Shown here: in pieces, positions 1-64,000 of the stretch
How the letters are laid out: each line of letters opens with the position of its first letter
How positions within the stretch are numbered: the first letter of the stretch is position 1
DNA from: an uncultured Desulfobacterales bacterium
GTDB taxonomy: Bacteria; Desulfobacterota; DSM-4660; Desulfatiglandales; HGW-15
Length of the DNA: 64,000 bases
NCBI GenBank assembly: GCA_964443135.1
Contig: CAYUBQ010000003.1
Span: 62,174 to 126,173 of the forward strand
Direction: 5' to 3'
Program-made: the position numbers and the translations under genes
The notes under the pieces: generated by a model
What the model was told of the DNA's origin: nothing
Seen by the model: the letters and a program-made list of their open reading frames with translations, nothing else
Databases searched by the model: none

Positions 1-101
1 ACGGCGATGATGGTGAGCGCAATCCCGATGGTGAGGTCGCTTGCGATGGTGCGTCTCTGGAGAAATCCGAAGGGTTTGCTTGTCCGGGTGAACTGGTCCA
101 T
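1..101 (-). CDS. 5' end of a membrane-associated protein (partial, runs off the left edge)
   Basis: A minus-strand ATG at 101 gives MDQFTRTSKPFGFLQRRTIASDLTIGIALTIIAV, which includes a hydrophobic stretch. It is truncated by the window edge, so it is absent from the track. Family unknown. Confidence 0.3.
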   Translation of the reverse strand, partial: MDQFTRTSKPFGFLQRRTIASDLTIGIALTIIA

Positions 102-164
102 GGCGTCATCCTTCGCGTCCACAAGGAAAGGCCGGTTCGATGAGCCCCCTCCCTTCCCGCACCT

Positions 165-917
165 TCACGGGACGTCGATACGGTGCTTTCTCCGGATCTC
201 CTCCAGCACGCCTTCCGAGGTCATGCCGGAAAGCGCCCGGTTGAAATCGGCCACCACGGCCCGGCAGCCCGGGACCCGTTTCGACACGCCCAGGTGGAGG
301 GGTTTCACCTGGAGGGGCGGTTGGAGGGGCTCGAGACGGCCCGCTCCCCCGGGAATCCGGTGTTCGAGGAGGTGCCTGGCCGTGTAGAGGTCGATGACCG
401 CGAGGTCGATGCGCCCCCTGAGAAGCTTTCGCAGGTTGCTCTCGTCGTTGTCCGTGGGTTCCTTGGTGAGGTAGTCCGCCCGATCGAAGGCGGGGGAGTT
501 CACGTAGCCCCGTACCACCCCGATCCGGTACCCCTCGAGATCCTGCAGGCGGGTGTAGTCGATCTCCGCCTCCACCCGCTTGTAAAAGACCAGGTAGCTC
601 CAGGCGAACGGATTCGAGAGGGCGAAGGTGCGGGCCCGCTCCGCAGAGTGGTAGGCGGGATACATGGCATCGGAGTCCCCCCGCGCGACCCTGCGAAGGA
701 CCCGCGCCCAGGGCATGAAGGTGATCTCCACGCGGTATCCCGCCCGTTCGAAGGCCCGGCGGACGATCTCGGAGGTGAAGCCGAGATTCGGGAGGTCCCT
801 TCCGACGTAAGGCGCCCAGTCGAGCGTGGCCAGGGACACCCGCTCCTCGGTCCGTCCCGGCGGGGCGGAGGAGAGGAGGGCCAGGAGGAGGACGGTCGTG
901 AAAAGGCGTCTGCGCAT
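165..917 (-). CDS. Periplasmic substrate-binding protein, family 3 (PBPb-like)
   Basis: Has the signal peptide MRRRLFTTVLLLALLSSAPP. Length and motif pattern (LDWAPY, GYRIGVVRGY) are typical of amino-acid-type SBPs. Confidence 0.75.
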   Translation of the reverse strand: MRRRLFTTVLLLALLSSAPPGRTEERVSLATLDWAPYVGRDLPNLGFTSEIVRRAFERAGYRVEITFMPWARVLRRVARGDSDAMYPAYHSAERARTFALSNPFAWSYLVFYKRVEAEIDYTRLQDLEGYRIGVVRGYVNSPAFDRADYLTKEPTDNDESNLRKLLRGRIDLAVIDLYTARHLLEHRIPGGAGRLEPLQPPLQVKPLHLGVSKRVPGCRAVVADFNRALSGMTSEGVLEEIRRKHRIDVP

Positions 918-950
918 GGGGGTCCCGGGGCGGAGCGGTTCGACTTCCAG

Positions 951-2210
951 CTACCGTTCGAGCTCTACCGCCCCTCCCGGACGGTCTTCCGGCAGAGGGG
1001 CGTGTCCCTCGATCCATCTCCGATGGCAGATCCGCACCCCTTCCTCGATCCGTTCGCGGGGGACCAGGAGGGAGATGCGGAAGGAGGTCGTGGTGACGCC
1101 GGCCAGGGGGATCCCGTTCCTGCGGAGGAGATCCAGGGTGGCGGTCAGGGCCAGGTTGTTTCGGTTCAGGCCCTCGCCGATGAGCGAGAGGGCGGCCAGC
1201 TCGTGGTCGAAGGCGATGCCGTCCCCGAACCGGCCGGCCAGCTCGGACTCCAGGTTCTCCCAACCGTAGACGTTCGCCGTGGAGACGACGAACCCGGCCC
1301 GGGAGCGACCGGCGTCCGCAGCGACGTGGGAGACGTTGACCTCCTTGATCTGCACCTGCCTCTCCTCCAGAAGGCGAACGGCCCGGTCGAAATGCTCCAG
1401 GGCGTCTGTTCCGAAAAACCGGACCCGGGTGATCCGCTCCTCGCTCACCACGGCCTGAACCCCCGTGATCGCCTCCGGAGGCATCAAGCGGACGACGGTT
1501 TCTCTCCCCGGCGCAAAGGAGGCGCGGGCGTAGACGGCGATCTGCTTCTCCTTGGCGAACTGTACCGCGTGGGCGTTGAGCACCTTGGCTCCGGCCGTGC
1601 TCATCTCCTGCATCACAGGGTAGCTCAGCTCCGGCAGGTGCCGGGCGTCGGCCACCATCGCGGGATCGGCCGAGTAGACGCCGTCCACGTCGGAGTAGAT
1701 CTCGCATCGATCCGCATCCAGGGCGGCCGCGAGGGCCACGGCGGTGGTGTCGGACCCGCCGCGGCCCAGGGTGGTGATGTCGCGTTTGTAGCTGACGCCC
1801 TGGAACCCGCCCACGATCACCACCTTTCCCGCCGCCATCTCGTCCTGCACCCGAAACGGGCGCACCTCGATCACCTGGGCGTCGTTGTGCCGGTCGTTGG
1901 TGATGATTCCGGCCTGGGACCCGGTCAGGGAGACCGCGTCCAGCCCCTTCTCCTGGAGGGCCATGCTCAGCAGGGCCATGGTGATCCGCTCCCCGGTGGA
2001 AAGCAGCATGTCCATCTCGCGGCGGGGAGGGGACGGTCCCAGCTCCCGGGCCATGCCCACCAGGCGGTCCGTGGTCTTGCCCATGGCCGAGACCACGACG
2101 GCCACGTCCGTCCCCTGCCGCTTCACCTCGGCGATCCGGTCGGCGATCCGCTTGAGCCGGTCCAGGTCCGCCACGCTGCTTCCGCCGTATTTCTGGACGA
2201 TACAGGTCAT
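951..2210 (-). CDS. lysC: Aspartate kinase
   Basis: The N-terminus [13 protein letters not shown] and the GKTTD motif are present, with ACT-like C-terminal repeats. 419 aa. Confidence 0.93.
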
Positions 2211-2348
2211 GAGAAATCGCTCGAGTCAAGTGATGAAATCGTGGATTGCCATACAGGATAGGAGGATCGGGCGGACGTGTCAACGCCGGGGGCCGAACCC
2301 GGCCGGTCGAACGGTCCGGAAGACCCTGGGAAGAGCCCGGCACGCACT

Positions 2349-3596
2349 TTATCGGAGACGGAGGGTCTGCTCGCTGGGGGCGTCGAGGGCGAGCAGCAGC
2401 AGGACGTAGCGCTTGAGGTTCTTGATGATCAGGAACTCGTCCTTGACCCTCTGGTACCCGTTTTCGCCCAGCCTTTTCGCGGCGTCGGGCCGGTGGAGCA
2501 GGGAGCGGATCGCCAGGCCGGCCCCCTCCACCGAGTGGACCAGGAGCCCGGTGTGGCCGTCGATGATCTGGGCCGGAATGCCGCCCACGGCCCCGCCGAT
2601 CACGGGCCGCCTCTTCCAGAGCGCCTCCGAGACGGTGAGCGCGAATCCCTCCCGGAGCGACTTCTGGAGCACCACGTCCGACCCGCGCTGAAAGGCGTTG
2701 ATCTCCGTGGCCACGGACGGGCTGAACAGGAGGATGTGGATGTCCGGATCGTCGCCCGCCTCGGCCCGCACCTGCGCGACGATCTCCTCGGACTCGGGAT
2801 CGTCCGCAGCCTTGTCCCCCACGAGCAGCAGCCGGCAGTCCACGTACTTTCGGGCCATCTTGTAGGCCCGGATCACGCCGATGGGATCCTTCCAGGGGTC
2901 ATAGCGGGAGATCTGGGTGACCACCGGCTTGTCGCGGGGAACGCCGTACTTCGAAAACACCCCCTCCACGTAGTCGTCGTCCAGCGGCCGGTTCTTGTCG
3001 TCCAGGGGGTCGATGGCCGGAAAGAACCGGAACTGGGGAACGGCCAGCCGGGGGGAGAAGAGGGCGGAGGAGAAGATGGCCGCGTCGTAGCGCTCCACGT
3101 AGGGCCTGAGAAAGTCCCATACCTGGGGGTTGGGGTGGGACATGTCGATGTGGCACCGCCAGACCCAGCGGTTGGTCCTTTCCTCGTTCCAGGCGATCAG
3201 GGCTGCGGGCTGCGGGTCGTGGATCACGACGAGGTCCTGGTCGAACGTCATCCGGCTCGCGTTCGCCTCGTTGCATCCCAGGTAGGCCTGGAAGTCCTCG
3301 TCGGACAGTCGGAGCGGGTTCCCCTGGAGGGCGTTGTGAAACGACTTGGTCACCTCGAAGAACCGGTCGTTCCCCTCGATCACGTCCCACTCCACCGGAA
3401 TCCCCAGCTCGGTGAGAAGCGGCACCACGCGGTGGAGCATCTCGGCCACGCCACCGCCCACGGCGGTGGAGTTCACCATCTTGATGGAGCGCGTTCCCGC
3501 GTGGGCGGCCAGGATGGTCAGCTCCTCGATGATGTCCGGGCCCACGACGTCCACGTAGTCCGCGAGGGTGGGATTGTTCGTTCCGGTCTCCTGCAT
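2349..3596 (-). CDS. Family-4 glycosyltransferase, trehalose-synthase (TreT)-like
   Basis: The translation MQETGTNNPTLADYVDVVGPDIIEEL...VNSTAVGGGVAEML resembles TreT-type GT4 enzymes. The start was set at the ATG preceded by GGAG; the track ORF extends to 3782. Confidence 0.8.
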   Translation of the reverse strand: MQETGTNNPTLADYVDVVGPDIIEELTILAAHAGTRSIKMVNSTAVGGGVAEMLHRVVPLLTELGIPVEWDVIEGNDRFFEVTKSFHNALQGNPLRLSDEDFQAYLGCNEANASRMTFDQDLVVIHDPQPAALIAWNEERTNRWVWRCHIDMSHPNPQVWDFLRPYVERYDAAIFSSALFSPRLAVPQFRFFPAIDPLDDKNRPLDDDYVEGVFSKYGVPRDKPVVTQISRYDPWKDPIGVIRAYKMARKYVDCRLLLVGDKAADDPESEEIVAQVRAEAGDDPDIHILLFSPSVATEINAFQRGSDVVLQKSLREGFALTVSEALWKRRPVIGGAVGGIPAQIIDGHTGLLVHSVEGAGLAIRSLLHRPDAAKRLGENGYQRVKDEFLIIKNLKRYVLLLLALDAPSEQTLRLR

Positions 3597-3652
3597 GGGG
3601 TTTTCGCTCCGGGGCTCTCCATGGGCCCGGCCTCTCTTTCGAGACATCGCGC

Positions 3653-4297
3653 TCAGGCGGAGGCGTGCCCGTCGATCAGCTCCAAAATGCGCGACCTGAG
3701 TCCCTCGATGGTGTACACGTTGAGGTCGATTCTCCGGATCCGGTCCGCGAGGTCGGGCATGCGGAGACCTTCCTCGATCCACCTGGAGAAGTCATTGTCC
3801 TCCAGCTTCTGGAGCCGGGATTCGATGAAGTGCAGGTAGAGGGAGTAGATACTGATCTGCTCGATGTTTTCGCGAAACGAAGCGAGGCTGTAGGCGAACT
3901 TGTCCGTGAGATAGACGACGCGGGTGATGTCGTACAGGTAGAACGGGTCCTCCGCTGTTTTCTCGAACGCCGAAGGCCTCTCCGAGCGGTGGATCTCGAT
4001 GATCTCGATCAGTCGGGATCGCAAATCCTCCGTGGTGCTGTACTCGGAGAAGTCCACGGCCATGAGCTTCTCGGCGAGCGCCTTTTCGTTCAGGCTCGTG
4101 GCCGCCCAGATGGCGAAGTCGCTGTTGTAGGGCACCTCGGCTTCCTTCAGCTTCAGGAAAGCGGAAAAGGTGTGGTAGAAGACGGACGAAGACCGGCAGG
4201 TTCTCAGGAGGTGGAGAAGCTCCTCCAGGTTGTACGCCTTCCGCCCGGTCAGCATCTCCAGGGATGCGCTCGAAGAGAACTGAAATACGTCGGCCAT
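3653..4297 (-). CDS. Conserved hypothetical protein co-oriented with the glycosyltransferase (recalls DUF5752-type partners, unverified)
   Basis: 214-aa ORF with a balanced, non-GC-skewed composition (MADVFQFSSSASLEMLTGRKAYNLEELLHLL...). It ends about 56 nt before the GT start. Confidence 0.65.
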   Translation of the reverse strand: MADVFQFSSSASLEMLTGRKAYNLEELLHLLRTCRSSSVFYHTFSAFLKLKEAEVPYNSDFAIWAATSLNEKALAEKLMAVDFSEYSTTEDLRSRLIEIIEIHRSERPSAFEKTAEDPFYLYDITRVVYLTDKFAYSLASFRENIEQISIYSLYLHFIESRLQKLEDNDFSRWIEEGLRMPDLADRIRRIDLNVYTIEGLRSRILELIDGHASA

Positions 4298-4358
4298 GCT
4301 GCGCCTCGCTTGGGTACCCGCCTCCGGGTTTTCGGAACCGGTCTCGTACGGTCGATCC

Positions 4359-4733
4359 TCAGGGCGACGGGGTCCCGGGTCCCTCGACCGGCGGTCGGGA
4401 AAGGAGGACGATGCCCACGAGGGCGAGGAGGAGGAGCGCCAGGATGGACAGGACGTTCCCCTGAAACACCGAGGGCACCATGAGCGCCCCGAAGACCAGG
4501 GATGCGATCCCGAGGATCTTCCGGCCGATGACCTTGATGACCGCGCCCGTGAGCAGCGCCCCGACGGCCCCGATCAACGTCAGGACCATGATCAGGTTCC
4601 GGGTGCCTGAGGAGAGACCGCCTTCGCCCATTCGGATGGGGCCCGGCCCCGCGCCGGAGCCGCTCCACAGGGCCGCCACGATCCCCAGAACACCTGCAAT
4701 GACCAGAAGTACGACCATGTTCCGTATCCTCAT
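4359..4733 (-). CDS. Small integral membrane protein
   Basis: MRIRNMVVLLVIAGVLGIVAAL... contains 3-4 hydrophobic helices. A GGGAGG RBS lies 8 nt upstream of ATG 4733. Confidence 0.55.
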   Translation of the reverse strand: MRIRNMVVLLVIAGVLGIVAALWSGSGAGPGPIRMGEGGLSSGTRNLIMVLTLIGAVGALLTGAVIKVIGRKILGIASLVFGALMVPSVFQGNVLSILALLLLALVGIVLLSRPPVEGPGTPSP

Positions 4734-4870
4734 TTCATAACCTCCCAGTGCGTGATGGGTCAACGATTTCTCGTGCAGGCTACCTCCCCCGGCGTCTCGG
4801 GGGAATGGGGTCGGGACCCGACTTTCCCCGATTCGGGAGGGGTGGCTCTAGGGGGGGCGGTCGAAACTTG

Positions 4871-5236
4871 CTACAAGGTCTTCAGGTGATCGACGATGAG
4901 GTGCATCTCATCGTGATCGAGCTCGTCCGCAAAGGAAGGCATGTTCTCGTAGGGGTCCTCGAGCTGCCGGCGGACGTTCCCCCCGGTCACGGGCCTTCCG
5001 CTCACCGGGAGGCTCTCCCGTCCGAAGAGACCCTCGAGACCGGGTCCGATCTTGGCTTCCCGGCTCTCCGTGTAGTGGCACTGGGTGCAGCCCGCCTCCT
5101 GGAAGAGGGCGGCCCCCTCCCCGTCCGGCCCGTTCGGCGCGCGGACCAGGGCGCGAAATGCGCCGAGCAGGATCACGATGCAGGCGACCGCGACGACGAC
5201 CCCGGTGGTGGTGCGTTTCAGGTCTGTTTTTCGCAT
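4871..5236 (-). CDS. Monohaem c-type cytochrome, membrane-anchored
   Basis: Has an N-terminal TM helix and a single CTQCH haem-binding motif. It starts 10 nt after the stop of the upstream flavocytochrome gene. Confidence 0.8.
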   Translation of the reverse strand: MRKTDLKRTTTGVVVAVACIVILLGAFRALVRAPNGPDGEGAALFQEAGCTQCHYTESREAKIGPGLEGLFGRESLPVSGRPVTGGNVRRQLEDPYENMPSFADELDHDEMHLIVDHLKTL

Positions 5237-5246
5237 GGCTTACCCG

Positions 5247-6563
5247 TCAGTCCAGGAATGAGAAGATTTCGAGACGAACGGCCCGATCGGGCACGCCCAG
5301 GTCCAGGAGGCCCGTGACCGCACTCTCGCGCATGGCCGGCGGTCCGCAGACGTAGAACACCTTGCCCTCCAGCTCCCCGCAGTGATCGACGATCCTGTCC
5401 CGATCGATGTGGCCGGTCTCCCCCTGCCACGCCTCGGCGGGCCGGCTCAGCACGTGCACCACCTTCAGGTCGGGTCGGCCCCCCGCCTCGATCTCGGAGA
5501 GCTCCTTCTGAAAGACGATCCGGTCCTCGGTGCGGTTGCCGTAAAGAAGGAGCACCGAGCGCGTGTCCCCCGTGTCCCGCATGTGTCGGAGCATGCTCAT
5601 GAGCGGGGTGATCCCGATGCCGCCGGCCAGGAAGACCAGGTCTCTCTCCTCCGGGTGGAGGAGATAGGAGAACCGGCCGAAGGGGCCATGCACCGCCGCG
5701 CGGTCCCCGACCTTGGTCATCCAGATGGTGGAGGTGAAGTCCCCCAGGTTCTTGATGGTGGAGCTGACGAACCCCTTTTCCGTGGGAGAGGAGGAGATGG
5801 TCCAGTGGTGCTCCTCCACGGGGAGCCCCCGGCCCCGGTAAAAGGTCACGAAGTGAAACTGTCCCGGAAGGTAGTCCGGAACCTCCTCCCCCTCGGGAGG
5901 GGCCATCTTCACGGTGTGGACGTCCTCGGCTTCGGGTCGCACCTCCACCACGCGATAGGCCCTCTCCTCGAGGCGGAGCGGCCGGAAGACGCGGTGGTAC
6001 GCGAACACCGGGACCGCCACGCAGAGCAGGAGCACCCAGATGGTTTTCAGGGAGGCGGTTTCCAGGTCGTCCCCCGCCGTCCAGCTGTGGGCGAAGCCCA
6101 GGACGATGAGCAGGGGGCCGGTGACCGCGTGTACGGAGCGCCACTGCTCGAACCGGAGCCTCAGCCGCCCCTGGTAGAGGCTCGCGAGCACGTTCAGCGC
6201 CAGCAGGACCAGGGCCGCCTTGCCCGCGTAAATGTACCAGGGCAGGTCCAGCCCGATGAGCAGATGCCAGCTCCCTCCGCTCCATGCCAGAAGCAGGGGG
6301 TGGGCGAGGAGCAGGAGAACGGCGAAGACCGCCATCTGCTTGTGGAAGCGGATGAGGATGTCGAAGCCGAACGCTCGTTCGATCCACTTGATCCTGGCCG
6401 CCAGGAGGACCTGGAGGACCAGGATCGTGAAGCCGGCGAGGGCCATGTTCTTGGCCGCCTCGTGGACGACGCTGCTGGTACTCTCCCCCAGGAAGGAGGC
6501 GACCGCAACCGGCAGGACGACCACGGCGGTGTACAGGATGATGCGCAGCAGGGCTCCACCCAT
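5247..6563 (-). CDS. Ferric-reductase/NOX-like transmembrane flavocytochrome (FRD domain plus FAD/NAD(P)-binding domain)
   Basis: The N-terminal multi-TM region has spaced His residues (HKQMAVF..LLLAHP, VHAVTG..GFAHSW). The C-terminus is FNR-like (GQFHFVTF, GGIGITP). Start chosen at MGGALLRIIL. Confidence 0.8.
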   Translation of the reverse strand: MGGALLRIILYTAVVVLPVAVASFLGESTSSVVHEAAKNMALAGFTILVLQVLLAARIKWIERAFGFDILIRFHKQMAVFAVLLLLAHPLLLAWSGGSWHLLIGLDLPWYIYAGKAALVLLALNVLASLYQGRLRLRFEQWRSVHAVTGPLLIVLGFAHSWTAGDDLETASLKTIWVLLLCVAVPVFAYHRVFRPLRLEERAYRVVEVRPEAEDVHTVKMAPPEGEEVPDYLPGQFHFVTFYRGRGLPVEEHHWTISSSPTEKGFVSSTIKNLGDFTSTIWMTKVGDRAAVHGPFGRFSYLLHPEERDLVFLAGGIGITPLMSMLRHMRDTGDTRSVLLLYGNRTEDRIVFQKELSEIEAGGRPDLKVVHVLSRPAEAWQGETGHIDRDRIVDHCGELEGKVFYVCGPPAMRESAVTGLLDLGVPDRAVRLEIFSFLD

Positions 6564-6612
6564 ACCAACATCCTTTCTTGGTCGAATCGTTGCTCGGGCC
6601 GGGTCCGGGTTC

Positions 6613-7209
6613 CTATCCCCCGGACGCGGGCTTTTCACCGGATCCCGGGCCTCGCTCGAGAGAGGAGACGAGGTCGTCCCACTCCCGGTGAAGGAGGTCG
6701 CTGTCGAAGGCATGGCCTTCCTTCAGCATCCGGTCCTTCTCCTCGTCCGAGAAATACTTCATCACCGGGAGAAAGAAGCCCTTGTCCTCCTTTTCGATGT
6801 GCCTGGGATAGAAGTCCACCAGGCGCTCGACGGCATCGACGATCTCGGAGAGGGCATTCCGGTCGCCCCGGTCGTATCGCTCGTTGGCGGACACCAGCGC
6901 GCGGGTGGTCTCCCGGCCCCACCGGTGCTCCTCCACGAGCTCCTCCATGATTCTCCGGTGCTCTTCGGTCAAGGGCTTCTCCTCGAGATCCCGGAACAGG
7001 ATATCCTCCTCCTTGCCGTGGTGGCACCGGTCGGCGTATTCCCGAATGAAGCGGGTCGCACGCTCGATGAACCGCGGGTCCACCCTCTGCTCCTTTGCGG
7101 CCTCACGGAGGGCCTGCTTCAGCAGGGCGATCATACGTTCGATCAGCCTGTGCTCGATCATCAGCGGTCCGATGGGCATCATGTGGGCGGCTCCTGTCGA
7201 GTTGGCCAT
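6613..7209 (-). CDS. Hemerythrin-like (HHE cation-binding) domain protein
   Basis: Shows a repeated H/E motif pattern (MIEHRLIERM, CHHGKEEDILF, EEHRWGRE, YPRHIEKEDK). An alternative start at 7182 has a better AGGAG RBS. Confidence 0.8.
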   Translation of the reverse strand: MANSTGAAHMMPIGPLMIEHRLIERMIALLKQALREAAKEQRVDPRFIERATRFIREYADRCHHGKEEDILFRDLEEKPLTEEHRRIMEELVEEHRWGRETTRALVSANERYDRGDRNALSEIVDAVERLVDFYPRHIEKEDKGFFLPVMKYFSDEEKDRMLKEGHAFDSDLLHREWDDLVSSLERGPGSGEKPASGG

Positions 7210-7293
7210 GTCCCCAGCGTGCTCCGGTTCGTGCGGAATGGGAATACGCGCAATCCTGTATTTTCTTTAAACGTCCCCCTTCCTGCGGCCGCG

Positions 7294-8638
7294 TCAGAGA
7301 AGGACGTGCCTGATCGCATCGTAGACGAACGAGGGGTAGGCCCACACCACGTCGCTCAGGTCGCGACGGGGGATGCGCTTCCGGATCGCCAGCGCGAAGA
7401 CGTTGACGACCTCCTCGGCATGGGGTCCCAGCACGTGGGCGCCGAGGATGCGCCCGTCGTCGGGCTGGACGAGGATCTTGGCCGCCGCCGTCTCCTCGCC
7501 GAGGCGTTTCACGGAGGCCCACCCGGAAGCGTCCACGAACCGCTTTTCGTACGGGATGCCCAGCTCCTCGCACTCGGCTTCGAGCAGTCCCGTCCGGGCC
7601 AGGACGGGATGGGTGAACAGCACGCTCGGGATCCCGGAGTAGTCGGGCGGTTCCGCGTTTTCCTCCAGGATGTTCCGGGCGACCGTCTCGGCCTCCATCA
7701 GGGCGACGGGCGTGAGCTGGGGGCCGATGGCGTTGACGTCGCCCGCCGCGTACACCCGGGGGTTGGAGACGCTCTGCAGGGATTCGTCGAGGGAGATGCC
7801 GGTGTCCCCGGTCTCCACGTTCCCCGCATCCAGGCCGAGGCCTTCGAGGGCCGGGACGCGGCCCGCGCCGTGCAGCACCAGGTCCGTTTCCACATCCGCC
7901 GAGCCGTTTCCGGCCCGGACCCGGAACGAGGAACCCTCCTGCTCGATCCGATCCATGGGGACGTGGAGGTGGACCCGGATGCCCAGCCCGCCGCTCCTGT
8001 CGACGAGCAGGTCCACCAGCTCCGGGTCGAAATGCTTGAGGCAGCGCCCGCTTCGGACCAGGAGGTCCACGCGCGACCCTGCCCGGGCGGCCAGGTGGGC
8101 GAACTCGAAGGCGATGTATCCCCCCCCGACGACGGCCATGCGCTCCGGAAGCGCATCGAGGTCGAAGAAGGCCTCGCTCCCGGTGACGTGCTCGGCCCCG
8201 GGAAAGGCCAAGGGTCTCGGAACGGCGCCCGTGGCGATGACGAACCGCTCGGCTCCGAGCCGCTCACCGTCCGCCTCCACGGTCTCCGGGTCGATGAATC
8301 GCCCGGGGGCCTGGAACCAGTCGATGCCGCGCTCCACCAGATCCTCACGGACCTGTTCGGGAACGGGATCGGTGAACCGGTTCTTGAACCGCACCAGCTC
8401 GCTCCAGTTCAGGTCCGGGGCGCCGGAGAGCCCCCGGCCCTGGTGTCTGCGGCAGCGCTCCATGGACTCGACCACGTCGAACAGGGTCTTCTTGGGCTCG
8501 CACCCCCGCAGGGGACAGGTCCCCCCCAGGGGACCGGGCTCCAGGAGCGCCACGTCCAGGCCGGCCTCCCTCAGCCGCCTGGCGGCCACGCCGCCGGCTA
8601 CGCCGCTTCCGAACACGATCGCGTCATGGGTCTTCAAC
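7294..8638 (-). CDS. FAD-dependent pyridine nucleotide-disulfide oxidoreductase (glutathione-reductase-like)
   Basis: Contains the GSGVAGG dinucleotide motif, the redox-active GGTCPLRGCEPKK motif, a second GGGYIAFE motif and a dimerisation domain. Start is TTG 8638 after GGAGG; the track ORF runs on to 9177 through the next gene. Confidence 0.85.
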
Positions 8639-8666
8639 GCAGTCCTCCGTTTCGAGCGCCGCCCTC

Positions 8667-9203
8667 TCAGGTGGCGCTCAGCTTTTTCACCTTGACGCCC
8701 AGGTAGATCATGAGCGCACCGAACAGGATCGCGTAGAGGCCGATCGCCCAGACCACGGCCAGTGCGCCGGCCTCCGGGTTGATCAGGATGAACAGCCCGA
8801 TCAGCACGGAGAGGGCGCCGATCAGCGCCAGGACCCACTCGCCCTCGATCTCCCTCCGAAGCCGGAGGGCGGCGGCGATCTCGAGGATGCCCGTGACCAG
8901 GGCCCAGAGGGCGATCAGCACCAGCAGGACCTGGGCGGTGATGAGCGGCCACGCGAAGGTGCAGGCCGCCACGATCACCCCGGCGAGTCCCTCCAGGAGG
9001 AGGATCCACCACCCCGGCTCCTCCCGGTTTCGGAACCCCGAGACCAGGGCGAGGGCGCCCTCCACCAGGACCCAGGCCCCGAAGAGGAGGACCAGCACCC
9101 CCAGGGTGATCCCGGGCCAGAGCAGTGCGGCCGTCCCGAAGAGGACCGCCAGGACGCCCCGAACCAGATGGATCCACCAGTGTCTTGCGATCAGCCGAAT
9201 CAA
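8667..9203 (-). CDS. hdeD: HdeD-family (DUF308) membrane protein
   Basis: Six hydrophobic helices with the repeated WxxxxGIL/LLFG pattern characteristic of HdeD. Confidence 0.8.
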   Translation of the reverse strand: MIRLIARHWWIHLVRGVLAVLFGTAALLWPGITLGVLVLLFGAWVLVEGALALVSGFRNREEPGWWILLLEGLAGVIVAACTFAWPLITAQVLLVLIALWALVTGILEIAAALRLRREIEGEWVLALIGALSVLIGLFILINPEAGALAVVWAIGLYAILFGALMIYLGVKVKKLSAT

Positions 9204-9484
9204 CTCGACCCTCCTTTCCCCCGGACGGGTATCATGGTTTCGATCATCCTAAGCGATCCGGGCAACCCCCGGAATCGGGCCCTTCATGTATTCGCGGCAA
9301 CAGCGGCCTGTAGGCTCCACGGCCGACCTTTCCACGAATACAGGTTCCGCCCCATTGACCGGTCCCCGTGCATTGGCTAGGCTTTACAGGATACCGGGGG
9401 ATCCGAGGTCTCCGGTCCCTGGACCCGAGAACGCTCTGCGACGAGCGGGGCGCAAGCCAACCACAAAGCGAAAGGAGTGGAACC

Positions 9485-9697
9485 ATGGCAGGAAGCACTT
9501 ACAAGATCATCGAGCTGGTGGGAACGAACGACAGTTCTTGGGAGGAGGCCGCGAAAACGGCCATCGAGACGGCGACGGGGAGCCTCAAGGACCTCCGGGT
9601 CGCCGAGGTGACCCGGCTGGACGTCACCTTGACCGAGGGCAAGATCACCTCTTTTCGCACGCGCCTGAATGTCTCTTTCAAGTACCAGGCGTCCTGA
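9485..9697 (+). CDS. Dodecin-family flavin-binding protein
   Basis: MAGSTYKIIELVGTNDSSWEEAAKTAIETATGSLKDLRVAEV... is 70 aa and fits the dodecin pattern. An AAAGGAG RBS is present. Confidence 0.8.
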   Translation: MAGSTYKIIELVGTNDSSWEEAAKTAIETATGSLKDLRVAEVTRLDVTLTEGKITSFRTRLNVSFKYQAS

Positions 9698-9725
9698 TCC
9701 CGCGGGACGATCCGGCAAGTCCAAA

Positions 9726-9760
9726 GACGCCCCGCTGCGGGTGACCGGAGCGGGGCGTCT
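9726..9760. terminator. Hairpin between convergent genes (possible bidirectional terminator)
   Basis: GACGCCCCGCT-loop-AGCGGGGCGTC forms an 11-12 bp GC-rich stem. There is no clear U-tract. Confidence 0.45.
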
Positions 9761-9845
9761 ACCTCTCTTCAGGACCGCAGGGGGCGTTCCGGTGCCCCCC
9801 GCCAGGCGGTCGATTCACGGCCGGGGCATGGTCCCCGGCCCCCGT

Positions 9846-9956
9846 TCACAGGATCAGCATGAGAATCACGGCCACGACCAGGAGGATCAGGCCGAACACC
9901 AGGAACTTGCCGAATATCCTGCTTTCCTTGTCGGGGGGTGGAACCTTCTCTGCCAT
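9846..9956 (-). CDS. Unannotated 36-aa single-pass membrane peptide downstream of the octahaem cytochrome
   Basis: Manual translation gives MAEKVPPPDKESRIFGKFLVFGLILLVVAVILMLIL. A GGAAAGGAG RBS lies upstream, and the gene starts 23 nt after the upstream stop. It is below the track length cutoff. Confidence 0.4.
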   Translation of the reverse strand: MAEKVPPPDKESRIFGKFLVFGLILLVVAVILMLIL

Positions 9957-9979
9957 GGGAATCTCCTTTCCCGGTCAGC

Positions 9980-11236
9980 TCAGCCCTTCTTCTCTCTCAT
10001 CTCAGCGGCCAGACGCCGGATCTCCTGGAGATCCCGGACCATCTCGCTCCAGCCGTACCAGAGGGTGTAGTCCGGGTTCATGTGAAAGGCGCCCTGGAAC
10101 GTCCGCATGCGGTGCTTGAGGAACATCAGGAACAGCTTGTTCTCCACCACCGTGGGGGCGTCGTGGAAGGTCAGGAGATCGGGGTATGCGTAGGCATAAT
10201 GCTCCGGCTTCTCGAGCAGGCCCTCGTCGTACAGGGAGGCCACGATGCGGATCGCCTCCGCCATCAGGTGGTCCGCCTCCCGGATCATGGCGTCCCCCTT
10301 TTGGAGCTCGGTCTTCACCATCTCCTCGGAGTGACACCCGCTGCAGATGTCGATCATCCCGGTCCGCTCCTTCTGCCAGGCCTCTTCGGTCAGCTTGGCC
10401 ACCCGGGCCTGCTTGACCACCTCCAGCCGGTCGGTGGGCTTGCCGTCCGGACCCAGCACGCCGAGCCCCTGGAGGATGGTCGTGCGGTCCTCGGCCCACT
10501 GCTCGTCCTCGGGCATGGGCAGCCGGACCGCCAGGAACCCCCAGGCCGTGTCGTTCTCGTGCGTGCCCTCGGGCAGGTGGCAGGTCTGGCATTTGGGCGC
10601 CGACACCGTGTCGGCGAGCACGCCTTTCTGAGAGAGCAGGTAGCGGACGCCGTGCTTGGAGGACTCGTACATCTCCCACTGGGGGTGATCGATCCCCATG
10701 TGGCAGGTACGGCACGCCTCGGGTTCCGAGGCCTCCTTGACGGAGAAGAGGTGCCGCGTGTGGCAGGAGTCGCAGGAGGCTGACCCGTACTTCACCCCCT
10801 TGTCGCGGAGGTCCTGGATCTCTTTGTCGGACTTGAGGCCGATCTTGTGGCAGCCCGTACAGCCCTTCTGCCCCTCCAGGAGCGCCATGGGCTGCCAGTG
10901 GGTGGTGGGCATGGCGTTGGCCGAGGCCCAGGCCAGGGAGTGCTTGCCGGCCTTGAACTGCTCCACCTGCTCCGCGTGGCAGCCCTCGCAGGTTTTCCAG
11001 GTCGCGAGCCGGGCCTTGTCCGTGTCCTCGGGCGACGTGTGTTCGTCGCCGTGGCAGGCGCTGCAGGTGACGTCGTTGGCGGCGTGCGCGCTCATCTCCC
11101 AGTCGGTGACGATTCCGGGGGTGTGGGATCGGTGGCACGCCTCGCACGGGGTCTCGGCCGCCGCAGCGGGAGCGGCCCACCAGGCCAGCATCGCCGTCAG
11201 GCAAAGAATCGCGGGTCCTCTCACGGCTTCCTCCAT
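9980..11236 (-). CDS. Octahaem c-type cytochrome, hydroxylamine-oxidoreductase (HAO) family
   Basis: Signal peptide plus eight CxxCH motifs (CEACH, CSACH, CEGCH, CTGCH, CDSCH, CRTCH, CQTCH, CSGCH). The 418-aa size is typical of short HAO-like proteins. Confidence 0.85.
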   Translation of the reverse strand: MEEAVRGPAILCLTAMLAWWAAPAAAAETPCEACHRSHTPGIVTDWEMSAHAANDVTCSACHGDEHTSPEDTDKARLATWKTCEGCHAEQVEQFKAGKHSLAWASANAMPTTHWQPMALLEGQKGCTGCHKIGLKSDKEIQDLRDKGVKYGSASCDSCHTRHLFSVKEASEPEACRTCHMGIDHPQWEMYESSKHGVRYLLSQKGVLADTVSAPKCQTCHLPEGTHENDTAWGFLAVRLPMPEDEQWAEDRTTILQGLGVLGPDGKPTDRLEVVKQARVAKLTEEAWQKERTGMIDICSGCHSEEMVKTELQKGDAMIREADHLMAEAIRIVASLYDEGLLEKPEHYAYAYPDLLTFHDAPTVVENKLFLMFLKHRMRTFQGAFHMNPDYTLWYGWSEMVRDLQEIRRLAAEMREKKG

Positions 11237-11267
11237 GGTCTGCGGGCGTTCGCCGTCCGGGGCGGGG

Positions 11268-11591
11268 TCACCTGAGCTCGGCGTACATCTCCCCGCCGGT
11301 GCAGCGGATGTAGAGGTCCGCGTCCCCGAACGGGATGATCTTCTCCGTCACGTCCACGTCGATGGTGCCCTCCCCCAGGACGGTCTCGTTGACCACGGCG
11401 CGGTACTTCGCCTGGCAGTCGTCGTTTTGGATGTGCAGGAACACATCGCCCCTGCGGCTCTGAAAGATGGCGAAGGTGTGGTTTGGGATCCGCTTGGTCT
11501 CTGCGAAAACCGCCGCCGGGGGCAGGACCAGGAGGGACAGGAGCAGGGCGCCCAGGACCAGCACGCAGGACGGTTTTTTCCATCTCTTCAT
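11268..11591 (-). CDS. Small secreted protein of unknown function
   Basis: MKRWKKPSCVLVLGALLLSLLVLPPAAVFA is a signal peptide and is followed by a roughly 80-aa domain. The gene lies immediately upstream of the HAO-like gene. Confidence 0.55.
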   Translation of the reverse strand: MKRWKKPSCVLVLGALLLSLLVLPPAAVFAETKRIPNHTFAIFQSRRGDVFLHIQNDDCQAKYRAVVNETVLGEGTIDVDVTEKIIPFGDADLYIRCTGGEMYAELR

Positions 11592-11723
11592 GGGAATGCC
11601 TCCTTGCCGGGATTGTTGCAGGCCTTTTCCGTACATCTTTTCACGGTTCGGAACGCCGTGCCATGGGGTGAATCGTGTATTCGGTCCGGGCCCGGCCCGT
11701 CAAGGCCCCCGGGTGACGCGTCA

Positions 11724-11972
11724 GGGTTTCACCCGGACCGTGGCCCGGGCCTCGCCGATCTCGACGACCGGCACGGTCCCGATCTCCACGAGATCGGCCA
11801 CGGACTGCGGCAGCTTCCGGTAGTTCAGGGTCGCCTCGATCCTGAGCTCGCCTTCCGGGGCCTTCTCCGGGACGTTCCACTCGTAGATCTCGGTGCGCGC
11901 TTTCAGGGGATCGAGGCGCAGGTTGAACCACGAATGCGGTCCATGGAATGGGGCCGATCCCCCATTCGACCG
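11724..11972 (-). pseudogene. Start-less open frame with protein-like composition (possible 3' gene remnant)
   Basis: The frame reads ...HSWFNLRLDPLKARTEIYEWNVPEKAPEGELRIEATLNYRKLPQSVADLVEIGTVPVVEIGEARATVRVKP-stop. It has no ATG/GTG/TTG near its 5' end and is bounded upstream by TGA. Confidence 0.3.
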
Positions 11973-12136
11973 TCATGCGGGCCGTATTCGGCCGTCTACT
12001 GCCGTTTGCTCCAAGAGGTAGGGATCGAACCCATTCTCAGAGGAGGGGGTGATGGCGTATGGATGGGGGACGCCATCGAGAACGCACAGCCCGCCTCTGC
12101 CGTCCAACCGGGGTAGGGGCTCCCAGGAGGAAAGGC

Positions 12137-12652
12137 ATGCCTCAGCACTCCGTGTTCTCCGCCGCCCAGCTGATGGAGATGGCCGTCCGAATCGAGGAGC
12201 ACGGCCGGGCGTTCTACGAGGCCTGCCTGTCCGAGCCGATCGACGGGAAATCCAGGGAGCTCTTCCGGTACCTCCTGGACCAGGAGCGGGAGCACGCCCG
12301 CCTGTTCTCCCGCATGAAGGAGGAGGCGGACGGCGACGAACCCCTGCCGGAGAGCTACCCCGGGGAGCTCGAGAGCTACATGGAAGCGTTCACCGCCGGA
12401 GCGGTCTTCGACGATCCGGAGCGTGCCTCTCGGCGGGTCCGGGAGCTCCAAGGACCCCTCGGGATCCTGGAGGCTGCGCTCGATTTCGAGAAGAAGTCCA
12501 TCCTGTTCTACTCGGGCATGAAGACCCTGGTGAGGCGGTCCGACGTGGACCGGGTGGATCGGGTCATGGCGGAGGAGCACGACCACGTCCGCCGGCTGCT
12601 GGCCCTCCGCCGGGAGGTCGAAGCGTCGGGGAGAGGAGTGGAACCCTCATGA
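12137..12652 (+). CDS. Ferritin-like diiron (rubrerythrin-N-domain-like) protein
   Basis: Four ExxH/E motifs (IEEHGRAF, QEREHARLF, DFEKKSILFY, AEEHDHVRRL). AGGAGGAAAGG RBS. Its stop overlaps the next start (ATGA). Confidence 0.75.
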   Translation: MPQHSVFSAAQLMEMAVRIEEHGRAFYEACLSEPIDGKSRELFRYLLDQEREHARLFSRMKEEADGDEPLPESYPGELESYMEAFTAGAVFDDPERASRRVRELQGPLGILEAALDFEKKSILFYSGMKTLVRRSDVDRVDRVMAEEHDHVRRLLALRREVEASGRGVEPS

Positions 12653-13719
12653 TGCGCGCCCGGAGCCTGCCGTCCCATCGCGTGATCTCCTCCGCAGGGT
12701 TTCTCGATCTCACCTCGAGGATCATGGAAACCGGCCCGGTCATGGGACCCATGGAGCGGCCGGACCAGCCCGGATTTCACCTGTTCGACATCCTGCGCCG
12801 GCCCGAGGACCTCGTCCTTCGGTACACCACGACCACCATGCCTCCCAAAAAGGCCTTTTTCCCACCCACGGAAACGGTGTTTCGGTTCACCACCGGCGAT
12901 CCCCCCAATCTCGAGCCCGTCCGGGGCGACCCGCCCCGGGTCCTTCTGGGGGTGCATCCCTGCGACCTCTCGGCTGTCGACGCCCTGGATCGGGCGTACA
13001 GCTTCCCGCCCCCGGACCGAAGGTGGCTGCACAACCGCAGCCGGTCGGTCATCGTGGGGGTGGACTGCTTCCCGGACGAGTACTGCTTCTGCGACTCCCT
13101 GGGCGTGTCCCAGGCCCGGAGGCCGTGCGACCTTTTTCTGACGGAGATCGAACGCGGCTACCTGGTGGAGATTTACACCGAGGCGGGCGGGGAGCTGCTG
13201 GCCGATGCGGCAACCTCCGAGGCGCAGGGGCAGGACTTCCTCGAAGCGGAGGACCGGCGGAGACAGAAGAACCTGGGCTTCCGGGGGCGGCTGGAGGCGG
13301 ACCCGGACCGGCTGGCGGATTTCCTGGAGGCAGGGACTTTCCGGGAGATCTGGGAGGAGATCGCATCCCGGTGCTACAGCTGCGGGTCCTGCAACACCAC
13401 CTGCCCGGCCTGCTTCTGCTTCACCATGGACGACGTGTTCGACTGGGACCTCCAGAGCGGCGAGAGGCGCCGTGCGTGGGATGCCTGCCAGCTGCTGGAC
13501 TTCGCCGCCGTGGCCGGCGGCCACCGGTTCCGGGGGGAACGGTGGCAGCGGGTCCGTCACCGGTGGCACCGCAAGTTCCTCTACCTCCACCGAAGGTTCG
13601 GCCGCCCGTTCTGCACGGGCTGCGGGCGGTGCAGCAGGGCGTGCACGGCGGACATCAACATACTGGACGAGACCAATCGGATCATCGCAGCCGCCACGAA
13701 GGGAAGAGCTCATGGGTGA
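12649..13719 (+). CDS. hydB: Hydrogenase-associated Fe-S subunit (sulfhydrogenase beta / AsrA-like)
   Basis: Cys clusters CYSCGSCNTTCPACFC and CTGCGRCSRACTADI. Its position is first in a B-G-D-A gene order. Confidence 0.85.
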   Translation: MMRARSLPSHRVISSAGFLDLTSRIMETGPVMGPMERPDQPGFHLFDILRRPEDLVLRYTTTTMPPKKAFFPPTETVFRFTTGDPPNLEPVRGDPPRVLLGVHPCDLSAVDALDRAYSFPPPDRRWLHNRSRSVIVGVDCFPDEYCFCDSLGVSQARRPCDLFLTEIERGYLVEIYTEAGGELLADAATSEAQGQDFLEAEDRRRQKNLGFRGRLEADPDRLADFLEAGTFREIWEEIASRCYSCGSCNTTCPACFCFTMDDVFDWDLQSGERRRAWDACQLLDFAAVAGGHRFRGERWQRVRHRWHRKFLYLHRRFGRPFCTGCGRCSRACTADINILDETNRIIAAATKGRAHG

Positions 13720-14581
13720 GACGGGAAAACGGGGGGCGCCCACCGCCGACTGGACCTACCTGCCCGAGCCGGCCCGGATCGTTTCGATTCGACGGGAGGC
13801 GGTGGACGCCGTGATCGAGCTGGAGCGGGCCGATCGCCGCTCCCTTGGGCACAAGCCGGGTCAGTTCGTCCAGGTGTCCGTGTTCGGCTACGGGGAGATC
13901 CCCATCTCCATCTGCTCCTCGCCGACCCGCACCGACCGGTTCAAGCTCTGCGTCCGCCCGGTCGGACGCGTGAGCAACGCGCTGTACAACGCCCCGGAGG
14001 GCGGGTGGGTCGGTATCCGGGGGCCCTTCGGCCGGGGGTTTCCCATCCGAACCATGCGGAACCGGGACGTTCTGGCCGTGGCCGGCGGCTTCGGCCTGGC
14101 GCCCCTGCGATCCCTGATCCAGTACGTGCGGGACAACCGGGAGGCCTACGGGCGGCTCATCGTGGTGTACGGGGCCAGGAACCCCTCCCTGATCCTGTTC
14201 CGGAACGACGTCGAGACGTGGGGCCGGGAGGGGGATGTGGAGATGTTTCTCACCGTGGACGAGGCCGACGAGTCCTGGACCGGAAGGACCGGGGTGCTGA
14301 CGGAGCCCCTCGAGAAGGAGATCGAGCTCGCTCCCCGGTCGACCGTGGCCGCCGTGGTCGGTCCCCCGGTCATGTTCCGGTTCGTGGCCGCGGGGCTCCT
14401 GGCCAAGGGCATGAACCGGCGGCGGATCTTCTTCTCCCTGGAACGCCGGTTCGAGTGCGGGATCGGCAAGTGCGGCCACTGCCAGCTCAACGGGGTGTAC
14501 GTCTGCCAGGACGGGCCGGTGTTCCGCTACTCGGACCTGGCGGGGTTCAGCGAGGCGGTCGAGGCCCGGGCCCCGGAGTGA
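13712..14581 (+). CDS. hydG: Hydrogenase FAD/NAD(P)-binding subunit with C-terminal 2Fe-2S motif (sulfhydrogenase gamma / AsrB-like)
   Basis: FNR-like motifs (GQFVQVS, AGGFGLAPL) and a C-terminal CGIGKCGHCQ motif. Overlaps hydB by 8 nt. Confidence 0.88.
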   Translation: MGETGKRGAPTADWTYLPEPARIVSIRREAVDAVIELERADRRSLGHKPGQFVQVSVFGYGEIPISICSSPTRTDRFKLCVRPVGRVSNALYNAPEGGWVGIRGPFGRGFPIRTMRNRDVLAVAGGFGLAPLRSLIQYVRDNREAYGRLIVVYGARNPSLILFRNDVETWGREGDVEMFLTVDEADESWTGRTGVLTEPLEKEIELAPRSTVAAVVGPPVMFRFVAAGLLAKGMNRRRIFFSLERRFECGIGKCGHCQLNGVYVCQDGPVFRYSDLAGFSEAVEARAPE

Positions 14582-14658
14582 GAGACGGGAACCGTTGGAC
14601 GGCCGGCCGCGGGGGCTTACGGCGGTCTTCGGGAACGGAACGGTGGGAAGGGAGGACC

Positions 14659-15468
14659 ATGAAAGGAGACAAACCGCGAATCGCGTTCTTCGACTTCGCC
14701 TGCTGCGAGGGGTGCCAGCTGACCGTCCTCCAGCTGGAGGAGGCCCTGCTGGATCTGCTGGAGCACGTGGAGGTGGTCGCCTGGCGGGAGGCCATGAGCG
14801 GCGGATCGGACGACTACGACATCGCGTTCTGCGAGGGGAGCGTCTCCACCCGGAAGGACGAGGAGCGCATCCGGAGAATCCGGGAGACGGCGGAGACGGT
14901 GGTCGCCCTGGGGACCTGCGCGAGCATCGGCTGTCACAACGCGCTCAAGAACCGGTGGAGCGGGGAGGAGGTGCTGGAGCTGGTCTACGGGGAGGAGGCC
15001 GGTGGCTTCGAGACCCTGCCCGCCCGGCCCGTGGCCGGGGTGGTGCCGGTGGACTACCGGATCCTCGGCTGTCCCGCCAGCCTTCCCGAGATCGAGACCG
15101 TGTTCAAGCGGATCCTCACCGGCCAGCCCCATCCCCTTCCCAACGACCCGGTCTGCGTGGAGTGCAAGCGAAACGACCATCTGTGCGTTCTCGAGAAAGG
15201 CGTCATGTGCCTGGGACCGGTGACCCGCTGCGGCTGCGACGCGATCTGCACGGCCTACGGCGACGCGTGCCAGGGGTGCCGGGGCCTCGTGGACCAGGCC
15301 AACCTGGAGGCGGCGGTCCGGGTGCTCACCTCGGACCACCGCCACGCCATCATGGACGCCGTGGCCCGCCGGCTTCGGGCGGACCCGGAGCGGATCCGCA
15401 CCTGGTTCTCCCTGTACAACGGCCCGGACCTTCGGGTGGAACAGGAGACGACCGAGCATGGTTCGTGA
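14659..15468 (+). CDS. hydD: [NiFe]-hydrogenase small (delta) subunit
   Basis: N-terminal FDFACCEGCQ, a GTCASIGC motif and distal Cys clusters. 269 aa with no Tat signal, consistent with a cytoplasmic enzyme. Confidence 0.88.
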   Translation: MKGDKPRIAFFDFACCEGCQLTVLQLEEALLDLLEHVEVVAWREAMSGGSDDYDIAFCEGSVSTRKDEERIRRIRETAETVVALGTCASIGCHNALKNRWSGEEVLELVYGEEAGGFETLPARPVAGVVPVDYRILGCPASLPEIETVFKRILTGQPHPLPNDPVCVECKRNDHLCVLEKGVMCLGPVTRCGCDAICTAYGDACQGCRGLVDQANLEAAVRVLTSDHRHAIMDAVARRLRADPERIRTWFSLYNGPDLRVEQETTEHGS

Positions 15469-16774
15469 AGCGAACATCCACGTGCATCACCTGACCCGCG
15501 TGGAAGGCCACGGCGACATCACGGCCGTGATCCAGGGCGGCGAGCTGAAGGAGGTGCGGTTCTCGGTGGTGGAGGCCCCTCGCTTTTTCGAGGCCTTCCT
15601 GCGGGGTAGGTCCTACGACGAGGTGGCCCACCTGGCCTCCCGCATCTGCGGCATCTGCGCGGTGAGCCACCGGGCGGCCGCGCTGAAGGCCGTCGAGTCG
15701 GCGTTCGGCGTGCGGATCTCCGACCAGTCCGTGCTGTTGCGGCGGCTCGCCTTCCACGGGGAGGTCCTGAGCAGCCACGTCCTCCACCTCTACTTTCTCG
15801 CGGCCCCTGATTTCATGGGTGTCCCCAGCATCCTCCACCTGGCCGGCACCGACCGGGAGACGGTCCAGCGGGCCATGCGGCTGAAACGGATGGCCTACGA
15901 TCTCTGCAGGGAGGTGGTGGGCCGGCACACCCACCCGGTGGCCATGAACGCGGGTGGGTTCCCCTTTGTCCACGACGAGTCGGGGCTCCTGCGCATGAAG
16001 GAGCGGTTGGTCGAGGCGGTGGAGGACGTGCGGGAGACGGTGTCGCTCTTCCAGGGGCTGTCGCTTCCGTCCTTCGAACGGGAGACGGAGTCCGTGTCGT
16101 TGAAGCACCCGGCCGTCTACCCGTTTTACGAGGGCGACCTCTTCTCGAGCGAGAGCGGTTCCCTGGCCCCGGACTCCTACCGGGAGGCCGTGCGGGAGTA
16201 CGTCCAGCCGCACTCCACGGCCAAGTACGCCCGCTGGAACCGGCCCGAGTACATGGTCGGGGCCCTGTCCAGGGTGAACAACAACCGGGATCTGCTGGGC
16301 CCCCTCGCCCTGGAGGCGGCGGATCGGCTGGGCCTGGAGAGCCCCTGTCACAACCCCTTCATGAACAACGCCGCACAGGTCGTGGAGTGCGCCCACTGCC
16401 TGGAAGAGTCCGTGGTCATCATCGATCAGCTGCTCGAAACCGGGCTCCGTCCCGAGGACGAGGAGGCCGAGGTCCGGCCCTGCGCGGGCCGGGGGGTGGG
16501 CGCGGTGGAGGCCCCCCGGGGGACGCTGTTTCACGAGTACGCCTTCGACGGGGAGGGACGGTGCCTGGAGGCGAACCTGGTGATCCCCACCGCCCAGAAC
16601 CTGGGGAACATCGAGGCGGACCTGAAGGCGTACACGCCGGGACTGGTGGACCGGGAGGAATCGGCCATCGAGCAGGCTCTCGAAATCCTGGTCCGGGCCT
16701 ACGACCCGTGCATCTCCTGCTCGACCCACGTGATTCGACTGGATCGGGAGCCGTCAATCCCTTCAATCCCTTGA
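15458..16774 (+). CDS. hydA: [NiFe]-hydrogenase large (alpha) subunit, cytoplasmic group-3b-like
   Basis: N-terminal RICGICAVSH motif and C-terminal DPCISCSTH, followed by a 14-aa tail (VIRLDREPSIPSIP). Overlaps hydD by 11 nt. Confidence 0.93.
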   Translation: MVREANIHVHHLTRVEGHGDITAVIQGGELKEVRFSVVEAPRFFEAFLRGRSYDEVAHLASRICGICAVSHRAAALKAVESAFGVRISDQSVLLRRLAFHGEVLSSHVLHLYFLAAPDFMGVPSILHLAGTDRETVQRAMRLKRMAYDLCREVVGRHTHPVAMNAGGFPFVHDESGLLRMKERLVEAVEDVRETVSLFQGLSLPSFERETESVSLKHPAVYPFYEGDLFSSESGSLAPDSYREAVREYVQPHSTAKYARWNRPEYMVGALSRVNNNRDLLGPLALEAADRLGLESPCHNPFMNNAAQVVECAHCLEESVVIIDQLLETGLRPEDEEAEVRPCAGRGVGAVEAPRGTLFHEYAFDGEGRCLEANLVIPTAQNLGNIEADLKAYTPGLVDREESAIEQALEILVRAYDPCISCSTHVIRLDREPSIPSIP

Positions 16775-16798
16775 GATCAGGAAGAAAGGAGGCCCACC

Positions 16799-16984
16799 AT
16801 GAAGGAGAGCCAGGAAACCGGCGAGCCCGAGGAGAGAGACGCCCTCTGCCCGGAGTGCGGCCACGCGTTCAAGGCCTACGTGGATCGCATCGTCCCCGAC
16901 GGCAAGGAGAGCGAGATGCGGGAAAAGATCGACTGCCCGGTCTGCGGCTGTGGGGAGTGCAACGTGGTGCAGCCGGGGACCTAG
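16799..16984 (+). CDS. Small zinc-ribbon protein
   Basis: 61 aa with CPEC...CPVCGCGEC. A strong AAAGGAGG RBS is present, 24 nt after the hydA stop. Confidence 0.55.
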   Translation: MKESQETGEPEERDALCPECGHAFKAYVDRIVPDGKESEMREKIDCPVCGCGECNVVQPGT

Positions 16985-17175
16985 CCGGCCGGGTCGGTGG
17001 GGGTGCCGTACCTTCCGTCCGGATCGAAAATACCGTCGCGACCCCATTCTCAGGGAGAGTGGGAAGACGTAGGATGAGGGTCGATATCCGACGAGCGGAT
17101 CCGATCCCTGCGGCGGACGCCGGCTGCAGGCCGCGTCGGAGCTCCCGAAAACCATTGAACGGAAAGGAGGCAGGC

Positions 17176-17397
17176 ATGGCAGGACCGACCACACCCGTAC
17201 ATTGCCCCGGGTTCGACAGCTTCAAGCACCTGAAATCCTTCGTCTGCAAGTGCCCCAACTGCGGAACGGAAAAGGAGATTTTCTCGGACGAGTTCGAGCG
17301 GATCCACACCTGCAGCAACTGCAAGCAGGAGATCGATTTCACCCAGTGCAGCATCGAGGGGGAGGGGGGCTCGCCCGAGAGCTTCGAGAAGAGCTAG
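17176..17397 (+). CDS. Small Cys-rich zinc-ribbon protein
   Basis: MAGPTTPVHCPGFDSFKHLKSFVCKCPNCGTEKEIFSDEFERIHTCSNCKQEIDF... with an AAAGGAGG RBS. Confidence 0.6.
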   Translation: MAGPTTPVHCPGFDSFKHLKSFVCKCPNCGTEKEIFSDEFERIHTCSNCKQEIDFTQCSIEGEGGSPESFEKS

Positions 17398-17465
17398 CTT
17401 CCATCAGGAGGCGGTCCTTTTCGTCCGCGCTTCCCCCGGGACGCCAACCCGCCTCGAACTGAAAA

Positions 17466-17504
17466 CCGGCCGCGGCGGCCCGATTTCCGATCCGCCGCGG
17501 CCGG
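17466..17504. terminator. Hairpin terminator between convergent genes
   Basis: CCGGCCGCGGCGG-loop-CCGCCGCGGCCGG forms a 13-bp stem, followed by TTT on the plus strand and preceded by AAAA. Confidence 0.55.
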
Positions 17505-17539
17505 TTTCGTCTCGTTGCCCTCCCTTCCGGTTCCGAAGG

Positions 17540-18976
17540 CTACAGCTGCCGCATGAAGGCCGTCAGGGCCTCCTTCTCGTCCTCGGTCAGGTTCACGCCG
17601 GTGACGAGGTTGAAGAACTCCACCGTGTCCTCCAGGGTCAGGCAGCGACCGTCGTGGAGGTAAGGCGGCGAGTCCTTGATGCCCCTCAAGGTGAAGGTCT
17701 TGATGGGGCCGTCCGAGATGTTGTACTGGCCGTTGACCATCTCCGGCTCGTAGAAGCGCCCCGCCTTCAGGTCGTGCATCTTGTCGTCCAGGTAAAAGGG
17801 CGCGGGGTGGCACTCGGCGCAGCGACCCTTTCCGAAGAAGATTTCCTGACCCGTCATCTCCAGGTCCGTGGCCTTGGCCGGGTCCAGCTTGCCGAAGGTG
17901 TCCAGCTTGGGCGCCGGGGGGAAGTCGAGCATGTTCTGCATCTGGGCCATCATGGCCACCTGGCTCGCCCGGTCCGGCAGGTTGACCCCTTTCTTGGCGG
18001 CGGTGACGTGGTCCCCGTCGAAGTAGGCGGTTCGCTGCTCGAACTCCGTGAAGTCCTCGATGGATCGCAGGGAGCGCTTGGAGCCGTGGATCTGCTGGTT
18101 GAACATCCCGCGCAGGCTCACGGTGTCCAGGCGGAACCGGGCGATGTGGGGTCGCGTGTCGGGGTTCAGGTGAAACGCGCCGTTGGTGTGGCCGTTCGCG
18201 TGGCAGTCCAGGCAGCTCACACCGAGGCTGGGTTCGTCCACCTTGCGGTCCGTGGTCTGGTTGAACTGCTGCTGGGGAAACGGCGTGAGGAGAAGGCGGA
18301 GCCCCTCCATCTGGACGGGCGTCAGGATCCCCTCCATGATGTCGTAGTAGTTTTTGATGGAGAGGAGCTTCCCCTGCGAGACGTCGCCCAGGTCGGGCCT
18401 GGTGCTGAGAAAGATGGGCGGGGGAAACTCGGGGAGAAAGTGCTCGGGCAGGTCCATGGCCGTGTCGAATCGCTCGAGGGAGCGCTTCTCCAGCTTCAAG
18501 ATCTCCTGGATGTGGTTCTCGGGGAAGACCTGCCCGCCGGTCTCGTGCTTGGCATGGGGCAGGGGGCGGAACCCCATGGGGAAGAGGTCCTTCTCCTTGA
18601 TGGTCTCCGGGGACATGGAGGCCAGCTTCTCCCAGGTCACCCCCTCGGGCAGCCGGACCCGCACCCCTTCCTGGACCGCCCTGCGGCCCGCGGACATCAT
18701 CACGTCCGAGGGTCGGTCGCTCAGGTCGTAGCGCTTCTCGAGCAGCGCTTTCTGGCGTTCCATGTAGTGGGACTTCTTCTTCACGTCCTGGGCCCGGACC
18801 GCTTCGAAGTCGGGCTCCATGACCGGGAGGTAGGTCTTGTGGATGGGGTCCGCTCCGGGCGGAATGCCCATCCGCACGTTGTCCTTGTCCGCGGCGCTCG
18901 CGCCGTGTACCAGCAGCAGGGCGACGGCGGCGAGAAGGACGCTTGCACCGCAAACCCGCGTGGATGCATTCTTCAT
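17540..18976 (-). CDS. Dihaem cytochrome c peroxidase (CCP/MauG family)
   Basis: Signal peptide plus two haem motifs (CLDCH, CAECH). The C-terminal PPYLHDGR motif is typical of the family. Start is ATG 18976 after AAAGGAG. Confidence 0.88.
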   Translation of the reverse strand: MKNASTRVCGASVLLAAVALLLVHGASAADKDNVRMGIPPGADPIHKTYLPVMEPDFEAVRAQDVKKKSHYMERQKALLEKRYDLSDRPSDVMMSAGRRAVQEGVRVRLPEGVTWEKLASMSPETIKEKDLFPMGFRPLPHAKHETGGQVFPENHIQEILKLEKRSLERFDTAMDLPEHFLPEFPPPIFLSTRPDLGDVSQGKLLSIKNYYDIMEGILTPVQMEGLRLLLTPFPQQQFNQTTDRKVDEPSLGVSCLDCHANGHTNGAFHLNPDTRPHIARFRLDTVSLRGMFNQQIHGSKRSLRSIEDFTEFEQRTAYFDGDHVTAAKKGVNLPDRASQVAMMAQMQNMLDFPPAPKLDTFGKLDPAKATDLEMTGQEIFFGKGRCAECHPAPFYLDDKMHDLKAGRFYEPEMVNGQYNISDGPIKTFTLRGIKDSPPYLHDGRCLTLEDTVEFFNLVTGVNLTEDEKEALTAFMRQL

Positions 18977-19335
18977 CAAAGGCTCCTTTCGTTTCGGGTG
19001 AATCGGTTTTCGGGCTTCGCCTTCCACTTTACGCAGGGGGCCCTCCGGTGGGAATCAGGTAGAGACCCCACACCGGGTACGGGATCACGGTATTCGCTGC
19101 CGGGGTTCCGGAAGGTGTCCTGCAGCGAAGTGATGGCCTGTCGGACCACGTCGAGGCTCCGGTTGAGGGCCCTTTCCTCCATCCAGTCCAGCGGGAGGTC
19201 CGGAGTGCCTTCGCCGTGAAGCTTGAAAACGGCGGATACGGCCTTACTGTCTCAGGAAAGCGCGAGAGGTGCCATGGGGGCGGGGCTGTACGCTCCGCCC
19301 CCGAGCGGGGTAACCTGTGAAGAGGGGGAGAAGCG

Positions 19336-20475
19336 ATGCGATCGAGCCGTTGGGGCCGCAACTGGATCGAAGGGGGCCTGATCGCCCTCATTCTGCTGGC
19401 GCCGCTCCCGGCGGGCTGCGTTCCCGCGCTGCCCCGGGGCGGCATCCATTTGGAGGCCGTCTCCCTGCCGGCCGGCTTCCGGATCGGGCTGTTCGCCGAC
19501 CGGGTCGCCGGGGCCCGGAGCCTGGCCCTGGGACCGCAGGGAACCGTCTTTGTGGGGACCCGGGATGAAGGCAAGGTGTATGCACTGGAGGATCGCGACG
19601 GCGACGGCCGGGCGGACCGTGTCCGGACCCTCCTGGAGGGGCTGGACACGCCCAACGGAGTGGCCCTCAGGGACGGCGCGCTCTACGTGGCCGAGGTGAG
19701 CCGGGTGCTGAGGTACGACCTCATCGAGGAGAACCTGGAGAGCCCCCCCGAGCCCGTGGTGGTGAACGACTCCTTCCCGGAGGACGAGCACCACGGGTGG
19801 AAGTACATTGCCTTCGGCCCCGACGGTCTGTTGTACGTGCCGGTGGGCGCACCGTGCAACGTCTGCAACGAAGGAGACCCCTACGCCTCCCTGATGCGCA
19901 TGCAGCCGGACGGCCGGGACCTGGAGATCTTCGCGCGGGGCGTCCGGAACACGGTGGGCTTCGACTGGCACCCGGGGACCGGGCTCCTCTGGTTCACGGA
20001 CAACGGGAGGGACTGGATGGGGGACGACCGTCCCCCGGACGAGCTGAACCGGGCCGCCGAGCCCGGGCTCCACTTCGGGTTCCCGTTCTGCCACGGCCGG
20101 GACGTGAAGGACCCGGAGTACGGCGAGGGCCGCACCTGCGGGGACTACGTGGCGCCGGCCATGGAGCTGGGACCCCACGTGGCCGCCCTGGGCATGAGCT
20201 TCTACCGGGGGCAGGCCTTTCCCGAGGACTACCGGAACCGGGTCTTCATCGCGGAGCACGGATCGTGGAACCGCACCGACCCCATCGGGTACCGGATCAC
20301 CACGGTGACTCTGGAGGGCCCCCGGGCGGTCCGCTACGAGGTGTTTGCCGAGGGTTGGCTCCAGGGGCGGACCGCCTGGGGAAGGCCCGTGGACGTGCTC
20401 GCCGCGCCCGACGGGTCCCTGCTGGTCTCCGACGACCGGGCCGGGGCGGTCTACCGGATCACCTACGATCCCTGA
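19336..20475 (+). CDS. PQQ-dependent sugar (glucose/sorbosone) dehydrogenase family beta-propeller
   Basis: Motifs DGDGRAD, PNGVA, HHGWKYIAFGPDG, RNTVGFDWHP and WFTDNGRD match the soluble aldose dehydrogenase family. Confidence 0.85.
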   Translation: MRSSRWGRNWIEGGLIALILLAPLPAGCVPALPRGGIHLEAVSLPAGFRIGLFADRVAGARSLALGPQGTVFVGTRDEGKVYALEDRDGDGRADRVRTLLEGLDTPNGVALRDGALYVAEVSRVLRYDLIEENLESPPEPVVVNDSFPEDEHHGWKYIAFGPDGLLYVPVGAPCNVCNEGDPYASLMRMQPDGRDLEIFARGVRNTVGFDWHPGTGLLWFTDNGRDWMGDDRPPDELNRAAEPGLHFGFPFCHGRDVKDPEYGEGRTCGDYVAPAMELGPHVAALGMSFYRGQAFPEDYRNRVFIAEHGSWNRTDPIGYRITTVTLEGPRAVRYEVFAEGWLQGRTAWGRPVDVLAAPDGSLLVSDDRAGAVYRITYDP

Positions 20476-20476
20476 C

Positions 20477-20534
20477 CCAATTCGGGGGACACCATACTTA
20501 ATTCCCGAATTAAGTATGGTGTCCCCCGAATTGG
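20477..20534. repeat. Perfect 28-bp inverted repeat (2-nt centre), AT-richer than its surroundings
   Basis: CCAATTCGGGGGACACCATACTTAATTC-CC-GAATTAAGTATGGTGTCCCCCGAATTGG begins 2 nt after the stop of the dehydrogenase gene. Confidence 0.9.
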
Positions 20535-20594
20535 AATTGCCCGAATTGAACCCTTTCGAATCAGATCGAGTCGTGTTTTCCGGCTTCCCACCGG

Positions 20595-21965
20595 TCAGTT
20601 TGTCGTTTTCCGGTCCCGCAGGAACAGGAAGACGATCAGTCGGTACAGGATCAGGAGCACAAATAGAACGAGCAGAAGCGCAAAGGCGCGCCAGAAGAAC
20701 GCATCCATCACGACTTGGCTCTGATCGGCGGCCGTCGCGATACGTCCGTCGACCGACTCGTTGACATGCTGCATCCTGTCTTCCAACTCTGGTGAGTCAA
20801 GCAACTGTTCCGTTCTTGTGAGCAGTTCGTTCATGTGCTCCGTGGCGTGCGTCACTTCCTCGACGGCCTGCTCATATTCGCGGATGTCAAAGGGACGTGG
20901 TCGGATCTCCGTTTTCCATCGGTCCCAGGCATCGAACCGGGCGAACAGCTCCTGGCCCGTGTGAAGTGCTTGTTTCAGCGAGTTGCTCAACGGTATCAGT
21001 GAGTCGGCGAATCCATTCGCCTGGTCGAGTGCGTCCCGCACGTTGGCGATTGTCTTATCCGCGTGTTGCAAACGCTCATCGACCCCGTGGAGGATGGCTT
21101 TCCGTTCAGTGGCGACATTCGCCGGAAGCTGCTCGATCTGATCGGTCAATCGATGTATGTCGTCAAGAGCCGTGTCGAGTTCCGGCGTGGCGACCCACTC
21201 GTCCTTAACGGCAGTGGTCTGCCACCGGAGCAGCGTGGGCGCGCGCTTGAGCCAATGGAACATACGATCGCCGAGGAGGCGCGCCTCGTCGACGGCCTGG
21301 CCCGCCTCCTCGATCCCGGCGAAGAGGCCGCGGGCCTCAAGCACCTCGGCTGCCGCGGATCTGCCCCGCCCGAGGGCAAAGTTCGAGAAGCGAACAAACG
21401 AGGCGCGAACCATTTCCGGGTTCTCCTGCCGCCACTCCCGCAGCAGCGACTTCAGAGTGTCGAGTTGATCGGTGGTAAGCACCCGCGCGGCAAGCGTCCA
21501 AGACTCTTCTCTGGCGCGAGCCAAGGCATCGGCCAGCTTCTGGCCTCGCTTGCCGAACACCGCGACAGCCCTATCATCGTCGTCCCACACCCGACTTACC
21601 AATGCGGTGACCACCACGAGGTCGAGCATACGCGTGAAGGGGTCGGGATTGCTGGCGATGTCGTAGACATTGGTCGCGTTGTCCACGAGAAGCACCTGTG
21701 CCGCTCGGCGCTGCGCTGGATCCGAACTGTTCTCCTTCAGAGCATGGCAGACGGAATAAAGCAGGCCGACGTAGCGATCGGCGAAGGCACGGGTGAGTCC
21801 GTCCAGTTCGTCCGCCGTAATTCGCTCGCCAGCCTCGGCCCCGCCGAACTCACGGTCGGTTTTCTCTTCGAGGCCTCGCTGCGACGCGCTACATCCTCCG
21901 CACAGGAGCACTACGTGAACAATCGCCAACAGTGCGACGATGGGAAGCGAGGATTGAAGGGTCAT
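20595..21965 (-). CDS. Coiled-coil lipoprotein with C-terminal TM anchor, unknown function
   Basis: MTLQSSLPIVALLAIVHVVLLCGGCS is a lipobox-like signal. It is followed by long helical Asp/Glu/Arg-rich repeats and a C-terminal hydrophobic helix. Codon usage is visibly less GC-biased than in neighbouring genes. Confidence 0.6.
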   Translation of the reverse strand: MTLQSSLPIVALLAIVHVVLLCGGCSASQRGLEEKTDREFGGAEAGERITADELDGLTRAFADRYVGLLYSVCHALKENSSDPAQRRAAQVLLVDNATNVYDIASNPDPFTRMLDLVVVTALVSRVWDDDDRAVAVFGKRGQKLADALARAREESWTLAARVLTTDQLDTLKSLLREWRQENPEMVRASFVRFSNFALGRGRSAAAEVLEARGLFAGIEEAGQAVDEARLLGDRMFHWLKRAPTLLRWQTTAVKDEWVATPELDTALDDIHRLTDQIEQLPANVATERKAILHGVDERLQHADKTIANVRDALDQANGFADSLIPLSNSLKQALHTGQELFARFDAWDRWKTEIRPRPFDIREYEQAVEEVTHATEHMNELLTRTEQLLDSPELEDRMQHVNESVDGRIATAADQSQVVMDAFFWRAFALLLVLFVLLILYRLIVFLFLRDRKTTN

Positions 21966-22058
21966 CGAGCCCTCCAGCTGAAATGGTGCCGTGTCATTCT
22001 CCAATTCTCGGGTACAGCCGTCTCGGTTTTGCTCGCGCGGCTCCCGGGGTGAACTGGC

Positions 22059-22193
22059 AACGGCGACCTCCGCCATCTGGAAGGTGGCATACCGAGCATG
22101 CCGTACCACCTTGGCCCTGATCTTGATCAGCTTCTCCCGCAGCGTGCGGTCCACCGGATCACCTGCCACCGCTGAGAAGACCTGCCTCCCGTG
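22059..22193 (-). mobile_element. C-terminal remnant of a DDE transposase (about 44 codons, no catalytic part)
   Basis: The frame reads HGRQVFSAVAGDPVDRTLREKLIKIRAKVVRHARYATFQMAEVAV. From memory, the ...TLREKLxKIGAKVVxHxRYxxFQxAEVAV tail is typical of an IS1380/IS4-superfamily transposase group. It opens directly after the SDR stop codon. Confidence 0.45.
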
Positions 22194-22889
22194 CTACCAG
22201 GGCATGGGCGTGCCGTCGTACTTGACGAACGTCCCCGTGTCCCGGTCCAGGCTGAACCCCTCGACGATGCGGCGCATGCCGCGGACGCTCTCCTCGGGCG
22301 TGATGCCGTGGCGGGGCCCCATGCGGGTGTTCACCCCGCCGGGGTGGAGCAGGAGCACGCCCACCCCGCGGGGCTTCAGCTTGACGGCGAGCCCCTGCAT
22401 GGCCGCGTTGAGCGCGGCCTTGCTGGAGCGGTAGTAGTAGCTCCCCGGGTCCCGAATGTCGGCGATGCTTCCCATGTGGCTGCTCACGGCCACGATGAGC
22501 CGCTTCCCGCTCCGGGCGATGTTCTCGAGGAGCCGCTCGGCCACCCGCACCGTACCCAGGGTGTTGACCTCCAGGGTGCGCAGCCAGTCGTGGTAGCAGA
22601 GGGAGCCGAACTCGGCGACGTTCTTCTCCAAATAGACCCCGGCGTTTCCCATGAGAATGTCCACGGGCTCCTCCTCCAACTCCCAGCAGAGCGCCCGGAT
22701 GTCCTCGGAGGCGGTGACGTCCAGGCGATGGACGCTGAGGCTGTGGTGCTTCTTCTCGAGCCCTCGAAGGGACCGTGCCTCCGCGGGGTGACGGCAGGTG
22801 GCGAACACCCGCCAGCCCTCTTCGGCGTACTGGCGGGCCCACTCGAGGCCCAGCCCCCGGTTGGCGCCTGTGACGAGCATGCTCGGCAT
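22194..22889 (-). CDS. Short-chain dehydrogenase/reductase (SDR)
   Basis: TGANRGLG cofactor motif and YRSSK catalytic motif. 231 aa. GGAGGGAG RBS. Confidence 0.88.
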   Translation of the reverse strand: MPSMLVTGANRGLGLEWARQYAEEGWRVFATCRHPAEARSLRGLEKKHHSLSVHRLDVTASEDIRALCWELEEEPVDILMGNAGVYLEKNVAEFGSLCYHDWLRTLEVNTLGTVRVAERLLENIARSGKRLIVAVSSHMGSIADIRDPGSYYYRSSKAALNAAMQGLAVKLKPRGVGVLLLHPGGVNTRMGPRHGITPEESVRGMRRIVEGFSLDRDTGTFVKYDGTPMPW

Positions 22890-22930
22890 GAGACATCTCC
22901 CTCCGGCCGGTGGCGGCCGGGGCTCGGGTG

Positions 22931-23581
22931 TCAGGTTTTCAGCTTCTCGAGCGCCTCGAAGGTGTCGGCCGGCTCGGGACGCCGGGTGTGGTCCGGGTTG
23001 ATGCGGGCGTAGCGGATGATCCGGTCCCGGTCGACGATATACCTCGCGGGCATGGGCAGCCGCCAGGAGACGTCCCCGTTGTACTTCGCCAGGTCGATGC
23101 CCATGTCCAGATACACCTCCCGCAGGTCGTCCGGCACCGTGTAGACCAGCCCGTAGGCGTCGGCCGTCCGGTTCCCGGGGTCGCTCAGGAGCTCCATGGT
23201 GAAGCCTTTCTCCTCCTTGAATGCCCGGACGTGCTCCTCGGTCTGCGGGGAGATCATCACCAGGGACGCCCCGAGGTTGTCGAAGCGGAACCGGGCTTCC
23301 TCCAGAGCTTCCAGCTCCAGGTTGCAGAAGGGTCACCAGCGTCCCCGGTAGAAGCCCAGGACTACCGGCCTTCGGTCGAGGGCCGTGCGGAGGTTCACCG
23401 GGCGGCCTTCGGCGTTGTTCAGGGTGAAGTCCGGAGCCGTGTCCCCCTCGCCGAGGGCCCGGTCGGCCGCCCCGGACTCGAAGAGGGCCTTGACGGCCCG
23501 TCCCGTGACCTCCTGCTTCTCCTGCGGGGCGGACTCCTGGAACTCCTTCTTCTTGGCCTCGATCTTCTCCTGCAGGCTCAT
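22931..23581 (-). CDS. AhpC/TSA (redoxin)-family peroxiredoxin-like protein with in-frame TGA, probable selenocysteine (W-U-P-F-C)
   Basis: Two track ORFs share one frame and are separated only by TGA 23335..23333. The sequence around it is GFYRGRW-TGA-PFCNLELEAL. The start ATG overlaps the tkt stop (ATGA). Confidence 0.75.
23300..23320 (-). promoter_or_regulatory. Candidate bacterial SECIS hairpin
   Basis: The mRNA sequence CUGGAGCU-GGA-AGCUCUGG begins 11 nt 3' of the UGA, with GG in the apical loop. Confidence 0.45.
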
Positions 23582-25443
23582 ACGCTCTCCTCCGATCCCT
23601 CCTGGTCTCCGGGTCGTGCGACGATCGCCTTCACGGTCTCCACGATCGCCCCCCTGGAGATGTCCTGGTCGTCCAGCAGCTCCTCGGGCCGGCCGCTCCT
23701 GGGGGTCTTGCGGACCGCCAGGATGTGGAGCCTCGCGCCGGGGACGGCTGCGGCCACCGCCTCGCCCAGGCCGCCTTCGGCGTAGTGGTCCTCCACGGTC
23801 ACCAGGGCAGGGGTCTCCTCCGCGGCCCTCCGAAGGGTGTCGCGGTCCACGGGCTTGACGCTGTAGAGGTCGATGACCCGCACGGCGATCCCCTCCTCGG
23901 CGAGGAGATCCGCCGCGGCCAGGGACTCGTGCAGGGTGATCCCGGCGGCCGCTACGGTCGCGGCGTCGTTTCCGCTGCGGCGCAGGACCTTGCTCCCCCC
24001 CACGGGAAACGCCACGTCGGCCCCGTAGATGACCGGGGTCTTGCCCCTGGTGGTCCTGAGGTAGACGATTCCCTCCCAGCGTGCGGCCTCTTCCACCAGC
24101 CGCTCGGTGGCGACCGCGTCCGCCGGGTAGAGGACGGCGGCGCCGGGCAGGGTCCGGAACATGGCCAGATCCTCGAGTCCCATCTGGGACGGCCCGTCCT
24201 CCCCGATGGAGACCCCGGCGTGGGATCCCACGAAGACGATGTGCGCCTCGGAGTACCGGCTCATGCGGATCTGGTCGAAGGCGCGTGTGAAGAAGGCGGC
24301 GAAGGTGGAGACGAAGGGGACCTTGTGCCGGGAGGCCAGGCCGAGGGCCGCGCCCACCATGTTCTGCTCGGCCACGTACATCTCGAAGAACCGCTCGGGG
24401 TGACGATCCTTGAAGGCTGCGGACTTGGTGGAGTTGCTCACCTCCCCGTCGAGGCAGACCATGTCCGGGTAGCGGGGGTACAGGCGCACGAGGGCGTTGC
24501 CGTATGCGGTCCGCGTGGCCACCGGGGTCTCCTGCGCATAGCTCGGCTCCTCCGGGATCCCTCCTTTCAGGGCCTCCGGGGCCAGATCCTCGGGAGGGAG
24601 AAGCGCCCCCCGCACCGACACGTCGACGGGGCCCAGCTCCCCGAGTGCCCGGTCCAAATCCTCCTCCCCGAGGGCCTTGCCGTGCCATCCGTTTTGGTCC
24701 TCCACGAAGGAGACGCCTTTGCCCTTGACGGTCCTGGCGATGATCAGGGTGGGGCGCCCCAGGGTCCCGGCCGCCTTTCGGTACGCCTCCAGGATGTCCG
24801 GGAGGGAGTGGCCGTCCACGAGGACGGTCTCCCACCCGAAGGCGGAGATCCTGCGCTCGTAGGCCTCCAGGTCGTGGCCGTAGAGGGTCTCCCCCCGCTG
24901 CCCCAGCCGGTTCACGTCCAGGACGGCCGTCAGGTTGTCGAGCTCGTAGTGGGCGGCGATCTGGACCGCCTCCCACTGGGAGCCCTCGGCCATCTCGCTG
25001 TCCCCGAGGAGCACGAAGGTGCGGTAGGGGAGCCGGTCCAGGAAGCGGGCGTTCAGGGCGAGCCCCAGCCCCACGGAAAGCCCCTGGCCCAGGGAGCCCG
25101 TGGCCGCGTCCACGTAAGGGAAGCGGGGCGTGGGGTGCCCCTCCAGCGGGCTTCCGAACGACCGGTAGGTGAACAGCTCCTCCCGCCGCACCGCTCCGGC
25201 CGCGGCCCACAGGGCGTAGAGAAGGGGAGAGGCGTGGCCCTTGGAAAAGACCAGGCGGTCGTTGTTCGGGTGCTCGGGCCGGTCCACGTCGTAACGAAAG
25301 GTCCCCCCGAACAGGAGCCCGACCATGAGGTCCGCCGCGGAAAGGCTCGACGTGGGGTGACCGGAGCCGGCGCGGCTGGTGGCCACCAGGATGTCGTGGC
25401 GCACCAGCCGGGCGATCTCCGACAGATGGTCGATCGATCTCAT
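23578..25443 (-). CDS. tkt: Transketolase
   Basis: Contains the GSGHPTSSLS motif, the GDSEMAEG (GDG-type) TPP motif and the pyrimidine-binding and C-terminal domains. 621 aa. Confidence 0.93.
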   Translation of the reverse strand: MRSIDHLSEIARLVRHDILVATSRAGSGHPTSSLSAADLMVGLLFGGTFRYDVDRPEHPNNDRLVFSKGHASPLLYALWAAAGAVRREELFTYRSFGSPLEGHPTPRFPYVDAATGSLGQGLSVGLGLALNARFLDRLPYRTFVLLGDSEMAEGSQWEAVQIAAHYELDNLTAVLDVNRLGQRGETLYGHDLEAYERRISAFGWETVLVDGHSLPDILEAYRKAAGTLGRPTLIIARTVKGKGVSFVEDQNGWHGKALGEEDLDRALGELGPVDVSVRGALLPPEDLAPEALKGGIPEEPSYAQETPVATRTAYGNALVRLYPRYPDMVCLDGEVSNSTKSAAFKDRHPERFFEMYVAEQNMVGAALGLASRHKVPFVSTFAAFFTRAFDQIRMSRYSEAHIVFVGSHAGVSIGEDGPSQMGLEDLAMFRTLPGAAVLYPADAVATERLVEEAARWEGIVYLRTTRGKTPVIYGADVAFPVGGSKVLRRSGNDAATVAAAGITLHESLAAADLLAEEGIAVRVIDLYSVKPVDRDTLRRAAEETPALVTVEDHYAEGGLGEAVAAAVPGARLHILAVRKTPRSGRPEELLDDQDISRGAIVETVKAIVARPGDQEGSEESV

Positions 25444-26735
25444 GGCGCGCCTTCCCCGAGCCCCCTGGCGAGGGCCAGGGTCCGCTCCCCGAGCATGTGG
25501 GTGAACGAGCCCAGCTCGTTGTCGTACCAGCCGTACACCACCACCTGGTTCACCGGCGCCTCCACCGTGCACCCCTCCCCCTCAAACGAGCCTTCCGGGG
25601 AGATGCGGCAGCCGGGCGTGACCGAGACCCGCACCTTGCCGCGCTGGACGCGCGTCTCCCGCCCCTCGACCACGGCCGCGGCCGCGGTCCCGATGATGTC
25701 GGAGCTGACGTTCTGGGAGTCGGAGTAGGAGAGGTAAGGGCTCAGGTAGCCGTTGGCCGCGTTTCGGTACATCTCGTTGACGCCCTCGCGGGAGACCGGC
25801 CGCTCCGGGTCGTCCTGGAAATTCACCATCAGGATCACGATGGAGCCCGTGGTGTTGGGGACCCTCACGGCCTCGGCCACGAAGTCGATCTGCTCCATCT
25901 CGGGGATCACCAGGGCGGCGGCCTTGGCCGCGCCGGTACTGGTCAGGATGATGTTGTCCAGAACGGCCCGATTCTTCCGGAGATCGCTCTTCCCCGCCTT
26001 GGGGAGGCTGTCCAGCACCCCCTGGGTGGAGGTGGCCGCGTGGACGGTCACCATGGAAGCCCCCAGGACGGGCTTGATGCCGAAGCGGTCCAGGATCGTC
26101 TTCATCAGGAAGGCCAGACAGGTGGTCGTGCAGGAGGCCGTGGAGACGATGTCGTGCCGCGCCGGGTCGTAGGCCTCGTCGTTGATCCCCTGGATGGTGG
26201 TGACGGCGTCCTCGGGCATTCCCCCGGACTCGTCCTTGATCTTGAAGGGGGCCGAGAGCACCACCTTCCGGGCCCCCGCCTCCAGGTGCCCCCGCAGCGC
26301 ACCCTTGGGGGCGTCGGCCGGTACGGTGGGATCCCGGAAGACCCCGGTGCAGTCCACCACCAGGGAGACGCCCTGCCCGGACCAGTCGATCTCCCTGGGG
26401 TTCCGGTCCTTTCTGAGGACGGTCACCGGGGTGCCGTTGACCCGCATGGTCCCGGCCGACTCGTCCAGCTCCTCGATGACCGGTCCGCCCCGGAAGCCGT
26501 GGATGTAGCGGCCCAGGGGGCCGTAGGTGCTGTCGCGGGCCAGGTAGTCGGCGATGTCCTCGAGACCCTGTCCCGCCTCGCGGCCGATGTTCACCACGAT
26601 GCGCTCGAAAGAGCCCCGCGCCGCGTGATGCCAGAGCAGGAGCTTCCCGATCCGGCCCATGCCGTTGATTCCGAGAGGCATGGCAAGGGGGGGCTGGATT
26701 TGGGAGAACACGGGATGATCCTTGGCGTCGAGCAT
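25440..26735 (-). CDS. gap: Glyceraldehyde-3-phosphate dehydrogenase, divergent long form
   Basis: INGMGRIGK Rossmann motif, STASCTTTCL active-site Cys and WYDNELG near the C-terminus. 431 aa with insertions. AAGGAGG RBS. Confidence 0.88.
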   Translation of the reverse strand: MLDAKDHPVFSQIQPPLAMPLGINGMGRIGKLLLWHHAARGSFERIVVNIGREAGQGLEDIADYLARDSTYGPLGRYIHGFRGGPVIEELDESAGTMRVNGTPVTVLRKDRNPREIDWSGQGVSLVVDCTGVFRDPTVPADAPKGALRGHLEAGARKVVLSAPFKIKDESGGMPEDAVTTIQGINDEAYDPARHDIVSTASCTTTCLAFLMKTILDRFGIKPVLGASMVTVHAATSTQGVLDSLPKAGKSDLRKNRAVLDNIILTSTGAAKAAALVIPEMEQIDFVAEAVRVPNTTGSIVILMVNFQDDPERPVSREGVNEMYRNAANGYLSPYLSYSDSQNVSSDIIGTAAAAVVEGRETRVQRGKVRVSVTPGCRISPEGSFEGEGCTVEAPVNQVVVYGWYDNELGSFTHMLGERTLALARGLGEGAP

Positions 26736-26868
26736 CTCAACCTCCTTGTCGGGGCGCGGCGTCGTCGTCCGGACCGACTGGAACCGATGCGCTGCGCCGC
26801 AGTTCACGGAAAAAGCCCGGCCCGTCGCCGGTGCCGGGCTTTTCCGCCTCGTTCGAACTGGGACCGGT

Positions 26869-27072
26869 TTACGAGGTGCTTTCCGATTTGGAGAAGTGGA
26901 GCTTCCCTTCCCCAGGAACGCTCTTGGGATCCAACAGCCGGGACGCGTCGTCCACACAGTTGGACTTCTCCTCCTCGCTCACGGAGTTGGGGTCCCGGAG
27001 CGCTCCCATGTCGCACAGAAAGCGGTTTCCTGCGTTGTCCTTCACCCAGACCATCGGTTCGTCGCTTGCCAT
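26869..27072 (-). CDS. Small hypothetical protein (67 aa)
   Basis: MASDEPMVWVKDNAGNRFLCDMGALRDPNSVSEEEKSNCVDDASR... with an AAGGAG RBS. Confidence 0.5.
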   Translation of the reverse strand: MASDEPMVWVKDNAGNRFLCDMGALRDPNSVSEEEKSNCVDDASRLLDPKSVPGEGKLHFSKSESTS

Positions 27073-27190
27073 GACATGCTCCTTTCTTTTGTCTTCGGGG
27101 TTTTCGCAGTTACCCGTCCCCGCCGTGAAAGCGTCTCCGGCGGGGGGTTCTCTTGTTTTGATTGCCTCGTCAAACGGACATGACCGGAGT

Positions 27191-27319
27191 CCGGTCACCC
27201 CGCTGATGAAAACCGGGTGTTTTCGTAGGGCGGGGTTTTACACCACGCCGTGCTTGTCGCAAGCCTTGCGGCGGCATGTGAGGCCCACCGCGGGGCATTT
27301 TCACGGTGAACAGTACCCG
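27191..27319 (+). repeat. REP-like dispersed repeat, family 2, copy A
   Basis: About 130 bp clearly alignable with 61520..61660. Shared blocks are CCGGTCACCCCGCTGATGAAAAC, CGTAGGGCGGGGTTTTACACC, GTGCTTGTCGCAAGCCTTGCGGCGGC and TTTTCACGGT. Confidence 0.75.
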
Positions 27320-27381
27320 TTCACCGGGCTCGGCGCCCATGGGGTCCGGGCCGTATTCGCGCCTCGAGGCCCATGTAACCC

Positions 27382-27699
27382 TTACGATGGAAAGGGGTGC
27401 TCCGACTTGAACATAAAGATGTACGCTCCGTGGTTCACGTTCACCGTGAGGTTGCCCCCGTGGGACTTGGCATAGTTCACCCACCCCGGGTCGCCGCCCT
27501 CCTCCTCGCAGCTCTCCTCCGGCGAGGCCTTGCCGCTGCTCCGGTCGTACCAGGCCAAAAGCATGGGGTCGCTGTCGTATTTCCTCACCCTGTGGAGGGC
27601 GGCCTCGCGAGCGGTTTCGAAGTCCAGGTTCTTTTCGTCGATGTTCTCGAAGGTTTCCCCGGGAAAATCGACCTGCTCGACGGGCTTGCTGGTGGCCAT
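27382..27699 (-). CDS. Small conserved hypothetical protein (recalls the AF1514/DUF5619-type family, unverified)
   Basis: 105 aa, MATSKPVEQVDFPGETFENIDEKNLDFETAREAALHRVRKYDSDPMLLAWYD.... AAGGAGG RBS. Confidence 0.6.
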   Translation of the reverse strand: MATSKPVEQVDFPGETFENIDEKNLDFETAREAALHRVRKYDSDPMLLAWYDRSSGKASPEESCEEEGGDPGWVNYAKSHGGNLTVNVNHGAYIFMFKSEHPFPS

Positions 27700-27744
27700 G
27701 ACGGTGATCCTCCTTTTCGGTTTGCTCTCGGCCCGCCCCGGGCT

Positions 27745-28233
27745 CTACCTGGGCTGGCTGAAGATGTAGTCCTGGTTCTTCTTCACGCTGTGACACTCGA
27801 TGCAGCCGTCGACCTTGCCCTCGGCCATGATCTTTCCGTCCGGTCCGTACTTGGCCCAGAACCAGTCGCCCGCCTCGGGATTGTACCCTTCGACCTTGTA
27901 CATGGGGGTCACGGCGGCGAGCGTCTCGCGATCCTCGGCATAGTTCTCCTTCACCAGGATCGCCCGGTCCGGCAAGGGTTTTCCCTCCTTCGCGGCCCGC
28001 ACGGCGACGTCGTTGGCATAGAGCCTGAGGTAGGCCCCGTGGGGGCTTTTCCCCTCGTACATGCCCTCCCAGCCCGGGAACGGTTCCCAGTCCTTGTAGT
28101 CATGCGTCTCGGCGATGTAGCTCCAGAGCTCCTTCCCGTCGGGCGCCGGCATCTTGCCGTGCATGCCCGCCCAGGCGATCTGGATGGCAAGCATCGACGC
28201 CAGGGCTGCTCCCACCATCCAAAAACGTTTCAT
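27745..28233 (-). CDS. Cytochrome P460-family protein
   Basis: Signal peptide, a family-like core (DWEPFPGW, YANDVA, LVKENY, WFWAKY) and a single C-terminal haem motif CIECH. Confidence 0.8.
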   Translation of the reverse strand: MKRFWMVGAALASMLAIQIAWAGMHGKMPAPDGKELWSYIAETHDYKDWEPFPGWEGMYEGKSPHGAYLRLYANDVAVRAAKEGKPLPDRAILVKENYAEDRETLAAVTPMYKVEGYNPEAGDWFWAKYGPDGKIMAEGKVDGCIECHSVKKNQDYIFSQPR

Positions 28234-28289
28234 GTCGGTCTCCTTTCGTCTGTGATCGGTCCTTCGGTGCCGGTGAACCCGCCGGATCC

Positions 28290-28511
28290 TCAGCTCAGGC
28301 CGAAGCCCATGGACGCGTACTCGTCGATCTTTTCCTTGGCCTCCGGAAGGGTCTTCCCCAGAGACCAGGGCTCCATGAACCCGCCCATCATCAGCTTCCA
28401 GCCCTCGGCCTCGTCGTAGAAGATCTCCGCATCTTCCTTGCAGGAAACCCCGCACGACTCCCTTCCCACGGCGTTGACCAGGTGCTCCATGAGCTCGTTT
28501 TTCCCCTCCAT
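28290..28511 (-). CDS. Small hypothetical protein (73 aa)
   Basis: MEGKNELMEHLVNAVGRESCGVSCKEDAEIFYDEAEGWKLMMGG.... It starts 9 nt after the rubrerythrin stop. Confidence 0.45.
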   Translation of the reverse strand: MEGKNELMEHLVNAVGRESCGVSCKEDAEIFYDEAEGWKLMMGGFMEPWSLGKTLPEAKEKIDEYASMGFGLS

Positions 28512-28520
28512 GGCCCCCCC

Positions 28521-29015
28521 TCAGATCACCTTGTGGAACGCCTTGCGTACGGCACCGCAGACCTGGCAGTACTCGGGCGGTTCCCGCGTGACCACGTGAC
28601 CGCAGGCGTTGCAGACAAAGTACTCCTCCACGAGGAACTTATCCTGCTCCACGAGGGCCTTGCCCAGGAGCCGGTGATGGCCCTTTTCCACCTCCGATGC
28701 ATGGGAGAAGCTGATCTCCGGTCCCTCCTCGCCCTCCTCGCGGGCCTCGGAGATCATCCGGGGATACAGGCTTTCGAACTCCTTGGCCTCGCTCTCCACG
28801 GCGTCCTGGACGTTGTCCCACGTCCCCCGAATCTTCTTCAGGTAGCTCAGGTGGCGGCGGGCGTGAACGGCCTCGGAGGCCGCCAGCGCCATGAACAGCT
28901 TGTACACGCCGTCCTGGTAGTCGTCCGCAGCCTTCTGGGCATAGATCAGGTACTTCTGGTAGGCGCGGCTCTCGCCGGTGAACGCCTCTTCCAGGTTCTT
29001 TTCCGTCTTCGACAT
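28521..29015 (-). CDS. rbr: Rubrerythrin
   Basis: Diiron ExxH motifs (ESRAYQKY, SEAVHARRH, EVEKGHHRL) plus a C-terminal rubredoxin-like CNACG...CQVCG. Confidence 0.92.
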   Translation of the reverse strand: MSKTEKNLEEAFTGESRAYQKYLIYAQKAADDYQDGVYKLFMALAASEAVHARRHLSYLKKIRGTWDNVQDAVESEAKEFESLYPRMISEAREEGEEGPEISFSHASEVEKGHHRLLGKALVEQDKFLVEEYFVCNACGHVVTREPPEYCQVCGAVRKAFHKVI

Positions 29016-29267
29016 GGTTGCCCTCCTCGCTCGAGCGTTCGTCTTTCTTTTCTATCCTCCGAAAAGCGGCCTCGATCCACAATGGGGTTGAACCCCCATT
29101 CGCGAAGGTCCCCGTGTGTAGACGGGATGAGGGTCCGAAGAATCGATGAGGCAAAAGGGGTCGGGACCATATACAGGATGGCGTGTATTGATCTGGAGGA
29201 TTCCGGTTTGCGATCCTGATGAAACCGGGAAGGGTCCCGGTGCATTCCAGTAAAAAAGGAGGTTCAA

Positions 29268-29483
29268 ATGCCGCATCACGACAAGCCGATGAAAGACAAG
29301 GACTACGATCTGGTGAGCACGCTCTATCACGCGCTGCAGGGGGTCGAGAAGAGCGACGTCTATCTCCTGGACGCGGAAAAGGCCGGAGACGAGGCCGTGA
29401 CGTCGTTCATGCAGGAAGCGCGGAAGAGGTACAGCGAGATCTCCGAGAAGGCCAAATCCCTGCTCGGAGAGCGGCTCGGCTGA
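29268..29483 (+). CDS. Small hypothetical protein (71 aa)
   Basis: MPHHDKPMKDKDYDLVSTLYHALQGVEKSDVYLLDAEKAGDEAVTSFMQEARKRY.... Strong AAAAAGGAGG RBS. Confidence 0.55.
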   Translation: MPHHDKPMKDKDYDLVSTLYHALQGVEKSDVYLLDAEKAGDEAVTSFMQEARKRYSEISEKAKSLLGERLG

Positions 29484-29604
29484 CAATCCTCCGCGGACCC
29501 TCGACGAACGGGGTCCGGGGAACCCCGTGCCGCCCGTTTGCGCAGGGGTTCCGCCGGACCCGTCCGTTCAACCTGTTTCCACGCCGTGGAAGGGAGGAAA
29601 AGGG

Positions 29605-29820
29605 ATGGCCATTTCGGGCAAGTATGGGAAAATTGACATTCCCGGCATCGGTCCGGACGAGCCGGTGTTCGTTCTGCGGGCCAAGGACAAGCTCGCCGCC
29701 CCGACCCTGCGGATCTACCGGGAGCTTGCAGAGAGCCACCTGTCGCCGGTGATCGGGGGACTGGACGACGAGATCCAGCGTTTCCAGGAGTGGGAAGGGC
29801 TCAAGGAGCTCCCGGATTGA
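29605..29820 (+). CDS. Small hypothetical protein (71 aa)
   Basis: MAISGKYGKIDIPGIGPDEPVFVLRAKDKLAAPTLRIYRELAESH.... GGGAGGAAAAGGG RBS. Confidence 0.5.
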   Translation: MAISGKYGKIDIPGIGPDEPVFVLRAKDKLAAPTLRIYRELAESHLSPVIGGLDDEIQRFQEWEGLKELPD

Positions 29821-30049
29821 GGCGGCCGCGCATCGATCCCCCCGTCTTGTATCCTACCAATCTAGTCCTATATTGGTTCACGGGCGGGGCCTGGATCCTC
29901 GCCCGCAGACCGGGTAAGGACGGTGCAGGATGGAGGACAGGAGAAGAGCCGGATTCGACCGCCGAAGCGGTCGGGATCGGCGGCAGGTCTTCTGCCTGGA
30001 CTACCTCATCCATGGCGGTGTCGAGCCAAGGAGCTGGACGGGTCGCACC

Positions 30050-30568
30050 TCAGGCCTGCTCGCGGGCCGCGCGGAGTGCGGCGTCGTAGTCGGGCGGGTC
30101 GGAGATCTCGCCCACCAGCTGGCGGTAGGCGATCTTTCCGCCCGAATCGATCACGAACACGGCCCGGGCCAGCAGCCTCAGCTCCTTGATGAGGACGCCG
30201 AAGGACTCGCCGAAGGCGGCGTCCCGGTGGTCCGAGAGCAGGGTCACGTTGGAGGCCCCGTGCTCGTCGGCCCACCGCTTCTGGGCGAAGGGCAGGTCCA
30301 TGCTCACCACCACCATCCGGACCTTCCCGGGCAGGGACTCGGCCTCCCGGTTGAACCGCTTGGTCTCCTCGGAGCAGACCGAGGTGTCGAGGGAGGGTAC
30401 GGAGGCTGCGATGAGGACCCCTCCGGCCCGCAGCTCCTCCAGGGTCGCGTCGCTCAGGTCGTTGGCGAGCAGGCTGACGCCGGGCGCCGGGTCTCCCGGA
30501 CCCACCTCCTTGCCCACGAGGGTCAAGGGGTTTCCCTGGAAGGTCACTTCATCCTTTCGTTCGCTCAT
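30050..30568 (-). CDS. tpx: Thiol peroxidase (atypical 2-Cys peroxiredoxin)
   Basis: The SVPSLDTSVCSEET peroxidatic Cys context and a length of 172 aa match Tpx. Confidence 0.92.
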   Translation of the reverse strand: MSERKDEVTFQGNPLTLVGKEVGPGDPAPGVSLLANDLSDATLEELRAGGVLIAASVPSLDTSVCSEETKRFNREAESLPGKVRMVVVSMDLPFAQKRWADEHGASNVTLLSDHRDAAFGESFGVLIKELRLLARAVFVIDSGGKIAYRQLVGEISDPPDYDAALRAAREQA

Positions 30569-30942
30569 GTCGCTCTCCTTTTCTGCGTCTCCATCCGATT
30601 TTCGATGAAATCCTCGAGGGCCTCGGCGTTGTTGTGCTCCTCGTCGCGCGCGGCGAAGAGCAGGGTCACGTTTTCCCTCCCGGCCCGGGCGGCGAGGCGG
30701 TCCAGGATCTTCTCCTTGGGGGCCGCCCTGAGCTCGGCCCGGTATCGCTGCCTGAACTTGCCCCACCTGCGGGGGTCGTGGTCGAACCAGTTCCGGAGCC
30801 GGCTGCTCGGCGCCAGCTCCTCGAGCCAGTCGGTCAGCGACGCCTCCTCCTTGGAGACGCCTCGGGGCCACAGGGCGTCCACCAGGTAGCGGTCCCCGTC
30901 CTCCGGATCGGGGGGCTCGTAGATCCGTTTCGTCTTCACCAT
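30565..30942 (-). CDS. DUF488-family protein
   Basis: MVKTKRIYEPPDPEDGDRYLVDALWPRGVSKEEASLTDWLEELAPSSRLRNWF... is the canonical DUF488 pattern. Its stop abuts the tpx start. Confidence 0.8.
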   Translation of the reverse strand: MVKTKRIYEPPDPEDGDRYLVDALWPRGVSKEEASLTDWLEELAPSSRLRNWFDHDPRRWGKFRQRYRAELRAAPKEKILDRLAARAGRENVTLLFAARDEEHNNAEALEDFIENRMETQKRRAT

Positions 30943-31202
30943 GCCTGCCTCCGCAGCCTGTTGCGACCCTTTGTCGCTTCTCGGCACAAGAATGGTCCCG
31001 GATCGGGCGGCCGTCAATGGGGTGAATCCCCCAAATTGTGTGGTCCCCCCGTTCCGCCTCCCCGGGAGAAGGGGCTTGTGTTCGGCAGGATGCTGCATTA
31101 GGGTGGAGATCGAAGGCTCGCTGGACGCTTACGACCTTGGCGGCGTGTGGCGGGCCCTTTCTCACAAGCCGGGTCGGCCGGGAAGGCCGGGAAGGACAAA
31201 GC

Positions 31203-31361
31203 GTGGGCAGGCCCAACTACAAGTTTCAAAAGCGACAGAAGGAGCTGGCGAAACAGAAAAAAAAGGAAGAAAAGCGAAAGCGCAAGCAGGAGAAGCGAGA
31301 GGAGACCTCGGAAGACCGTCCGGACGAGACCGAAGAGGCGGGTCCCGAGGAAACGGCCTGA
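31203..31361 (+). CDS. Small highly charged protein (52 aa, GTG start)
   Basis: (M)GRPNYKFQKRQKELAKQKKKEEKRKRKQEKREETSEDRPDETEEAGPEETA. Lys/Glu-rich composition is atypical for a GC-artefact ORF. Confidence 0.45.
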   Translation: MGRPNYKFQKRQKELAKQKKKEEKRKRKQEKREETSEDRPDETEEAGPEETA

Positions 31362-31424
31362 GGCGCACCCGGGGTGATCGACTCCTTCGTCCCGACGGCG
31401 GAAAGGTCTGCGGACGGCCCTGGT

Positions 31425-32849
31425 CTACCGGGGCTCGAACTGCCGCTTGGCCGCCAGGAAGGCGGGAAGGTGGCGGGCCAGGTGCCACAGGCTGTGGCGG
31501 TGCTGCCAGAGTCGCCTGCGGAACCTTTTCCGCCAAGCCGGGCTCGTGTAGAAACGCTTCACGTGGCGGTTGTAGAGCGCTTCCAGGATCTCCCGGGAGG
31601 AGATCCCCCCGGGGAGGAACACGAAGTTCAGGCAGTTCATCTTCCGCCAGTCCTCCTCCAGCTCGCCCTGCTCGTGGATGGAGGACCAGACGGGCGCGCC
31701 GGGAAAGGGCGTGAACTTGCTCATGTTCATGTCGTCCAGGTCCAGGGAGAGCACGAAGTCGCCGGTCCTTCGAATCGAGGCCTCGGTCTCGCCCGGGAGG
31801 CCCATCATGAAGAGGCCCTTGACCCGGAGCCCGGCCGACTGAATCCGCCGCACCGTCTCCCGGGCCTCCTCCATTCGGACCCCCGGCTTGTGCAGCTCCA
31901 TCAGGTCCGGGTCCCCCGTTTCGATCCCCACCGAGATCATGAGACAACCCGCCCGTTTCAGCATGCGGAGGAGGTCGTCGTCCGCGTGTCCCACACGGAG
32001 AGCGCAGTTGAAGCGGAGGCCGAGGGGCTTGGACTCGAGCAGCCTGCAGAGCCGGGCGATCCGCCGGCGGTCCATGGTGAACAGATCGTCGTAGAAGTTG
32101 ATGTGGCGGATGCCGAAGCGGGTTCGGAGGTAGCTCATGTGCTCGTAGACGTAGTCGGCGGAGTGGGACCGGAAACCCTGCCGGAACACGGATCGGTCGC
32201 AGTAGGAGCAGCGGTAGACGCAACCCCGGCTGGTGACCATGGTGGCGCCGGGACGGTCGATGTAGCTGAAGAGGGGAAGATGGTACGCCGAAGGAAAGCC
32301 GGCCAGCTTCTCGTAGGCGGGGAAGGGCAGCGCGTCCAGGTCGGGGATGGGTTTCCGGGGCGGGTTGGTGACGGGCCGTCCCCCGTCCCTCCACACCAGG
32401 CCGGGGATGGTGGAGGGGGCGTTTCCGGCGGCCAGCTCGGAGAGGGTGATCTCGCCCTCCCCCAGGCAGAGGCAGTCGATCGCCTGGAACTCACGCAGCA
32501 GCCGCTCCCCCAGGGAGGAGACGTGGACCCCGCCGAAGACCACGCGGGTTCCGGGTGCGGCCCGCTTGATGCGGCAAGCCAGATCGTAACCCTCCAGGAA
32601 TCCCGAGGTGGTGGCCGAGAGCCCCACCAGGTCCGGGGCATGAGACAGGATCGCGCTCGCGTGGCCGTCCGGGATCCGGGGGGCCTCCGGTCCGAGCCCG
32701 TCGTGGACGCGCACGTCGTGGCCGTCGCGCTCGAGGCAGGCGGCCATGGACAGAATTCCCAACGGGGCCATGCGGTTGGCGGTCGGGGTGACGTCTTTTT
32801 TCCCCGGCATCCAGTTGGAACCGGCGGGGTGGACGAGGACGATCCTCAT
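31425..32849 (-). CDS. B12-binding-domain radical SAM protein
   Basis: N-terminal cobalamin-binding-like domain (MRIVLVHPA...LGILSMAA) and the radical SAM motif SRGCVYRCSYCD. Confidence 0.88.
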   Translation of the reverse strand: MRIVLVHPAGSNWMPGKKDVTPTANRMAPLGILSMAACLERDGHDVRVHDGLGPEAPRIPDGHASAILSHAPDLVGLSATTSGFLEGYDLACRIKRAAPGTRVVFGGVHVSSLGERLLREFQAIDCLCLGEGEITLSELAAGNAPSTIPGLVWRDGGRPVTNPPRKPIPDLDALPFPAYEKLAGFPSAYHLPLFSYIDRPGATMVTSRGCVYRCSYCDRSVFRQGFRSHSADYVYEHMSYLRTRFGIRHINFYDDLFTMDRRRIARLCRLLESKPLGLRFNCALRVGHADDDLLRMLKRAGCLMISVGIETGDPDLMELHKPGVRMEEARETVRRIQSAGLRVKGLFMMGLPGETEASIRRTGDFVLSLDLDDMNMSKFTPFPGAPVWSSIHEQGELEEDWRKMNCLNFVFLPGGISSREILEALYNRHVKRFYTSPAWRKRFRRRLWQHRHSLWHLARHLPAFLAAKRQFEPR

Positions 32850-33072
32850 GACGGGCTCCGCTTCCGGGACCTCCGCCGTCCTCGACGGCGGATGAATGGT
32901 CACTGTACCACGATCGAGCACGGGTCGCACGTCCTGATCGGGCGCCCGTGAATGCCGGCCGGGGAACCCGGTTCGGGCGTGGTCGGGGCGCAGGGTGCCC
33001 CTGCGGCAATGGGATGGACATTCGGGCGTGATTTGGGTAGATTCGGAATCGATTGTGCGTCCCTGCCCGGGC

Positions 33073-33393
33073 GATTGACGCATTCGCAGAAACCCGCTCA
33101 CGCGCCGCTGGGGAGGGTATCACCTGTTGAAATCTCGTGGGCAGATCTCGAGGATTCGGGTTTTTTGCGACTCCATCAGGATTGACGCATTCGCAGAAAC
33201 CCGCTCACGCGCCGCTGGGGAGGGTATCACCTGTTGAAATCTCGTGGGCAGATCTCGAGGATTCGGGTTTTTTGCGACTCCATCAGGATTGACGCATTCG
33301 CAGAAACCCGCTCACGCGCCGCTGGGGACGATATCACCTGTTGAAATTCCAGGGGCAGATCTCGAGGATTCGGGTTTTTGCGACGCCATCACG
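33073..33393 (+). repeat. Tandem array of three 107-bp units (family 1): copies 1 and 2 identical, copy 3 diverged
   Basis: Units start at 33073, 33180 and 33287. Each carries TTGAAA-N17-GAGGAT and the core GCAGATCTCGAGGATTCGGGT(5-6)GCGAC. Confidence 0.95.
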
Positions 33394-33418
33394 ATTCTAC
33401 TCAACGGAGGTTGTGGTC

Positions 33419-34591
33419 ATGCCGATAGCGGAACGAATGGTGGGTATGGTGGAAGGCTCTTCCATGATTCGAAAGATGTTCGAGGAGGGGGCCCGGCTCA
33501 AGGCGGAGCACGGAGCCGACAAGGTGTTCGACTTCTCCCTCGGCAACCCGGACCTCCCCCCGCCCCAGGCATTCAAGCGGGCGCTGGTGGAGCTGATCGA
33601 GGATCCTTCCACGAGCCACGGCTACATGCCGAACCAGGGGTACCCGCAGGTGCGGCAGACGGTGTCCGGCTACATCCGGGAGGAGTACGGGGTGGAGATC
33701 CCCCCCGAGCTGATCGTCATGACCGTGGGCGCGGCCGGCGCGCTCAACGACTCCCTGACCGCCCTGATCAACCCGGGGGAGGAGGTCCTCGTGCCGTCCC
33801 CCTACTTCGTGGGATACAACCAGTACGCCTTCCAGGCGGGCGCCGTGGTCAAGACGGCGGAGACGGACCAGGCGTTCCGGCCGGACTTCGAGGCCCTGGA
33901 GCGGGCCGTCACCGAGAGGACGCGGGTCGTGCTCATCAACTCGCCCAACAACCCCACGGGCGTGGTCTACACGGCGGACGAGCTGAAGGGGTTCGGCGAC
34001 CTGCTGGAGCAGGCCAGCCGCAGGTACGGGAAACGCATCTACCTCATCTCCGACGAACCGTACCGGAAGATCGCCTACGACGTGGAGGTGCCGTCCGTGT
34101 TTCAGGCCTACCCCCACTCCATCCTGGTCACCTCCTACTCCAAGGAGCTGTCCCTGGCCGGGGAGCGCATCGGCTACCTGGCCGTCAACCCGGCGGCCGA
34201 GGACGCGGCCCAGGTGGCGGCCGCAGCGGCGGTCTCGAACACCATGCTCTACGTCAACGCCCCCAGCCTGTTCCAGCTGGCCATCGCAAAGGTCATGGGA
34301 ATCTCCGTGGACGTCTCCATCTACCGAAGGCGGCGCGACCTTCTCTGTGAGGGGCTCCGAAAGGCGGGGTACGTGTTCGTGGAGCCGAAGGGGGCGTTCT
34401 ACCTGTTCCCCGAGACGCCCATCGAGGACGACGTGGAGTTCTGCCGAATCCTGATGGAGGAGCTCATCCTGGCGGTGCCGGGAAGCGGCTTCGGCAGGGG
34501 CGGCCATTTCCGGCTCTCCTACGCCGTGCCGGATCAGGCCATATCCGGCGCCATGGAGGGGTTTGTGCGGGCCGTGGACAGGGCGTCCTGA
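33419..34591 (+). CDS. Class I/II pyridoxal-phosphate-dependent aminotransferase (aspartate-aminotransferase-like)
   Basis: DFSLGNPD, NSPNNPTG and SYSKELSLAGERIGY (PLP Lys) motifs. GGAGG RBS. Confidence 0.9.
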   Translation: MPIAERMVGMVEGSSMIRKMFEEGARLKAEHGADKVFDFSLGNPDLPPPQAFKRALVELIEDPSTSHGYMPNQGYPQVRQTVSGYIREEYGVEIPPELIVMTVGAAGALNDSLTALINPGEEVLVPSPYFVGYNQYAFQAGAVVKTAETDQAFRPDFEALERAVTERTRVVLINSPNNPTGVVYTADELKGFGDLLEQASRRYGKRIYLISDEPYRKIAYDVEVPSVFQAYPHSILVTSYSKELSLAGERIGYLAVNPAAEDAAQVAAAAAVSNTMLYVNAPSLFQLAIAKVMGISVDVSIYRRRRDLLCEGLRKAGYVFVEPKGAFYLFPETPIEDDVEFCRILMEELILAVPGSGFGRGGHFRLSYAVPDQAISGAMEGFVRAVDRAS

Positions 34592-34623
34592 TCGAAGACG
34601 ATCGCATCGGAGCGGTGAGTGGA

Positions 34624-34848
34624 ATGGACGCCGATCTCCTGCTGTCGGAGGCCGTCGAAGGCGTTCGGCGGAGGCACGGGCTCGGCCGACGGATCTGCCT
34701 GGGGTACGAGCGGCCTCCGGAGCGTTCGGTGGACGGGACCATGACCTGCCCGAGGTGCGGCGGTCTTCTGGACTACACCGTTTCCTCCTACGACGGCGCC
34801 ACCCGCGGTCGGTGCCGGACGAGCGGTTGCCTCCGCTGGACCGAGTGA
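34624..34848 (+). CDS. Small zinc-ribbon protein
   Basis: MDADLLLSEAVEGVRRRHG...CPRCGG...CRTSGC. A GGAG lies 11 nt upstream. An alternative GTG start is at 34615. Confidence 0.4.
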   Translation: MDADLLLSEAVEGVRRRHGLGRRICLGYERPPERSVDGTMTCPRCGGLLDYTVSSYDGATRGRCRTSGCLRWTE

Positions 34849-35011
34849 GATGCTACACCCGGACGGCGAGGGTAGGTCTCGAGATCTTCTCATGGTTCCC
34901 ATGGCTGCCTCCCTGCGTTCTTCCCGGTCCGTTCCGACCCTCACAGGCTGGTCTCGACGGGGCGCCGGGTCGAGATCGGGGCACTACCTCGAAAATCCCG
35001 CACGCTTTTCC

Positions 35012-35039
35012 TTGACAACGGGTCAAACAGGATTAAAAT
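35012..35039 (+). promoter_or_regulatory. Near-consensus sigma-70-type promoter
   Basis: TTGACA (35012..35017), a 16-nt spacer, then TAAAAT (35034..35039). Confidence 0.55.
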
Positions 35040-35224
35040 CCCCTCGGTCTTCGAGCGGTGAGTTCCGCGAACCCCGCGCCGGACGGTCGGATGGAGCCCT
35101 CCGACCCTTCCGCCGCCGGATCCGCGGAGACCGTTTCGAGCAACAGGTGCTCCCTTGGAGCCCGTGCACCCCGAACGTGACGGGGCGCATTCTCTATTTC
35201 GATGGAACTGAGGAGGAAAGAGCC

Positions 35225-35422
35225 GTGCTTTACTACACCAACCATCACCTGAATTTCGTCCGGTCTGCGTCGCAGGTCGGGCTCCCGGCCTCGGGCCGCT
35301 GCCCGTTCTGCCAGGACGAGCTGCCCGACTGCGACTGCGGCTGCGGCACCGCGGGCGGGCGGAAACGCGCCGCCGGAAACAGGGTCTCCAGGCGGCGGAC
35401 GGGGAGAAAGCGGCTGTTCTGA
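35225..35422 (+). CDS. 65-codon Cys-rich ORF with a basic tail (GTG start)
   Basis: (M)LYYTNHHLNFVRSASQVGLPASGRCPFCQDELPDCDCGCGTAGGRKRAAGNRVSRRRTGRKRLF. A GAGGAGG RBS lies 8 nt upstream, and a terminator follows. Confidence 0.45.
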   Translation: MLYYTNHHLNFVRSASQVGLPASGRCPFCQDELPDCDCGCGTAGGRKRAAGNRVSRRRTGRKRLF

Positions 35423-35460
35423 ACCGCACGGACGCGACGCGGGACATCGAGAGGACCCGA

Positions 35461-35487
35461 GGGCGGGATCAAGATCCCGCCCTTTTT
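35461..35487 (+). terminator. Rho-independent terminator
   Basis: GGGCGGGAT-CAAG-ATCCCGCCC followed by TTTTT. Confidence 0.8.
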
Positions 35488-35542
35488 CGTGGCAAGCGGG
35501 CACGGCCGAGCCGCCGCCGAAAGGATGCCGCGTGTTGCCGCG

Positions 35543-35571
35543 TTGACACGGGTCCGGGGGGCGGCTATCCT
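35543..35571 (+). promoter_or_regulatory. Sigma-70-type promoter candidate for the PLD gene
   Basis: TTGACA (35543..35548), a 17-nt spacer, then TATCCT (35566..35571). Confidence 0.45.
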
Positions 35572-35709
35572 TTCGGCAAGCCGTTGGTATCGGAGCGGTC
35601 CCGGGGGACGGAACGGAGCTGCAGTGCTTCTCGTCGCCTCACCGGGAGCGGAGGCGCCTCGGACGGCTTTCTCCGGGATGCCTTTCAAGAGACGGGTTCG
35701 AGGGGATCG

Positions 35710-37833
35710 GTGGACAGGGAAACCGAAAGCGGAAACGGCCGCATTGTCGAGCCGGGGCGAAACTGCTGGCGCACGGAGCGCGCGGAGCGGCTGGCGTTCA
35801 TCGTGGACGCGGCCGGCTACTTCGAGGCCTTCAGACAGGCGGCGAGCCGGGCCGAGAGGAGCCTCTACATCGCCGCCTGGGACATCAACAGCCGCACTCT
35901 TCTGGGGAAAGACGACGACAACCGGGAAGAGCTGGGCGACTTTCTGAACCGCCTGGCCGCCGGAAACCCGGACCTGGAGATTTCCATCCTGTCCTGGGAT
36001 TTTTCCGTGATCTACGTCTTGGAACGGGAGATCCTCCCGCTGTTCAACCTGGGGTGGAAGACCCACCCGAGCATCCGGTTCCGGATGGACGCGGAACACC
36101 CGGTGGGGGCCTCCCAGCACCAGAAGATCGTGGTGGTGGACGATGCGCTGGCCTTCTGCGGGGGCATCGACATCACCAAGAACCGCTGGGACACGCCGGA
36201 GCACCGGGCAAGGGATCCCAGGAGGGTGAACCCGGAAGGCAAGCCCTACCGGCCTTTTCACGACGTGCAGGCGGCCGTGGCGGGGCCGGCCGCCGCCGCT
36301 CTGGGAGACCTGTTTCGCGAGCGATGGCATCGCGCGACCGGGGAGGAGCTGAAGCCGCCGGCCGGCGGAGGAACCTCCCCCTGGCCGCAGGGGCTGCCAT
36401 CCGATCTCGACGACGTGAAGGTGGGCATCGCCAGGACCTACCCCGCCTACAAGGGAAACCCGGAGGTGCGGGAGGTGAAGGCGCTCCACGAGGATGCCAT
36501 CGCCTCGGCCCGCAGGACCATCTACATGGAAAACCAGTACCTGACCTCCCGCGCCGTGACCCGCGCCCTGTCCGAGAGCCTCTCGGCCCCGGATGGGCCC
36601 GAGGTCGTCCTGGTGCTGCCCGGGAGGAGCGACGGGTGGCTCGAGCAGAGCACCATGGACCACCTGCGGCGCCGGATCCTCCAGCACCTCCGCCGGGTGG
36701 ATCGAGGCGGGCGCCTGAGGGTCTACCAGCCGGTCCTCGACCGGTCCGGCACGTCTCCGGTGGTTCACGCCAAGGTCACGATCGTGGACGACCGGTTGAT
36801 CCGGGTGGGCTCCTCCAACCTCAGCAACCGCTCCATGGGGCTGGACTCGGAGTGCGACCTGGTCATAGACGCGGCGGGGGACCCCCGCGTCGAGGAGGCC
36901 GCGGTCGCGTTCCGGGATCGCCTGCTGGCGGAGCATTTGGGAAGGGAGCCCCGGGAGGTCCGGGAAGCCCGGCGGGAGAGCGGTTCCCTGATCCGGACCG
37001 TCGAGGACCTCCGGGGCGGTGAGCGAACCCTGGAACCTTTGAACATCGAGGAAGGCGGCTCCGTGGACGAGCCGGAGTTTCTGTCGGACATCCCGTTCGT
37101 GGACCCGGAGCGCCCGGCCGCGATCGAGGAGCTGACGGACCGGTTCCTGGCCGAAGAAGAGGAGGAGCCTTCCCGCTACCCGATCCTGGTCTACCTGTCC
37201 GTTCTCGGGGGGCTGCTGTTGCTCGCGGCGCTGTGGCGGTTCACCCCCATGGGGGACTGGTTGACGCGGGAGCGGATCCTCGCGCTGGGCGCCCTGCTCG
37301 AGGGCACCCTGGGCATGCCCCTGGGGGTGCTCGCCGCCTACGTAGTCGGCGGCTTGATCGTGCTGCCCGTCACCCTGCTCCACGCCGTAACCGGGGTGGC
37401 CTTCTCCTTCCCCCTGGGGTTTCTGTACGCCCTGTCCGGGTCCCTCCTGAGTGCGGCGGCCACCTACTGGATCGGGCGCCTTCTGGGCAAGGACGCCGTC
37501 CGGCGATTGGGCGGAAAGCGGCTCAACCGGATCAGCCGGCGGCTGGCGCGCCAGGGATGGCTCACCGTGGTGGTGGTCCGGAATCTTCCGGTGGCGCCCT
37601 TTTCCGTGGTCAACCTGATCGTGGGAGCGTCCAGGATCGGTTTCAAGGACTACCTCGTGGGCACCGCCCTCGGAATGGCGCCGAGCATCCTGGCGATCAC
37701 CATCTTTGCGGACCGGCTCTTCCGCCTGATCCGAGAGCCGTCCTGGGGGAACCTCGCCTGGGCCGGCCTCGTGATGGTCTTCCTGGGCGGCGCCGCCTGG
37801 TGGTTGAAGTGGCGTCTCAGGCGCAGCAGCTGA
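35710..37833 (+). CDS. Phospholipase D-family protein (two HKD motifs) fused to a DedA/VTT-type membrane domain
   Basis: HQKIVVVDD and HAKVTIVDD..GSSNLSNRS HKD motifs, then a multi-TM C-terminus (VRNLPVAPFSVVNLIVGAS). Start set at GTG 35710 after GAGGGGA. The longest ORF starts at TTG 35584, but that lies only a few nt after the predicted TSS. Confidence 0.85.
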   Translation: MDRETESGNGRIVEPGRNCWRTERAERLAFIVDAAGYFEAFRQAASRAERSLYIAAWDINSRTLLGKDDDNREELGDFLNRLAAGNPDLEISILSWDFSVIYVLEREILPLFNLGWKTHPSIRFRMDAEHPVGASQHQKIVVVDDALAFCGGIDITKNRWDTPEHRARDPRRVNPEGKPYRPFHDVQAAVAGPAAAALGDLFRERWHRATGEELKPPAGGGTSPWPQGLPSDLDDVKVGIARTYPAYKGNPEVREVKALHEDAIASARRTIYMENQYLTSRAVTRALSESLSAPDGPEVVLVLPGRSDGWLEQSTMDHLRRRILQHLRRVDRGGRLRVYQPVLDRSGTSPVVHAKVTIVDDRLIRVGSSNLSNRSMGLDSECDLVIDAAGDPRVEEAAVAFRDRLLAEHLGREPREVREARRESGSLIRTVEDLRGGERTLEPLNIEEGGSVDEPEFLSDIPFVDPERPAAIEELTDRFLAEEEEEPSRYPILVYLSVLGGLLLLAALWRFTPMGDWLTRERILALGALLEGTLGMPLGVLAAYVVGGLIVLPVTLLHAVTGVAFSFPLGFLYALSGSLLSAAATYWIGRLLGKDAVRRLGGKRLNRISRRLARQGWLTVVVVRNLPVAPFSVVNLIVGASRIGFKDYLVGTALGMAPSILAITIFADRLFRLIREPSWGNLAWAGLVMVFLGGAAWWLKWRLRRSS

Positions 37834-37850
37834 CCGGGGGGGGGAATCGG

Positions 37851-38558
37851 ATGCCCGGGGCGGAGAAGGACCTCAACACGACCTGCCTGAGGCTGGCGAC
37901 CTACAACATTCACCAGTGGGTCGGAGGGGACGGGCGGGCGGACATCGAGCGGGTCCTCTCGGTCATCCGGTCCCTCGACGCGGACCTGATCGCCCTCCAG
38001 GAACTGCTGCTCCCCTGGGAGGGGTTCACCCAGGAGGATCTGGCCCGTGCGACCTGCATGCAGGTCATTCCCGGCCGAACGCTCTATCGGGGTGACGCGG
38101 ATTACGGGAACGCCGTCCTGACCCGTCTGCCGGTGCGGACCACGTGCTCTCTGGAGCTCACGGTCCCGCCGTTCGAGCCCAGGGGCGCCCTCTGCGTGTC
38201 TCTGCTCGCCGGGGACGTCCCGGTCAAGGTCGTCGCCACCCATCTGGGGATGCGGCAACGGGAGCGCCTCCGCCAGCTGGAGGCCCTGATGCCGGAGCTG
38301 GAGACGCCCGAGCAGGTCGTGGTCATGCTGGGCGACATCAACGAGTGGATCCCGCGAAGCCCCGTGCTCGGAAGGCTGCGGGCCGCTTTCGGGCCTCATC
38401 CGGCCCCCAGGACCTTTCCTTCCCGCTTCCCCCTGCTGGCCCTGGACAGGATCCTGGCCAGGCCGCCGGCGTTCGACCGGTTTCCGTGTGCGGTCAGGAC
38501 CGCTCCGGCGAGGGCCGCCTCGGATCACCTGCCCCTGGAGGCGATCCTGCGGGTTTGA
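37851..38558 (+). CDS. Endonuclease/exonuclease/phosphatase (EEP) family protein
   Basis: LRLATYNIH, DLIALQE, GDINEW and SDHLPL motifs. Confidence 0.85.
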   Translation: MPGAEKDLNTTCLRLATYNIHQWVGGDGRADIERVLSVIRSLDADLIALQELLLPWEGFTQEDLARATCMQVIPGRTLYRGDADYGNAVLTRLPVRTTCSLELTVPPFEPRGALCVSLLAGDVPVKVVATHLGMRQRERLRQLEALMPELETPEQVVVMLGDINEWIPRSPVLGRLRAAFGPHPAPRTFPSRFPLLALDRILARPPAFDRFPCAVRTAPARAASDHLPLEAILRV

Positions 38559-38632
38559 ACCCGGGCCCGGAACGGCTGCAAGGGCGGGGCGCATTCGTCA
38601 GGAGCGGCCGTGGAGATGAAAGGAGAGATCCC

Positions 38633-39880
38633 TTGGGCAAAAGGAACGGCGACCAGAACAATGGACCGGGCCCGTCCGGGGAAACGGGGAGGACCGAACC
38701 CTCCGGGGCGTTCCAGGCCCACGACGGGCTGGGCCGGGTGTTGCCGCCGATCCTCTTTCTCACCCTGATCTTCTTCGTCCATTTCCTGGCCCGGCAGCTC
38801 CTCGGTCCCATGCTCCCGGCCATGGAGCGCGATCTCCGGATCAGTCACGCGGTGAGCGGGCTGTTCATCCTCGTGATGGGGGTGGGGTTCTTCCTGAGCC
38901 AGCTCACCGCGGCCTTTCTGACGGCCCGGTTCGGTTACCGCGCCTGCATCGTGGTCTCCCTGTGGGGGGCCGCCGCGGCCATGGCCGGGGTCGGGCTCGT
39001 GGGCTCGGTCTGGGCCCTGTTCGTCGGGTTTTTCCTCCTGGGCGGTACGGGGGGTTTCTACGTGCCTTCGGGCATCGCGCTGATCAGCGTTCTGGTCCAC
39101 CCACGGGACTGGGGAAAGGCCATGGGCATCCACGAGCTCGCCCCGAACCTGGCCCTCATCGTGGCTCCCTTCTTCGCCACCATGGTGATGGGGCTGGCGT
39201 CGTGGCGCTGGGGGTACCTCTCCCTCGCCGGGTTCCTGGCGGTCACCGGGGCGGTCTACGCGAGACGCGGCGTCGACGCCGCGGCCCGGGGCTCGACCCC
39301 CGACGTCCAGCGGATCCTGGAGATTGCGAAAAACCCGGCCTTCTGGGGGCTGGCCGGGCTCCTCAGCCTGGCGGTCGGCGTGGAAACCGGGGTGTACGCG
39401 GTGCTCCCCCTGTTCCTCGTGAACGAGCGGGGCTTCGATCTCGCCGAGGCCAACCGGATCCTGGGCCTGTCCCGCATCCCGGGTCTGGCGGTGGTCCTTC
39501 TCTCGGGCTGGATCACCGACCGCTTGAGCCCGAGGATCACCCTGCGCCTGGCGCTGGGGGTGACCGGGGTGACCATCGTGGCCTTGGGGCTCGGACCTCG
39601 CGACATCGCCGTCCCCGCGGTGTTCGCCCAGGCCGCGGCCGCGGCCTGCCTGTTCCCCCCGATCCTGTCGGCGGCCTCGGGCATTTCGACGCCGGAAAAC
39701 AGGGCCCTCACCATCTCCCTGAGCCTGGCGGTGGCCCCCGTTCTCGGGGGCGGGCTCGTTCCGGCCGGGATCGCCCTGGCCGGCGACCTGGGCTCGTTCG
39801 GGCTGGGGCTGGCGGGGGCGGGCGTTCTGGTCCTGGCGGGCACGGCCCTGGTTCGCTCGCTGAATCGCGGAGCGGGTTGA
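38633..39880 (+). CDS. MFS transporter (12-TM type)
   Basis: Repeated TM helices throughout. TTG start after AAAGGAGAG. The track ORF extends upstream through GC-rich non-protein-like sequence. Confidence 0.8.
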   Translation: MGKRNGDQNNGPGPSGETGRTEPSGAFQAHDGLGRVLPPILFLTLIFFVHFLARQLLGPMLPAMERDLRISHAVSGLFILVMGVGFFLSQLTAAFLTARFGYRACIVVSLWGAAAAMAGVGLVGSVWALFVGFFLLGGTGGFYVPSGIALISVLVHPRDWGKAMGIHELAPNLALIVAPFFATMVMGLASWRWGYLSLAGFLAVTGAVYARRGVDAAARGSTPDVQRILEIAKNPAFWGLAGLLSLAVGVETGVYAVLPLFLVNERGFDLAEANRILGLSRIPGLAVVLLSGWITDRLSPRITLRLALGVTGVTIVALGLGPRDIAVPAVFAQAAAAACLFPPILSAASGISTPENRALTISLSLAVAPVLGGGLVPAGIALAGDLGSFGLGLAGAGVLVLAGTALVRSLNRGAG

Positions 39881-39883
39881 GGC

Positions 39884-41362
39884 CTATCGATTCGTGCGGC
39901 GTCTCGTGCGGCGGCGATCCAGGTAGAGTGCAACCACGGCCAGCAGGGTCGCCGCGGCGATGATCAGGGCGGCGGTCCGGTAGACCCCGGAGAGACCCGC
40001 CACGAGCGCAGGGGCGGGGGCCTCGGCCACATCGGTCAGGCCCGGGATCCCGGCTGAGCCCACCACCCAGGCCGTGAAGGCGGCGCCGGCGAGGGGGATG
40101 CCGGTGGTGTGCCCCAGCGTTCGGGAGAGGGTCATCAGGCCGGACGCCAGGCCGAGGCGGCGCTGCGGCACCGCCCCCATGATGGCGCTGTTGTTGGGAG
40201 ACTGGAACAACCCCATCCCCGCACCGAGCGGAACCAGCCGCAGGGCCGTGCCGAGCATCCCCACGTCCTGGTTCAGACCGCCGATGCCGAGACAGCCCCA
40301 GACGCATACGATCAATCCCGCCACGGAAACCCCGCGTGACCCGAACCGGTCGGAGAGCGATCCGGCGAGCGGGGCCACCAGTCCCATGCTGAGCGGGATG
40401 ATCATCATCAGGAGACCCACGACCTCGGGACTGAACGCCTTGACCTTCTCCAGGTAGAACGGCAAGGTGAACGAGGCGCCCACGACGATGAAGACGAGCC
40501 ATCCCATCAGCAGGTTGATGCTGAAGAGCCGGTTCCGGAAGACCTCCAGGTCCACCATGGGCGCGGTCAACCGTCTCTCTACAGAGACAAAGGCGACGAG
40601 AAGCAGGGCGGCCGTCGAAAGGAGGCCCAGACTTCCCGCGTGACCGAAACCCAGGCGTTGTCCCAGGGTCATGCCCAGCGCGTACGTCCCCATGAGGAAG
40701 AGGACCAGCACGGCGCCGGTGAAATCGAACCCCTGGCCTTTTCCTTCCCCGGGGGTCGAGGGAACGAAGCGGAGGGTGGCCCACACGGCCAGGACCCCCA
40801 CGGGGATGTTGACCAGGAAGACGCTCCGCCAGCCGAGGGTTCCGATCAGGACGCCCCCGAGGGCCGGTCCCGCGGCCAGGCCGACGGAGACGGTGCCGCC
40901 GATGAGCCCCATGGCCTTGCCCCGCTCCGAGGAGGGAAAGGACTCGGTCACGATGGCCGCTCCCAGGGCCTGGGTCACGGCCGCACCCAGCCCCTGGAGC
41001 ATGCGGAACCCGATCAGCCAGTACACCCCGGGGGAGAGGCCGCACAGGAGGGACCCCAGGGTGAAGAGGGACAGGCCCCCGGCGAAAAGGGTCCGCTTTC
41101 CCCACATGTCGCCGAGCCGGGCCACGCTCAGGGTCATGGACGTGACCACGAGGACATAGCCGAGGATCACCCACTGGATGGTGGCGAAGTCGGTCCGAAG
41201 CTCGGTCACCAGGGTGGGCAGGGACACGTTGACGATGTTGACGTCCAGGGTGGCCATCAAGATGCTCAACCCGACCGCGGTCATGACGCCCCACTTGCCG
41301 GAGGCGGCGGTCCTTGTCGGATCGCCTTCTCGAGCCGGGCGGTTTTGCGCCGGTTTTTCCAT
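39884..41362 (-). CDS. MFS transporter, DHA2 (EmrB/QacA-like, 14-TM) family
   Basis: LDVNIVNVSLPTL, GRLGDMWGKR-like motif A, and a length of about 492 aa with 14 hydrophobic segments. Confidence 0.88.
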   Translation of the reverse strand: MEKPAQNRPAREGDPTRTAASGKWGVMTAVGLSILMATLDVNIVNVSLPTLVTELRTDFATIQWVILGYVLVVTSMTLSVARLGDMWGKRTLFAGGLSLFTLGSLLCGLSPGVYWLIGFRMLQGLGAAVTQALGAAIVTESFPSSERGKAMGLIGGTVSVGLAAGPALGGVLIGTLGWRSVFLVNIPVGVLAVWATLRFVPSTPGEGKGQGFDFTGAVLVLFLMGTYALGMTLGQRLGFGHAGSLGLLSTAALLLVAFVSVERRLTAPMVDLEVFRNRLFSINLLMGWLVFIVVGASFTLPFYLEKVKAFSPEVVGLLMMIIPLSMGLVAPLAGSLSDRFGSRGVSVAGLIVCVWGCLGIGGLNQDVGMLGTALRLVPLGAGMGLFQSPNNSAIMGAVPQRRLGLASGLMTLSRTLGHTTGIPLAGAAFTAWVVGSAGIPGLTDVAEAPAPALVAGLSGVYRTAALIIAAATLLAVVALYLDRRRTRRRTNR

Positions 41363-41586
41363 TCCAGCTGTCCCTGCGTTCCATTGTACTTCGACGTCGA
41401 GAGAGATCGTTCCGTGCCCGAGCCTTCGGCCGGCGGGCACGGCCCGCAGAGGACGGTGGGCTTTCTTCACGGGTTAGGTGCCTTATATCCGGGACCACTT
41501 CGTTCGGCCAGGGTTTTTCGAATCGGGCGTTCCTCGAGGGGAACTTGGGCGGCGCGGACCCGCAGCCCGCGTGCGGCCGGGATCGC

Positions 41587-41615
41587 TTGACCTCTGCAGC
41601 CCTTCGTTCTATCAT
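41587..41615 (+). promoter_or_regulatory. Sigma-70-type promoter candidate
   Basis: TTGACC (41587..41592), a 17-nt spacer, then TATCAT (41610..41615). About 80 nt upstream of the cNMP-binding gene. Confidence 0.4.
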
Positions 41616-41695
41616 CCACCGGTAGACCGAATCGCGGTATCCTCACGGCCGACGACGGAGGTCGTCCCCGTGAGTGGCGCCGGGAAAGGACCGAT

Positions 41696-42274
41696 ATGAA
41701 TCGGGTGAGTTTTCTCAGCCGCGTTCCGCTCTTCGCCCTTCTCCAGGAGGAGGAGCTGGAACGGCTTGCCGAGCAGACCGAGGAGCACCACGTGAAGGCC
41801 GGGACAATCGTCATCCGCGAGGGCGACCTCGACCGCCGGATGTTCATGATCGTCAGCGGCCGGGCCTCCGTGGTCATCGGGCTGGGTACCTCGAAGGAAC
41901 GCACCCTGGTGGAGCTGTGGCCGTACAGCTACTTCGGGGAAATGGCCCTGATCGACGACCTGGTGAGATCCGCCAGCGTGCTGACGCTGGAGGAAACCTT
42001 CCTCCTGAGCCTTCAGGCCGACACCCTGCTGGATTCCATCGGGAGCCATCCAAGCCTCGCCATGGAGCTTCTCCAGACCATGAGCCGCCGGGTCCGGGCG
42101 CTGGAGAAGAGCCTGATGAACAACCTGGGCGGCCTCCTCCCCATCTGCGCCAACTGCAAGAAGATCCGTGACGAGAGCGGTGCGTGGGTGCCCATCGAGA
42201 CGTTCATTCGCGACCGCTCGGACGCCGAGTTCAGCCACGGCATCTGCCCCGGGTGCCGGGAGATCCTCTACTGA
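41696..42274 (+). CDS. Cyclic-nucleotide-binding domain protein with C-terminal CxxC...CxxC module
   Basis: cNMP-binding pattern (FGEMALID...RSASV), then PICANCKKIRDESGAWVPIETFIRDRSDAEFSHGICPGC. Confidence 0.85.
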   Translation: MNRVSFLSRVPLFALLQEEELERLAEQTEEHHVKAGTIVIREGDLDRRMFMIVSGRASVVIGLGTSKERTLVELWPYSYFGEMALIDDLVRSASVLTLEETFLLSLQADTLLDSIGSHPSLAMELLQTMSRRVRALEKSLMNNLGGLLPICANCKKIRDESGAWVPIETFIRDRSDAEFSHGICPGCREILY

Positions 42275-42355
42275 TCCTGTCGTTCAGGTTCCGGCAATCG
42301 TGAGGGAAAAACCCTTCTCGTAGAATCCCCCCGACTCGAGCAAAGGAGACCGCAA

Positions 42356-42940
42356 ATGAGGAGGAGCCGGAGTGAGGTGACGGATCCGCTCGAGATCGAG
42401 CGCATTCTGGGATCCACGAACATCGGCCGGTTGGCCACCCTGGGAGAGGACGGGTATCCCTACATCACGCCCGTCAACTTCGTGTTCCACCAGGGGGGCG
42501 TCTACTTTCACTGCGCGCCCCGGGGGGAGAAGCTGGACAACATCCGCCGGGTTCCCCGGGTCTGCTTCCAGGTGGACGTGCCGCTCGCCTACCTGGACGT
42601 CGGCTTCGATCCGGATCGACCCACCTGCCACCTGCACCAGTTCTACCACTGCGTCATCATCCGGGGCACCGCCTCGGTGGTGGAGGACCTCCCCCTGAAG
42701 GTGGCCGCCTTGAACGCCCTGATTCGCAAGCACGAGCCGGAAACGTCCTTCGAGCCGGTGACCGGGGACACCCCCCAGCTGAAGGCCTGCGAGGTGGTGG
42801 AGGTCCGGCCCGGGACGACCACGGCCAAGAGCGACCTGGCCCAGGGGAAGGACGAGGCGTTGCGGATGCGGATGGTCCGGTACTTCGCCGGCCGCGGCCG
42901 GCCCGGTGACGCGGAGACCGTGAAGGCCATGGGCGGGTAG
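42356..42940 (+). CDS. Pyridoxamine 5'-phosphate oxidase-family (FMN-binding split-barrel) protein
   Basis: IGRLATLGEDGYPYITPVNFVFHQGGVYFHCAPRGEKLDNI is typical of the family. Confidence 0.85.
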   Translation: MRRSRSEVTDPLEIERILGSTNIGRLATLGEDGYPYITPVNFVFHQGGVYFHCAPRGEKLDNIRRVPRVCFQVDVPLAYLDVGFDPDRPTCHLHQFYHCVIIRGTASVVEDLPLKVAALNALIRKHEPETSFEPVTGDTPQLKACEVVEVRPGTTTAKSDLAQGKDEALRMRMVRYFAGRGRPGDAETVKAMGG

Positions 42941-42971
42941 CCCCCGCCCCGTTTTGGACAGGTAGACGCTC

Positions 42972-43655
42972 TCAGCGGTCTTCCCGATTTCGTCCCGGGG
43001 GGCGCCTCTCCAGCTCCCGGCCGCGGCGTCGGAGCTCCTCCTCGGCCATGCGAAGCGCCGTCGGTGTGAGAAACCACTCCCCGCGCCGCAGGCCGAGACG
43101 CCGGTGGAAGGCGCGGGGGGAGATCTGCTGCCGCTCGATCTCTTTCCAGAACCCCTCTTGGGAGTACCGCCAGAGCTTGTCCGCGTCCTTCACCAACCGC
43201 TCCTCGAGGCTCGAGGACTCCAGGGTGGAGTCGTGACGTTCGATGATTCGAACGATCCGGTGTGTCAGCGCCCGGTCGTAATCCAGGGATTGGAGGATTC
43301 GGCGGGCGATGGAGGCCCCCTCGATCTCATGGATCCGGTTCACCTCCCTCGCCTCGGCCCTGCCCTCGGCACGTACGCCGAACGCAGCCGGGATCTTGCC
43401 CGGTTCCACGGCGGACCATCCCACGTCGTGGAGGATGACGGCGGGCTCCACGACCTCCCGTGCACCTCCCTCCCGTTCCATGAGGGCGAGGGCGCACCGG
43501 TGGGCGACGCGCGTGTGGAGGCGGTCTCCGCGGACCTCCAGGCAGGGATCGGCCGCCTCGAAGAGGCGGGCCGTGAACTCCGGCCAGGCCGTGGGGTTCA
43601 CGGACGCATCCGCATCGTTGCCTGTGTTTCGCTTGCTTGCGTCATCTCTTGACAT
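42972..43655 (-). CDS. HD-domain phosphohydrolase-family protein
   Basis: H...HD pattern (VAHRCALAL, VILHDVGW) and a downstream DADKL motif. Confidence 0.8.
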   Translation of the reverse strand: MSRDDASKRNTGNDADASVNPTAWPEFTARLFEAADPCLEVRGDRLHTRVAHRCALALMEREGGAREVVEPAVILHDVGWSAVEPGKIPAAFGVRAEGRAEAREVNRIHEIEGASIARRILQSLDYDRALTHRIVRIIERHDSTLESSSLEERLVKDADKLWRYSQEGFWKEIERQQISPRAFHRRLGLRRGEWFLTPTALRMAEEELRRRGRELERRPPGRNREDR

Positions 43656-43776
43656 CTTCGGACTTCTTTCCCATACTTGACGGAATACTGCGATCCGGGT
43701 CCGCCCGGCGCACGCCGAGAAACGAGCTCCCTCCCTGGATCGGGTCCGGGGCGGGGATCGAATCGACGCATCGCCC

Positions 43777-45531
43777 GTGCGGGCGGTGCGACCTCCGAAA
43801 GGCGGCCCAGCCTTGACTCACGAAGGCCGGCACCATAAGACCGTGGCGTACCTCGTACCCGTTCCGGCGGAGAGCTTCACCCATCCGGTGCGGCTGGAGC
43901 ACGACGAAACCACCATCGGCCGGGACACCTCCAACCGGATTCGCCTGGCCCACGGCACGGTCTCCCGCTCTCACGCCAGGATCTCCAAGATCGGCGACCA
44001 GTACGTCCTGACCGATCTCCAGTCCCGAAACGGCACCTTTGTCAACCGGACGCGCACCCAGCGAGCCACCCTCCACTCGGGCGACACGATCTACTTCGGC
44101 AACCGGGCTTTCCTCTTCAAGCTGGAACACACCGAAGCCTCTGCACCTGAACTGGAGACGCCTCTCTCCCTGCCGGCGACGGTGACCATCACCGAGGACG
44201 CGGACATCGATCCCGCCGATCTCCTGGCCCGGGAGGCGGACCAGGCTGTCCACACCTTTCTCCACCTCTCGGAGGCCGGCGGGGATCGGACCGATCCCGC
44301 CGGCGTGGCCCATCAACGACTCTACCTCCTCTACCAGCTGACCGAGCAGGTTCGCTCGGGCGGAGAGCCGGACGAGGTGCTGGGCCGGGGCCTCGACCTG
44401 ATCTTCCAGGCCGTGCCGACCGCGGAGCATGCCGTGGCCCTCCTCAGGGAGGAGGGGACCGCGGGACCCCTGGAGGTCCGGGCGGTCCGGTTCCGGAACC
44501 CGGCGAAGGACGGCGGTCCGATCCCGATCAGCCGTACGGTGCTCGACTGGGTCGTGAGCGAACGGGTGGCTCTGGTCAGCCGCGACGCCCCGGACGACTC
44601 CCGGTTCGAGACGTCCGAGTCCATCAGGGTGCACAGCCTCGAGTCCATCATCTGCGTTCCCATGATGAGCGGCCGCCAGGTCATCGGCGCCATCCACCTG
44701 GACACCCGCGACTACCTGAACCCGCTGACCGGACCCGACATGGAGTTCGTGGCGGCGGCGGGCAACGAGATCGCCGTCTGGATCGAAAACCACCGCCTGC
44801 AGCGCAACGCCATCCGGAACGAACGTATGGCGGCCATCGGCATGACCGTCACCAATGTGGCCCACAACCTCAAGAACATGCTTCACATGAGCATGAACGC
44901 CGTCGCCATGATGAACCAGCGTCTGGAGGAGGTCGAGGACGACAAGATCCACACCCGGTGGCATCTCGTTCGGCGGTCTCTCGAGCGGATGAACCGCCTG
45001 GCGGCCGACATGCTCGAGTTTTCCCGGATCGAACCGCCGCCGCAAACCTGGATCGACGTGAACGATGCGCTCTACGACAACAAAGAGCTTTTCGAAAAGC
45101 AGCTGAAAGGGGCCGGCATCGATCTGGTGTGGGATCTGGCCCCCGACCTCCCCGAAGGCCTTCTGGATCCCGTACAGCTTCAGCGGGCCGTTCTCAACCT
45201 GGTGGTCAACGCCGAGGACGCGCTGAAAGGCGTCCCGAACGCCCGGATCGTGATCTCCACCTCCGTGGACGATCGCCGGCGTCTGACCGTCGGCGTCTCG
45301 GACAACGGCTGCGGGATCCCGCCCGACGAGCTCGACAAGGTGTTCCAGCTGTTCTACACGACCAAGGGGTCCGACGGAAGCGGCCTGGGCCTGCCCATGG
45401 TCCAGAAGTTCGTGAAGGCGGCGAACGGCAGGGCCGAGGTGGAGTCCGAGCCTGGCGAGGGCACCACCTTCCGGCTGGTGTTCCCCCGGGCCTTCGAAGA
45501 GGCCCCCCTGCGGGCTGCTCATCAAGGGTGA
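43777..45531 (+). CDS. Sensor histidine kinase with N-terminal FHA and central GAF domains
   Basis: FHA (TIGRDTSNRIRL..VSRSHARI..LTDLQSRNGTFVN), a GAF-like middle region, the H-box TNVAHNLKN and the ATPase G-boxes DNGCGI and GSGLGLP. The start is uncertain; an alternative GTG is at 43843. Confidence 0.85.
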   Translation: MRAVRPPKGGPALTHEGRHHKTVAYLVPVPAESFTHPVRLEHDETTIGRDTSNRIRLAHGTVSRSHARISKIGDQYVLTDLQSRNGTFVNRTRTQRATLHSGDTIYFGNRAFLFKLEHTEASAPELETPLSLPATVTITEDADIDPADLLAREADQAVHTFLHLSEAGGDRTDPAGVAHQRLYLLYQLTEQVRSGGEPDEVLGRGLDLIFQAVPTAEHAVALLREEGTAGPLEVRAVRFRNPAKDGGPIPISRTVLDWVVSERVALVSRDAPDDSRFETSESIRVHSLESIICVPMMSGRQVIGAIHLDTRDYLNPLTGPDMEFVAAAGNEIAVWIENHRLQRNAIRNERMAAIGMTVTNVAHNLKNMLHMSMNAVAMMNQRLEEVEDDKIHTRWHLVRRSLERMNRLAADMLEFSRIEPPPQTWIDVNDALYDNKELFEKQLKGAGIDLVWDLAPDLPEGLLDPVQLQRAVLNLVVNAEDALKGVPNARIVISTSVDDRRRLTVGVSDNGCGIPPDELDKVFQLFYTTKGSDGSGLGLPMVQKFVKAANGRAEVESEPGEGTTFRLVFPRAFEEAPLRAAHQG

Positions 45532-46400
45532 GCGTCTCCCCGCGGGACGCTCTCCCCCGAGGCCGCCGTCCGCCGCATCCACTCCTGAACCGCCTCCCGA
45601 ACCATCCGCTCGTATCCCCGAAGGCCTCCGAGCCCTTTCCGCCCGAACTGGAAGTTGATCTCCACGACCAGGGGGGGGGCGCCTCCCACGGGGAACATGA
45701 CGTCGAAGGCCGCCAGGTCGATGCCGGTTCTCCGGCCCAGTTCCCGGGTCAGGTTCCTTCCCTCCTCCTGCAGGCCCGGCAGGAGGTCGTGGTCGATTCG
45801 GGCCCCCTTGCTCACGTTGTTGTAAAAGGAGTCCCCGCCCACCCGGAAGTAGCTCACGACCCGGCTTCCCATGAGCACCACCCGCAGGTCCCTTCCGGCG
45901 TTGTCGATCCACTCCTGGGCCAGGACGGGTTCCTCCGGCGGGAGCCGATCGAGGCGTCGCAGATACTCGGTGCGGGAGGCAACGGGAAAGACCGCGGAGC
46001 CTCCTCCCCCGGTGTCGCCCTTGAGCACGAAGGGGAAGGGCAGGGGCGGCGGCCCGGCTCCAGCGGCCCTTGCAGCCGCTGCGGGTGAGGGGTAGAGCAC
46101 GGTGTGGGGATGGGGTACCCCGAGGCGCCGGAAGAGACGGATCTGCCCGGCCTTTCCACGGTAGGCGTACCGGGGTGCCAGGTGAGGGAAATGGGATCTG
46201 GCCAGGGGGACGACCTCGCGGTAGCGACCGGGCGGGCAGTACTTGGGCATGAGCACGCCCGTCGCGCCGGCGATCAGACGGGCGGCCGCCTCGTCCAGGG
46301 GACCGATGGGCGGCAGGTTCTCGTCCAGCCGGATTCGGTGATGGAGCGAGACGAAGTAGCTGTCGCCGCGCGGACTGCTCTCCGATGCAGGGCTCTCCAC
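45522..46400 (-). CDS. ATP-grasp (RimK/glutathione-synthetase-like) protein
   Basis: FPFVLKGDTGGGGSAV, LAQEWID and EINFQFGRKG motifs fit the ATP-grasp fold. The GTG start abuts the upstream stop. Confidence 0.8.
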   Translation of the reverse strand: MESPASESSPRGDSYFVSLHHRIRLDENLPPIGPLDEAAARLIAGATGVLMPKYCPPGRYREVVPLARSHFPHLAPRYAYRGKAGQIRLFRRLGVPHPHTVLYPSPAAAARAAGAGPPPLPFPFVLKGDTGGGGSAVFPVASRTEYLRRLDRLPPEEPVLAQEWIDNAGRDLRVVLMGSRVVSYFRVGGDSFYNNVSKGARIDHDLLPGLQEEGRNLTRELGRRTGIDLAAFDVMFPVGGAPPLVVEINFQFGRKGLGGLRGYERMVREAVQEWMRRTAASGESVPRGDAHP

Positions 46401-46841
46401 CTACTCGCCCACGAGGTGCCAGGTCTGGGTCCGGAACAGAAAGGCGATGTACCCCCTGACCTTCAGGGTGTCTCCTTCGCGCCAGATCTTGCACCGGTAG
46501 ACCTTGCCGTTGTCGGGATCCAGGATCTTGCCGTCGGCGTACTCCTCCCCGCCCGCCTGCCTTTGCAGGTCCCACATGATCTCCATGCCCAGGACGGGTT
46601 GGCCCTTTTTCCCGCCCGGACACTCCTCGCAGCGCTTGCCCGGGTCGCTCTGCAGCAGCTTCACCACCTCTCCGCAGAGCACCCCGTCTCTCTCGAAGAT
46701 CCGGACGTGGGACTTGGCCGTCTCTCCGTCGTCGTCGATGGTCTTCCAGAGACCGACCGGAGAGCTCTCGGCACAAACGGGTCCCGCAAGGAGAAGGGCC
46801 AGGACCAACAAGGGCAGGGTTCTTGCGATGCGACTCGTCAC
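46401..46841 (-). CDS. DUF2147-domain secreted protein
   Basis: Signal peptide, then GLWKTIDDDGETAKSHVRIFERDGVLCGEVVKLL...GKILDPDNGKVYRCKIW, the canonical DUF2147 pattern. Confidence 0.8.
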   Translation of the reverse strand: MTSRIARTLPLLVLALLLAGPVCAESSPVGLWKTIDDDGETAKSHVRIFERDGVLCGEVVKLLQSDPGKRCEECPGGKKGQPVLGMEIMWDLQRQAGGEEYADGKILDPDNGKVYRCKIWREGDTLKVRGYIAFLFRTQTWHLVGE

Positions 46842-46901
46842 GGTGACCTCCGTTTCATGAGAAGTGCGGGAGGCCCATTATAGGAATGCCGCCAGGGGGT
46901 G

Positions 46902-47690
46902 TCAACGAGCCGGCCGGGCCGAGATCTCCTCGAGGAGGTCCGGGCTCGAGGCCGCGGTGAGGCGGAACCGGGTGTCGCGCTGCAGGGGGAAGTCGCGGAA
47001 AGCCTCCCCGTCCACGGCCCACACGCCTCCGGCCTGCTTCAGGATGAACAGGCCGGCCGAGACGTCCACGGCCCGGATGGACCCCCGTTCGTCCACGTGG
47101 GCGTCGAGCGAGCCTTCGGCCACCCGGCACAGGCTCGAGGCCGCGCACCCGGCGGCCCGGATGTGCCTTGCCCGGGTGATCAGGGGAACCATCCTGGAGA
47201 GGTCGTTCATCTTGCTCACGTCCATGGAGATGAGACCGTCGCGGTAGGCAACGGGCCGCGACACCATGACGGGCCGACCGTCGCGCATCGCCCCCCGGAC
47301 CGGGTCGGCCGCGTACGTGGATCCGGACGGCAGATCCGAGACCAGGGCGGCGACGACCTCCGACTGAAACCGGCCGCGCGCGGCGCTGAGGCTCACCACG
47401 CTCGGCGGCAGGCCGCGGGCCAGGTTCGTCGTCCCGTCCACCGGGTCCGCCGTGACGGTGACCTCGCCTCCCCCGAAGGTCTCCTCTCCCTCCTCGCTCA
47501 CGAGCCTGGCGGAGACGCCCCGGCCCCGAAGCGTCTCCACGACGGCCTCGTGGGCCTGGAGGTCCAACCGCTCCTTGAAGGAGGGGATGGACACGGTTCC
47601 CCGTTCGGGGAGCAGATGCCGAATGCGTCCCCGCACGGCGCTCGCCGCCTCTCGGAGGATTTCATGCCAGAAAAGGGAGATCGAATCCAT
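46902..47690 (-). CDS. Inositol-monophosphatase-family phosphatase (IMPase/CysQ-like)
   Basis: SEEGEE, DPVDGTTN and the downstream D..AG motifs of the Li-sensitive phosphatase family. Confidence 0.85.
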   Translation of the reverse strand: MDSISLFWHEILREAASAVRGRIRHLLPERGTVSIPSFKERLDLQAHEAVVETLRGRGVSARLVSEEGEETFGGGEVTVTADPVDGTTNLARGLPPSVVSLSAARGRFQSEVVAALVSDLPSGSTYAADPVRGAMRDGRPVMVSRPVAYRDGLISMDVSKMNDLSRMVPLITRARHIRAAGCAASSLCRVAEGSLDAHVDERGSIRAVDVSAGLFILKQAGGVWAVDGEAFRDFPLQRDTRFRLTAASSPDLLEEISARPAR

Positions 47691-48198
47691 GGGCCCTCAT
47701 GGCATCCAGAACGGCGTTCACGGACCGTTCCGGAGGCGACGCCCCGTCCACGCGAACCTCGGGCGACTCGGGCGCTTCGTAGGCGAGCTGCTTCCCGGGG
47801 ACGGTCTTCGCCTTCCCCTCTTCCGCTCTCCGGTAGATACCCTTGGGGTCCCGTTCCACGCACAGCTCCAGCGGGGTGTCCACGAACACCTCCAGGAACC
47901 GGGGGAAGGTCTCGCGGGCCCTCCGGCGCCACCGGCGCCGGTGGGCCGTGGCGTCGAAGACCACGTTCACCCCGTTGGAGGCGAGCAGGAACCCGATGTG
48001 GATCATGGCGTTGTAGAAGGCCTCGCGCTCCTCGGCGGTGTAGCTCGGTCGGGGGGTGAGGACCTTTCTGAGGGCGTCCGACTCGAGGATCTGGACGGCG
48101 ATCCCCATGGCCTCGACCTCTGCGGTCAGCCTGTGGGCGACGGTGCTCTTGCCCGAGGCGGGAAGCCCCGTGATCCAGACGGCCCAGCCCGGTGTCAT
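47662..48198 (-). CDS. cysC: Adenylyl-sulfate (APS) kinase-like P-loop kinase
   Basis: WITGLPASGKST P-loop, a LESDALR-type motif and FVDTPLELCVERDPKGIY. Confidence 0.85.
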   Translation of the reverse strand: MTPGWAVWITGLPASGKSTVAHRLTAEVEAMGIAVQILESDALRKVLTPRPSYTAEEREAFYNAMIHIGFLLASNGVNVVFDATAHRRRWRRRARETFPRFLEVFVDTPLELCVERDPKGIYRRAEEGKAKTVPGKQLAYEAPESPEVRVDGASPPERSVNAVLDAMRAHGFDLPFLA

Positions 48199-49289
48199 GG
48201 CGTTTTCCCCAAGAGGCGATCGACGGTGGTTGGATCGAACATATCGTCCTCGAGCACGCTTCGCGCGAGCTGGAGAAGAGCCCTGCGAACCGCGGGCTCG
48301 TAGTCCGGGTACCAGACCGGGCTGGCCAGCACCAGCAGGCGCCAGGTGAGGTGCGGGGGCAGAACGGAGAGGATCTCCTGGTCCCCGGAGACCTCCAGAT
48401 AGGTCCGGAAAAAGGTCTCCCACAAGGTCCGGAACGGCGGGGTGAAGGCCTTCTCGTGCAGCAGGCCCCAGAACAGGTAGTTGACGGAGAGTGCGGCCAG
48501 GTCGTCGGCGGGCTCGCCCCAGGAGCCCCGGCTCCGGTCCAGCACAGTGAAGTCCGTGCCGTCCCGGAACAGGAGGTTGAAGGGGTGAAAGTCGCCGTGG
48601 ACCCGGCTGAGGCGGTGGGTGAACCGCTTCAGCCGCCATCGCCAGTCGATGCAGCGCTTCTCGATGTCGATGAGCATTTCGGGAGAGACGTCCGGGTGAT
48701 CCTCGGGATAGCTGTCCGTCAGCCCCATGAGACATTCGTTGTGGCCGACCAGCTCCCGGGTGCGGCGTTTGTACATGCCGGGATCATCCTGCTTGTCTGC
48801 GTGGATCTCGGCCAGGTAGCGGGCCAGAGCGCCGCTGCGCTCCAGGTCGAGAGCATCGGGCCTTCCCGCCCGCTTGATCCGGTTCAGGTCCTCGGCGTAC
48901 ACGGTGCCCTCCACGAACTCCGTGACGAGAAAGAGCTCCTCCACCGGGGCCAGCGAGGTGGGGCCTTCCGGGGTAAAGCCTCCCACGTCCAGGGCCCGGA
49001 CGTGCCGGGGCAGGCTGTTGAACCCCCGGTACTGCCACAGGAGGAGGGCCGCCCTGTCGCTCATTCTCTGGTGGCCGAAGCCGCCCGGGTTCACCGTGCT
49101 CAGCACGACGGAAACCTGCCTCCCGTCCGCTTCGAGGTCGATCTTGAGGGGGGTGCCGTACCCGTAGCCTTTGAGGGCGCCGGGGCCGGGTTTGGTCTCC
49201 CCCAGGGGGGTGATCTCCAGGACCCGCACGGGGGCGCCGTACCGGCCGGCCAGGTATCGCTCGAGCTGCTTGCGGTCGATCGTCGGCAT
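48195..49289 (-). CDS. Phosphotransferase-family kinase (APH/ChoK-like fold)
   Basis: HGDFHPFNLLF catalytic-loop motif followed by VLDRSRG. 364 aa. Its stop overlaps the cysC-like start (ATGA). Confidence 0.8.
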   Translation of the reverse strand: MPTIDRKQLERYLAGRYGAPVRVLEITPLGETKPGPGALKGYGYGTPLKIDLEADGRQVSVVLSTVNPGGFGHQRMSDRAALLLWQYRGFNSLPRHVRALDVGGFTPEGPTSLAPVEELFLVTEFVEGTVYAEDLNRIKRAGRPDALDLERSGALARYLAEIHADKQDDPGMYKRRTRELVGHNECLMGLTDSYPEDHPDVSPEMLIDIEKRCIDWRWRLKRFTHRLSRVHGDFHPFNLLFRDGTDFTVLDRSRGSWGEPADDLAALSVNYLFWGLLHEKAFTPPFRTLWETFFRTYLEVSGDQEILSVLPPHLTWRLLVLASPVWYPDYEPAVRRALLQLARSVLEDDMFDPTTVDRLLGKTP

Positions 49290-49493
49290 GGCTGCACGGG
49301 GTGGGCGCAAGGGGGGGAGCCGGCAAGGTGCGCCCGTTTCAGAGCCGGATCCGTGTCGAGGGAATCCATCGATCCCTGTATACGAACCATAAGGCCTGTC
49401 CGGGCACAGGTCAAGCAGGCTCCGGCCGCCGTCTTCCGTGGAAGGCACGCACCGTGCGGCTGGGTGATGGGTGTGGTCATGAGACCCCTTGGG

Positions 49494-49548
49494 ATATGAC
49501 TTTGTTTATAAAATATTTAAATTGAATAAAATTTATATATAATTAAGA
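49494..49548. promoter_or_regulatory. Extreme AT-rich tract in a divergent intergenic region
   Basis: ATATGACTTTGTTTATAAAATATTTAAATTGAATAAAATTTATATATAATTAAGAG. It contains TTTAAA-N16-TATAAT on the plus strand. Confidence 0.5.
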
Positions 49549-49709
49549 GCACCGCTGCTGGGAAGGCAAGGGGTGCGGCAGAGGCAGATCAGTGGCTTCC
49601 GTGCTGTTTGCGACGCCACTAAGGTTTGACACCTCGGGGAGGATTGGCTACCTTCTCCGGCACCATATCCCGTGCCGAAGCTCCGGACGGGAGCGTTCAA
49701 GGAGCATCC

Positions 49710-50954
49710 ATGATCTCGAGCGCATTCAGATCCGGCTTGAAGAAGACCCTGTTCAGCCTCGTCGCCATCCTCCTGGGGCTTCTCCTCGCACTGGCGATCG
49801 CTGAAGGGGCCCTTCGGCTCACCCGGACCGCGCCCTACCACAGGAACGCACTGAACTCCTTTCACGAGCCGGACCCGGACCTGGGCTGGCGCGGCCTGCC
49901 CGGGTTCACCGGGGTGTTCGTGCGGGAGGACTTCAAGGCCCGCATCGCCATCGACGAGCAGGGGTACCGCGAGAAGGGGGCCCGAACCCGGCCCCTGCCG
50001 GATGCCGAGAAGGTGGTCTTTCTGGGGGACTCCTTTGCCTGGGGATGGGGCGTGAGCCAGGGCGAGCTGTTCAGCGACGTGCTCCAGGACCTGCTGGGGC
50101 CCCGGTACGACGTCGTCAACCTGGGCATCAACACCTTCGGCACGGTCCAGGAGTGGATCCAGATGGAGAAGGAGGTGGTTCCCATGGGGCCGGGCCGGGT
50201 CGGCCTCCTGTTCTATGGGAACGACCTCGAGGACAACCTGAACGGCCGGGGGGAATCGAGGCCCTACTGCGAGGTGGAGGCGGGCCGGGTCGTGCTCAGG
50301 AACCTCCCCGTTGCCAACCCCATCGGCGGCGGCCTGCGCTCCGTCATGCGCCACTCCTACGCGCTCACCCACCTGCGCTACTACCACAACGTGTTCCGGG
50401 AGTACGTGGACCTGGCCGAGGCCCGCCTGAAGCAGTGGCTCCGGGAGCGCCGGGAAAGCGGGAAAGTACCGCGGGACCCGGGGAAACGGGAGAGAGCGGA
50501 GGAGGAAGAGCCCGCCATGGGAGAACAGGTGGCGGTATTCGAGCACGCCCTCTCGCGGATCGCCCTCCTCTGCCGGGAGAACGGGATCGACCTCTTCGTG
50601 GTCTACGTGCCCACGGGGGACAACATCGCCTCCGGGAGGCCCGAGTACGAGCAGATCCGGATCGTCCGGGGCGTCTGCCGCCGCCATGGCATCCCGCTCG
50701 TGGACCTGATGCCGGACTTCATCGCCGGGATCACCGGGACCGAGGGGGAGCCCTACTACTTTCCCCTCGACCTCCACTGGACGCCGGAGGGGCACCGGCT
50801 CGCCGCGGAGATCATTTACAGGCGGGTGTTCGGAGGGAGGCCGCTGCCTCCTCCGCGCCGCCCGGCCTCACCTTCACGCCCTGCGCCTTCAGGATGCACT
50901 CCAGGGCGGCGAGAAAGAGGACGACGTTCCTCCTGCACGAGGCGTGTCCCATGA
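49710..50954 (+). CDS. SGNH/GDSL-type hydrolase-family protein with N-terminal membrane anchor
   Basis: TM helix, then VVFLGDSFAWGWGV (block I), GINTFGT, and a DLHWTPEGH-like block V. The 3' end overlaps the convergent gene by 143 nt. Confidence 0.7.
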   Translation: MISSAFRSGLKKTLFSLVAILLGLLLALAIAEGALRLTRTAPYHRNALNSFHEPDPDLGWRGLPGFTGVFVREDFKARIAIDEQGYREKGARTRPLPDAEKVVFLGDSFAWGWGVSQGELFSDVLQDLLGPRYDVVNLGINTFGTVQEWIQMEKEVVPMGPGRVGLLFYGNDLEDNLNGRGESRPYCEVEAGRVVLRNLPVANPIGGGLRSVMRHSYALTHLRYYHNVFREYVDLAEARLKQWLRERRESGKVPRDPGKRERAEEEEPAMGEQVAVFEHALSRIALLCRENGIDLFVVYVPTGDNIASGRPEYEQIRIVRGVCRRHGIPLVDLMPDFIAGITGTEGEPYYFPLDLHWTPEGHRLAAEIIYRRVFGGRPLPPPRRPASPSRPAPSGCTPGRRERGRRSSCTRRVP

Positions 50955-52008
50955 TTCCCACGCGCCAGACCTTGCCCGCCAGGTCCCCCAAGCCGCCCCC
51001 GATCTCGATGCCGAAGTCGTTCAGCAGACTCTTTCGAACCTTCCCGTCGTCGGCACCCTCCGGTATGCGCACGGCGTTGAGCATGGGAAGGCGCTCGCTC
51101 TCGGGCACCAGCATGGAAAGCCCCATGGCCTCCAGCCCGGCCACCAGGGCCCGGTGGTTCCGGCGATGACGCTCGAAGCGGGCCTCGAGCCCCTCCTCCG
51201 CGATGAGGCGCAGGGCTTCGCGCAGGGCGTAGATCATGTTGATCGGAGCCGTGTGGTGGTACTTGCGCTCCGAGCCCCAGTAGCTGCTCACCATGCTCAT
51301 GTCCAGGTACCAGCTGGCCACCGGGCCTTTCCGGTTGTTCAGGGCCTCCATGGCCGCAGCGCTGAACGAGACGGGCGAGAGACCCGGAGGGCAGGAGATG
51401 CACTTCTGGGTGCCGCTGTATGCCGCGTCGATCCCCATCCGGTCCAGGGCGACCTCCATGCCGGCCAGGGAGGTGACCATGTCCACCAGGAAGAGCGCCC
51501 CGCAGTCCTTTGCGATTCGGGAAAGGTCCTCGAGGGGCGTGCAGGCCCCGGTGGAGGTCTCGGCGTGGACCATGGCGAGGGCCTTGGGGCTCCGGCCCTG
51601 AACGGCCTTCCGGACCGCATCCGCGTCGACGGCCCTTCCCCACTCGCCGTCCACGCGGATGAGCTTGCCTCCCAGCCGGTTCACGATGTCCGCCATCCTT
51701 GTCCCGAACACGCCGTTCACGCAGACCACCACCTCGTCCCCGGGCTCCACCAGGTTCACGAAGCAGGTCTCCATGCCCGCGCTCCCGGTGCCCGAGACCG
51801 GCATGGTCAGGGGGTTCTGCGTCTGGAAGAGAAACCGCAGGAGCTGCTGGGTCTCGTCCATGATGGAGAGGAAGCGGGGATCGAGGTGACCGATGCAGGG
51901 GGCGGAAAGGGCCTGGAGGACCCTGGGGTGCACGTCGCTGGGGCCTGGGCCCATGAGGATCCTCTGGCCCGGATCCAGATCCCGAAACGCGTTCCTGTCG
52001 AAGGTCAT
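50812..52008 (-). CDS. Class V aminotransferase (serine-pyruvate / alanine-glyoxylate type)
   Basis: LMGPGPSDVHPRVLQA N-terminus, SGTGSAGME and SGTQKCISCPPG (PLP Lys). Confidence 0.9.
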   Translation of the reverse strand: MTFDRNAFRDLDPGQRILMGPGPSDVHPRVLQALSAPCIGHLDPRFLSIMDETQQLLRFLFQTQNPLTMPVSGTGSAGMETCFVNLVEPGDEVVVCVNGVFGTRMADIVNRLGGKLIRVDGEWGRAVDADAVRKAVQGRSPKALAMVHAETSTGACTPLEDLSRIAKDCGALFLVDMVTSLAGMEVALDRMGIDAAYSGTQKCISCPPGLSPVSFSAAAMEALNNRKGPVASWYLDMSMVSSYWGSERKYHHTAPINMIYALREALRLIAEEGLEARFERHRRNHRALVAGLEAMGLSMLVPESERLPMLNAVRIPEGADDGKVRKSLLNDFGIEIGGGLGDLAGKVWRVGIMGHASCRRNVVLFLAALECILKAQGVKVRPGGAEEAAASLRTPACK

Positions 52009-52237
52009 GACGTCCTCCTTCCGTTATGGGGGGTTCGGTTCGAGCGGGGACCGGGGCGGACCCCGGTCCGATCCTCGGGGCTTCGCTCGCGCCGCTCCGC
52101 CGCATTCTTCGAATAGCAAATGAAAACCGCAGGTACCAGAACATTTTCGGATTCGTCGCTCCGGCTTTCGAAACCCCGCAGAGGGGTCCACGCTGCGCAG
52201 GGTGGACCCTCGCGCCTGCGATCCCCGGGTTTCCGCT

Positions 52238-52266
52238 TTGTCATTTCTCGATTTTCTCTGTATGTT
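52238..52266 (+). promoter_or_regulatory. Sigma-70-type promoter candidate
   Basis: TTGTCA (52238..52243), a 17-nt spacer, then TATGTT (52261..52266). About 105 nt upstream of the NlpC/P60 gene. Confidence 0.45.
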
Positions 52267-52373
52267 GCGGTGTCCGGACGAACGCATGTCCTCCGGCATT
52301 CGAGAGCGCCTTTGGCGGTCCTTCATCCGGAAGGTTCCGCGGCACGGCGCCGGTTTCGAGGCGCGGGCCCCCC

Positions 52374-53150
52374 ATGAAGCCGAACAGTCCGATGAACCGA
52401 TTCCTGTTTCAGCTGATCGCTCTGTCGTTTTGTCTCGTCGCGGGGGGATGCGGCTCGAAGCCCGCCACGGCGCCTTCTCCCGGGAGGCCCTCCACGCCGG
52501 GGGTCACGGAAGCCGGCTACGCCGTGCAGCTCGGGGCCTTTTCGGTGCTCGGGAACGCCGTCCGCCTCACCGACCGGCTCGAGGCCCGGGGGGAGGCCGC
52601 CTACTACTTCCGTCACGCCTCCGGCCTCTACAAGGTCCGCCTAGGCGACTACCCCACGCGGGCGGAGGCCCTCTCCAAGGCCCGCGAGCTCGTGGCGGAG
52701 GGGCTCGTGGACACCTACTGGGTCGTCGGCCCCGAGGACTATGCCCTGGCGAGGGCCGGGATCCACGGCGACCGCCTGCTGAGAGACGAGATCGTTCGGA
52801 CGGCGAAAGGGTTCATCGGTCTGCCTTACCAGTGGGGGGGTGACAGCCCGGAGAGGGGGTTCGACTGCAGCGGGCTGGTCATGGCCTCCTACCAGATGAA
52901 CGGGCTCAACATCCCCCGCTCGTCCCGGGAGCAGTTCCGCCGGGGCCGCGTCGTGTCGGGGAAAGACCTCGAAAAGGCCGACCTGGTCTTCTTCTCCATC
53001 CGGTCGGGGAAAAAGGTGAGCCACGTGGGGCTCTATGTGGGAGAGGGGGCCTTCATCCACGCCCCGGGAGCGGGAAAGGGCATTCGCGTGGACTCCCTCT
53101 CGAACCCCTACTTCCGCAGGCACTACGTCGGGGCCAGAGCCTACCTCTGA
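52374..53150 (+). CDS. Lipoprotein with SPOR domain and NlpC/P60 (C40) peptidase domain
   Basis: Lipobox LVAGGC, a SPOR-like region (YAVQLGAFSVLGNA...YKVRLGDY), then GLPYQWGGDSPERGFDCSGLV...HVGLYVG. Confidence 0.85.
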   Translation: MKPNSPMNRFLFQLIALSFCLVAGGCGSKPATAPSPGRPSTPGVTEAGYAVQLGAFSVLGNAVRLTDRLEARGEAAYYFRHASGLYKVRLGDYPTRAEALSKARELVAEGLVDTYWVVGPEDYALARAGIHGDRLLRDEIVRTAKGFIGLPYQWGGDSPERGFDCSGLVMASYQMNGLNIPRSSREQFRRGRVVSGKDLEKADLVFFSIRSGKKVSHVGLYVGEGAFIHAPGAGKGIRVDSLSNPYFRRHYVGARAYL

Positions 53151-53195
53151 ATCGCAGCACCCGGGCTCGTCCTCCGGCTTCGTTCGAGCCGGCTG

Positions 53196-53696
53196 TCAGT
53201 CCACCCTGCGAAACCTTCCCGGGACCGCCCCGCAGACCGGGCAGCGGTCCGGGATGTCGGCCGGGTGAACGTGCCCGCAGATCCCGCAGACGAAGTAGTC
53301 GAGGTCCTCGGCCGGGTCGTCGCCCTCGAGGGCCCCGGCCGCAAGCTCCACCACCTCCTCCCGGGCGCGTTTGGACTGGATGAAACCCTTGCGCACGGCG
53401 CCGCTGGTCTCGGCCGCTTTGACGTCCGGGATCATCGCTTCGTAGGTTTCTATTCCCTGCCTCGCCGTCTCCCGGGCCTCCCGGAGGTTCGCGTCCGTGG
53501 GACCGATCTTGCCCCGCATGAGGTGGCCGAAGCGGCCCGCCCGGACCTTCTCGGCCTGGGCCAGGGCCCGGAAGAGACGCCCGAGCCCGCCGCGGCCCTC
53601 CTTCTCCGCCAGCATGGCGAAGGCCTCGTAACGAGAGGCGGCGCGGGACGCCTCGGCAAAGCCGCGGGCGATGTGCTCCTGAATCTTGTTCGTCAT
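53196..53696 (-). CDS. Rubrerythrin-family protein (ferritin-like domain plus C-terminal rubredoxin-like CxxC pair)
   Basis: C-terminal CGICGH...CPVCG. The helical N-domain is more divergent than in the rbr at 28521. Confidence 0.8.
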   Translation of the reverse strand: MTNKIQEHIARGFAEASRAASRYEAFAMLAEKEGRGGLGRLFRALAQAEKVRAGRFGHLMRGKIGPTDANLREARETARQGIETYEAMIPDVKAAETSGAVRKGFIQSKRAREEVVELAAGALEGDDPAEDLDYFVCGICGHVHPADIPDRCPVCGAVPGRFRRVD

Positions 53697-53876
53697 GTCT
53701 CATTCATCCCCGGTGCGCTGTCCGCGCTCAGAATGGCCGTGAGGTGACGCTTGATGTTCTGTTCATTCATGGAGCGGGGTTTCCCCTCCGGAGCTCCGGC
53801 CTGCCCGTCTCACGGGCCGATCACAGACGGGTCTCCCGGCCGGCCCTGTCAGCTGCCCCGCGGGGGTCCCGCCGAC

Positions 53877-55100
53877 TCACCGGCGGCGCGAGAGCAGCTG
53901 GAGCAGCCCGTCGATGTCCTGCTCCGTGTGGTCGGCGTTGACCTGGAAGCGGATGGTCTCGTCCCCCCTGGGGACCACCGGAAAGGTCAGGCCCACGGCG
54001 AGGACGCCGTCTTCGAAGAGGTCTCCGACCATGCGCCGGGTGGCGCCGGTGTCCCGTACGAGGAGGGGCACCACGGGATGGGGGCCGGGGATGGACTCCA
54101 GACCCAGGGCCGACAAGCCCTCCCGAAACTGCTCCGTTCTTTGCCTCAGCCGGACCAGGCGGTCCCGGCCCTCCGGGCCGTCGGCGATCTCCAGGGCCGC
54201 CAGGGCGGCGGCGCAGTCCCCCACGCTGAGGGGATTCGTGTAGATGTAGGTGTCCGCCTTCTGCCGGACGGCCTCCATGACCGTGGGACTGGAGGCCACG
54301 AACCCGCCGTTGACACCGAAGGCCTTGCCGAACGTCCCGACGATCACGTCCGGAGAGGCTCCGGTGTGCTCGGCCGTCCCCCGGCCGGTCGCCCCGTAGG
54401 CGCCGATCCCATGGGAGTCGTCCATCACGGTGATCACCCCGTCCCGGAACCGGCCGCTGTAGCTTCCCGCGAGGTCCGCGATCCGATCCGCCGGGGCGAA
54501 GTCGCCCCGCATGCTGAAGATGCCGTCGAAGACGACCACCACGCGCTCCACGCCTTCCGGGACGTTGTCCAGGCACTGCTCCAGGCCCGCCATGTCGTTG
54601 TGGGGGTAGATGGCCTTGTTCTCGCTCGGCACGTTGGCGATGCGCATGGAGCGGATGATGCAGTTGTGATTCAGCTCGTCCCCGATCCAGTAGGTTCTCT
54701 TGTGGGCGATCGCCAGGGCCGCGCCCAGCACGGTGGTGTAGGCCGAGTTGAAGATCTTGGCGGCGGGCTTTCCCATGAAACGCGCGGTCCGCGCCTCCAG
54801 CGCCGCGTGCTGGGCGAAGGTCCCGTCGATGAACCGGACCGCGCCCGGGCCCGCGCCCAGGGCCTTGGTGGCCTCGTGGGCCGCATCGACGAGCCTCGGG
54901 TGGTTGGACAGGGAGAGGTAGCTGTTGGAGTTCATCCGCAGGAAGGGCCGGTCCAGGCCTCGAAGCCGGTAGCGGGGTCCGCGCTTTCCCTTCGGGGGGA
55001 GGTACTCGACGATGACCCGTTCCGGGGGCTTGGCCCTGCCTTCGGACTCGAGGGCCTCCAGGTCCTGCTTCAGCGCTTCATCCAGTCGATCCAGTGCCAT
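53877..55100 (-). CDS. kbl: Glycine C-acetyltransferase (2-amino-3-ketobutyrate CoA ligase)
   Basis: alpha-Oxoamine synthase motifs ([24 protein letters not shown]). Lies immediately downstream of tdh. Confidence 0.9.
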
Positions 55101-56166
55101 GGCGCATGCTCCTTTCGAGAGGGGCTTCTCCTTCCGTCCAGTTCAGGATCACCTTTCCCGAACGGCCGGATTTCATCGCCTCGAACCCCTTCTCGAACTC
55201 GGTGTAGTGAAAACGGTGGGTGATGACCGGCTCGATGTCGAGCCCCATGCGGACCATGACGCCCATCTTGTGCCAGGTCTCGAACATCCGCCGGCCGTAG
55301 ATCCCTTTGAGGGTGAGCCCCTTGAACACGAGCCGGGCCCAGTCGATGGCGGTTTCCCCGGAGAGGATCCCGAGGAGGGCGATGTTGGCCCCGCTGCGCA
55401 CGTTGTCCAGGATGGCCCTGAGCCCGTCCGGGGTGCCGGACATCTCCAGGCCGGCGTCGAAACCCTCCTTCATGCCCAGGGCGTTCTGGACCTCCTTCAG
55501 GTCCGTGCTCCTCGCGTCCACCGCAAGGGTGGCGCCCAGCCTCCGGGCCAGCTCGAGGCGATAGGGGATCACGTCCGTGACCACCACGTGGCGCGCGCCG
55601 GCGAAGCGGGCCACGGCCGCCGACATGCAGCCGATGGGGCCGGCCCCGGTGACCAGGACGTCCTCCCCCAGCAGGTCGAATGACAGGGCCGAGTGGACCG
55701 CATTGCCCAGCGGATCGAAGCAGGCGAGGACGTCCAGGGGGGCGTCCTCGTCGCAACGCCACACGTTGGTCATGGGAACGGCCAGGTACTCGGCGAAAGC
55801 GCCCGGTCGGTTCACGCCCACCCCGACGGTGTTGATGCAGAGGTGTCGCTGCCCGGCGCGGCAGTTCCGGCAGTGCCCGCAGACGATGTGGCCCTCGGCC
55901 GACACCAGCTCGCCGGGCTCGAACTCGGAGGCGTCCTCGCCGGTCGCCTCGACGCGGCCGACGAACTCGTGACCGACGTGCATGGGGACCGGGATGGTGC
56001 TACGGGCCCATTCGTCCCAGTTGTAGATGTGGAGGTCCGTGCCGCAGATGGCGGTCTTGTGAACGCGAATGAGCACCTCGTTCGCTCGGAGCGAGGGTAC
56101 GGGCACGTCCTCCAGCCGGAGGCCCGGGCCGGGCTCCACCTTGACCAGCGCTTTCATGGTGTCCAC
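55078..56166 (-). CDS. tdh: L-threonine 3-dehydrogenase
   Basis: MKALVK..., [33 protein letters not shown] and GAGPIG. The likely true start is ATG 56157. Overlaps kbl by 23 nt. Confidence 0.92.
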
Positions 56167-56235
56167 AAGAGCCTTCCTTTCCCGGCGGTTCGGCGGACGA
56201 AGACACCCCCCGGCCGGCGCCGCGGCGGGATCCGG

Positions 56236-56598
56236 TCAAGCACCCGCGGGCTCGGACGGGGGCAGGGGAGACATCGCATCCAGGATGGAGAGCCCGACGA
56301 GGGTGTGATTGCGAAATCGACCCTCGACGGCCGGTGAAACGTGCTGGATTTTCGCACGCAGGATCCTGGGTGGTTCCGGGCTGACCGGACCGTAGAACTT
56401 CATTTCGAGGGTCGAACCCACGTGCAGGAAATCCAGCACGGGAGAATCCATGCGGACCAGAAAGCACAGCCCCTGGGCCGACAGGTTCCACAGGTTGAAC
56501 TGGTAGACATAGTCGAGCTCGGGCAGGGAAAGCTCCACGCTGTGGAAATCCCCTCCGGGGACGCGTTGCTCGCTCCGCCTGTCTGTTGGATCGATCAT
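56236..56598 (-). CDS. PilZ-domain protein
   Basis: RRSEQR (RxxxR) and NLSAQG (D/NxSxxG) c-di-GMP-binding motifs. 120 aa. Confidence 0.8.
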   Translation of the reverse strand: MIDPTDRRSEQRVPGGDFHSVELSLPELDYVYQFNLWNLSAQGLCFLVRMDSPVLDFLHVGSTLEMKFYGPVSPEPPRILRAKIQHVSPAVEGRFRNHTLVGLSILDAMSPLPPSEPAGA

Positions 56599-56613
56599 TT
56601 CCCGCTGTCTCCT

Positions 56614-56722
56614 GATTGACGGATTCGCAACAACCCGCTCACCCGCCGCTGGAAACGCTATAACCCGTTGACATTACCTGGGCAGATCTCGAGGTTGAGG
56701 CCTTTTTACGACTCCTTCCTGA
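56614..56722 (+). repeat. Dispersed copy of the 107-bp family-1 unit
   Basis: GATTGACGGATTCGCAACAACCCGCTCACCCGCCGCTGG...GTTGACATTACCTGGGCAGATCTCGAGGTTGAGGCCTTTTTACGACTCC. Carries TTGACA-N17-GAGGTT. Confidence 0.85.
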
Positions 56723-57248
56723 TTCGAGCGGGGGCGTCCTCCCGGAGCGGAGGTGCGGCCGGGTGTCGGGTCGTCGGCCCGGTCGCCTCACCCGTTCTCT
56801 CCCGGTCGAAGGCCCGCCGGGATCGGACCGGGATGTATCCCGCTTCCGAAACCGGAAGGAGGGTCCGGTGCCCGGACCCGCTGGAGATCCGTTCCAACGG
56901 TCCACGGCCGGATCGAGCAGGGAACCGGGGAACGGGAGAGAGCCTTCTCGAGGACTGCTGCGGGACCGGTTACGATGCAACCGGCGGGAAAAGACGGGGC
57001 CATGGACGCACGATGGCTTCGTTTTCGAAAGGCGGATGTCTCCGAGCTGTTCATGCTGTTCTCCAGGCGCGCTGCCGCAGCGGCCATGAGAATCGTGCCC
57101 CGTTCCTGTATAGGGCATCGACGGCGAATTTGCAACCGGCTTCGCATCCCGAGAAAGGAGATGCATCAACCATCGAAATGGGATAGGATCTCTCTACCCC
57201 CCCTGCAAAGAGCTTCCACAGGACGAAATCGGAAAGAGGAGGAAAGGG

Positions 57249-57722
57249 ATGCGTGGAATTCGGAAGGTCCTGGCAGCGATCGATCTATCCGACTACTCGA
57301 GAGAGACCGTGGGACTGGCGCTGGAGATCGCCCATGCCACCGGTGCCGAGCTCATCGTCGTCAACGTGATCAATCAACGGGACATCGAGGCCATGGAGAA
57401 GATCGCCGAGCAGATCAGCCATCTCTCGACGGAGGAGTACTTCAGGCACCGGGAGCAGGACCGGGAGCGTCGGCTGGGGGAGCTCCTCGACCGGTTCGGG
57501 GGGGCGAACAGCGGACTGGATATGCGGACCATTGTCCTCCGCGGCGTTCCCTTCTCGCGGATCATGGAGGTGATGCAGGACTTCGAGGTGGATCTGGTCG
57601 TCATGGGGGCGAAAGGCCGGACCAACCTGGCGGACGTGTTGTTCGGGTCCACGGCTGAAAAGGTCTTCCGGCACTCCCCGGTCCCCGTCCTGAGCGTTCG
57701 CCGCCGAGGCGAGGAGGATTGA
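57249..57722 (+). CDS. usp: Universal stress protein (UspA family)
   Basis: [12 protein letters not shown], the VVMGAKGRT.. pattern and a length of 157 aa. GAGGAGG RBS. Confidence 0.88.
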
Positions 57723-57726
57723 ACTC

Positions 57727-59160
57727 TCACTCGTGAAACGGCCGGCCTGCGGCCTTTCCCGCGACCTCCAGCAGGATCTCGGCCAGTGTGGGGTGGGCGT
57801 GGATGGTGTCGGCCACGTCCTGGACCGTGCACTGCCGCCGTATGGCCAGGGCCGCCTCGGCCACGAGGTCGGTGGCGCCGGCCCCCACCAGGTGAACCCC
57901 GAGGATGCGCCCGGTCCTCTCTTCGAGGACCAGCTTCGCCTCGCCCGCGATCCTTCCCAGGACCTGGGCCTTCCCCGAGGTCCGAAAGAGAACCGATTCC
58001 GAGCGCACCCCCAGCCCGGCCTCCCTGGCCTCGTCCTCGGTCCGGCCCACCACGCCGATCTCGGGAGCCGTGAAGATGGCCCCGGGTACCACGTCGTACC
58101 GCATCGGCCGATCCATGCCCATTGCGTTCTCGGCGGCCAGCCTTCCCTCGGCCGTGGCCACGTGGGCGAGCATGATCCGGCCGGGACCCAACGCGTCGCC
58201 CACGGCGTAGACGCCCGCGGCGCCGGTGCCTAGGCGATCGTCCGCCGGAATCCATCCTGCGGGATCCGGCTCCAGCCCGAGGTTTTCCAGGCCCAGCCCG
58301 GACGTGTCGGGCCGGCGTCCCACGCACACCAGGACGCAGTCCGCCTCCACGATCTCCGCGGGGCGTTCCCGCTGTTCCGATCCTGCGAAAGGGGACCCCC
58401 CGATGCGCACGCCGCAGCGTCCCCCGCGCTCCTCCACGCCTTCCACCCCGGCGTCCGCCAGGACCCGGATCTTTCGCTTCTTCATCTCCCGGAGCAGGGT
58501 CTTGACGCAGTCCCGGTCCACGCCGGGGATGGGGAGCAGCCGGTCCATCGCCTCCACCAGGGTCACCTGCGAGCCGAGCCCGGAAAAGATGGAGGCGAAC
58601 TCACAGCCGATGACGCCGCCCCCGACGATCACCATGGCGTCGGGCACGGCCTCCAGGGAGAGGGCGTGATCGCTGGAGAGGACCGTGGTGCCGTTGAACG
58701 GGAGGTGGGGCAGGGGCGCGGGGACCGAGCCGGTGGCGAGGATCAGCCGGTCCCATTCGACCGTTTCCAGGCCGCCTGCGGCTGGGGTGACGGAGAGCCG
58801 GCCGGGGCCCTCGACGCGGCCCTGCCCCTGGAGGTGCCGGATCCCCCGCTGCTTGAACAGGCGGAGGAGGCCCTGAATCTGGCCCTGGATCACCCGCTCC
58901 TTTCGCCGCATGAGCGCCGCCATGTCCGGAGAGGCGCCCCCTTCGACCGCGACGCCGAACTCCCCGGCCCGGCGCACCTGCTCCAGGACGTCGGCGGCCG
59001 TCTTCATCACCTTGGAGGGGATGCAGCCCCAGTTCAGGCAGGTTCCCCCGACGTTTCCCCGTTCGACGAGGGTGACCTCGGCCCCGAGCTGCGAGGCCCG
59101 GACCGCCGCGGCGTATCCTCCGGGACCCGCCCCGACCACGGCGACTCTGGTCCCGGTCAT
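57727..59160 (-). CDS. lpd: Dihydrolipoyl dehydrogenase
   Basis: GAGPGGY, redox-active GGTCLNWGCIPSK, GGGVIGCE and a C-terminal HAHPT motif. Confidence 0.92.
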   Translation of the reverse strand: MTGTRVAVVGAGPGGYAAAVRASQLGAEVTLVERGNVGGTCLNWGCIPSKVMKTAADVLEQVRRAGEFGVAVEGGASPDMAALMRRKERVIQGQIQGLLRLFKQRGIRHLQGQGRVEGPGRLSVTPAAGGLETVEWDRLILATGSVPAPLPHLPFNGTTVLSSDHALSLEAVPDAMVIVGGGVIGCEFASIFSGLGSQVTLVEAMDRLLPIPGVDRDCVKTLLREMKKRKIRVLADAGVEGVEERGGRCGVRIGGSPFAGSEQRERPAEIVEADCVLVCVGRRPDTSGLGLENLGLEPDPAGWIPADDRLGTGAAGVYAVGDALGPGRIMLAHVATAEGRLAAENAMGMDRPMRYDVVPGAIFTAPEIGVVGRTEDEAREAGLGVRSESVLFRTSGKAQVLGRIAGEAKLVLEERTGRILGVHLVGAGATDLVAEAALAIRRQCTVQDVADTIHAHPTLAEILLEVAGKAAGRPFHE

Positions 59161-60425
59161 GTTCCGCTCCTCTCGGGTCCGGCGGGCCCGCTCTCCCTGG
59201 ACTCCCGGTACCGCGCGATGTCCGACTCGGTGATGCCGAGGCAGTAGAGAATGTTGATCATCTGGTCGCCGCTGAATATGCCGTCCGCGGGCGGGATGCT
59301 TTCGGACGGCTTGCAGGCGATGGAAAGGCCCACGTCCTTCATGAAGCGGGACCCGGCCGATCCCCCTCCCACCGCCACCACCTGGTCCCGGCTGATCTCC
59401 TCCACGTTCATGATGAACTCCAGGATCTCGTTCTTGGTGGCCGCGGTCAGCACCGGCTCCTCGAGGCTCCCGGTGGCGTTTCCCGCTTCGTCTTTCTGGA
59501 GGGTGTTGCAGAACGCGTAGTCCACGCCTTCGGCCTCGTAGATGCCCCTCAAAAAGCAGTCCAGCCCCGTGGAGAGGAGGGCCACCTTGTACCCCATGGA
59601 CTTGAGGATGCGGAGCAGCTCCAGGGCCCCCGGGTGGAGCTCCAGCGAGCGGCCCGCCGTCTCGAGCTCCTGCACCGGGACGCCCCGAAGGGCCTCGACC
59701 CGATCGACCAGGGACTGGGTCCAGCCGCCCGGATCCGCCTGGAGCGGCGGCGCGATCCGCTTTCCCGCCGGGGCGATGCGCTCGTTGACCGCATCCAGAA
59801 AGCGGCGGACGGAGGTCTCCTCGATCAGGCAGGACTCCACGTCGAACACCACGATCTTCTTGGCCTGCCGGTAGGCGCTTTCGCTCTGGATGACCACGCT
59901 CTGGTTCAGGCGGCTGCAGAGCTCCTTCAGCTGCTCCTTCATGCCCTCCAGGGCCCCGGCCCGGGAGGGAAAAGGCTCCCGGCGGACGTCCCGGACGTCG
60001 ACGGTCGTCTCCATGGAGAAAAAGGTGCCCCGCGCGATCATGCGGCAGCTCTCGATGTTCGCGTTGAACCGGTGGAGAAGAGACGAGATCCCGGCGATGA
60101 TCCCGGGCCGATCCATGCCGAGAACGGTCACCAGAAGGTGCTCGCCGGGCCCCTCGCCCCGGTCTTCGTCGCACGCCCGGAGGATCACCTTGAGGCCGGT
60201 CTCCTCCTCGATGCGTTTCAGCGACCCTCGAATCTCCTCGGGGTCCCGGCGAGAGCCGGTGAAGTCGATGACGAGGAAAATGGAAAAGAGACCCCTGCGG
60301 CAGTTCTCCTCCACGTCCAGGATGTTTCCGCCCAGCCCCAGGACCCGTCCGGTGATCTTGGAGACGAGCCCGGGCGAGTCCAGCCCGATGGCCGAAAGGC
60401 TCATGATCTGCTTGAGCTCGGACAT
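59157..60425 (-). CDS. serB: Phosphoserine-phosphatase-like HAD hydrolase with two N-terminal ACT domains (SerB2-type architecture)
   Basis: Two ACT-like repeats (GLDSPGLVSKITG, GMDRPGIIAGISS), then a HAD motif I (VVFDVES) and downstream HAD blocks. Its stop overlaps the lpd start (ATGA). Confidence 0.8.
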   Translation of the reverse strand: MSELKQIMSLSAIGLDSPGLVSKITGRVLGLGGNILDVEENCRRGLFSIFLVIDFTGSRRDPEEIRGSLKRIEEETGLKVILRACDEDRGEGPGEHLLVTVLGMDRPGIIAGISSLLHRFNANIESCRMIARGTFFSMETTVDVRDVRREPFPSRAGALEGMKEQLKELCSRLNQSVVIQSESAYRQAKKIVVFDVESCLIEETSVRRFLDAVNERIAPAGKRIAPPLQADPGGWTQSLVDRVEALRGVPVQELETAGRSLELHPGALELLRILKSMGYKVALLSTGLDCFLRGIYEAEGVDYAFCNTLQKDEAGNATGSLEEPVLTAATKNEILEFIMNVEEISRDQVVAVGGGSAGSRFMKDVGLSIACKPSESIPPADGIFSGDQMINILYCLGITESDIARYRESRESGPAGPERSGT

Positions 60426-60439
60426 TCCTCCCCTCCCTC

Positions 60440-61339
60440 TCACGGTCGATCCGGTCCGGAGGACCGGCGGTCGTAGAACACGAAGACCTCTTCGCCGTAG
60501 TAGCGGCCGTTGATCACCTGCCCCGGTCCGAAACGCCGGATCTGCTTGCCCCGGAGGAAGCTCTCGAACCGTTCGTTCATCTCCTCCAGCGCAACGTCCT
60601 CCCGGAACCATCGGACCGGCACGTTCACGTTGATGGGGCGCGCCGACACCAGGTGTCGGGTCGCCTTGGGCGCGAACACCTGGCCGCGGCTCGCCGCGTC
60701 CACCACCATAGCTTTTGTGATGTGCGGTGTCCAGATGGCGAGTGCGTTTCGGCCGGGCACTCGGCAGGAGGCGTCGCCGGCCAGGTCCTGGCACGGGACG
60801 TACTCCAGCTCCGCCCCCTCCCGCACCAGCCGCCCCTGGATCCGCTCCAGGACCTCGTAGGCCTCGACCCCGCCGCAGACCCGGTCCGGGGGGAAGCGGA
60901 GCACCCCCCTGGCCTCCCCGCACTCCGCGCCCATGAGGAGGGGGTCCTGCTCGAGCCGGGCGGCGAGGGCCCGCCGGCCGGCCACAGGCTCCAGGCTTCC
61001 CCCCATCTCCTCGACGATCCCGCAGAGCCCTTCCAGGCTGCACACCCTCTTCAGCAGCCGGAACCAGTAGCGCAGCCCCACGTGATCGCTGTGGTAGTCG
61101 ATCCTGCAGACCGGGATGGTGCGGAACCCCAGACGCTTGAACACGAAGGTGCGGTGGTTGCCGTCCAGGACGATGTGGTTCCGCTCGACGATGATCGGGT
61201 TCTGGAGGCGGGCCCAGTCCTTGAGCTCGAGGGCGAGGCTGTCGGCCACGTGGGGAAGGGTCTCCTCGTGCTCTCGAAGCGTCTCGACCCGGACGACTTC
61301 CAGGTGCATGGTCAGGTCACCGGCCTCGATGACGAACAT
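60440..61339 (-). CDS. ParB/Srx-fold (ParB-like nuclease domain) protein of unknown function
   Basis: The N-terminal NPIIVERNHIVLDGNHRTFVFKRLG is the ParB/sulfiredoxin-type DGxHR motif. 299 aa. GGGAGG RBS. The track ORF extends upstream across a repeat. Confidence 0.7.
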   Translation of the reverse strand: MFVIEAGDLTMHLEVVRVETLREHEETLPHVADSLALELKDWARLQNPIIVERNHIVLDGNHRTFVFKRLGFRTIPVCRIDYHSDHVGLRYWFRLLKRVCSLEGLCGIVEEMGGSLEPVAGRRALAARLEQDPLLMGAECGEARGVLRFPPDRVCGGVEAYEVLERIQGRLVREGAELEYVPCQDLAGDASCRVPGRNALAIWTPHITKAMVVDAASRGQVFAPKATRHLVSARPINVNVPVRWFREDVALEEMNERFESFLRGKQIRRFGPGQVINGRYYGEEVFVFYDRRSSGPDRP

Positions 61340-61385
61340 CGTTTCGGTCCTCCCAACGTGCCCGAAGCTCGAAATGACGCGGATA

Positions 61386-61497
61386 CCGGTGGAGTCCCAA
61401 AAAGCCCGAAGCTTCGAGATCGTCCCTGGAATATCAACAGCTCCAGCGTTTCCGGAGGCGGGTGAGCGGGCTTTTGCGAATCCGTCGGTACCCAAAC
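61386..61497 (-). repeat. Dispersed copy of the 107-bp family-1 unit (reverse orientation)
   Basis: The reverse complement reads ACGGATTCGCAAAAGCCCGCTCACCCGCCTCCGGAAACGCTGGAGCTGTTGATATTCCAGGGACGATCTCGAAGCTTCGGGCTTTTTGGGACTCC. Confidence 0.85.
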
Positions 61498-61519
61498 GTC
61501 CATGGCCGGCGTCCGGCTT

Positions 61520-61660
61520 CCGGTCACCCCCGCTGATGAAAACGGGTGTCGTAGGGCGGGGTTTTACACCCCGTCGTGCTTGTCGCAAGCCTTGCGGCGG
61601 CGTGTGAAATGCCGCCCTACGCCCGGACCACCGAGGGGCTTTTTCACGGTAAAGGGTGCT
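61520..61660 (+). repeat. REP-like dispersed repeat, family 2, copy B
   Basis: Aligns with 27191..27319. Contains the 10-bp inverted repeat CGTAGGGCGG (61550..61559) / CCGCCCTACG (61612..61621). Confidence 0.75.
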
Positions 61661-64000
61661 ACCCGGATCGGACCAGGCCGTGCAGGTTCTCCATCAAGGA
61701 ATCCAACTCGTCTTCCCGGAAGCAGTACAGCAGGGTGGTGTGCGGCTGCCTCATGGCGCGCACCCCGTCGCGGACGTCCGCGCCGTCCACCAGCACGTCA
61801 CGGATCATCTGGGCCAGCTCCTGGAAGTCCGGCTCGCCCATGCCGAAGCGGGTCATCTCGGCCGCGCCCATGCGAAGGGCCCCCGAGGCCGTGAAGCCCT
61901 CCTCCTCAGGGGTCGCCTGGTAGTTGCAGATGATGTTGTTGTCCTCCAGTGCGGATGCGGCCTCGGGCCCTTTTCCGTAGCCCACGCGGACCACGACCTG
62001 GTGGGTCTCGGTGAACCCCTCGTCCGGATCGCCGGCCACGTCCAGGCCGCAGTCGTTCAGGGCCCGCGCAAAGGCCCGGGCGTTGGCGATCACACGGGGC
62101 TGGTACTCGTCCTTGAACCGGTTCATCTCGTAGGCGGCCATGAGAAGCCCCAGCATGGTGCCCAGGTGATGGTTGGAGACCGAACCGGGGAAGGTCCGCG
62201 CGGCCACCGACTCCCAGAGGGCGTAGCGCTCCTCCTCTTCCTGAAGTCGGGTCGCCGCGATGCCCCGCTGGGTGCCGAAAAAGGTCTTGTGGGTGGAGCC
62301 GGTGACCAGGTCGGCCCCTTCCCGGAAGGGTTCCTGGAAGTGGGGTCCCGCCAGGCCGAGAACGTGGGCCATGTCGTACATCACCACCGCGTCGATGCCG
62401 CTCTCGTCGAGGAATCGGCGAACGGCCTCCACGGGCTCCCGGCAGAGGACCATGCTCTTCCCGAAGATGATGAGCCGGGGGCGCACCTCGTCGATGCGCT
62501 CGAGGGTCGCCTGCACGTCCACGCGGTACGGGTTGTGGGGGAGGACGGGGAAGGGGACCACGGCGGGCCGTTCGGTCCGGGGGTCCCGTGCCACGAAGTC
62601 CCGGAGCGCGCCCATGGGCTGGGAGCTCAGGTGGCCCCCCTTGGCGATGTGGTGGTTCATGACCGGTGCGATGCGCCGGGGCTCCCGCCTCGGGTCGTCC
62701 CGGTTCAGGTACTGCATCATGGCGCTGAAGACGGCGGTGTTGGCCATCTGCCCGCTGATCAGCCGGGTCTCCAGCTCGGTGCAGCCGAGAAAGAGGGCCA
62801 GCTCCCGCTCGAGGAGCCGTTCGACGCGGGCGATGAACTCCGTACCCTGGTAGTAGAACACCTCCGTGTCGTAAAAGGCGCGGACCTTGCGGTGCTCGGC
62901 GTAGCGGAACGAGGGATCCATGATGGAGAGGAGCCGGACCATGGGCGATGGGGTCATCTCGGAGGGGATCAGGTTGATGCATTCCCTCTGACGCCAGACC
63001 GTGTTCTCGACGGCCTCCTCGAGGAGCTTCCGGGCCGAGGTCGCGGCCGGCTCGGGCTCGGCAGGTTCGGCGCCCGCCACGATGGGCCGGGCATAGGGCG
63101 GGGCGTCGTTCCTGAGGTGGTAGGGGACGACCTTCGCCTCGACGGTGCGGCCCCGGACCTCGACGGTCACCTCGTCGTCCTCCAGGAGGTCCGCATCGAT
63201 GTAGGCCAGGCCCAGCCCCCGAAGCCCGTGCTCTTCGAGCTGGACCGAGGCGAGCCCTTCTCCTCCCACCTTCCAGTAGGGAACCATGGTGCCGCTGGTC
63301 ACCCAGCCCACGTGCCCGCCGTGCCGAAAGACCCGGGAGCCCTCCCGGGCCACGCCCCTCCCGGTCACGGCCAGGGGGCGGACGATGCGGGGGAGATCGG
63401 CGATCCCGGAGTAGTCCCGGACCAGGATGCGGCCGCGCGCCTCGAACTGGCGGAGGAGGATCTCCCTTCCCACGAACGCCCCCTTGAGGGGACTGAAGCT
63501 CACGGCGAAGCGGGCCAGGGGGCAGGCCATGATGGGGATCTCCCGGCCTTCCGGGTCCGTTCCCAGCTCGTGCCCGTAGAGTGGAAGCCCCGCCTCGAGG
63601 CGCAGGGTGTCCCGGGCGCCCAGTCCCACGGGGGAGGCGCCGTGCTCCAGCAGGAGGTCCCAGACGAGGGGGGCCGCCTCGGAGGGCAGGAACAGCTCGA
63701 AGCAGACGGGCTCCCCGGTGTACCCGGTCCGGGCCGTCTGAACCTCGTGACCCTGGATCGTCACCGTGCCCACGGCGTTCCGCATGGGCTCGGGGAGGTC
63801 GCCTGCTTCGACCAGCGGCACCAGGATGTCGCGGGAGAGGGGGCCCTGCAGGGCCAGCATGGCGATCTCGGCGGTCCGGTCCTCGAGCTCGACCCCGTCG
63901 AATGCGGCGGCGGCGGACCGGAGATGGGCCCAGTCCTTGTCCTTGTTGGACGCGTTCACCACCAGGAGAAAGGCGTCCTCCTCGAACCGGTAGAGGTAGG
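61659..64000 (-). CDS. Fusion protein: aminomethyltransferase (GcvT) N-terminal part plus serine-hydroxymethyltransferase-like C-terminal part (5' end outside the window)
   Basis: GcvT motifs (LALQGP, ARTGYTGE, ARDTLRLEAGL), a linker AGAEPAEPEPAATS, then SHMT-like INLIPSEMTPSP, GGHLSS and GSTHKTFFGTQRG. The frame is still open at 64000. Confidence 0.85.
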   Translation of the reverse strand, partial: YLYRFEEDAFLLVVNASNKDKDWAHLRSAAAAFDGVELEDRTAEIAMLALQGPLSRDILVPLVEAGDLPEPMRNAVGTVTIQGHEVQTARTGYTGEPVCFELFLPSEAAPLVWDLLLEHGASPVGLGARDTLRLEAGLPLYGHELGTDPEGREIPIMACPLARFAVSFSPLKGAFVGREILLRQFEARGRILVRDYSGIADLPRIVRPLAVTGRGVAREGSRVFRHGGHVGWVTSGTMVPYWKVGGEGLASVQLEEHGLRGLGLAYIDADLLEDDEVTVEVRGRTVEAKVVPYHLRNDAPPYARPIVAGAEPAEPEPAATSARKLLEEAVENTVWRQRECINLIPSEMTPSPMVRLLSIMDPSFRYAEHRKVRAFYDTEVFYYQGTEFIARVERLLERELALFLGCTELETRLISGQMANTAVFSAMMQYLNRDDPRREPRRIAPVMNHHIAKGGHLSSQPMGALRDFVARDPRTERPAVVPFPVLPHNPYRVDVQATLERIDEVRPRLIIFGKSMVLCREPVEAVRRFLDESGIDAVVMYDMAHVLGLAGPHFQEPFREGADLVTGSTHKTFFGTQRGIAATRLQEEEERYALWESVAARTFPGSVSNHHLGTMLGLLMAAYEMNRFKDEYQPRVIANARAFARALNDCGLDVAGDPDEGFTETHQVVVRVGYGKGPEAASALEDNNIICNYQATPEEEGFTASGALRMGAAEMTRFGMGEPDFQELAQMIRDVLVDGADVRDGVRAMRQPHTTLLYCFREDELDSLMENLHGLVRSG

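Follow-up and report, generated by a model that had tools for sequence, protein, structure and literature searches.

Layered architecture of the divergent non-coding region between a PilZ-like gene and usp in an uncultured Desulfobacterales bacterium

The region that separates a PilZ-like gene from the usp gene in the window (the whole stretch of 64,000 nucleotides that was analysed) is very probably a non-coding composite whose hairpins are not under selection. About 175 bases of it (positions 56962–57135), together with the usp promoter, look as if they have been kept by selection, and most of the remainder appears to be recently inserted or fast-changing. The GC-rich hairpins and the promoter-like sequence of a dispersed repeat, which had drawn attention to the region in the first-pass annotation, are the part for which we found no evidence of function; the part under selection is a conserved block and a promoter-like motif on the opposite strand. 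As a tentative mechanism, we propose a divergent control region with back-to-back promoters, in which the conserved block would be the promoter-proximal leader of the PilZ-like gene.

Organization of the region and absence of coding signal

The intergenic region is 650 bp long (positions 56599–57248). Its left border is the PilZ-like gene (120 aa, positions 56236–56598), which lies on the minus strand and is transcribed away from the gap, and its right border is usp (157 aa, positions 57249–57722, plus strand; Pfam Usp, E = 3.6e-29). Since the two flanking reading frames are divergent, the true unit is the whole 650-bp divergent intergenic region, and the gap is real but does not lie downstream of the PilZ-like gene. 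The sequence and its coordinates, the two perfect hairpins, the TTGACA-N17-GAGGTT motif, the ribosome-binding site GAGGAGG, and the usp start codon ATG at position 57249 all read as first described.

The PilZ-like protein of the window itself matches Pfam PilZ with E = 0.0033, under the cut-off; 11 of its 13 orthologs match PilZ (best E = 6.6e-06), with conservation of the RxxxR and NxSxxG motifs. The Shine–Dalgarno sequence of the gene, AGGAGA (positions 56608–56613, minus strand), is contained in a TCTCCTG by the start codon that is conserved in all lineages. It should be noted that the last ~20 codons of the reading frame (positions 56236–56300) have lost the codon-position GC signal and are unconserved among orthologs, which may mean that the tail is disordered or that it lies beyond the end of the functional protein. 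A literature search on divergent PilZ–usp pairs returned nothing relevant.

The absence of coding capacity is supported by several results. The codon-position GC content is flat (0.55–0.78) across positions 56600–57250, compared with 0.3/0.9/0.65 within usp, and the periodicity is strong in both genes flanking the gap. The long stop-free reading frames of the gap had no match in Pfam, and a search of 5.8 billion proteins with the concatenated six-frame translation of positions 56700–57170 returned nothing at E ≤ 10. A 119-aa minus-strand reading frame of the gap gave one marginal match (E = 6e-4, in five short stretches; HMMER, 1.84 billion representatives), which is probably due to low complexity. 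The non-coding character of the region, as first proposed from the letters alone, is therefore confirmed.

The statement that no known RNA family is present also holds. At gathering thresholds, Rfam gave zero matches in the whole 64-kb window; at E ≤ 10, the sole match in positions 56400–57500 was a eukaryotic lncRNA (E = 5.6), and at E ≤ 5 the sole match in four relatives (L111, L109, L092, and L087) was a snoRNA (E = 1.8). An intrinsic terminator, that is, a GC-rich hairpin followed by a T run, was found on neither strand of positions 56599–57248, the single match being located inside the PilZ-like reading frame. Plasmid and phage collections contained no match to the gap.

The length of the gap is less exceptional than had been thought. 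The region is long, but a crude coding-potential map of the window contains other stretches without coding signal of at least 400 nt, at positions 34592–35709, 9204–9979, 11565–12136, and 52009–52523, so that several such stretches, of 400–1100 nt, are present elsewhere in the window. The first of these, of ~1.1 kb, has no reading frame with a convincing coding-potential score and no Rfam match, and is longer than the PilZ-like/usp gap.

The description of the gap as packed with stable hairpins is overstated: compared with shuffled sequence, the folding of the whole gap is barely above chance (plus strand, z = −2.4; minus strand, z = −2.0). For both sub-regions, the spacer and the conserved block described below, the minus strand (z ~−2) folds slightly more stably than the plus strand (z ~−1). 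Caution is required here, because in a genome of 67% GC, long stop-free and hairpin-rich stretches arise by chance.

Lineage comparison of the repeat, the spacer and the usp unit

Relatives were collected as metagenome loci found by usp and PilZ-like protein searches and by context look-ups, and the layering of the gap was derived from five lineages. The closest is L092 (usp 96% identical), whose contig begins within the 107-nt repeat. In L085–87 (usp 90%) the PilZ-like gene and usp are separated by a 544-bp gap, in L111 (PilZ 91%) the sequence reaches 488 nt upstream of the PilZ-like gene, and in L107–109 (PilZ 86%) the gap is 373 bp and usp is truncated to 99 aa. Of the other loci, L088 (usp 88%) reaches only 261 nt upstream of usp, L089/90 (usp 83%) has an NlpC/P60 gene 131 bp from usp, L091 (usp 82%) has the PilZ-like gene within ~100–150 bp of usp, L093 (usp 74%) has tdh 434 bp from usp and no PilZ-like gene, L094 (usp 63%) has another gene 355 bp from usp, and L110 (PilZ 70%) has an unrelated context. 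Upstream of usp, all of the lineages examined show rearrangement.

Rearrangements also affect the neighbouring genes. The kbl–tdh pair beside the PilZ-like gene is a fused remnant in L091 (positions 3948–4500 of that locus), and tdh is internally deleted in L085 (positions 3134–3505, with a 123-aa product called) and intact in L086, which marks this neighbourhood as a deletion hotspot. When genome contigs were scanned with the protein of the adjacent tdh gene, all matches were distant tdh genes (≤70% identity), none with the PilZ-like/usp locus; the nearest were from Desulfobacterota MAGs. In L110, the PilZ-like gene stands directly downstream of a tRNA-like sequence (GGGCGATTAGCTCAGT...CGCCCGCCA, positions 2900–2975) among unrelated genes, and from this context the PilZ-like gene itself has evidently moved around.

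The first layer of the gap is a copy of a dispersed 107-nt repeat (positions 56614–56720, plus strand), which the comparison with relatives identifies as a lineage-specific insertion. The window contains five copies in 64 kb: three in perfect tandem at positions 33073–33393, the copy in the gap, and one on the minus strand at positions 61389–61486. The repeat is present in L092, and an empty site corresponding to positions 56617/56717 is found in L085–87, L107–109, and L111, so that, of the four other lineages in which the remainder of the gap is kept, three are without the repeat. The gap copy has the 8-nt direct repeat TCCTGATT on both sides (positions 56610–56617 and 56717–56724). Taken together, the absence from relatives and the flanking direct repeats indicate that the element entered the gap recently, separating the ribosome-binding site of the PilZ-like gene from the remaining sequence. 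The flanking sequence TCCTGATT resembles the end of the element itself.

The only inverted repeat seen in the element is internal (TCGCAGAAACCCG / CGGGTTTTTTGCGA) and ends in a T run. RNAalifold on four repeat copies showed no covariation, and neither terminal inverted repeats nor a link to a transposase was clear. Short-read contigs break inside the repeat, and exact look-ups of window proteins gave only window-identical contigs broken there. The organism is present in samples SRR15425352, SRR15425353, and SRR15425355. Two loci have a start codon 26–50 nt beyond the 3′ end of the repeat and oriented as the repeat is (from position 33393 to the ATG at 33419, and from position 61389 to the start at 61339), and the repeat may serve as a promoter or UTR or in a terminator-like manner. 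The minus-strand copy at positions 61389–61486 is contained in a 269-nt insertion (positions 61383–61651) that is absent from L085, L086, and L088; this insertion also has a second repeat, common to positions 27129–27307, with a 59-nt core that is 95% identical (positions 27223–27281 and 61549–61607).

The second layer is a GC-rich spacer (positions 56725–56961), which contains the two perfect hairpins (positions 56843–56858 and 56861–56879). Its identity to relatives is 62–71%, below that of the third codon positions of the flanking genes (64–83%), and in L107–109 positions 56747–56972 are replaced by 73 nt. Neither of the hairpins, which had been put forward as structure, is intact in L085 or in L092, the closest relative, and the structure conservation index (SCI) of the spacer is 0.46–0.49. 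The folding of positions 56721–56961 gave z = −0.95 on the plus strand, where 37 of 200 shuffled sequences fold as well, and z = −2.09 on the minus strand. The spacer is a single-copy sequence; a resemblance between positions 56792–56830 and 44255–44293 (79% over 39 nt), which falls within what reads, by eye, as coding sequence, was taken as chance. Judged by its rate of change, the spacer with its GC-rich hairpins is apparently drifting, neutral filler.

A different picture emerges at the right end of the gap. The motif GAGAAAG-NN-GATGCAT-N13-GGGATAGGAT (positions 57151–57189, plus strand), with the putative −10 element TAGGAT at positions 57184–57189, reads GAGAAAG-NN-GATGCAT-N13-GGGATA(G/T)GAT across relatives and is followed by a short 5′ UTR (positions 57190–57248) with a conserved GAYGAAATCGG and the ribosome-binding site GAGGAGG (positions 57236–57242). 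The motif is kept in orthologs down to 74% protein identity, has a recognizable variant at 63% (L094), and is the only part of the gap common to L088, L089, L091, and L093. In L088, L091, and L093 (74–88% orthologs), blastn homology to the window begins at positions 57147–57152, and in L089 and L094 it begins nearer the usp ATG. From this conservation we infer that the motif is the usp promoter; compared by eye, none of the sigma-54, RpoH, and sigma-B consensus sequences fits it. The unit at positions 57150–57248 travels with usp, and everything upstream is reshuffled between lineages.

These data bear directly on the suggestion that the TTGACA-N17-GAGGTT of the repeat (positions 56668–56696) drives a plus-strand transcript forming a long structured 5′ UTR of usp. 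The TTGACA is a perfect −35 element with a 17-nt spacing, and for the complete gap the plus-strand fold has the z value of −2.4 given above. Against this, the motif sits inside a repeat that L085–87, L107–109, and L111 lack while keeping the rest of the gap; GAGGTT has only two of the six bases of the −10 consensus TATAAT and fails the promoter scan, which called no promoter-like site; the plus-strand sub-regions fold with z ~−1, and the hairpins are unconserved. In addition, usp has its own conserved motif 100 nt upstream of the ATG, and its distant orthologs share only the unit beginning at position 57150. A repeat-driven usp leader is thus extremely unlikely.

Conserved block and a putative promoter toward the PilZ-like gene

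The expectation that something functional lies in the gap is borne out by a clade-specific non-coding block at positions 56962–57102 (strand inferred as minus). Its identity is 95, 91, 80, and 83% in L092, L085, L107, and L111, respectively, compared with third-position identities of 93–95, 75–83, 64–76, and 76–80%, and the block is rated above the third-position level in four of four comparisons. Conservation in relatives, which had been proposed as a check of the whole gap, is found in the block and the usp unit but in neither the hairpin spacer, which is below third-position identity, nor the repeat, which is lineage-specific. A handful of relatives suffices here to separate neutral filler and a mobile-repeat insertion from ~175 nt under selection.

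The block is single-copy and occurs only at loci of the clade. A metagenome scan with the 20-mer CCGCAGCGGCCATGAGAATC found one true homolog, on an already-known contig, and the other 11 matches, of 22–25 nt, were due to chance. PilZ-like orthologs outside the clade (L091 and L110) are without the block, which is consequently not essential to the PilZ-like gene family. Conservation ends sharply near position 56962, where the L107 deletion also begins.

Immediately upstream of the block on the minus strand is a predicted sigma-70-like promoter, TTGCAA-N17-TATACA (−35 at positions 57130–57135, −10 at positions 57107–57112), directed toward the PilZ-like gene. In five lineages, 11 of the 12 hexamer positions are invariant (the exception being one C/T, TATAYA), whereas the spacer between the hexamers varies at 10 of 17 positions. 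This is the only match to the motif in the window, and 0 of 100 shuffled sequences match. Each hexamer agrees with the consensus (TTGACA and TATAAT) at four of six bases, with a 17-nt spacing; a stricter consensus scan rejects the site because the last −10 base is A and not the strongly preferred T.

The loci L107–109 are informative for assigning the block to one of the two genes. Their usp is homologous only in residues ~1–70, the 3′ half being deleted up to the lpdA stop (L107 positions 2328–2627), and the finding of the truncated gene in three independent samples (L107, L108, and L109) indicates that usp is dispensable in that lineage. There the identity of the usp promoter region is down to 60%, and the block is kept at 80% against third positions at 64–76%, with the minus-strand hexamers intact. 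The retention of the block beside a truncated usp and a decayed usp promoter ties it to the PilZ side and not to usp.

The folding data for the block give no support to a conserved RNA structure among the five lineages. The minus-strand fold has z = −2.05; the RNAalifold covariation term was +0.68 and −0.28 in two runs (five lineages), double changes occur in only 2 of 40 pairs, and 11 of 500 shuffles attain the same covariation score, which is within the false-positive range stated for the tool. Alignments with shuffled columns fold no worse than the real one: the column-shuffle z is −0.08 on the plus strand and −0.88 on the minus strand, with an SCI of 0.68–0.69, values to be read as coming from five lineages only. 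A structured RNA, one of the first possibilities considered for the gap, thus finds no support in covariation.

The block also contains a conserved GGAGAA-N6-ATG, which the leader model leaves unexplained. Reading from this ATG, the five lineages are in three different frames after ~20 codons, a frameshift with respect to the window being present even in L092; the variable sites within the initial 20 codons number 5, 8, and 7 at codon positions 1, 2, and 3 (hand count, minus strand). A small conserved reading frame (MNSSETSAFRK...) behind this start was rejected because of the frameshifts between the closest relatives and because substitutions show no third-position excess.

The same observations can be read as the remains of a decayed gene, of which a promoter, the GGAGAA-ATG, and ~20 codons survive before the frame is scrambled. 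The conserved putative minus-strand promoter, the Shine–Dalgarno-like GGAGAA 6 nt before a conserved ATG, the partly conserved N-terminal peptide MN.SE.SAFRK, the frameshifts and deletion downstream, and the rearrangement upstream of usp in all lineages examined would fit such a history. The two protein searches speak against it, as neither yielded a convincing homolog: the six-frame search was empty, and the one marginal HMMER match probably reflects low complexity. Nor is there a Pfam match or codon periodicity, the variable sites are spread over the three codon positions, and conservation of the block above the third-position level is not expected of a dead gene. A decayed gene, as had been considered from the outset, is accordingly very unlikely.

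The tentative mechanism that we propose places two back-to-back promoters at the right end of the gap. The usp promoter and a ~55-nt UTR would form one unit (positions 57150–57248), and the minus-strand sigma-70-like promoter (positions 57107–57135) would fire leftward through the ~140-nt block, then the spacer, and then the repeat, so that the transcript would finally reach the ribosome-binding site of the PilZ-like gene with a leader of ~500 nt. The first ~140 nt of this leader would be selected for primary sequence, to which a protein or an sRNA might bind at the RNA or DNA level; the spacer would be neutral or dispensable, and the 107-nt repeat would be a recent passenger within the leader, restricted to this lineage and L092. 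The two promoters, the strand that is transcribed, and the assignment of the block to the PilZ-like gene are deduced from sequence comparison, and our tentative grading covers the mechanism as a whole, the inferred leader included.

The reading of the block as a PilZ promoter and leader rests on the pattern in L107–109, the lack of an intervening terminator, the minus-strand fold preference, and the direction of the promoter. Several facts weigh against it: the putative −10 ends in A and fails the stricter scan, L091 and L110 have the PilZ-like gene without the block, five lineages give little power, and sites that act at the DNA level on one or the other promoter could account for the conservation.

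This last point leads to the alternative in which the block acts only as DNA and transcription of it is not required. It would then contain clustered operators or upstream activating sites, bound by a regulator that controls the usp promoter, the PilZ promoter, or both. Such a cluster would explain why primary sequence and not pairing is conserved; the block lies 50–190 bp upstream of the putative usp −10, and it contains a conserved inverted repeat, TTCTC-N27-GAGAA, whose GAGAA occurs again in the usp motif. The retention of the block at 80% in L107–109, in spite of the truncated usp and its decayed promoter, is difficult to reconcile with this alternative, as are the 140 conserved nucleotides, which are long for operator sites, and the usp orthologs outside the clade that are without the block. 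We regard a DNA-only role as plausible, albeit rather improbable.

Also plausible, though unlikely, is an independent minus-strand sRNA of ~140 nt that ends before the spacer, with the PilZ-like gene using its own nearer promoter. The promoter-like motif directly upstream of the block, which is conserved above the neutral level, would suit such an RNA, as would the sharp end of conservation near position 56962 at the start of the L107 deletion and the minus-strand z of −2.05. It is opposed by the lack of an intrinsic terminator on either strand, by the failure to find a conserved fold (covariation term ~0, SCI of 0.69, and z of −0.88 against shuffled columns), by the empty Rfam searches, and by the fact that no alternative PilZ promoter was recognized. 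If an independent non-coding RNA exists, it would lie on the strand opposite to that assumed in the first-pass annotation, within positions 56962–57102 and not among the hairpins.

Significance and comparison with known systems

It is doubtful that the block represents a new cis-regulatory leader or small RNA, recognized by primary sequence, for a stand-alone PilZ-domain c-di-GMP receptor in a narrow, uncultured, high-GC clade labelled Deltaproteobacteria. If the block is indeed a leader or sRNA of a PilZ-domain gene, it would be a small lineage-specific addition to c-di-GMP regulation in an uncultured group, and general understanding would be unchanged even then.

The proposed arrangement, a long leader before a gene of c-di-GMP signalling (a PilZ-domain receptor), resembles that of the c-di-GMP riboswitches (RF01051, c-di-GMP-I/GEMM, and RF01786, c-di-GMP-II). 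It differs from them in that no covariance-model match was obtained even at E ≤ 5–10 in the window or in four relatives, and in that no conserved secondary structure was found.

The 107-nt repeat is similar to REP- and MITE-like dispersed repeats in being short, non-coding, multi-copy, and intergenic, in differing in presence between close relatives, in the 8-nt direct repeat that flanks the gap copy, and in breaking short-read assemblies. Unlike them, it also occurs as a perfect tandem triplet, and neither terminal inverted repeats nor an association with a transposase were evident.

A further parallel is with divergent bacterial promoter regions that have a long leader on one side. As in these, the two genes are transcribed apart, the leftward sigma-70-like motif stands ~15 nt from the usp motif, and only short blocks of the gap are conserved while the rest drifts. 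The present region differs in its unusual length of 650 bp, which is due to lineage-specific sequence and the repeat insertion, and in its conserved part downstream of the leftward motif, which at ~140 nt exceeds the usual length of an operator or leader element. Overall, the gap appears to be another instance of a familiar conserved promoter and leader region with a putative function.
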